DNA from: a virus
Lineage: Duplodnaviria > Caudoviricetes
Strand: one strand, 5' to 3'
DNA length: 29,244 nucleotides
Virus record (IMG/VR): IMGVR_UViG_3300044723_002141
Coordinates: 1-29,244 of that record
Each line of letters opens with the position of its first letter. Within the stretch, counting starts at the first letter, position 1. Under the pieces are notes generated by a model. It ran no database searches. It was not told the DNA's origin and was given only the letters and a program-made list of their open reading frames with translations. Position numbers and translations under genes: made by a program. Positions 1 through 29,244 of the stretch are shown here, one piece after another.

Positions 1-11
1 TTCTGTAAAAG

Positions 12-43
12 TGCGCTGCAAATCGTTGTGGCGCATTTTTTTT
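12..43 (+). terminator. Intrinsic terminator, probably of the capsid operon on the circular map
   Basis: Stem TGCGCTGCAA / TTGTGGCGCA (2 G-U pairs), loop ATCG, followed by T8. Confidence 0.8.
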
Positions 44-50
44 ATCTTTG
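43..50 (+). promoter_or_regulatory. Bacteroidota-type -7 promoter element (TAnnTTTG)
   Basis: TATCTTTG abutting the terminator T-run, 17 nt upstream of ATG 68. Confidence 0.65.
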
Positions 51-67
51 TTACAAATATATCACGT

Positions 68-265
68 ATGAAAATCAAAATGCTTAAAGATGTTTATTCG
101 GTCGATGGATGGCGAAAAGAAGGCGATATTTTAGATGTTGATTCTAAAGTAGCGCGTCATTATATCGCTAAAGGCATTGGCGTTGAATATAAAGAAGTTA
201 AAGCACCGAAAGAAACAAAAGAGAACAAAGCGGTAAAAAAACGAACCACTAAAAAAGCGAAATAA
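68..265 (+). CDS. Small basic head-associated protein (65 aa) of the kind found between capsid and connector genes
   Basis: ATG 68 preferred over GTG 11, which lies in the terminator; MKIKMLKDV...GDILDV...Lys-rich tail; stop overlaps next start (TAATG). Confidence 0.75.
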   Translation: MKIKMLKDVYSVDGWRKEGDILDVDSKVARHYIAKGIGVEYKEVKAPKETKENKAVKKRTTKKAK

Positions 266-780
266 TGCCAGAAATAAAAGTAACCGCCACAACTGGCTCT
301 GAAATTGTAACCGTATCGGCTGCAAAGGATTTTATTAGAATTGACACCAGCGATGACGATACGCTGATTGGAACAATGATAGAACAAGCGCGTTTATGGT
401 GCGAGAATTACATTTCAAGGGATATTGTAGCCAAGACCAGAGTTTATTATTTAGAGGAAGCGACAAAGCGTTTTGAAGTACCGTATGCGCCACTTGCAAG
501 TATTTCAAGTATTACCGCAGAAGGTGTAGCCGCTACTTACGATACTTTTGGCGTTTACGATGAGGTAATTTTACTTGATTCGTTACCCGCTAAAGATATT
601 AAGGTTACCTATACCACCGAAGGTATGGACGATGGTTTATTACAACAAGCTATATTACAGCTGGTTTCAACTTATTACGATAACCGCGCCGATTTTATTG
701 TTATGCAGGGGGTGTCTTTTGTTGAGGTTCCAACTAAAGTAACCCAGATATTAAACAGCTATAAATTGATGTTTATTTAA
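265..780 (+). CDS. Head-tail connector (HK97 gp6 / phiE125 gp8-like)
   Basis: VTVSAAKDFIRID..DDDTLI..MIEQAR..CENY and QAILQLVSTYYDNR motifs; synteny. Confidence 0.88.
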   Translation: MPEIKVTATTGSEIVTVSAAKDFIRIDTSDDDTLIGTMIEQARLWCENYISRDIVAKTRVYYLEEATKRFEVPYAPLASISSITAEGVAATYDTFGVYDEVILLDSLPAKDIKVTYTTEGMDDGLLQQAILQLVSTYYDNRADFIVMQGVSFVEVPTKVTQILNSYKLMFI

Positions 781-1109
781 TGGACGCAGGGAAACTAAAT
801 AAAAGAGTTTTAATAAAACGCCAAACAAAAACCTCTGATGGTTATGGCGGAACTACTTCTGTGCTTTCAACTCAAGCAACTGTATGGGCAAAGATTAATG
901 AAAAGCAAGGGAAAATAGAGGAAAAGAATTATAAACGTGGGCGTTATTTAGAAGCTGATTTTATAATGCGAAGCAAAACGGTAACTGAAAACATAACTGA
1001 TGATGACCTTTTGCAAATTCAAGGCGAATCTAAAAATTATCGCATTACAGAAATCTTTGAGCATCGTGATAAATATTACACAACCATTACAGGCGTTTTA
1101 ATCGATTAA
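780..1109 (+). CDS. Head closure / head-tail adaptor (SPP1 gp16-like)
   Basis: MDAGKLNKRV.I......DGYGG.......TVWA signature; follows connector. Confidence 0.88.
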   Translation: MDAGKLNKRVLIKRQTKTSDGYGGTTSVLSTQATVWAKINEKQGKIEEKNYKRGRYLEADFIMRSKTVTENITDDDLLQIQGESKNYRITEIFEHRDKYYTTITGVLID

Positions 1110-1113
1110 AAAA

Positions 1114-1506
1114 ATGAAAGAGGGTATTTACATAGACAAAAAAAGTAAAGCTGATTTAGAGCGTAAATTGCGCCTTATTTCAAGTATTGAGAATGATTTA
1201 GCACCGCAGCAATTAAAAGCGTTTGTAAATAATTCGGAAGGTGATATAGTAAAGGACGCGCCATTCGATACTGGAAACTTAAAACAACACGTAACAGGAG
1301 AAATGACTGGGAAATTAAAAGGGTTTGTTTCGTCTATTGCATTAGATAAAAACAATTTTGATTACGCTATGGTGCAAGAATTTGGCGCAGTATATAAAAC
1401 TTATAAAAGAGATGGAAAGCCATATTTTTATCCTAATATTAGAAAAAACCAAAAGGCGTTAATCAGCGGATTAAAAGCTGGAATTAAAAGAATATTAAAT
1501 AAATGA
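1114..1506 (+). CDS. HK97 gp10-like neck/tail-completion protein
   Basis: APFDTGNL, YAMVQEFG and KPYFYP motifs; synteny. Confidence 0.85.
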   Translation: MKEGIYIDKKSKADLERKLRLISSIENDLAPQQLKAFVNNSEGDIVKDAPFDTGNLKQHVTGEMTGKLKGFVSSIALDKNNFDYAMVQEFGAVYKTYKRDGKPYFYPNIRKNQKALISGLKAGIKRILNK

Positions 1507-1940
1507 GAGAAGCATTTCACCATATACGCAAGGCATATTTAGACCGCCTAACGAATGCAATTAGCATAGGTGGGTCTTACGTTCCTGTTTTTAACCGAGT
1601 GCCTACAAATACAAATACGCCTTTTATTAGAATATATAGTTATTTAGAAGATGAAATCGACCAAAACCAAAGTAGCTTTATAACCGAATGTATTACGAGG
1701 ATTGAATGTATTACTTCATTTTTTGGCGATGACGGGGGGGAGTATCAACTCAATCAAATCGTGGATGGCGTTTTAAATTTAATCAGAACCCGTTCAGGTG
1801 GTTATATAGATTTATCTTCTGACAACTTTAACGTTTATACAACAACGATAGATAGAATACGATACTTTGAGGATTATGAGCAAAACGAAACGTTTTTTAG
1901 AGCCGTAATCGAAGTATCTAACCGAGTAGAAAAAATATAA
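1503..1940 (+). CDS. Tail terminator / tail completion protein
   Basis: Size, VPVFNRVP....PFIRI motif, position after gp10-like gene, ATGA coupling. Confidence 0.7.
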   Translation: MREAFHHIRKAYLDRLTNAISIGGSYVPVFNRVPTNTNTPFIRIYSYLEDEIDQNQSSFITECITRIECITSFFGDDGGEYQLNQIVDGVLNLIRTRSGGYIDLSSDNFNVYTTTIDRIRYFEDYEQNETFFRAVIEVSNRVEKI

Positions 1941-1942
1941 AA

Positions 1943-2098
1943 ATGGATGATTTTAAAACTTACGGATTGGCAATTTTCAGCTTGTTTTTTAGCAGCATTG
2001 AGGCAATCAACCCCGAATTAAAAACTGTTGTCTTGTTGCTTACTATTATTTCACTTGGAGTGAAGATTTACAAAGATTTAAAAAGCATAAATAAATAA
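1943..2098 (+). CDS. Small membrane protein (51 aa, two hydrophobic segments), holin-like; not in ORF track
   Basis: Hand translation MDDFKTYGLAIFSLFFSSIEAINPELKTVVLLLTIISLGVKIYKDLKSINK; fills the gap between neighbours. Confidence 0.75.
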   Translation: MDDFKTYGLAIFSLFFSSIEAINPELKTVVLLLTIISLGVKIYKDLKSINK

Positions 2099-2107
2099 CC
2101 TACATTA

Positions 2108-2401
2108 ATGAGTAAAATTGATATTAACGGCGACGGCAAAGCTGACTTTTCAATCAGCATTACCCAGATTATTACCATAGCGGCGATGTTTGCCTCTATT
2201 ATTGGCTCATATTATACCTTAAGTAATAGAATTACTTTATTAGAGGATGAGGTCAGCAAATTAAATTATAACCAAAAAGAATACACCTGGAAAGCGCAAA
2301 GAACTTTAGAGGAACAGGTAAAAAATTTAGAAATTGAAACCCGTGCATTTATGAAAGATATTGAATACTTGCAACGTGAATCAGACAAAAAAAGACGATA
2401 A
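2108..2401 (+). CDS. Single-TM plus coiled-coil membrane protein of the lysis region
   Basis: DINGDGKAD N-terminus, hydrophobic IITIAAMFASIIGSYY, heptad-like charged C-terminus. Confidence 0.75.
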   Translation: MSKIDINGDGKADFSISITQIITIAAMFASIIGSYYTLSNRITLLEDEVSKLNYNQKEYTWKAQRTLEEQVKNLEIETRAFMKDIEYLQRESDKKRR

Positions 2402-2402
2402 T

Positions 2403-2528
2403 ATGAAATATTTAAACATTGTAAAAAATTGGGCAGTAAAAAAATGGAATGGCAACCCCTTTGACAAATTTGTTTTGTTGGCGGTTATTTTAATTGTATT
2501 TACTGGCTTGATAATTATATTTAATTAG
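2403..2528 (+). CDS. Small membrane peptide (41 aa, C-terminal TM); not in ORF track
   Basis: MKYLNIVKNWAVKKWNGNPFDKFVLLAVILIVFTGLIIIFN; 1-nt gaps to both neighbours. Confidence 0.7.
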   Translation: MKYLNIVKNWAVKKWNGNPFDKFVLLAVILIVFTGLIIIFN

Positions 2529-2529
2529 T

Positions 2530-2991
2530 ATGGCATATATAAGCAAACATATCAGCTGGGCAGAGGCAACGCATTCTAAAACAGCGGAAAAAAAGGAAAT
2601 CGCCAATGAGCCAGGACAACAAGAAATTGTTGCAATGAAAAAATTGGCAAAAGAAATATTTGAACCACTACGCGAATGGGCAAACGAACCAATTCGGGTC
2701 AATAGTTTTTACCGTTCGGCGGAACTTTGTGAAGCCATTGGGTCGAAACCAACAAGCCAACACACAAAAGGACAAGCCATTGATATTGATGCTATGGGTG
2801 AAAAAACCAACGCGGACTTGTTCAACTATATAAAAGACAACTTGAATTTTGACCAGCTTATTTGGGAATTTGGCGATGACGAAAATCCAGATTGGGTTCA
2901 CGTTTCTTATGTTGGTTTAAATGGCAACCGTAACCGCATTTTAAAAGCCGTTAAGAAAGGCAAAAAAACTAATTACGAATTATATGCTTAA
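2530..2991 (+). CDS. Endolysin, peptidase M15 family Zn-peptidase
   Basis: NSFYRS, SQHTKGQAIDID (SxHxxGxAxD) and WVHVSY zinc-ligand motifs. Confidence 0.92.
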   Translation: MAYISKHISWAEATHSKTAEKKEIANEPGQQEIVAMKKLAKEIFEPLREWANEPIRVNSFYRSAELCEAIGSKPTSQHTKGQAIDIDAMGEKTNADLFNYIKDNLNFDQLIWEFGDDENPDWVHVSYVGLNGNRNRILKAVKKGKKTNYELYA

Positions 2992-3364
2992 AATGTTATT
3001 GGGTCTTTTAACGGGCGGTAAAAAGGATAAAACGCCAGTCGGAAACTTGGCTTGGGAAATACGCGAAGCAATCAAGGGGAAAGAACTTGACCCAAATGAA
3101 CTTATAAGCATACAAACAAGAATTAATGAAATTGAAGCGAAGCACCGCACGGTGTTTGTTGCAGGTTGGCGACCATTTATCGGTTGGGTTTGTGGGTTTG
3201 CCCTTGCATATAATTTTGTCATCCGTGATTTATTTATTTGGGCGTTACAACCCGAAAGTGTACCGCCAGCGTTACAAATGGAACACCTAATGACAGTATT
3301 AATGGGAATGCTTGGACTTGGCGGTTTAAGAACCTATGAAAAACTAAAAGACAAGGCGAAGTAA
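2984..3364 (+). CDS. Holin (GTA-type 3TM holin family)
   Basis: FVAGWRPFIGWVCG and LMGMLGLGGLRTYEK signature; adjacent to endolysin. Confidence 0.88.
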   Translation: MLKMLLGLLTGGKKDKTPVGNLAWEIREAIKGKELDPNELISIQTRINEIEAKHRTVFVAGWRPFIGWVCGFALAYNFVIRDLFIWALQPESVPPALQMEHLMTVLMGMLGLGGLRTYEKLKDKAK

Positions 3365-3489
3365 TGGCAAAAGCACCCGTTAATACATACAGAAAAAAAA
3401 GCACAACAAAACGCCCAGGGGTGCATTCTAAAAATGCGTCAAAAGGCAAAAGAGGTTATAAGAAAAAATACAGAGGACAAGGTAAATAA
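3364..3489 (+). CDS. Highly basic 41-aa peptide ending KKKYRGQGK; not in ORF track
   Basis: MAKAPVNTYRKKSTTKRPGVHSKNASKGKRGYKKKYRGQGK; TAATG coupling with holin stop. Confidence 0.8.
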   Translation: MAKAPVNTYRKKSTTKRPGVHSKNASKGKRGYKKKYRGQGK

Positions 3490-3496
3490 TTAAACT

Positions 3497-3793
3497 ATGG
3501 CAACCAGGGATTTATATTCAGCAAATAATTTTCACCGTATGTCGTTCGGTGATTTCGGAATGCGTACACTAATTAAAGGCGAGGTAAATTTAACAACTCC
3601 AAGCGGCGAATATTTCTGTATGATTGAATGTATTGTTTCGGCAACATTTAGCGGTACGAATGACACCCCAGCTGGTGATACTACGCTAACGGATTACGAT
3701 TTATTAGACGGTCAAATTATATATGGCAACTTCACCGATATAACTCTAACAAAGGGGCATATTATTTGTTATTTGCGCCACGTACCACAATGA
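3497..3793 (+). CDS. Hypothetical protein, probably virion-associated
   Basis: 98-aa ORF, beta-rich, ends IYGNFTDITLTKGHIICY; upstream of tail fibre. Confidence 0.7.
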   Translation: MATRDLYSANNFHRMSFGDFGMRTLIKGEVNLTTPSGEYFCMIECIVSATFSGTNDTPAGDTTLTDYDLLDGQIIYGNFTDITLTKGHIICYLRHVPQ

Positions 3794-3924
3794 TTGGAGC
3801 GTTTAGAAATATTAAACAACAGGCGGGGCGTTACCGAAAATATATTCTGAAAAAATTAAAGAATGCGTTTTGGGATAAAAAGAGCATAAAATTTGAGGAC
3901 GCTGAACAAAATTGGGAAGATTAA
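3790..3924 (+). CDS. Small protein (44 aa) with W-x6-F-x6-W C-terminus; not in ORF track
   Basis: MIGAFRNIKQQAGRYRKYILKKLKNAFWDKKSIKFEDAEQNWED; ATGA overlap with upstream stop. Confidence 0.7.
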   Translation: MIGAFRNIKQQAGRYRKYILKKLKNAFWDKKSIKFEDAEQNWED

Positions 3925-3931
3925 AAATACT

Positions 3932-3939
3932 TAAATTTG
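3932..3939 (+). promoter_or_regulatory. -7 promoter element upstream of tail fibre
   Basis: TAAATTTG in a 29-nt intergenic gap. Confidence 0.55.
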
Positions 3940-3953
3940 TAAAAAATAGATAA

Positions 3954-6947
3954 ATGGGTACTTCATTAACGGGACAACAAATAAAAAATACATATAAGTC
4001 GCTTATCAAAACAAGCGATTCAACCGAAGCGTCCGCAACCGCCAAACTTTTATCGGATGGTAACGGCAATGACTTTGGCGTTTATATTGACACCGATGGG
4101 GTGTTTGGTATAGGTAGCGCACCAAGTTATTCTTTGGATGTTTCAAGCCGCACCGATGGCGTTGCCCTACCCGTTGGGACAACCGCAAACCGCCCGACCC
4201 CAACCAATGGTCTATTGCGTTATAATTCGACTATTGGAAAAATAGAATTTTACGATGGTGGTTGGAAAACGGTATTTACAACAAGCGGGGGGACTATTGA
4301 CGGAAGTTTAATCGTTACGGGTGATTTAACGATACAAGGTACAACGGTAACGCTAAACACCGAAACGGTACAGTTTGAGGACAATATTTTATTGTTGAAC
4401 CGCGCGAGTGCTGACACCCAATATGATGCCACAAACGCGGGGATTGAAATTGAAAAAACAAGCGCAAACAACCCAAGTTTTTTATATACTTATTCATCAA
4501 GCACTTGGGGACTTACCGACAGTTTAATAATTGAAGGAGGCCTTACAGTAGATACAAACACTTTATACGTTGATAGTGCTAATAATCGAGTGGGGATAGG
4601 GACTTTGAATCCTGCTAATGGAACACTACAAATTGACTCATCTGCTAATCAAATATCAATAGAAACAGGCACATCAGGGGATGGGCGTTTACATATAGGT
4701 CATTTTACAAATGGTACTTTTATTGGTACTTATGGAGATGATGGTGGGGTTGCTGATATCATAAGATTTGGCACACATAGTGGCGATGAGAGAATGCGTA
4801 TCCATAGCGGAGGCGATGTATCTTTTCGTGATACTTCTAACAACGAGGCTTTTTACTGGGATGCGAGTGCTGCAAGTTTGGGTATAGGTTCTGGAATTAC
4901 TACAAGCAAGTTAGCGGTTTCTGGGTCTATGCCAAGTGCAGGAACACCATTAATACAATTTAATGAAACATCAGGTGGTGCAAGGGATGGTATTTATTTA
5001 GATTATACAGGAACGACAAACAGTGCTGTTTATTCATTAAAAATAGCGGATGCAACAAAGACACATTTAGCTGTAAGGGGTGATGGCAACGTAGGAATAG
5101 GAGTTAGTCCTCTAACAGAATTGCACGTTAAAGGTTCTGCGGAAATATTAAGAATAGAAGATAGTTCTGATACTGGTAGTCCTTTTATGACTTTCTTCCA
5201 AAATGGCACAAGACGTTCTTTAATACAGCATATTGATAGCGGAGATACACTGTCTTTAGCTTCTGAATATGGAAATATTCGATTTATGACAGGTACGGAT
5301 GGAACTGAAGTCGAACGAATGCGTGTCCATAGCGGAGGCGACATAGCCTTTAGAGATACTTCTAACAACGAGGCTTTTTATTGGGATGCGAGTACTGCGA
5401 GGTTGGGTATTGGTACTGGTTCGAGTCCCGCAAGAACGCTTGAAGTAAATAGCGGAACTGCTTCTGATATTGCTAAAATTGGAAACAATAATGGTGCGTT
5501 TACTTTTGGTTATAGTACTTCTTTAGCAAGTATTGATTTAGCAGCAAGTAATGCTTTTAGAATAAGACAGGGTGCTGTTGTTCCTTTTTATATAAACACA
5601 GATGGTAACGTAGGAATAGGGACTGATAGTCCTGTTAGTGGTTATATACTACACGCGGCAGGTAGTATTTATGCTAACGATGCAATTCAAATAGGCTCTA
5701 ATGGTTCTGCCGCAACTCCTGCTTTAAGAATTAACGATGGTGATACAGGATTATTTAGACCTGAAGCTAATACATTGGCAATATCTACAGCAGGAACCGA
5801 ACGAGTGCGCATAACGAGTGGAGGTAAATTATTTGCTTTTAACACAACTATTGATATTGACAATCTTGTTACTACAAATGCAAATAGTAATAATTATATT
5901 GAAGCAGCTAATTTCAGTATTGGTTCAGGTAATAATGGATTACATTTTGGAGTAACTTCTACTATTAATGAAAGAAAAACTTGGATTCAATCTGGGCATA
6001 ACGACACAAATTACGCGCAATTTACAGGCTCAATATCTTTAAATCCTTTAGGAGGCAACGTAGGAATAGGTACTACGAATCCTTCAAGTGATATATCAGG
6101 AAGTGCTACAGTGTTAGAAATTCAAGATAGTAATATAGCTTCTCTTGCGCTTAATCACGGCACTACAGGAAAATTTGAAGTAGCTGCAAGTAGTTTAGGT
6201 TTATATTTTGGGCATAATGGTAATTCAAAAATGATAATTGACTCGAGTGGGAATGTTACAATAGGTTCTGGCACAACTACACCACAAAAACTTGAAGTTT
6301 ATGGTATAGATTCAACTGCTTATAATTCTGGTGACGATAACGCACAAAGAAGCAATGGTGCTACTATTGCAATAACCAACAATAATGGTACGGTAAATTC
6401 ATTCGCACAATTAATTTTTGATACTGCAGGTACAAATCAATCTATTGCTCGTATTGTTGCTATTCGCACAGGAACTTCTTCTAATGATATGGCTTTTGTT
6501 GTTGAAGGTGGAAATACCAAGCGTGAAGCAATGCGCATAACGAGTGGGGGGAGAATATTTTTTTATAATCTTTTAGGTAGTTCAGATACTCAAAGTGATG
6601 TTAGATATAATGCCACAACTAAAGAATTATTTTACAATACTTCATCTGAAAGGTACAAAACAAATATAACTGACCTTGAAAGTACATTAGGTAAAATCAA
6701 TAATTTGCGTACTGTAAGGTATCAAGACGTAGAATCGCAAAATTATAGTGTTGGTCTAATTGCAGAAGAAGTTGTGGAGGTTATTCCTGATGTTGTGTTT
6801 AATAAAGAAATTGAAGGATATGACACACCACAACCTGAAGGTATTAATTATAGTGATTTTGCGCCATTTTTAATCAAAGCAATTCAGGAGCAACAAGAGA
6901 TAATTAACGACCTTAAAGCAAGAATCGAAACTTTAGAAAACCAATAA
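3954..6947 (+). CDS. Tail fibre with C-terminal intramolecular chaperone (peptidase S74-like)
   Basis: Repeated GNVGIG / ERMRI modules, LPVGTTANRP...GLLRYN motif, C-terminal SSERYKTNI...GLIAEEV...LIKAIQE plus coiled coil. Confidence 0.92.
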   Translation: MGTSLTGQQIKNTYKSLIKTSDSTEASATAKLLSDGNGNDFGVYIDTDGVFGIGSAPSYSLDVSSRTDGVALPVGTTANRPTPTNGLLRYNSTIGKIEFYDGGWKTVFTTSGGTIDGSLIVTGDLTIQGTTVTLNTETVQFEDNILLLNRASADTQYDATNAGIEIEKTSANNPSFLYTYSSSTWGLTDSLIIEGGLTVDTNTLYVDSANNRVGIGTLNPANGTLQIDSSANQISIETGTSGDGRLHIGHFTNGTFIGTYGDDGGVADIIRFGTHSGDERMRIHSGGDVSFRDTSNNEAFYWDASAASLGIGSGITTSKLAVSGSMPSAGTPLIQFNETSGGARDGIYLDYTGTTNSAVYSLKIADATKTHLAVRGDGNVGIGVSPLTELHVKGSAEILRIEDSSDTGSPFMTFFQNGTRRSLIQHIDSGDTLSLASEYGNIRFMTGTDGTEVERMRVHSGGDIAFRDTSNNEAFYWDASTARLGIGTGSSPARTLEVNSGTASDIAKIGNNNGAFTFGYSTSLASIDLAASNAFRIRQGAVVPFYINTDGNVGIGTDSPVSGYILHAAGSIYANDAIQIGSNGSAATPALRINDGDTGLFRPEANTLAISTAGTERVRITSGGKLFAFNTTIDIDNLVTTNANSNNYIEAANFSIGSGNNGLHFGVTSTINERKTWIQSGHNDTNYAQFTGSISLNPLGGNVGIGTTNPSSDISGSATVLEIQDSNIASLALNHGTTGKFEVAASSLGLYFGHNGNSKMIIDSSGNVTIGSGTTTPQKLEVYGIDSTAYNSGDDNAQRSNGATIAITNNNGTVNSFAQLIFDTAGTNQSIARIVAIRTGTSSNDMAFVVEGGNTKREAMRITSGGRIFFYNLLGSSDTQSDVRYNATTKELFYNTSSERYKTNITDLESTLGKINNLRTVRYQDVESQNYSVGLIAEEVVEVIPDVVFNKEIEGYDTPQPEGINYSDFAPFLIKAIQEQQEIINDLKARIETLENQ
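4792..5414 (+). repeat. 98-nt direct repeat within tail fibre (4792-4889 and 5317-5414)
   Basis: Manual alignment: 86/98 identical, offset 525 nt (175 codons), encodes RMR.HSGGD..FRDTSNNEAFYWDAS.A.LGIG. Confidence 0.9.
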
Positions 6948-6957
6948 ATATATAATA

Positions 6958-7278
6958 ATGACTTACACTTGGAACAACAAAACGGTAGATACCTACCCTG
7001 ATTTAGATGGCAACGCTGATGTAATATTCAACGTACATTGGCGATTAACTGGTGAAGATGCTGACGGTAACGTAGGAAGCGTATATGGTACGCAATCTTT
7101 AGACACAAGCGATTTATCTTCTTTTACGGCGTTTGAAGAAATCACCGAAGAACAAATCAACGGATGGATTGAAACGGCAATGGGTGAGGAGAGAGTAGCT
7201 GAATTGAAAGCCAGTATTGACGCACAAATTGAAGAAAAGATTAATCCAACAGTAGTAACAAAGCAAATTGGCGCATAA
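6958..7278 (+). CDS. Phage protein downstream of tail fibre (possible fibre assembly/accessory protein)
   Basis: MTYTW...VIFNVHWR...FTAFEEITEEQINGW pattern; synteny. Confidence 0.7.
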   Translation: MTYTWNNKTVDTYPDLDGNADVIFNVHWRLTGEDADGNVGSVYGTQSLDTSDLSSFTAFEEITEEQINGWIETAMGEERVAELKASIDAQIEEKINPTVVTKQIGA

Positions 7279-7284
7279 TTTTTT

Positions 7285-7292
7285 TATATTTG
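7285..7292 (+). promoter_or_regulatory. -7 promoter element
   Basis: TATATTTG in intergenic gap before ATG 7316. Confidence 0.6.
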
Positions 7293-7315
7293 TCTAAATT
7301 TTAAAGCAAACAAAA

Positions 7316-7477
7316 ATGGAAATTAAAATTACACAAGAACAAGCAAATCAAATCACGGCGATTTTAAACGAACTACCAATTCGGGAACTTAATAAGGTGC
7401 AAGCCATTATTAAGATATTTAATGAGGGGATTCAGGATAATGATGCCGTTGAAGAAGCTGAAACCGACGAAAATTAA
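7316..7477 (+). CDS. Small acidic-tailed protein (53 aa); not in ORF track
   Basis: MEIKITQEQANQITAILNELPIRELNKVQAIIKIFNEGIQDNDAVEEAETDEN; A-rich start context. Confidence 0.75.
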   Translation: MEIKITQEQANQITAILNELPIRELNKVQAIIKIFNEGIQDNDAVEEAETDEN

Positions 7478-7482
7478 ATTCG

Positions 7483-7490
7483 TATATTTG
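7483..7490 (+). promoter_or_regulatory. -7 promoter element upstream of tail tube gene
   Basis: TATATTTG, intergenic. Confidence 0.6.
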
Positions 7491-7512
7491 TAAAAAATAA
7501 AATATTAAATAA

Positions 7513-7923
7513 ATGGCTACAACTGGCGTATTTAACGGAACTAACTTAATTCTTAAAATAGAAGATACTGCTTTAGGACACACTACAAGCTGTTCAATGA
7601 CTTTTAACGCTGACCTACCAGAAGCTACCACTAAAGATAGTGGCGGATTCCAAGAGGTTATTGCTGGGTTAAAATCTGGTGAGATTTCATTTGACGGTCT
7701 TGTTGCTTATGACGATACAGCTAACGCCATTGAACTTGCTGATTATTTAATCGCTGGGACGCAATTAACTTGTGTTTTCGGTACTGCTGCAAGTGGCGAT
7801 GACGTTTATACTGTTGAGGGTTTTCTTTCAAGCGTTGAAATGACTGCTGAAATGGAAGCACCTGTTTCTTATAGCGGAAGCATCACTACTACTGGCTCAA
7901 TTACCAAGAGTACTAACTCATAA
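7513..7923 (+). CDS. Major tail tube protein (TP901-1-like)
   Basis: GVFNGT.L, ATTKDSGG..E.IAGL.SG.ISFDG and YSGSITTTG motifs. Confidence 0.88.
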   Translation: MATTGVFNGTNLILKIEDTALGHTTSCSMTFNADLPEATTKDSGGFQEVIAGLKSGEISFDGLVAYDDTANAIELADYLIAGTQLTCVFGTAASGDDVYTVEGFLSSVEMTAEMEAPVSYSGSITTTGSITKSTNS

Positions 7924-7927
7924 TATA

Positions 7928-7949
7928 GGGGGGTATTAATTTACCCCCT
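7928..7949 (+). terminator. GC-rich hairpin after tail tube (weak terminator or mRNA-stabilising stem)
   Basis: GGGGGGTA-TTAATT-TACCCCCT; no clear U-tract. Confidence 0.45.
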
Positions 7950-7965
7950 CTAATATTTTCTATTT

Positions 7966-8349
7966 ATGGCAAACAAAAAAAGGGGTTATTACACCATTGA
8001 ATTAGGTGGTAAACAGCGCACGCTTCATTTTTCAATGAACTTCTGGGCGAACTTTACCGATATTCTAAACATTTCACTTGACAAATTAGGCGAAGTATTT
8101 AACGGCGGTATTTCTATTTCAGCGATACGCGCTTTGGTTTATTCTGCTATCTTGGCGTATGACCAAGAAGAAGGAAATGAAATCGACTACAACCAATTTA
8201 AAGTAGGTGCTTGGCTTGAGGATTTAAACGCCGAACAGCTTACTGATATTGTAAACGCAATGACCGAAAGCCGTATTTTAGGCAACGACCTAAATATGGG
8301 TATTGACCGAAATCCTAAAGATACGGGAAAGCCGAAGCCAACCGCCTAA
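7966..8349 (+). CDS. Tail assembly chaperone (gpG-like)
   Basis: Between tube and tape measure; in-phase G GGA AAG heptamer at 8325-8331. Confidence 0.85.
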   Translation: MANKKRGYYTIELGGKQRTLHFSMNFWANFTDILNISLDKLGEVFNGGISISAIRALVYSAILAYDQEEGNEIDYNQFKVGAWLEDLNAEQLTDIVNAMTESRILGNDLNMGIDRNPKDTGKPKPTA

Positions 8350-8666
8350 CTTGGGATGATATACTCGACTACTATATTGGACAGGTTGGCATAAACCCAA
8401 ACGATTTTTGGAGTAATACTTGGTCGGAAAACCAACGCCTTGGCGAATCGCACACCATAAAGATGAATCTACATTGGGAACAAACTCGTTATTTAGCAAC
8501 GATGATTCACAACGTAAACTGCACCAAGAAATCGCAAATGATAAAACCCAATAAATTATTTCCTTTACCGCAGGATAAATACCTAAACGACGGCAAACCA
8601 AAATCGACACCACAAGAGTTTAAATCATTTTTAGAAAAAGCAAGAAAAGCAGGGGTTAAAATTTAA
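8325..8666 (+). CDS. Tail assembly chaperone gpT part, reached by -1 frameshift (fusion 7966..8666, ~233 aa)
   Basis: -1 frame from 8325 is open (GKAEANRLTWDDILDYYIGQVGINPNDFWSNTW...) and runs into the listed ORF 8463..8666. Confidence 0.85.
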   Translation, partial: GKAEANRLTWDDILDYYIGQVGINPNDFWSNTWSENQRLGESHTIKMNLHWEQTRYLATMIHNVNCTKKSQMIKPNKLFPLPQDKYLNDGKPKSTPQEFKSFLEKARKAGVKI

Positions 8667-8679
8667 CCTCTTTTTTTTT
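8651..8679 (+). terminator. Putative intrinsic terminator
   Basis: AGGGGTTAA / TTAACCTCT stem followed by a T-run. Confidence 0.6.
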
Positions 8680-8681
8680 AG

Positions 8682-8689
8682 TATTTTTG
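8682..8689 (+). promoter_or_regulatory. -7 element 4 nt before tape-measure ATG
   Basis: TATTTTTG-TACT-ATG. Confidence 0.6.
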
Positions 8690-8693
8690 TACT

Positions 8694-11036
8694 ATGGCAA
8701 ATCAAGAGCATTTAATAGTAAATATATCGGCGAACACAAGAGGATTAAACGCTGGTTTAAATAAAGCACAAAGCAAATTAGCATCTTTTGGCGGTAAATT
8801 AAAAGCGGTTGGTTCACAACTCCAAACACGCCTTGCCTTACCTTTAATTGCTGGTGGTGGTGCTGCTATAAAAATGGCGGCAGACTTTGATAAGTCAATG
8901 ACCAAAATTAAAACCCTTGTTGGGGTTGCTGGCGCAGAGGTGGATGCTATGGCTTCTTCTGTAACTAAATTTGCAAATCAGGCGGGGGTATCTTCTGGAG
9001 AAGCCGCTGACGCATTATTTTTTATTACTTCCGCTGGACTTCGTGGCGCAGATGCTATGGCTGTATTAGAGGCATCAACAAAAGCCGCCGCGATTGGTCT
9101 TGGCGAAACTAAAACAATAGCAGATTTAGCCACTTCTGCGATGAATGCGTACGGAATAGACACATTAGGTGCAACCGATGCGACTGATGTTTTGACCGCC
9201 GCTGTTCGTGAGGGAAAACTTGAAGCTAATGAACTCGCTGGTGCAATGGGTAGAACTTTGCCCGTTGCTTCTAATATGGGTATTCAGTTTCACGAAGTAG
9301 GTGCAGCTTTTGCTGCTATGAGTAGAACGGGAACTAATGCCGCAGAAGCATCTACACAGCTTAATAGTATTATGATGGGTATTATGAAGCCCACCAGCGA
9401 TGCTGAAAAGGCGATGAGAGAATTAGGTCTTTCAAGCCAAGGTTTACGGCAGCAAATAAAAGATGAAGGATTATTATCTGTATTAGAAACATTACGACAA
9501 GCTTCAGAACGCAACTCTGGGGCTTTTGAGCGCGTTTTCGGTAACGTTCGAGCATTACGGGGGATTTTAGATTTAACAGGCAAAGGGGCTGCGGTAACGG
9601 CTGAAATCTTTCAGCGTATGGCAAATACATCTGGTGTAACGGCTACTGCTTTTGAGGAATTACAAAATTCATCTGAATTTAAGTTACGCCAAGGATTAAT
9701 AGAATTAAAAAATACATTTACTGATTTAGGGGCTGTTTTAATGGATAGCCTTTTGCCATTATTTCAAAATATATTAAAATTCGTTACAGGATTATTTAGA
9801 GGGTTTGGACAACTTGACCCAACAATACAACAATTAGTAATAGGTTTTGCTGCGTTAGCGACGATTTTGCCAACTGTATTAACAGTATTAGGAAGCCTTT
9901 CAACTGTAATAGCGGCAATAAATGCGCCAATTGTTTTAGTGGCTGCGGCAATAGCTGGATTAATATATTATTTTGATGATATAGTTAATGCTTCTATTTT
10001 GTTTAAAAACGCCATAAAATCTAATATATTACGTGTTTTAATTCGTGTTGAGGAATTTTTTAAGAAATATATTTTTCGACCACTAAAAACCGCAGGTCTT
10101 TTATTAAGTGAATTTAGTGAAAATTTATTAGGCGGCGATTTTTCAAGTATTTTAGGTGCTTTTTTTGAAGAAGGTGAACAAATATCAAAAGATGCTGGAA
10201 AAAAATTAGCTGATAGTTATATTGATGAATGGGAGAAAAATACCGCTGAAAGAGTTAGTGGTATGTCGCAATTGTTTAATAAAGTTAAAAATCAATTTAC
10301 AGAATTATTTGGCGGCGTTGGTATAGTTACTCCAACTGTTAAAGCTGGTGCTGTTGCTGAAAAATCCCCCGACTTAATGAGTATTTTTGGGGGTGCAAAA
10401 ATGCCAACTGACCCTATTAAAAATTTAGCAACATCTACAAGCTGGTCTAAACTCAATAATAATATTGAAACTTCAAGTAAAAAAATTAAGGAACTTGAAG
10501 AAAATAGATTGAACAAACTTAAAGAAACTGCTGATGCTGTGAGTGGTGCTGTTAGTAATGCTTTCGGAAATATGAGCAACCAATTAATGGCTTCTTTAGG
10601 TTTAGCGGATAGTGGTTTTGAAGGGTTTGTTAAAGGGTTAATATCTACCATTACCCAATTAATAGCAATGATGTTATCCGCTGCTATTTCTCAATCTATT
10701 GCTGGTGCAACCGCTTCTGGAACTGCAACAGGACCAGCTGCTGTTTTTACTACCCCAGCTTTTATTGCAACGGCAGTCGGAGGTGTTTTAAGTGCTTTTG
10801 CTGCAATACCAAAATTTGCAAATGGGGGGATTGTATCTGGACCAACTTTAGGTTTAATGGGCGAATATGCAGGGGCAAGAAATAACCCTGAAGTTATCGC
10901 GCCACTTGATAAATTACAAGGAATGATTGGGCAAACAGGGCAAAATGTAAACGTAGGGGGCGAATTTAGAATACAAGGGCAAGATTTAGTAGTAGCATTA
11001 CAAAGAGCCGAGCGAAATAGAAAACGTATCTTATAA
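8694..11036 (+). CDS. Tail tape measure protein (TP901 family)
   Basis: 780 aa, Ala/Gly-rich helical; AADFDKSMTKIKTLVG core; C-terminal PKFANGGIVSGPTLGLMGEY. Confidence 0.95.
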   Translation: MANQEHLIVNISANTRGLNAGLNKAQSKLASFGGKLKAVGSQLQTRLALPLIAGGGAAIKMAADFDKSMTKIKTLVGVAGAEVDAMASSVTKFANQAGVSSGEAADALFFITSAGLRGADAMAVLEASTKAAAIGLGETKTIADLATSAMNAYGIDTLGATDATDVLTAAVREGKLEANELAGAMGRTLPVASNMGIQFHEVGAAFAAMSRTGTNAAEASTQLNSIMMGIMKPTSDAEKAMRELGLSSQGLRQQIKDEGLLSVLETLRQASERNSGAFERVFGNVRALRGILDLTGKGAAVTAEIFQRMANTSGVTATAFEELQNSSEFKLRQGLIELKNTFTDLGAVLMDSLLPLFQNILKFVTGLFRGFGQLDPTIQQLVIGFAALATILPTVLTVLGSLSTVIAAINAPIVLVAAAIAGLIYYFDDIVNASILFKNAIKSNILRVLIRVEEFFKKYIFRPLKTAGLLLSEFSENLLGGDFSSILGAFFEEGEQISKDAGKKLADSYIDEWEKNTAERVSGMSQLFNKVKNQFTELFGGVGIVTPTVKAGAVAEKSPDLMSIFGGAKMPTDPIKNLATSTSWSKLNNNIETSSKKIKELEENRLNKLKETADAVSGAVSNAFGNMSNQLMASLGLADSGFEGFVKGLISTITQLIAMMLSAAISQSIAGATASGTATGPAAVFTTPAFIATAVGGVLSAFAAIPKFANGGIVSGPTLGLMGEYAGARNNPEVIAPLDKLQGMIGQTGQNVNVGGEFRIQGQDLVVALQRAERNRKRIL

Positions 11037-13144
11037 TGGCATACGGAGTAAAATATGAACTTTTTTTTAGCGATGTAGTTAAAAGAAAGATGAAAATCGA
11101 AATACTTGAAAAGGATTACACGGGCGATGTATCTTCTATAATTGGAACGGGTCAGCCAGCCGTAATTGAGTGGGATGCCGATGACGATATTTATTCGCCT
11201 ATTATTGGCTCACGTTGTAAGCTGTCTTTTTTTGTTACCGATGCCGTACAATACGATGAATTTTATAAATCGGACGAACGCCAATACAAGGTTAAAATAT
11301 TATACTACAATTCATTTGGCGGTAATTGGGAGGACGAAGTAGGTATTTGGGATGGAATGGATGTTATCTGGAATGCCGATGTAGGTCAAGAGTTTTATTA
11401 TCAGCCAATCTGGGAGGGCTTTCTGGTTGTTGATAGATACCAAGAGGCGGTTGTTACAGCACCCTATGAAATACAATTAGAGGCGATTGACGGGCTTGGA
11501 ACGTTAGATGGTTTTGATGCGCCTATAAATACAAGCGACACTTCAAACACCGAAAACTTATTTTATTATTTAAAAGAAATCCTAAAGCTAACAGGACACA
11601 CTTTTAATTTATACATTGCCAATTCAATTAGAAAGGCAACCAGCCCACCAGCAGACCAGACTATTTTTCACGATATTGTGATAAATGAATACGGTCTATT
11701 TAATAAAAATCTTACGCTGCGAACCGCAAAAGATGTATTGGAAATAATTTTAAAAATAACAAACAGCCGTATTTTTCAATCCTATGGTCGTTGGTATATT
11801 ATAAGCAATTCAAATCTAATTGATAACCGTATTGATACAAGTGGCGTTATTGATGTCGAAGCCCCAAGTGGTGATGACGATACCGATGACCCAACAGAGC
11901 CAAATCCAGACCCAGTATATGGTTCTCCGAGTATTGAGATAACAGGAGAGGCAACTATGTATGAGGGAACTTCATATTTTTTAAACGTATTAAATAGCGG
12001 CACAACGCCTGTTAGTTATGAATGGACTTTACCTGATTCATCGACAGTAACTCAAACAAGCCCACAACTTGCAATTGGTGTTGTCGCTGCTGAAAATAAT
12101 GGTGATGTTTATAGCGTTATTGCTACTGATGCGAATAATAACACAGATACAGATACTTTTACTTTAACGGTTGAAGCTACTCGACCAAACATAGACCCTG
12201 ACCCACCAGAAGGGGAAACAACCGACACAAATTATGCTTTTGTTATAAATGTTGTAAATAGCGTTACGGGAGCTTATGTTTCGCCTTTAAAAGGAACGAT
12301 TGATTATGCAGCTGGTGAAGTAGGCGACGCGTTTACTATGGTCTTTAACGTTGTATCACTTACGGGCGAATTTACAAGCGTATCACAATTAACAGGGGCA
12401 ACTCTTACAAGTGGTTCGGGAACCTATAACGTTGCAACTGCATTGGTCGGCGATTTTATAAGGGTAACTGTTACTGGAAATTTACCAAGTGGCGGAGGTA
12501 CTGAAACGCTTACATTAACAGGTGCTTCTGACGTTCAACAATTTACAACTACATTCACAAGAGCAGGAACGGTTTCAAACGCTTCTTACTCATTATCACC
12601 AGCAGATTTAAGCGAAACGGGCGGAACTGGTAAACCGTATTCAATGACGATAACCTATACCGCAGCAAGTGGATATGAATGGACTGGTTTGGGTAACATT
12701 CAAATTTTATCTTCTGCGGACATAGGACAGCAAATAACAACGCAAATAACAAACGCAACGACGTTGGTTGTAACTATTACGGGGGCTTTAGGTATTGCAG
12801 ACCAAACGGCAACGCTTACAATTAATGGCGCAGCGATTTACGCAAACCCAGCTACAACGATAAGCATAAGCCCAAGCGCACGTTTTGACTTTAGTCCTGG
12901 TGGTGGTTATTTTGATATTACGATTTTAAGTGTTGACGGTGCTTTTACGGTTGTAACTTCTTTTGATTGGTTTGAAGTAGATACAACATTTGGCGCACCC
13001 GATACGACAACAATACGGGTTTATGTTGACCCTAATAATACGCCAAACGCAAGGATTGGAACGGTGATATTTTACCCAACTGGAAGTTTATCAGCCCTCA
13101 CAACATTAAGGTTTGACCAAGCATCTAATTTACAAGCAGGATAA
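11036..13144 (+). CDS. Tail-tip protein with C-terminal Ig/PKD-like and BACON-like domains
   Basis: Directly after TMP (TAATG); Pro/Asp linkers then Thr-rich beta-sandwich modules. Confidence 0.75.
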   Translation: MAYGVKYELFFSDVVKRKMKIEILEKDYTGDVSSIIGTGQPAVIEWDADDDIYSPIIGSRCKLSFFVTDAVQYDEFYKSDERQYKVKILYYNSFGGNWEDEVGIWDGMDVIWNADVGQEFYYQPIWEGFLVVDRYQEAVVTAPYEIQLEAIDGLGTLDGFDAPINTSDTSNTENLFYYLKEILKLTGHTFNLYIANSIRKATSPPADQTIFHDIVINEYGLFNKNLTLRTAKDVLEIILKITNSRIFQSYGRWYIISNSNLIDNRIDTSGVIDVEAPSGDDDTDDPTEPNPDPVYGSPSIEITGEATMYEGTSYFLNVLNSGTTPVSYEWTLPDSSTVTQTSPQLAIGVVAAENNGDVYSVIATDANNNTDTDTFTLTVEATRPNIDPDPPEGETTDTNYAFVINVVNSVTGAYVSPLKGTIDYAAGEVGDAFTMVFNVVSLTGEFTSVSQLTGATLTSGSGTYNVATALVGDFIRVTVTGNLPSGGGTETLTLTGASDVQQFTTTFTRAGTVSNASYSLSPADLSETGGTGKPYSMTITYTAASGYEWTGLGNIQILSSADIGQQITTQITNATTLVVTITGALGIADQTATLTINGAAIYANPATTISISPSARFDFSPGGGYFDITILSVDGAFTVVTSFDWFEVDTTFGAPDTTTIRVYVDPNNTPNARIGTVIFYPTGSLSALTTLRFDQASNLQAG

Positions 13145-14412
13145 TGGGACAAATAAGAAATTTACAAACGGACTATTTAAGACAAGGTAGCGAACCGATA
13201 ACGTATGAGCGCTATGATTCGGAGGGCGTTTTTATTGAAACAATAAACGAGGATGTACTTTACCAAGTGCCAAGCCAATTAACGCCTTTAAATCGTGATT
13301 TAGTAAAAAACTATGAGCGTCCACTAAAAAAAGCTGAATTTATAACGGATTTAACAGGGAATTATTTTATAAACGAAAACGCCCATTTTCTTTATGACGA
13401 TAGGCATTGGTCGCTTGGTTCAACAAGCCAAACCAATGCAACTGGAAATACAGGAAATAAGGTTGAAATAATAACCGATGCAAATCAAAAGGCGAAAGCA
13501 GTAAGCGGAAATAAATACTTCCATTCTGATATTGTTGTAGATTACACAACGCCTGTTCAAATGATAGCCAACGATAGACAATATTGTCAAGTCAAATCGC
13601 GCCAACGTTTACAGATTGAATTTGATTATTATATAGAATCTACTGGCTCAAATGAAACTTGGCAGCTTGGGGTTAAATTTTGGGTTCAAGAAACCTATGC
13701 TACTGGCGCGCCAGATAAATCGTATGATTTTGCAAACAATGAATTTGTAAATTATGCTGCTGATGTTTTTAATGACTTTACCACTACAACAATTAACGCC
13801 TGGGGAAAAGCATCATTGACAATTGAAGGCTACACGCCAAGTGCAGATAGTTTTGAAACTGTATATGCTCAAGCGGTTATTTGTTTTCCTAATTTAAAAA
13901 ATTCAGGGGGCGATGGTGGTTTTGAAAACATATATATTGACAACTTTAGGATTTCAGAATCATTTGACGTAGAAAACACAATCGTATCGCGCCGTAAGCA
14001 ATATGATTATTCTGGGCGAACATATACTGGTGAATATAAATCTGAAAAAAATGTTTTATCTAACGAGGCGCAAACGACTGAATATTTTATTGGTAAAATA
14101 AACGGCTTTTTTAGACGTACAAGAGATACAGCGGATAAAACGCTTGAGCAAATTATAACGCAAGAATTTATAAATGATTCCCGTGATTATATGACAAAAT
14201 ACGAAGGTACATTTAGAGCAAAGCGAAATGGGCATTTAAGTTTGCACCATAAACTCTGGATTGATTTTGGCGCGGATACATTACAAGAACCCGTGTCTTG
14301 TTATCTTGACGCTATGAAGTACGACGTAAAGGCTTCGGAGTATCAAATACGTATGCACGTGCCAAACCAAGATGACGATGTAGGTAGCACCTACAATGTT
14401 TATGTAGAGTAA
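13144..14412 (+). CDS. Minor tail protein
   Basis: 422-aa ORF coupled by TAATG; internal beta-rich segment ending NIYIDNFRI (carbohydrate-binding-module-like); last gene before strong terminator. Confidence 0.7.
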   Translation: MGQIRNLQTDYLRQGSEPITYERYDSEGVFIETINEDVLYQVPSQLTPLNRDLVKNYERPLKKAEFITDLTGNYFINENAHFLYDDRHWSLGSTSQTNATGNTGNKVEIITDANQKAKAVSGNKYFHSDIVVDYTTPVQMIANDRQYCQVKSRQRLQIEFDYYIESTGSNETWQLGVKFWVQETYATGAPDKSYDFANNEFVNYAADVFNDFTTTTINAWGKASLTIEGYTPSADSFETVYAQAVICFPNLKNSGGDGGFENIYIDNFRISESFDVENTIVSRRKQYDYSGRTYTGEYKSEKNVLSNEAQTTEYFIGKINGFFRRTRDTADKTLEQIITQEFINDSRDYMTKYEGTFRAKRNGHLSLHHKLWIDFGADTLQEPVSCYLDAMKYDVKASEYQIRMHVPNQDDDVGSTYNVYVE

Positions 14413-14435
14413 CACAAGCCTTTTTTGTTTGCTCG

Positions 14436-14480
14436 AAACCCCCTTGCGATTTAGGTTGCGGGGGGTTTTTTATATTTTTT
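14436..14480 (+). terminator. Strong intrinsic terminator ending the tail module
   Basis: AAACCCCCTTGCGAT-TTAG-GTTGCGGGGGGTTT then T-rich run. Confidence 0.85.
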
Positions 14481-14515
14481 TTGTAAAAATATTTTTTTAT
14501 TATTAAAATTTATTT

Positions 14516-14523
14516 TATCTTTG
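14516..14523 (+). promoter_or_regulatory. -7 promoter element of the non-structural module
   Basis: TATCTTTG in very AT-rich intergenic region. Confidence 0.65.
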
Positions 14524-14547
14524 GGTTATAATTAATAATAAAACGAT

Positions 14548-15114
14548 ATGATACAAATTGATTTACAAACAGAACAAGACGAAGATTCTTTTTTAAGACC
14601 CTGGTATCTTTATGGAAATAAAGACCTTGTTACTAAAGGTATAAATACTTTTAGGGCTAACATAGGTGAACTATTTTTAGATTATTTTGATAAAAAAGAT
14701 GCAGAAAAAAATTTAGAGTTTTTTTGGTTTGAAACTGAAATAGAAAGTATAGAAACCAAAGAGGATTTTACGTTTTTATTTGAACGTTATTATTGTCCTT
14801 TATTAGGCGAATCGAAGTGGTTTCAAGGCGACAAATGGGATGCAGAAGCATATCCTTGTCGTAGAGAAATAATCAATGATTTAATAATAGACCAAGAAAC
14901 TTTTAATGAAAAAAAAGAAATCGCCAAATGGTATAGTCAAAGCCATAAAGATTTCAATATGAGTTTACTTGATGAAATACTTAAGCAAATTCTTTGGGAC
15001 TATTATAGGTTTATGGGTTGTTTGCCAAACGAAAAAGATTATAAAAAATATGGGGTTGTTGATGATAGATTAATTACCTGGAAAGATGTAAAACGAAGAT
15101 ACAATAAAATATGA
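14548..15114 (+). CDS. Hypothetical protein (acidic/aromatic, AT-rich gene)
   Basis: 188-aa ORF with own promoter box; no motif recognised. Confidence 0.7.
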   Translation: MIQIDLQTEQDEDSFLRPWYLYGNKDLVTKGINTFRANIGELFLDYFDKKDAEKNLEFFWFETEIESIETKEDFTFLFERYYCPLLGESKWFQGDKWDAEAYPCRREIINDLIIDQETFNEKKEIAKWYSQSHKDFNMSLLDEILKQILWDYYRFMGCLPNEKDYKKYGVVDDRLITWKDVKRRYNKI

Positions 15115-15299
15115 CAGAGTTTGAATACAAGTTTATCAATCTTATCAAGGATAAGAAGATAACAAAAAAGAGGGTGGCGGAATGTTTAGGCATAACCCAA
15201 CCCACTTTAAAGGCGAGGCTTAACGACCCAAAAACGTTTAAGCTGTACGAAATAGAAACGTTAAAACAAGAATTAAAAATTAATTTATTAGAATTATGA
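15111..15299 (+). CDS. Cro/XRE-like helix-turn-helix protein
   Basis: ITKKRVAECLGITQPTLKARL...FKLYEI. Confidence 0.8.
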   Translation: MTEFEYKFINLIKDKKITKKRVAECLGITQPTLKARLNDPKTFKLYEIETLKQELKINLLEL

Positions 15300-15781
15300 A
15301 AACAATCAACATCAAAGGAAAGGAGTACATTACAGTAAATGAACGCCTAAAGTATTTTAGAAATGAAGATACTTTTAACGGTTGGCGCATTAACGAAGAT
15401 GTAGTAAACCTAAACGAAAAAGAGGGGATTTTTAAAGTTACTATTTATGACGATAAAGGCGACCCGATAGTATCGGCACACGCTCAAGAATATCGCGATA
15501 GTACTTATATAAATAAAACCTCATTTGTAGAAAACGGTTTCACCTCTGCATTAGGTCGCGCACTTGGTTATCTGGGCATTGGAATTGACACCAGCATAGC
15601 AAGTGGCGAAGAGGTTCAAAACGCTATTACAAACCAAGAGAAAGATGAACGTGCCTGGCTTACCGAAGCCCAATTAAAGGCAACGTTAAAAGGCACTAAA
15701 GAACAGGCGGAAAAAGTACTTGCTGCCTATAAAATGAAAAACGAGTACAAGGAAACAATTAAATTAAAATTCAAATTATGA
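15296..15781 (+). CDS. Putative single-strand annealing protein (Rad52/Sak-like)
   Basis: IKGKEY..VNER and ENGFTSALGRALGYLGIG....IAS.EEV; neighbours SSB-like and exonuclease genes. Confidence 0.6.
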   Translation: MKTINIKGKEYITVNERLKYFRNEDTFNGWRINEDVVNLNEKEGIFKVTIYDDKGDPIVSAHAQEYRDSTYINKTSFVENGFTSALGRALGYLGIGIDTSIASGEEVQNAITNQEKDERAWLTEAQLKATLKGTKEQAEKVLAAYKMKNEYKETIKLKFKL

Positions 15782-16041
15782 GCAACGAAAAAGTGTTTGC
15801 AAATGGGTTCTCATTTAAACGTAGAGAATCAGCACCCGATTTTGTAATTGGGAACATCAGCGTAAAGGTTGATGATGCCATCGAGTTTTTAAAAGCAAAT
15901 AAAAAACAAGATGGGTGGGTAAATCTAAACATACTAAAAAGCCAGAGCGGAAAGCCTTATATTGAATTAGATACCTGGTCGCCAGAATCTACAACAAAGG
16001 TCGAAACTCCAGCTGAAGTAGGTGGCGATTTACCTTTCTAA
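15778..16041 (+). CDS. Putative single-stranded DNA-binding protein
   Basis: Small beta-rich protein with flexible tail ending GGDLPF. Confidence 0.6.
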   Translation: MSNEKVFANGFSFKRRESAPDFVIGNISVKVDDAIEFLKANKKQDGWVNLNILKSQSGKPYIELDTWSPESTTKVETPAEVGGDLPF

Positions 16042-16050
16042 ATTTTTAAT

Positions 16051-16083
16051 GGGGTGGCTTTCGGGCTGCCCCTTTTATTTTTT
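16051..16083 (+). terminator. Intrinsic terminator
   Basis: GGGGTGGCT-TTCG-GGCTGCCCC then TTTTATTTTTT. Confidence 0.85.
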
Positions 16084-16087
16084 AGTT

Positions 16088-16276
16088 ATGAAAACAATAT
16101 ATGATAACACTCCAGAAGATGACCACCAATTTATGGTTGAGCGTATTAATGCTTTAAACGAGTATTTAAGTATTTCAGAATCGCAATGCAACCAGCTTAA
16201 AAGCGAAGTATTTAGATTAAAAGTAAGAATAGAAGAATTGGAAAAACAACTTTATGAAAACGGTAAAAGATACTAA
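16088..16276 (+). CDS. Small coiled-coil protein (62 aa)
   Basis: ATG 16088 preferred over GTG 16022, which would run through the terminator; Leu heptads. Confidence 0.65.
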   Translation: MKTIYDNTPEDDHQFMVERINALNEYLSISESQCNQLKSEVFRLKVRIEELEKQLYENGKRY

Positions 16277-17015
16277 CGAACAGTATCACAGTAGAGGTGA
16301 GATTTCAGCAAGTGGGCTAAAAACAATTTATAAGAAATCGGTTTACCACCACCTTAACCAGATACGCAAAGAAACGTCTGCGATGAGTCTTGGAACTGCG
16401 GTTCATACGGCAATGCTTGAGCCAGACGTATATAATTCTGAATATCACGTAATGCCAAAGCTGGACTTGCGTAAAAAAGTAGATAAGGCACTATATCAAG
16501 AACATATCGAAAAGTCGCAAGGCAAAAAAGTAATTGGTCAAGAGGATAGCGATATTATTCAAGCGATTATGCGCAACTTTAACCATCACGAATTAGCTAA
16601 AAAATACTGCAACGGCATTGTCGAACTATCACATTATGGCGAATACAAAGGAGTGCCTGTAAGGGTGCGCCCAGATGTTATGAATAACGTTGGGCAATAT
16701 ATCGCTGATGTAAAAACTTGTCAAGATAATTCGCCGCGAGCCTTTAGAAGTGATATTTATAAATGGGCTTATCATTTACAAGCAGCTGCATATTCATTAA
16801 TACTTGGCTTTCCGATTGAAAACTTTCGCTTTATAGCCGTAGAAACAAAGTACCCATTTACGGTAGAGGTTTATGGGTTGTCGGACGATTTAATCGAGCA
16901 AGGTATTAACGCTTTTCATTCTGCTTTAGAGGATTGGCGTTTATATTTAAGTACAGGAATTATACAAGGATATAAAACAAACGAAACCGCCAAAGACGGC
17001 GCACTAATAATTTAA
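16254..17015 (+). CDS. PD-(D/E)XK exonuclease (RecE/ExoVIII-like)
   Basis: YH....ISASGLK, GTAVH..MLEP, RVRPD, ADVKT, YHLQAAAY. Confidence 0.9.
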   Translation: MKTVKDTNEQYHSRGEISASGLKTIYKKSVYHHLNQIRKETSAMSLGTAVHTAMLEPDVYNSEYHVMPKLDLRKKVDKALYQEHIEKSQGKKVIGQEDSDIIQAIMRNFNHHELAKKYCNGIVELSHYGEYKGVPVRVRPDVMNNVGQYIADVKTCQDNSPRAFRSDIYKWAYHLQAAAYSLILGFPIENFRFIAVETKYPFTVEVYGLSDDLIEQGINAFHSALEDWRLYLSTGIIQGYKTNETAKDGALII

Positions 17016-17018
17016 GTT

Positions 17019-17435
17019 ATGGGATTTCTAACAAAAATTGATGTAAAGCAGATAATCGAAAACGCTTACAATATTAATTTATCAGATAAAAGCCGTTTGC
17101 GCAATATTGTTTATTTGAGGTTTATTTATTTTAAAATATGCCGTGATATGTTTCCAGGAACTTCTTTAAGTTCTATTGGCGAAACAGTTAATCGCCATCA
17201 CGCTACGGTGATACACGCTTTAAAAAACTTTGATTATATATGTATAGCGGACGCTGATTTTGTGGCGACTTACAATAAAATAAAAAGGATAATTGAGGAT
17301 GAACAAAATAAATTACAAATAATAATAAAAAACTCAAAGAAAGTTTACGGAACTTTGAACGTTAAAAAGATTCACCCATACCTTTTACGATATGCGAAAA
17401 AACCCCTACGAAAAATACTTAACAAAGGAAGATAG
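17019..17435 (+). CDS. DnaA domain IV-like helix-turn-helix protein
   Basis: KSRLRNIVYLR...SLSSIGETVNRHHATVIHALK matches the DnaA C-terminal signature (SL..IG..F.RDHTTV.HA). Confidence 0.82.
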   Translation: MGFLTKIDVKQIIENAYNINLSDKSRLRNIVYLRFIYFKICRDMFPGTSLSSIGETVNRHHATVIHALKNFDYICIADADFVATYNKIKRIIEDEQNKLQIIIKNSKKVYGTLNVKKIHPYLLRYAKKPLRKILNKGR

Positions 17436-17763
17436 ACTACAACACGCGGTTATGTATTATTTAAACGCCAAATATCCAGAAGCATTTGCGATTCACGTAC
17501 CAAACGAGGGTCGCAGAAGTCCATTTGAGCGTTATAAATTTAAATACCTTGGGGGGGTGTCCGGTGTGCCTGATATTCTTGTTTTCCATAAAAACGATTT
17601 TAAGGCCGGTTTAGCGCTCGAATTAAAGGTCGGGTATAATAAACCTACACCTAACCAAAAAAAGTGCCTTAAAACGCTTGAAAATGCGAATTGGGAGGCA
17701 TTATGGGTAAACAATTACGACGATGCTGTGAAAATTATAGATAATTACTTTAAAAATATCTAA
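17392..17763 (+). CDS. VRR-NUC domain nuclease
   Basis: E..LQ, HVPNEG.R, GVPD, LELK....KPTPNQ. Confidence 0.9.
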   Translation: MRKNPYEKYLTKEDRLQHAVMYYLNAKYPEAFAIHVPNEGRRSPFERYKFKYLGGVSGVPDILVFHKNDFKAGLALELKVGYNKPTPNQKKCLKTLENANWEALWVNNYDDAVKIIDNYFKNI

Positions 17764-17783
17764 TTTTATACAAACCAATTGAA

Positions 17784-18047
17784 ATGAAATTTAGCAAATA
17801 CAGTAGGGTTTATTGGAGTGAAACAAGGCAGCGACCTAAATATGTTAGAAATACATCGGCTGGTGATATTCCTGTAAGCTATGAATATGTTGGAATGATG
17901 ACCTTGGCAGAGTATGAACTGCTTATTGAGGTGCTGTTCGAATTATTTGAAGATGACCCGATTAAGTTAGAGGCGTTTCAATATATCTTTGGCGATATTA
18001 GAACGTTTTGCGATAAACTAAAAAATATTTTAGAACAAGAGGATTAA
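17784..18047 (+). CDS. Hypothetical protein
   Basis: 87-aa ORF in operon orientation; no motif recognised. Confidence 0.65.
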   Translation: MKFSKYSRVYWSETRQRPKYVRNTSAGDIPVSYEYVGMMTLAEYELLIEVLFELFEDDPIKLEAFQYIFGDIRTFCDKLKNILEQED

Positions 18048-18051
18048 TTTT

Positions 18052-18059
18052 TATATTTG
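18052..18059 (+). promoter_or_regulatory. -7 promoter element for the replication leader
   Basis: TATATTTG-TAGT-ATG; expected start ~18064. Confidence 0.7.
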
Positions 18060-18063
18060 TAGT

Positions 18064-18161
18064 ATGCAAAGTAGAGGTTGCATTTTGAAAATTTTTAGGT
18101 TGGTAAACCGACCCTTGATTGCGATGTACCCTCTACTACATCAACGTCAAGGGTTTTTTTT
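18064..18161 (+). ncRNA. Putative structured leader RNA: hairpins with complementary loops, ending in a terminator
   Basis: ATGCAA[AGTAGAGG]TTGCAT; GGTT[GGTA]AACC; ACCCTTGA..GATGTA[CCCTCTAC]TACATC..TCAAGGGT plus T8; GTAGAGG is the reverse complement of CCTCTAC. Confidence 0.72.
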
Positions 18162-18171
18162 ATGGAAGTAA
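18064..18171 (+). CDS. Possible leaderless leader peptide (35 aa) overlapping the initiator start
   Basis: MQSRGCILKIFRLVNRPLIAMYPLLHQRQGFFLWK; stop at 18169-18171, just past ATG 18162. Confidence 0.3.
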   Translation: MQSRGCILKIFRLVNRPLIAMYPLLHQRQGFFLWK

Positions 18172-18956
18172 ACAAAATATACAAGCCGCAGCGATTCGAT
18201 AACTATACGGTTATACCGAATGCTATATTTCGCCACCAAGGTATATCTGTTGGCGCAACAGGATTATACTGCTGGATGTTTTCACACAAGTCTGGCTTTA
18301 CGATTACCGTTCAATATATCATTGGGCATTTTAAAGAAGGCAAGGATTCAATTAACGCCAGGATAAAAGAATTGATTGCTGTTGGTTTTTTGGTTCGTAA
18401 AGAAGTGCGCCAAAATGGAAAGTTCGCAGGGTATAATTATTTTCTAAATGATACCCCAACCACCGTGGCGGAAAAAACCGTAACGGGAAAAACCGCAGCG
18501 GAAAACACCGTCGCGGTAAATCCGCAACAAAGTAATACTATATATAGTACTATATATAATACTAATAATAGTACTATAATAGATACTAATAAAGAAATAA
18601 TAAATAAAGAAAAGGGTAAAATCAAAAAACTGCAAAAAACGTTCGCTGATTTTGACCCGCCAGTACAATCTTGTTTTTTAAATATCATTGAATTATTTCC
18701 AGAACAAACCCGCCCAAGAACAAAAGATACTAAACGTAAATGGGTGCAAATAATCGACGACCTTTGGCGCAAAGATAAACACCACCCACGCAAGGTTTAT
18801 ATTTTAACGCAAAGAGCAAGACAGGACAGTTTCTGGGCGCAAAATTATTTATCTATTACAAAGCTGCGAAAACGAAATAAGGACGATATTAAATACATTG
18901 ACCTTTTCGATTATAAATTTGGTAAGGATTTAAAAACTGTAAACTGGGAGGAATAA
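18162..18956 (+). CDS. Replication initiator with N-terminal winged HTH
   Basis: DNYTVIPNAIFR....GATGLYCW...IKELIAVGFL; internal iterons; upstream of primase-helicase. Confidence 0.8.
   Translation: MEVNKIYKPQRFDNYTVIPNAIFRHQGISVGATGLYCWMFSHKSGFTITVQYIIGHFKEGKDSINARIKELIAVGFLVRKEVRQNGKFAGYNYFLNDTPTTVAEKTVTGKTAAENTVAVNPQQSNTIYSTIYNTNNSTIIDTNKEIINKEKGKIKKLQKTFADFDPPVQSCFLNIIELFPEQTRPRTKDTKRKWVQIIDDLWRKDKHHPRKVYILTQRARQDSFWAQNYLSITKLRKRNKDDIKYIDLFDYKFGKDLKTVNWEE
18462..18610. repeat. Putative replication origin: four 15-bp iterons plus AT-rich tract
   Basis: ACCGnnnCGGnAAAn at 18462, 18477, 18492, 18507, followed by TACTA-repeat AT-rich DNA 18531-18610. Confidence 0.75.
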
Positions 18957-19495
18957 TGTTTAAACTTGACGTAGAAAAAGAATTAATAGATAAAGCCGTT
19001 TATTTGGTTGAAACATATAACTTCGGAAAAAGAAGCGAAGCTAATGGAAATAAAAATCAGCAAATTGTTGGGATAATTGGCGAACAAGTTATTCGTGATT
19101 TATTTAAAGCTGGTGATATTGATGGCAAAAGTGGCTTTGACGGGGGCTATGATATTGAATACTATAATAAGCTAATCGATGTAAAAACAATGTCAAGAAA
19201 ATGCGAGGTAAGACAAGATTTTGTTTCTAATTTTATGGAGTTACAATTAAGCCACAGCGCAACGCATTTTATTTTTAACTCATTTAATACGGTTAAAAAA
19301 GAAATAACTGTTTGCGGATATATATCTAAACAGGAATTTTTAGAAAATGCTGACTATTATCCTAAAGGTTCGTATCGTTTTAGAACCGATGGGACATCTT
19401 TTCAAACTTTTTCTGGGTTATACGAGATAAAAAATAAATATTTACACGACGTTAATGGATGGATTGAATTAATACAAAACTTAAAATATGATTAA
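18956..19495 (+). CDS. Hypothetical protein, possible restriction-endonuclease-like PD-(D/E)XK fold
   Basis: GIIGE ... DGGYD ... IDVKT pattern. Confidence 0.55.
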   Translation: MFKLDVEKELIDKAVYLVETYNFGKRSEANGNKNQQIVGIIGEQVIRDLFKAGDIDGKSGFDGGYDIEYYNKLIDVKTMSRKCEVRQDFVSNFMELQLSHSATHFIFNSFNTVKKEITVCGYISKQEFLENADYYPKGSYRFRTDGTSFQTFSGLYEIKNKYLHDVNGWIELIQNLKYD

Positions 19496-21161
19496 CGAAT
19501 TTTTAGCCATAGGTATAGAACCTAAAGGCAACGCAGAAGAACAAAAACTAAAATGCCCAAAATGCTCACCCAACAGAAAAAACAAAGCCGATAAACCGCT
19601 TTCAATTAATTTGTCAAAAGGCGTTTATAATTGCCATAACTGCGGGTGGGCTGGGAACGTAAAATTTAAACCAAAGGTTGATTATATAAAACCGCCAGAG
19701 GTTGAAAATGAATTATCATTTAAAACAATAAAATGGTTTAATCAACGTGGTATTTCAGAGGCAACCATAGCGCATTGGAAAATAGGCGAATCAAAAGAAT
19801 ACTTTCCGCAGGTATCTAAAAACCGCACCGCAATAAATTTTAAATATTATAGAGAAAACAAACTCGTAAATATCAAATATCGAGATGGTGAAAAGAATTT
19901 TAAAATGGTGCGGGGCGCTGAACTTATTTTTTATGGCTTGGACGCGATTAAGGAAATGGACACTATTTACATTGTTGAGGGCGAAATGGACGCTTTGTCA
20001 TTACACGAAGCGGGAATTTATTCTGTTTGTAGCGTTCCTAACGGCGCATCAAAGGGTAACCAACGCCTTGAGTATTTAGATAACTGTTGGGAGTATTTTA
20101 AAGACAAAAAGGAAATAATACTTTGCACCGATAACGACCAACCAGGGTTAGCTTTGCGTAACGAACTTGCGCGTAGATTCGGACAATACCGCTGTAAATA
20201 TGTAGAATTTAAGGAGTTTAAAGACGCAAACGATGTTCTTGTAAACAAAGGCGCAGAGGTTTTAAGAAACCAGCTAAAAGACGCTAAAAACTTTCCTTTA
20301 GAGGGTATCGTAAACATTGACGATATTTGGTCAAACGTATTAAACTACAATGAAAACGGAATTAAAAATTATAGCATTAGCCTTACTGATAGTGATAATT
20401 ATTTTAAACTGGCTTTGGGAGAATGGTCTGTTATTACTGGCATTCCTAACAGCGGAAAGTCTGACGTGGTTGACCAAATTTGCTGCAACCTTGCAATGAA
20501 TGAGGACTTTAGGGTCGGAATGTTTGCGCCTGAATCGTTTCCATACGAAGGACACATCAAGCGAATAGCCAATAAATTAAACGAGCGCAACTGTGATAAT
20601 GAAACACTAAACGCAAGTAAAAACTTTATTGAAAACCATTTTTATTTTATTAAAATCGACTTGGAAAATTTAACACTCAAAGGTGTGTTAGATAATTTAA
20701 GGGATTTGGTTTTTCAAAAAGGTATTAATATTTGTGTGATTGACCCGTGGAATATGCTCGACCATTCAGCACAAAAAGACCACTCATATATCGGTCGGAT
20801 GCTTTCTGAAATTACGCAGTTTTGCCAACAAACAAAAACGCATTTATTTTTAGTGGCGCACCCAAGAAAAATGGAAGCCGAGAACGGAACGTATAAAGTT
20901 CCAACGCCTTATGATATTAGCGGGTCATCTGACTTTTTTAACAAAGCGTATAATTGCCTTACGGTTTATCGTCAGATAGGTCAGCGTAACGAATACGGAA
21001 GCGATAACGTTGAGGTTTACGTGCAAAAAGTAAAGCGCAAAGAAAATGGGCAGCAAGGAAAATTTATAATTGCGCCTGATTTTAAGAATGGGGGGGTCTA
21101 TAAAAATGGAAACCTTGAAAAAGTAAAAAGATTAGACGTCACAAATAATTTACCTTTTTGA
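19488..21161 (+). CDS. Bifunctional primase-helicase (T7 gp4/Twinkle-like)
   Basis: CPKC...CHNC zinc finger; TOPRIM VEGEMD, DND, KDAND; Walker A GIPNSGKS; VIDP; VAHPRK; DISGS. Confidence 0.95.
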   Translation: MINEFLAIGIEPKGNAEEQKLKCPKCSPNRKNKADKPLSINLSKGVYNCHNCGWAGNVKFKPKVDYIKPPEVENELSFKTIKWFNQRGISEATIAHWKIGESKEYFPQVSKNRTAINFKYYRENKLVNIKYRDGEKNFKMVRGAELIFYGLDAIKEMDTIYIVEGEMDALSLHEAGIYSVCSVPNGASKGNQRLEYLDNCWEYFKDKKEIILCTDNDQPGLALRNELARRFGQYRCKYVEFKEFKDANDVLVNKGAEVLRNQLKDAKNFPLEGIVNIDDIWSNVLNYNENGIKNYSISLTDSDNYFKLALGEWSVITGIPNSGKSDVVDQICCNLAMNEDFRVGMFAPESFPYEGHIKRIANKLNERNCDNETLNASKNFIENHFYFIKIDLENLTLKGVLDNLRDLVFQKGINICVIDPWNMLDHSAQKDHSYIGRMLSEITQFCQQTKTHLFLVAHPRKMEAENGTYKVPTPYDISGSSDFFNKAYNCLTVYRQIGQRNEYGSDNVEVYVQKVKRKENGQQGKFIIAPDFKNGGVYKNGNLEKVKRLDVTNNLPF

Positions 21162-21388
21162 TTATGGACTATAATATTTTACCAAAATTTTACAAGGCGT
21201 TTAGCTGGTGTACAAATAACGATATAAAGGTTTACCCACAGATAAGAGGCAAACAGTTTCAGCTGGTTTATGTAATCGACGGCGTTGCAAGGAGTTCTGG
21301 AAAGTTACACGATAAGGATGTTTTACAATGGCGCATAAAGGAATTTTATATTTACCTTTATGAAAAATTAAATAATGCTACAAATTGA
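21158..21388 (+). CDS. Hypothetical protein
   Basis: ORF coupled to helicase stop (TTGA); alternative ATG two codons in. Confidence 0.65.
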   Translation: MIMDYNILPKFYKAFSWCTNNDIKVYPQIRGKQFQLVYVIDGVARSSGKLHDKDVLQWRIKEFYIYLYEKLNNATN

Positions 21389-21539
21389 TTTTTTTCCTAT
21401 TTACGGCGCAATGATTGGTATAAATTATTCAAACGAAGATATTGAGTTAATAGAAACCATAGCAGACGATAAACGCCACACTTTACAATTCTTTTTTATT
21501 ATTGTTGGAATGAATATTCATTGGTTTACAGTAAAATAA
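21375..21539 (+). CDS. Small hypothetical protein (54 aa); not in ORF track
   Basis: MLQIDFFPIYGAMIGINYSNEDIELIETIADDKRHTLQFFFIIVGMNIHWFTVK. Confidence 0.65.
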   Translation: MLQIDFFPIYGAMIGINYSNEDIELIETIADDKRHTLQFFFIIVGMNIHWFTVK

Positions 21540-21543
21540 TTTT

Positions 21544-21551
21544 TATATTTG
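21544..21551 (+). promoter_or_regulatory. -7 promoter element
   Basis: TATATTTG, intergenic. Confidence 0.5.
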
Positions 21552-21588
21552 AAAATATTTTTTTACTTTTATAGAAATTAATTTTATT

Positions 21589-21723
21589 ATGAATTGGGAA
21601 AACAAATTTTGGGGAACGTACACAGATTACGAACTCGATATGATAGTAAACGATGATTCGCTTTTAGATGCTTACCGCCATAGAGCAGAGAAAGAACAAT
21701 TAAAGCGGTTTAAAAATCAATGA
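21589..21723 (+). CDS. Small hypothetical protein (44 aa); not in ORF track
   Basis: MNWENKFWGTYTDYELDMIVNDDSLLDAYRHRAEKEQLKRFKNQ. Confidence 0.6.
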   Translation: MNWENKFWGTYTDYELDMIVNDDSLLDAYRHRAEKEQLKRFKNQ

Positions 21724-21815
21724 TTTTAGATTTAATTTACGGCTTTGGATTAATAGCCTTTGGGTTTATTATGGGGGCGGCATACGCATTAACAACAAGA
21801 GAACAAGATGATTAA
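21720..21815 (+). CDS. 31-aa single-TM peptide; not in ORF track
   Basis: MILDLIYGFGLIAFGFIMGAAYALTTREQDD; ATGA coupling upstream, overlaps next start. Confidence 0.55.
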   Translation: MILDLIYGFGLIAFGFIMGAAYALTTREQDD

Positions 21816-22197
21816 AACAGAAAACGAACTTTTTAATTTTCTGAAACTGAATGTTTATTGCGATTTAAAACCTACTAAATACCAAATGAGTAAATGGGAT
21901 TGTTATTCTAAAAACGCAAGGCATATCATTGAATTAAAATGTAGAAAAGAACATTACGACGAACTATTGATTGAGAAAATAAAATACGACAATTTAATAG
22001 AAAAGGGATTTAAATATAAAAGCGTTCCGATGTATATAAACAGCACCCCTAATGGTGTGTATCGTTTTAATTTAGATTTCATAAATCCAAGATGGACAAA
22101 ACGCCAACAACCAAAAACAACTGAATTTGAAAATAACTTAAAAGTGGAAAAGGTTGTAGGATTTTTAAATATTAATGATTCGGATAAATTAAATTAA
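21808..22197 (+). CDS. PD-(D/E)XK-like putative nuclease
   Basis: E..LF ... WDCYS ... IIELKCR ... LLIEK.KYD. Confidence 0.6.
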   Translation: MIKTENELFNFLKLNVYCDLKPTKYQMSKWDCYSKNARHIIELKCRKEHYDELLIEKIKYDNLIEKGFKYKSVPMYINSTPNGVYRFNLDFINPRWTKRQQPKTTEFENNLKVEKVVGFLNINDSDKLN

Positions 22198-22794
22198 ATG
22201 ATTAAAAAAGTAAACATAGCTGAAATAAAACCTAATGAGGAAAACCCGAGGTTTATAACAGATGCTAAATTCAAAAAGCTGGTAAAATCAATCAAGGAGT
22301 TTCCCGAAATGCTTGAAACCAGACCTTTGGTGGTTGACGAAAATATGATTGTTTTAGGTGGTAATATGCGCCTTAAAGCCTTAAAATCGGCAGGGGTGTT
22401 TGAAGTACCAGTGCATCAAGTTATTGGGTGGAGTAAAGAACAAAAAGATGAATTTATTATAAAGGATAATATTGGCTATGGTCAATGGGATTGGGATGTA
22501 ATAGCTAATGATTGGGACGGTCAAAAGTTAAAAGATTGGGGAATGGATTTACCCGATTTTGCAAACGTTGATGATTTTGGAACTGACTTTGATTTACCCG
22601 ATGGCGATAAAGAGCCTTTTCAGCAACAAACCTATACATTAGCAGATGCCCAAGCAGAACAAATAAAAAATGCGATTGCTAATATTAAAAAAACAGAGGA
22701 ATTTAATTATGTTGAAACTTTTGGAAATGAAAACAGCAATGGCAACGCCTTGTATTTAATCATTATGCAATGGGCAGAGCAAAAGATATTATAG
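22198..22794 (+). CDS. ParB N-terminal (ParB/Srx) domain protein
   Basis: IKPNEENPR.I, LVKSI, PLVVDEN..VLGGNMRLKA, FIIKDN...G.WD. Confidence 0.9.
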   Translation: MIKKVNIAEIKPNEENPRFITDAKFKKLVKSIKEFPEMLETRPLVVDENMIVLGGNMRLKALKSAGVFEVPVHQVIGWSKEQKDEFIIKDNIGYGQWDWDVIANDWDGQKLKDWGMDLPDFANVDDFGTDFDLPDGDKEPFQQQTYTLADAQAEQIKNAIANIKKTEEFNYVETFGNENSNGNALYLIIMQWAEQKIL

Positions 22795-22913
22795 TTAAAG
22801 TTATAACTCCAAAAATCGCTAATGATTTTGTATAAAAACATTATTATAGTGGTAAAGTAGTGCCAAATAGTAATTTGCATTTTGGTTGTTTTTTAGATAA
22901 TATGTTGGGGGGG
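22770..22913 (+). pseudogene. Remnant of a Mom-like adenine-modification gene
   Basis: MGRAKDIIVKVITPKIANDFV*KHYYSGKVVPNSNLHFGCFLDNMLGG; in-frame TAA at 22833-22835; truncated after ~48 codons; resembles the A..F...HHYS...HFG.F N-terminus of Mom-like proteins (from memory). Confidence 0.65.
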
Positions 22914-22931
22914 TATTACTCCCCTTTTTTT
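22907..22931 (+). terminator. Putative intrinsic terminator
   Basis: GGGGGG-TATTA-CTCCCC then T7. Confidence 0.6.
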
Positions 22932-22934
22932 ATG

Positions 22935-22942
22935 TAATTTTG
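22935..22942 (+). promoter_or_regulatory. -7 element 4 nt before small-terminase ATG
   Basis: TAATTTTG-TAAA-ATG. Confidence 0.6.
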
Positions 22943-22946
22943 TAAA

Positions 22947-23309
22947 ATGAGTCAACAACAATCAACAGCTATAAAAAAGAAAGCAATGCTTGAGGCGTTA
23001 GAAAAAACTTTAGGCGTTGTGACAACCGCTGCCAAAATGGTTGGTATTGAAAGAACCACACATTACCTTTGGTTAAGAGAGGACGAAGAATATAAAGCCG
23101 CAGTAGAAGATGTCCAAAATGTAGTTTTAGATTTTGCTGAATCGGCTTTACATAAAATGGTAGAAAACCACCAACCAGCAGCCACTTTATTTTTATTGAA
23201 AACAAAAGGGAAAAACAGAGGTTACGTAGAACGCCAGGAAATTGTACACGATGGCAGACTTGAAACCGAAGTGGTTCAGTATAGAGTAAACAAAAAAGAT
23301 GATAATTGA
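22947..23309 (+). CDS. terS: Terminase small subunit
   Basis: HTH (GVVTTAAKMVGIERTTHYLW), FLLKTKGKNRGYVERQE; overlaps terL start. Confidence 0.85.
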   Translation: MSQQQSTAIKKKAMLEALEKTLGVVTTAAKMVGIERTTHYLWLREDEEYKAAVEDVQNVVLDFAESALHKMVENHQPAATLFLLKTKGKNRGYVERQEIVHDGRLETEVVQYRVNKKDDN

Positions 23310-24456
23310 CTGTAACGTACAGTTTGAGCAATTACTAAATTCCAATAAACGTTTTAGAGTTCACCAGGGCGGAACCAGAAGCGGGAAAACATACGCTATT
23401 TGTCAATACATAACCTACCTACTGCGAACCTCAACCGAGCCGCTTACAATATCAGTAATTCGTAAAACCTTACCCGCCTTAAAAGGTTCTGTTATGCGCG
23501 ATTTAATCCAAATAATGGAAAGAATAGGAATGTATTATGTAGGAAACCACAACAAGGCGGAAAACACTTTTTATTATAAAAACCACTTGGTTGAGTTTTT
23601 GAGCGTTGACGAACCCCAGAAAATACGTGGTAGAAAAAGAAATATCGCCTTTTTAAATGAAGCGAATGAATTAACGCTTGAGGATTTTCGCCAAATAAAT
23701 ATGCGTTGTACTGATTTTTTAATATTAGACTTTAACCCCTCTGACCCTATTCATTGGATTTACAACGAAATCATTCCACGTGAGGATTGCGATACTTGGA
23801 TAACAACCTACAAGGATAATATGTTTTTATCTGATGAACTTGTATTTGAGATTGAAAGAATGCGAGAACGCGACCCAGATTATTGGCGCGTTTATGGTGA
23901 AGGACAAAGAGCGGTATTTTCAGCAAGACAAATTTTTAGCAATTGGACTTTTATGCCTTATGCTGAATTTCCAGAATTTGATGACCCTGTTATTGGGCTT
24001 GACTTTGGTTTTTCTAATGACCCAACAGCGATTGTATTAATGCAGAAAATAAATGACAAAATATATATTCACGAACTGCTTTATAAAACGGGAATGACAA
24101 ATGGCGATATTGCCGAGTTTTTAAAAGGAGGGGGGTATGATAAATTCCTATTGTTTTATGATTCCGCAGAGCCAAAATCTGGTGAGGAATTAAAACGACT
24201 TGGTTTATGGGTTAAAGGCGCAACAAAGGGGCAGGGTTCTGTAACCGCTGGTATTTCACTTTTAAAAGAATTTGATGTTATCGTGAGCCAAGAATCTAAA
24301 AACCTACAAAAAGAATACAACTCATATTATTGGACTGAATTAAAAGACGGAACGATTATAAATAAGCCCGTTGATAGATTTAATCACCTTATGGATGCTA
24401 TTCGTTATGGTGTATATTCACAGTATGGAAAGCGCACGGAGTTCTTTGTAATTTAA
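23299..24456 (+). CDS. terL: Terminase large subunit (PBSX/SPP1-like)
   Basis: Walker A QGGTRSGKT, FLNEANE, DFNP, GLDFG.SNDP, DSAEP, NHLMDAIRY. Confidence 0.95.
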   Translation: MIIDCNVQFEQLLNSNKRFRVHQGGTRSGKTYAICQYITYLLRTSTEPLTISVIRKTLPALKGSVMRDLIQIMERIGMYYVGNHNKAENTFYYKNHLVEFLSVDEPQKIRGRKRNIAFLNEANELTLEDFRQINMRCTDFLILDFNPSDPIHWIYNEIIPREDCDTWITTYKDNMFLSDELVFEIERMRERDPDYWRVYGEGQRAVFSARQIFSNWTFMPYAEFPEFDDPVIGLDFGFSNDPTAIVLMQKINDKIYIHELLYKTGMTNGDIAEFLKGGGYDKFLLFYDSAEPKSGEELKRLGLWVKGATKGQGSVTAGISLLKEFDVIVSQESKNLQKEYNSYYWTELKDGTIINKPVDRFNHLMDAIRYGVYSQYGKRTEFFVI

Positions 24457-24460
24457 TTCT

Positions 24461-24468
24461 TACTTTTG
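24461..24468 (+). promoter_or_regulatory. -7 promoter element upstream of portal
   Basis: TACTTTTG, intergenic. Confidence 0.55.
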
Positions 24469-24492
24469 TATAATAAAATTTTATTAGATTAG

Positions 24493-26424
24493 ATGGCTTC
24501 TATACTCGACAGATTCAAAAATTTTGTTTCCAAAAACGCACAAAAAACGCATATAGATTTTAACAGAGCAATTTATAATTACCTTGGCGAAACTATTGTT
24601 TGGAATCCAGAAAACGATGATACCTATATTAACAAGGGTTACAGATACAATTCAACGATTTACTCGATAATAAACCTAATAACAAAAGCTGCGACAACCG
24701 TACCGTTTCAAGTTTACGAAATCCAAAATGAAAACGATTTAAAACGTTACAAGGCACTAACCTCTGGCGACTTTAATTCAACCGCTTTACATAACGCTAA
24801 AGTGCTGCAAAAAAAAGCAATGGTTGAGTTATCCGATACCGAACTGCACAATATTTTAGAGCGCCCAAACCCAGCGCAATCTTATAACGCTTGGATTCAA
24901 GAAATTATTGCGTTTGGTAAATTAACAGGAAACCGATATATCTACGGCATAACGCCAGATACAGGCGCAAACGCTAATAAGTTTGTTGAGATGTACGTTT
25001 TGCCTTCACAGGTTACTGAAATCGTGTCTGGTGGTTTATTTGAGCCTGTCAAAGAATACACCTTGCAATACAACGGAACGTATCGCATACCAGCTGATGC
25101 CGTTTGTCATATAAAAGATTTTAACCCTTATTATGATGGAACTGGCTCACACCTTTACGGAATGTCGCCGCTAAAAGCTGGACTACGCTCAATGACTACA
25201 AATAACGAAGCCATAACAACAGGCGTTAAGTATTTACAAAATCAAACAGCCAGGGGGGTACTAATGTCTGACGAGGGTGATTTAACAGAAGTACAAGCCC
25301 AACAGCTAAAACAAAAATTCAAACAAACTTATCAAGGCTCGGATAATGCTGGCGATGTAATTATAACGCCCAAAAAATTATCTTGGGTTAATTTCGGCTT
25401 AAACGCTTCTGACTTGTCGCTGATTGAACAATACAACGCATCGATTAAAGACCTTTGTAATATTTACAACGTTCCTGTTCAGTTGCTTAACAATACCGAC
25501 GCATCTACGTATAACAATATGAAAGAGGCAAAGAAAGCGTTATACCAAAACGCCGTGATGCCCGAACTAATTAAAATCCGCGAAGAACTTAACCGTTGGC
25601 TTACTCCTAAATACGGCGAAAAACTTTACATTGATTTTGATTTTACTGTTATCCCAGAACTTCAAGAGGAAATGGATAAGGTCGTTGACCAAATGGGTAA
25701 AGCCTGGTGGATTACGCCTAACGAAAAACGTGCTGCGATGTCTTACGGTATTGACGAAGATAACACCAAATTAGATGATTATTACGTACCCGCTAACCTT
25801 ATGCCAATAAGCGGTGAAGGCATCGAAATTCCAGAGCCAAAAGGTCAAGCGATAGATTACAGCGAACTTTTAAAGGCGCAGGTTTCTGGACACCCAAATA
25901 TCTACACAACAATAGCCGAAGCGGTTGCAAGAGCGCAGGAACTTGGTGGTGATGGTTATCACGCCCATATGATGAACGGCACAACGGTTTATATGCCTTT
26001 TGAAACGCACGAGGAGTGGGAATTGATACAACAAGGCGCATATGATAACGTACAGCCACAACAAGAAGCCGCAGAGCCAAAAGAAGTAATTACAAAAGCA
26101 TCATACGATGATTATCCTCAAGCGGCTACAAACAACGCTCGTAGAATGTTAGAGTGGCGCGAAAAGTATGGTCGTGATGAAGTAAAGGGGGGGACTGCCG
26201 TAGGGTGGCAAAGAGCCAACCAACTTGCTAATAGAGAAAAATTATCAATAGATGTAATTTCAAGAATGGCGCAATTTAACCGCCATAGACAAAACGCCGA
26301 AATTGACCCTAAATATAAAGACGAACCCTGGAAAGATAATGGCTATGTGGCTTGGAATCTTTGGGGTGGAACTGCTGGTGTTGATTGGGCAATTAAAAAG
26401 ATAAAACAAATACGAGGCGAATAA
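24493..26424 (+). CDS. HK97-type portal protein with ~200-aa C-terminal extension
   Basis: LERPNP, LTGN.Y, YGMSPL, YNVP.QLL, TYNN, ITPNEKR; core ends near YYVPANLMPI (~25810). Confidence 0.93.
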   Translation: MASILDRFKNFVSKNAQKTHIDFNRAIYNYLGETIVWNPENDDTYINKGYRYNSTIYSIINLITKAATTVPFQVYEIQNENDLKRYKALTSGDFNSTALHNAKVLQKKAMVELSDTELHNILERPNPAQSYNAWIQEIIAFGKLTGNRYIYGITPDTGANANKFVEMYVLPSQVTEIVSGGLFEPVKEYTLQYNGTYRIPADAVCHIKDFNPYYDGTGSHLYGMSPLKAGLRSMTTNNEAITTGVKYLQNQTARGVLMSDEGDLTEVQAQQLKQKFKQTYQGSDNAGDVIITPKKLSWVNFGLNASDLSLIEQYNASIKDLCNIYNVPVQLLNNTDASTYNNMKEAKKALYQNAVMPELIKIREELNRWLTPKYGEKLYIDFDFTVIPELQEEMDKVVDQMGKAWWITPNEKRAAMSYGIDEDNTKLDDYYVPANLMPISGEGIEIPEPKGQAIDYSELLKAQVSGHPNIYTTIAEAVARAQELGGDGYHAHMMNGTTVYMPFETHEEWELIQQGAYDNVQPQQEAAEPKEVITKASYDDYPQAATNNARRMLEWREKYGRDEVKGGTAVGWQRANQLANREKLSIDVISRMAQFNRHRQNAEIDPKYKDEPWKDNGYVAWNLWGGTAGVDWAIKKIKQIRGE

Positions 26425-27356
26425 TGCCACTACCGAAACCGAGAACGAACGAAGATAGAGCCGATTTTGTACAACGCTGCATTATTAATCCAGAGGTGGT
26501 TGCTGAATTTTCAACGCAAGCGCAGCGAGTAGCTGTTTGTTATGAGTTATATAATAACAAGGCGCAAAACAAAGCAACGGACAAAGAGGCTAAAGAATGG
26601 CAAGCGGATTTTGAAACGGAATTAGATAAAGCCGAGGAAAAAGAAATCGTACCAATTCGCCGTTATTACCAACGTGAGTTTTATAAAAGCGTTGACGAAT
26701 ACATAGCAACAGGAAAAACAAATTATTGGACTGGTTATTTTAAAGAAGTAGAATTGGCTGCTTTATATTCTGTTTTGTACCGTAACGTAGGCGATAGGTT
26801 TTCAAAGTTTTATTACAACCGTTTTACAGGCAAATACCCGAATGAATTTAACGTAAGTGGCTACAATTCTATTTGGCGACAAAAGTTTTCAGAAGCTGGT
26901 TTAAAAATCGCCCAATACAAAGGTCAAGGCGTTTCTTTATCCTCACAACAGGAGATTGTACGGGTTTTAAATAAATTTCATAAAGTACCAGAGTTCCAAG
27001 CTTTAAACGAACGCGAGGCGAGTAAAATATTAAGAAACCAATTTAAAAACATAGCCGATTGGAAAGCAAGACGAATTGTAAGAACGGAAGCCACAAATGC
27101 AGCAAACTTTGCAACGCTACAAACTGCGACCGATATGTACGGAAGCGACAACATAGTCAAACAATGGATTGCTGCTCTCGACACAAGAACAAGAGATGCG
27201 CACGCCATTGCAAACGGTCTGATTGCAATAGGAAATGAAAAATTTAAGGTAGGGGGGGAGGAACTTTCTCACCCTGGTTCTGGTTCTATTGCGGCTAACA
27301 ACATAAACTGTCGCTGCTCGATAATTACAACCCCAAGACAAGTTTCTATAATTTAA
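26424..27356 (+). CDS. Head morphogenesis protein (Mu gpF / SPP1 gp7 family)
   Basis: ARRIVRTE, KQW...D.RTR.AH, INCRCS. Confidence 0.9.
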   Translation: MPLPKPRTNEDRADFVQRCIINPEVVAEFSTQAQRVAVCYELYNNKAQNKATDKEAKEWQADFETELDKAEEKEIVPIRRYYQREFYKSVDEYIATGKTNYWTGYFKEVELAALYSVLYRNVGDRFSKFYYNRFTGKYPNEFNVSGYNSIWRQKFSEAGLKIAQYKGQGVSLSSQQEIVRVLNKFHKVPEFQALNEREASKILRNQFKNIADWKARRIVRTEATNAANFATLQTATDMYGSDNIVKQWIAALDTRTRDAHAIANGLIAIGNEKFKVGGEELSHPGSGSIAANNINCRCSIITTPRQVSII

Positions 27357-27364
27357 TATCTTTG
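27357..27364 (+). promoter_or_regulatory. -7 element 4 nt before protease ATG
   Basis: TATCTTTG-CATT-ATG. Confidence 0.65.
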
Positions 27365-27368
27365 CATT

Positions 27369-28055
27369 ATGAATACAATGTTATATAAATCAACTCATTT
27401 AGGCGAGGTAATTGATGCCGATGAAAAAATGGGAATCGTAAAAGGTTATGGTTCTGTTTTTGGGAATGTAGATTCCGACGGCGATATTATCACAAAAGGC
27501 GCATACACTAAAACAATAAGCGAAAACGGTAATCGAGTAAAGTATCTTTACCAGCACGATATGGATAAGCCTATCGGTAAAATGATACACCTTGAGGAGG
27601 ACGCTAAAGGTTTGGTATTTGAGGCGCAAGTGCCTAAAACGCAACTTGGAAAAGATGTAATCGAGTTAATGAAAGCTGGAGTAATTTCTGAAAACTCCGT
27701 AGGTATTTTACCACTACAAAAAAGAATGAACGGCGAATATCGCGAACTTACCGAAGTTAAATTATTTGAAATTTCAGCGGTTACTTTAGCTGCTAATGAC
27801 CAAGCAATGATTTTGGATGTAAAAGGAAACGTGGATTTGGAAAAGGTAACAAAGCGTTATGACAAAATCGCCCGATTAATTCGTAAAGGCGAAATTTCCG
27901 ATGAACTTGGATTCGCCCTTGAAGCTGAAATCTTAAAACTCAAATCAATATACGTAAACGCTACTCTGCCGACCGTTGAAGTCACAGAGCCAGAAATCGT
28001 AAAAACTGACACGAGTGAGATTGTTAAATATTTGTATAATCGTTTAAATAAATAA
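27369..28055 (+). CDS. HK97 prohead protease
   Basis: GYGSVFGNVDSDGD, LYQHD...PIG, NSVG, LFEISAVT.AAN. Confidence 0.95.
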   Translation: MNTMLYKSTHLGEVIDADEKMGIVKGYGSVFGNVDSDGDIITKGAYTKTISENGNRVKYLYQHDMDKPIGKMIHLEEDAKGLVFEAQVPKTQLGKDVIELMKAGVISENSVGILPLQKRMNGEYRELTEVKLFEISAVTLAANDQAMILDVKGNVDLEKVTKRYDKIARLIRKGEISDELGFALEAEILKLKSIYVNATLPTVEVTEPEIVKTDTSEIVKYLYNRLNK

Positions 28056-28057
28056 TA

Positions 28058-29244
28058 ATGAACGAAGAACTAAAAAACCAACTTGACCAAATCGGTAACT
28101 TGGTTGATTCAAAAATCGAAAAAGCGTTCAATTCTGCAAAGGATAACGCAAGAGGTGAGGTTGAGGAGTCACTAAAAAGTGAAATCTCTAACCTTTCTAA
28201 TGAGTATTTGGCAAAGCACGAAGCTATCGCCAAAAGAATGGATGAAATGGAAGTAAACGCCAAGAAAACTTTGGCGGGGGCTACTCCTAAATCATTTAAA
28301 GGTGCTTTGGATGCAGCTATCAAAGAAGGTGCAATCGAAGCTATGCTAAAAGGAAACAGCAACGCTGCTTCTTTCGAAGTTAAAGCCGATATGACAATGG
28401 CAGCTGATTTTACAGGTGTTGTTGCTGGCGAAACTATCGTACCACAATTTAAGTATGACCCATCAAGAAGCATCCACATCCGTAGCTTGATTCCTAACGG
28501 TTCAACTGACGCGCAAACTATTCGTTTCCCTAAAGAAAGCGGATATGCTGACAACGCGGCTGCAACTGCTCAAGGTTCTACTCTTGGTCAATCAGATTTC
28601 GATATTACAGCGACTTCTGTAAACTTGGAGAAAATCGGTACTTATATGAGAATCACCGAAGAAATGTTAAATGATACTCCACAGCTATCATCTTACCTTT
28701 CTGCACGTGTTCCTGGTAAAGTACTTTCTGTTGAAGATACTGAAATCCTTAACGGTGATGGTTCATCTCCAAACCTTGATGGTTTGTTTACTGATGGTGC
28801 TGCTTTCGTTACTGGCTCTGGTGGTGCTTTCTATCAGTCTATCGAATCAGCTAATGAGTATGATGTACTTATTTCAGCTTTAAACCAGTTAGCGCTTTCT
28901 AACTACCAAGCTGATACTATTCTTTTGAACCCAACAGATTTGCACAAAATCGTATTGCTAAAATCAACTGCAAACGAGTACTTGCGTCAGCAAATCTACA
29001 CAGGCGTTCAACCTACAATTATGGGTATTCCTGTAACTGTAAATACCGCCGTAACAGCTGGTAAATTCTTGGTTGGTAACTTGGCACAAGCTACTCAACT
29101 TTGGATTCGTGAAAACCTTGCAGTTAGCTTTAGCCGTGAAGATTCTACAAACTTCCGTGATGGCTTTATTACTGTTAAGGCTCAAGAGCGAGTGGCACTT
29201 ACTAACTATCAGCCAAACGCGATTGTTCAAGGTACATTTAGCAC
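28058..29244 (+). CDS. HK97-fold major capsid protein (3' end runs off the window; missing from ORF track)
   Basis: Frame from ATG 28058 (MNEELKNQLDQIG...) has an N-terminal coiled-coil delta region, KIGTYMRITEEMLND, ILNGDG, LNPTD, and ends ..PNAIVQGTFS at the edge. Confidence 0.95.
   Translation, partial: MNEELKNQLDQIGNLVDSKIEKAFNSAKDNARGEVEESLKSEISNLSNEYLAKHEAIAKRMDEMEVNAKKTLAGATPKSFKGALDAAIKEGAIEAMLKGNSNAASFEVKADMTMAADFTGVVAGETIVPQFKYDPSRSIHIRSLIPNGSTDAQTIRFPKESGYADNAAATAQGSTLGQSDFDITATSVNLEKIGTYMRITEEMLNDTPQLSSYLSARVPGKVLSVEDTEILNGDGSSPNLDGLFTDGAAFVTGSGGAFYQSIESANEYDVLISALNQLALSNYQADTILLNPTDLHKIVLLKSTANEYLRQQIYTGVQPTIMGIPVTVNTAVTAGKFLVGNLAQATQLWIRENLAVSFSREDSTNFRDGFITVKAQERVALTNYQPNAIVQGTFS

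Follow-up and report, generated by a model that had tools for sequence, protein, structure and literature searches.

In the guanidine-IV (mepA) RNA, a 5′ hairpin and the terminator hairpin pair through their loops, in competition with completion of the terminator. As described in PMC11611296, kissing-loop formation blocks terminator completion within a narrow transcription window. The IncI and IncB plasmids (repY, repZ, Inc) use loop-initiated long-range pairing ahead of a replication initiator gene; by the accounts in PMC4705826 and PMC10724649, the pairing partner there flanks the SD, control is translational, and a separate antisense RNA is involved. The P4 CI RNA (seqA/seqC) and the P1/P7 c4 RNA link short complementary boxes to premature termination before replication genes (PMC4825925, PMC2864571, RF01695).

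The timing and dosing of replication genes in Bacteroidota phages are little described. A catalogue of candidate viral RNAs (PMC10690425) includes entries without annotation that lie upstream of HTH_36/Phage_rep_O genes. The most notable, DNAVirus_4859, is 106 nt long, comprises 40 aquatic Caudovirales sequences, and lies at most 25 nt upstream of HTH_36/Phage_rep_O/DUF4373 genes. Its catalogue description gives one covarying pair and no terminator call, and neither a function nor loop-loop pairing appears there. Here we describe a leader that precedes the replication initiator gene of a tailed phage and its relatives. Judging from the comparison of related sequences, it is a real, conserved RNA element, and apparently an uncatalogued one.

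The leader and its genomic setting

The window, that is, the whole stretch of 29,244 nt analysed here, is the 29-kb virus record IMGVR_UViG_3300044723_002141, which is 93% complete and carries tailed-phage genes. Its sequence is best represented in estuary metagenomes. We infer a Bacteroidota host because TAnnTTTG boxes stand before genes, because the nearest cultured primases belong mostly to Cellulophaga, Tenacibaculum, and Flavobacterium phages, and because relatives occur on MAG contigs of Saprospiraceae and Flavobacteriaceae. The original prediction had seen no evident integrase or CI in this phage. No integrase was seen among the 42 distinct ORFs scanned; a 62-aa Cro/C1-type HTH protein is present.

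On its 5′ side the leader adjoins a conserved 87-aa ORF of unassigned function (17784–18047, plus strand), which is present in 26 of 26 near-complete relatives and had no match when Pfam, PHROG, and Atlas were searched. On its 3′ side stands the gene for a winged-HTH, lambda-O/DnaD-like replication initiator (18162–18956, plus strand), with PHROG matches to replication-initiation and DnaD-like proteins at E about 2e-12. A 179-aa ORF (18956–19495) and, two genes on from the initiator, a primase-helicase gene (19488–21161) follow on the same strand (18956–21161 together) and are likely on one transcript with the initiator. Within the initiator gene, four iteron-like ACCGnnnCGG repeats with 15-nt spacing (18462–18516) are likely the iterons of a lambda-type origin. 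Plain intrinsic-terminator-like hairpins occur at 14440–14465 and at 16051–16072, the latter within the early gene run; no -7 box was seen before the exonuclease gene.

Every element of the leader named in the original prediction was found in its place when read directly in the sequence. A Bacteroidota -7 promoter box, TAnnTTTG (TATATTTG, 18052–18059, plus strand, as are all features below), gives a predicted +1 at A18064; such boxes sit at -12 to -5 relative to +1 (PMC9723704). By itself the box is no rarity here, with 37 copies in the genome versus 46.6 expected. The predicted +1 is the first base of hairpin P1 (18064–18083), whose loop, AGTAGAGG (18070–18077), carries the 7-nt address GTAGAGG (18071–18077). 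A 28-nt A/U-rich linker (18084–18111) follows, with 16 nt single-stranded outside P2, a small hairpin (GGTT-GGTA-AACC, 18098–18109) that is lineage-specific and also occurs, with a different loop, at the related locus L120. The long interrupted hairpin P3, together with its T run, spans 18111–18161 and is a predicted intrinsic terminator. It has 17 bp (18111–18154), a loop, CCCTCTAC (18129–18136), that carries the address CCTCTAC, and a T8 run (18154–18161) that counts the last T of the stem; its base lies 8 nt 5′ of the initiator ATG (18162). The 7-nt complement between the two loops, GTAGAGG/CCTCTAC, is exact. A 35-codon frame, a putative uORF (18064–18171), is likewise open as proposed, from the predicted +1 to a stop 10 nt into the initiator.

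RNAfold resolves the leader into three hairpins at -28.6 kcal/mol (z -2.3), and 1 of 200 shuffles folded as well. The loop-loop match exceeds chance: a 7-nt complement of the loop arose in 83 of 20,000 shuffles of the 5′ part of the leader, whereas the 7-nt loop-loop match arose in 0 of 3,000 whole-leader shuffles and in 2 of 5,830 genome windows, namely the leader site and one weak fold (-6.2 kcal/mol). The P3 stem has a computed energy of -17 kcal/mol with T8. A simple terminator scan did not flag this hairpin, whose stem is interrupted.

An alternative, predicted antiterminator helix (18070–18137) would pair 18070–18077 with 18130–18137 and 18079–18084 with 18123–18128. This helix between the P1 and P3 loops (L1:L3) can extend to 14 bp in the window, which would remove the top of P3. 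At full length, the computed folds differ by 1.9 kcal/mol (antiterminator -26.0, terminator -27.9); nascent RNAs of 70–86 nt have the alternative helix in their computed minimum-energy fold. A single change found in two relatives (A18138G in L001/L002) raises the computed share of the L1:L3 helix from 0.11 to 0.92; when 60 nt of upstream RNA are added to the window leader, the computed ensemble lies fully in the terminator fold. The one RNA run in which the stretch occurs gave two uninformative 151-nt records at depth 2 (17784–17934 and 17953–18103), for which DNA carry-over is possible.

Conservation, covariation, and spread of the leader

Protein-based scans yielded 258 partly redundant loci, which reduced to 129 distinct junctions between the 87-aa ORF and the initiator. 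Sixty-eight junctions are at most 43 nt long, 59 are 90–135 nt, and 2 exceed 300 nt. The 59 were folded blind; 54 had a strong 3′ hairpin and were kept, and 5 weak folds, which look like small ORFs, were dropped. The same leader design is thus present in 54 of the 129 junctions, while 68 are leaderless, so the leader is dispensable in many relatives.

A perfect complement of the 3′ hairpin loop spans 7–8 nt in 51 of the 54 leaders and 6 nt in 2 more. It lies near the predicted start, mostly within the 5′ hairpin loop, and the two complementary 7-mers are spaced 39 to 71 nt apart. In the 54th leader (L145), six Watson-Crick pairs are joined by one G·U, an intermediate state. Loop complementarity among initiator homologues, on which the original prediction turned, is therefore perfect over 6–8 nt in 53 of 54 leaders and completed through G·U in one. 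The 54 leaders use 12 types of loop pair, 11 of seven bases and one of six. Over the seven-base types, 76 of 77 cognate positions are Watson-Crick, which was equalled in 0 of 200,000 permutations; these permutations, like the shuffles that follow, ignore kinship. In a MAFFT alignment made from sequence only, with 24 leaders chosen for diversity and three poorly aligned rows included, 93.6% of cells pair and 17 of 21 pairs change on both sides. None of 500 shuffles reached these values, and slid controls gave 32–56% pairing. The P1 and P3 stems covary along with the loop-loop pairing, or kiss, with two-sided changes in 4 of 4 tested P1 pairs.

The -7 box goes together with the leader, being present in 51 of 54 leaders versus 2 of 68 leaderless junctions, with a purine at +1 in 40 of the 51 boxed leaders. 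At least 6 T occur in the first 8 nt after the stem in 46 of 54 leaders, and the initiator AUG lies 8–26 nt 3′ of the stem in all 54. Linkers in the main clade of relatives measure 13–22 nt; linker and helix lengths are uncorrelated (rho -0.28, p 0.14), in a comparison where the automatic parse mis-set the window-type rows. Some leaders differ inside the terminator stem. L004-type leaders (e.g., L131:2392-2500) have a conserved internal UGA/GAU motif, which we take to be tandem G·A plus U·U pairs as in kink-turn stems; at its place L053 and L117 have AGUA/GAA, presumably loop-E-like. The window subtype has neither.

That subtype is small (L001–L003 and L120/L225). DNA pattern scans of viral contigs returned mostly chance matches and added L290 and the L281/L369-type leaders; among the matches listed, none was a further member of the window subtype. 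Between the window and L001–L003, the leader has 1 difference in 98 nt, while the flanking genes have 16 in 264 and 20–22 in 270 (6–8%); this contrast shows purifying selection on the leader. The L120 leader is of window type and differs from the window at two compensated pairs. L153 and L154, from nearly identical phages, differ by one compensated pair, with 305 of 310 initiator positions and 111 of 115 leader positions identical.

Inheritance is patchy. Leader-bearing and leaderless phages are interleaved in the primase tree (a quick version) and in the initiator tree (FastTree). In L120 a window-type leader precedes an initiator that belongs to another clade and has leaderless phages as its nearest rows; L097 has a main-clade leader on a third type of initiator. 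Together with the interleaving, these two cases indicate that leader and initiator are shuffled or lost independently. Among near-complete genomes, no gene family set all 11 leader-bearing ones apart from the 15 leaderless ones; a ParB-like gene occurs in 11 of 11 versus 6 of 15, a difference confounded by kinship. The L058 and L059 junctions (41–43 nt) contain a degenerate box-like sequence and lack the hairpins, and the L058 primase is sister to those of the leader-bearing L108/L109. These spacers are possibly the remains of a lost leader.

A covariance model recovered every expected leader. It also found a second copy in genome G011 (L563:590-708, minus strand), before a NUMOD4-HNH endonuclease gene. 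In the 15 leaderless genomes the model found nothing, and a generic detector found one doubtful site (G035). Among 151 Bacteroidota genomes, the model found one MAG with two phage-like copies; an extra weak match (E 0.024) was rejected, the leader being absent by eye.

Fourteen cultured phage records, picked by similarity, were also examined. Ten carry the architecture ahead of replication or HNH genes, namely the Cellulophaga phages phi18:3 (two sites), phi13:2, phi19:3, phi46:3, and Nekkels_1, and the Flavobacterium phages morran9-1, lillamy9-1, mumin6-1 and snusmum6-1 (both of these with two sites), and elemoC_14-1A. Their likeness to the window's leader is one of architecture (the covariance model scores phi18:3 at E 0.56); blastn with the window leader gave no match to the cultured phages. 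Polarity is reversed in some of them, and the 5′ box of phi13:2-type leaders lies outside any predicted hairpin. The detector did not flag the cultured phage phi19:1, and three Bacteroides phage loci have no leader within 1.5 kb of the match. The phi18:3 genome has an annotated tyrosine recombinase, and its second leader (L608:23584-23690, plus strand) precedes the gp059–gp061 (YopX) cluster. Directly 5′ of the box, phages of the mumin and lillamy types have another, simple terminator-like hairpin (by eye); the leader hairpin is therefore unneeded for ending the upstream gene. An Rfam DUF805b match lies before a ParB-like gene of morran9-1 (L612:557-591), and in mumin and snusmum the gap matching this site is apparently occupied by an HNH gene that a kissing-loop leader precedes. 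Because morran9-1, lillamy9-1, mumin6-1, phi18:3, and others are in culture, the leader can be tested directly.

A proposed cis attenuator and its alternatives

We put the chance at somewhat better than even that the leader is a cis transcription attenuator, with pairing between the loops set against closure of the terminator. This reading builds on the architecture, the conserved loop-loop pairing, the purifying selection, and the two near-equal computed folds; cis antitermination is taken as likeliest because of the nascent L1:L3 fold and the kiss precedent of guanidine-IV. The predicted promoter would start the transcript at P1, and as the RNA grows the P3 loop would emerge before the 3′ arm of P3. 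The P1 loop could then pair with the emerging P3 loop and hinder closure of the putative terminator, so that polymerase would read into the initiator and primase-helicase genes; transcripts missing the pairing would stop as an RNA of ~95–98 nt. Pairing would thus mean ON, a direction proposed by analogy with guanidine-IV. In its simplest version this would be a kinetic throttle, folding against elongation; ribosome loading at the +1 AUG may tune it in the window lineage. On read-through mRNA, a closed P3 may also damp initiator translation. Such a second layer is plausible because the base of the hairpin lies 8 nt before the AUG and because translation in Flavobacterium is lowered by structure close to the start codon (PMC6847099).

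For 43 of 54 leaders, the computed minimum-energy fold of the growing RNA contains the L1:L3 helix. In the complete leader the nested antiterminator trails the terminator by a median of 5.9 kcal/mol across the 54; the near tie in the window is specific to its lineage, and the larger family-wide gap leaves only the 7-bp kiss as general. The original proposal of an attenuator or pseudoknot switch survives in part: a conserved, covarying leader exists and an attenuator-type switch is its likeliest function, while the uORF as a family feature, an antisense RNA, and c4-like targets found no support, as detailed below.

It is unlikely, though compatible with the cis attenuator, that the terminated RNA also acts in trans, its P3 loop capturing the P1 loop of new leaders with the same address and blocking read-through. 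Genome copies would in this way be held down by feedback, or phages sharing the address would be excluded, a logic like that of P4 CI, for which PMC4825925 offers a precedent. Addresses do switch among very close relatives and recur, with 9 changes on a tree of 40 main-clade leaders. Parsimony on this tree gives 8 Watson-Crick-to-Watson-Crick steps in the kiss, confined to positions 3 and 5 while five positions stay unchanged, versus 3 steps over 10 terminator pairs. However, the P1 stem pairs are as changeable (8 steps over 4 pairs), so the tree is no demonstration of diversifying selection on addresses. Two leaders within one genome use unlike addresses in G011, phi18:3, mumin, and snusmum. 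Against a trans role, a free RNA could mask its own loop, and the design is present in phages described as virulent (the LMO6/LMO9 phages of PMC7077304). No c4-like targets appeared elsewhere in the genome: extra own-address copies number about 10 versus 12.6 expected over 19 genomes or fragments, a count of 7-mers only and of weak power, and the additional pair of GTAGAGG copies within the exonuclease gene does not rise above background. Feedback on the phage's own nascent leader would need neither extra target sites nor an antisense promoter. One address, CCGCGAC, has 13 extra copies versus 1.3 expected in its users, apparently in coding contexts, and we tentatively read the excess as lineage codon use.

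Were the trans reading right, and we give it the same low probability, the leaders would form an address-coded, RNA-only control class of Bacteroidota phages, with read-through pairing in cis and a block by terminated RNA in trans. A phage could then count its genome copies and shut off, or exclude co-infecting phages of the same address, and need no repressor protein; unlike addresses would insulate several circuits, such as replication and homing nucleases, in one genome.

Another improbable reading gives the kiss the opposite sign to that proposed for the cis attenuator. The folding tools used cannot model a 7-bp kiss between 6–8-nt loops that coexists with both stems, and such a kiss could make a compact, stable RNA that favours the OFF state, through termination or start-codon masking, or protects from decay. 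Consistent with this, both stems and the kiss covary together, and the single-stranded linker, kept near 16–17 nt where the hairpin has 16 bp, may be barely long enough to bridge a stacked kissing complex. The start-codon effect in Flavobacterium (PMC6847099) would fit as well, and the design precedes NUMOD4-HNH nucleases, which are plausibly kept low. In the window, however, the kiss can grow to the 14-bp helix that removes the top of P3, and the guanidine-IV kiss and full terminator become mutually exclusive as the linker shortens (PMC11611296).

Control as in IncI repY/repZ, in which translation of the uORF opens P3, the ribosome re-initiates at the initiator AUG, and the pseudoknot helps, is quite improbable. 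In the window the uORF ATG lies at the predicted +1. The tape-measure, small-terminase, and prohead-protease genes also start exactly at the +1 of a TAnnTTTG box (8682–8696, 22935–22949, and 27357–27371; starts at 8694, 22947, and 27369), and their mRNAs are likely leaderless, a class to which about 5.5% of the mRNAs of one flavobacterial host belong (PMC9723704). These three genes make leaderless translation of the uORF credible here. L120 also has a 35-codon frame, which contains an in-frame 3-nt indel and ends 11 nt into the initiator; its ATG, however, begins 2 nt before the predicted +1. Substitutions between the window and L120 fall 8/7/9 on codon positions 1/2/3, without codon-position bias, and an A at +1 followed by the TG of the P1 stem gives an ATG unaided. 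Across the family, an ATG near the start is missing in 27 of 54 leaders and lies at +1 in 13 of 51; lengths vary between 3 and 75 codons, with every reading frame represented, and those that extend into the initiator number 7 of 54, found in the window/L120 lineage and in a handful of isolated leaders. A uORF as a family feature, as first proposed, is thus not upheld, a repZ-type leader-peptide mechanism is unlikely for the family, and the uORF is possibly a lineage-specific modulator rather than part of the core. The antisense RNA known from IncI or pT181 fares no better: a minus-strand -7 box within -20 to +120 occurs in 10 of 54 leader-bearing versus 20 of 68 leaderless junctions, none conserved, and no box of this -7 type lies on the minus strand near the leader in the window.

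It is a very remote possibility that the two 7-mers serve the initiator as a DNA operator in the form of an inverted repeat, or match by chance beside an ordinary terminator. Some main-clade addresses resemble iteron half-sites (window iterons include GTCGCGG and GTAACGG). Addresses do not follow the iterons of their own initiator, however: for 9 of 12 address labels the cognate initiator gene contains no copy, which led us to reject the iteron-operator idea. The variably spaced 7-mers (39 to 71 nt) both lie in hairpin loops with covarying stems. Run over 985 kb, the generic detector returned 33 box hits, at about 25 sites of which one is doubtful, versus 0, 0, and 0 in three shuffles.

Comparison with known systems

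The original prediction could assign the leader to no named RNA family, and Rfam 15 bears this out. The window gave 0 matches at the gathering threshold (best E 0.49–2.9), 11 related loci gave 0 matches, and 13 further loci gave only two tRNAs and the DUF805b match, away from the leaders. The passages and listings returned by a literature search contained no description of such a leader; the supplements of PMC5737381 and PMC10690425 may bear on its novelty. DNAVirus_4859 may be the same element, judged by its catalogue description. A swappable address would account for sequence-based RNA catalogues missing the leader.

Compared with the P4 CI and c4 RNAs, the leader has no Rfam C4 match, and a third target site was not found. 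Its box sits on an intrinsic terminator-like hairpin, and it occurs in phages described as virulent. With IncI/IncB it shares loop-initiated pairing before an initiator and, in the window lineage, an overlapping uORF. Unlike in those plasmids, the pairing partner is the loop of a terminator-like hairpin, and neither the uORF, which reaches the initiator in 7 of 54 leaders, nor an antisense promoter is conserved; start-codon sequestering of the IncI/IncB type is absent, the AUG being 3′ of the stem in 54 of 54.

Guanidine-IV is of similar size and has the same P1 loop-terminator loop kiss, seen in our leaders as pairing potential and covariation. The ligand-binding motif sequence is not conserved in the leader, which gave no Rfam match to guanidine-IV, and address and stems vary freely. 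The gene context differs as well: guanidine-IV precedes exporters, whereas the leader precedes phage replication and nuclease genes. The leader resembles a kissing-loop attenuator yet falls outside guanidine-IV, IncI, and c4/CI membership. Its orthogonal addresses could become regulatory parts for Bacteroidota. If a widespread leader gates initiator and nuclease genes through loops that pair by an exchangeable 7-nt code, and lacks any conserved ligand pocket, then kissing-loop antitermination would reach further than riboswitches.
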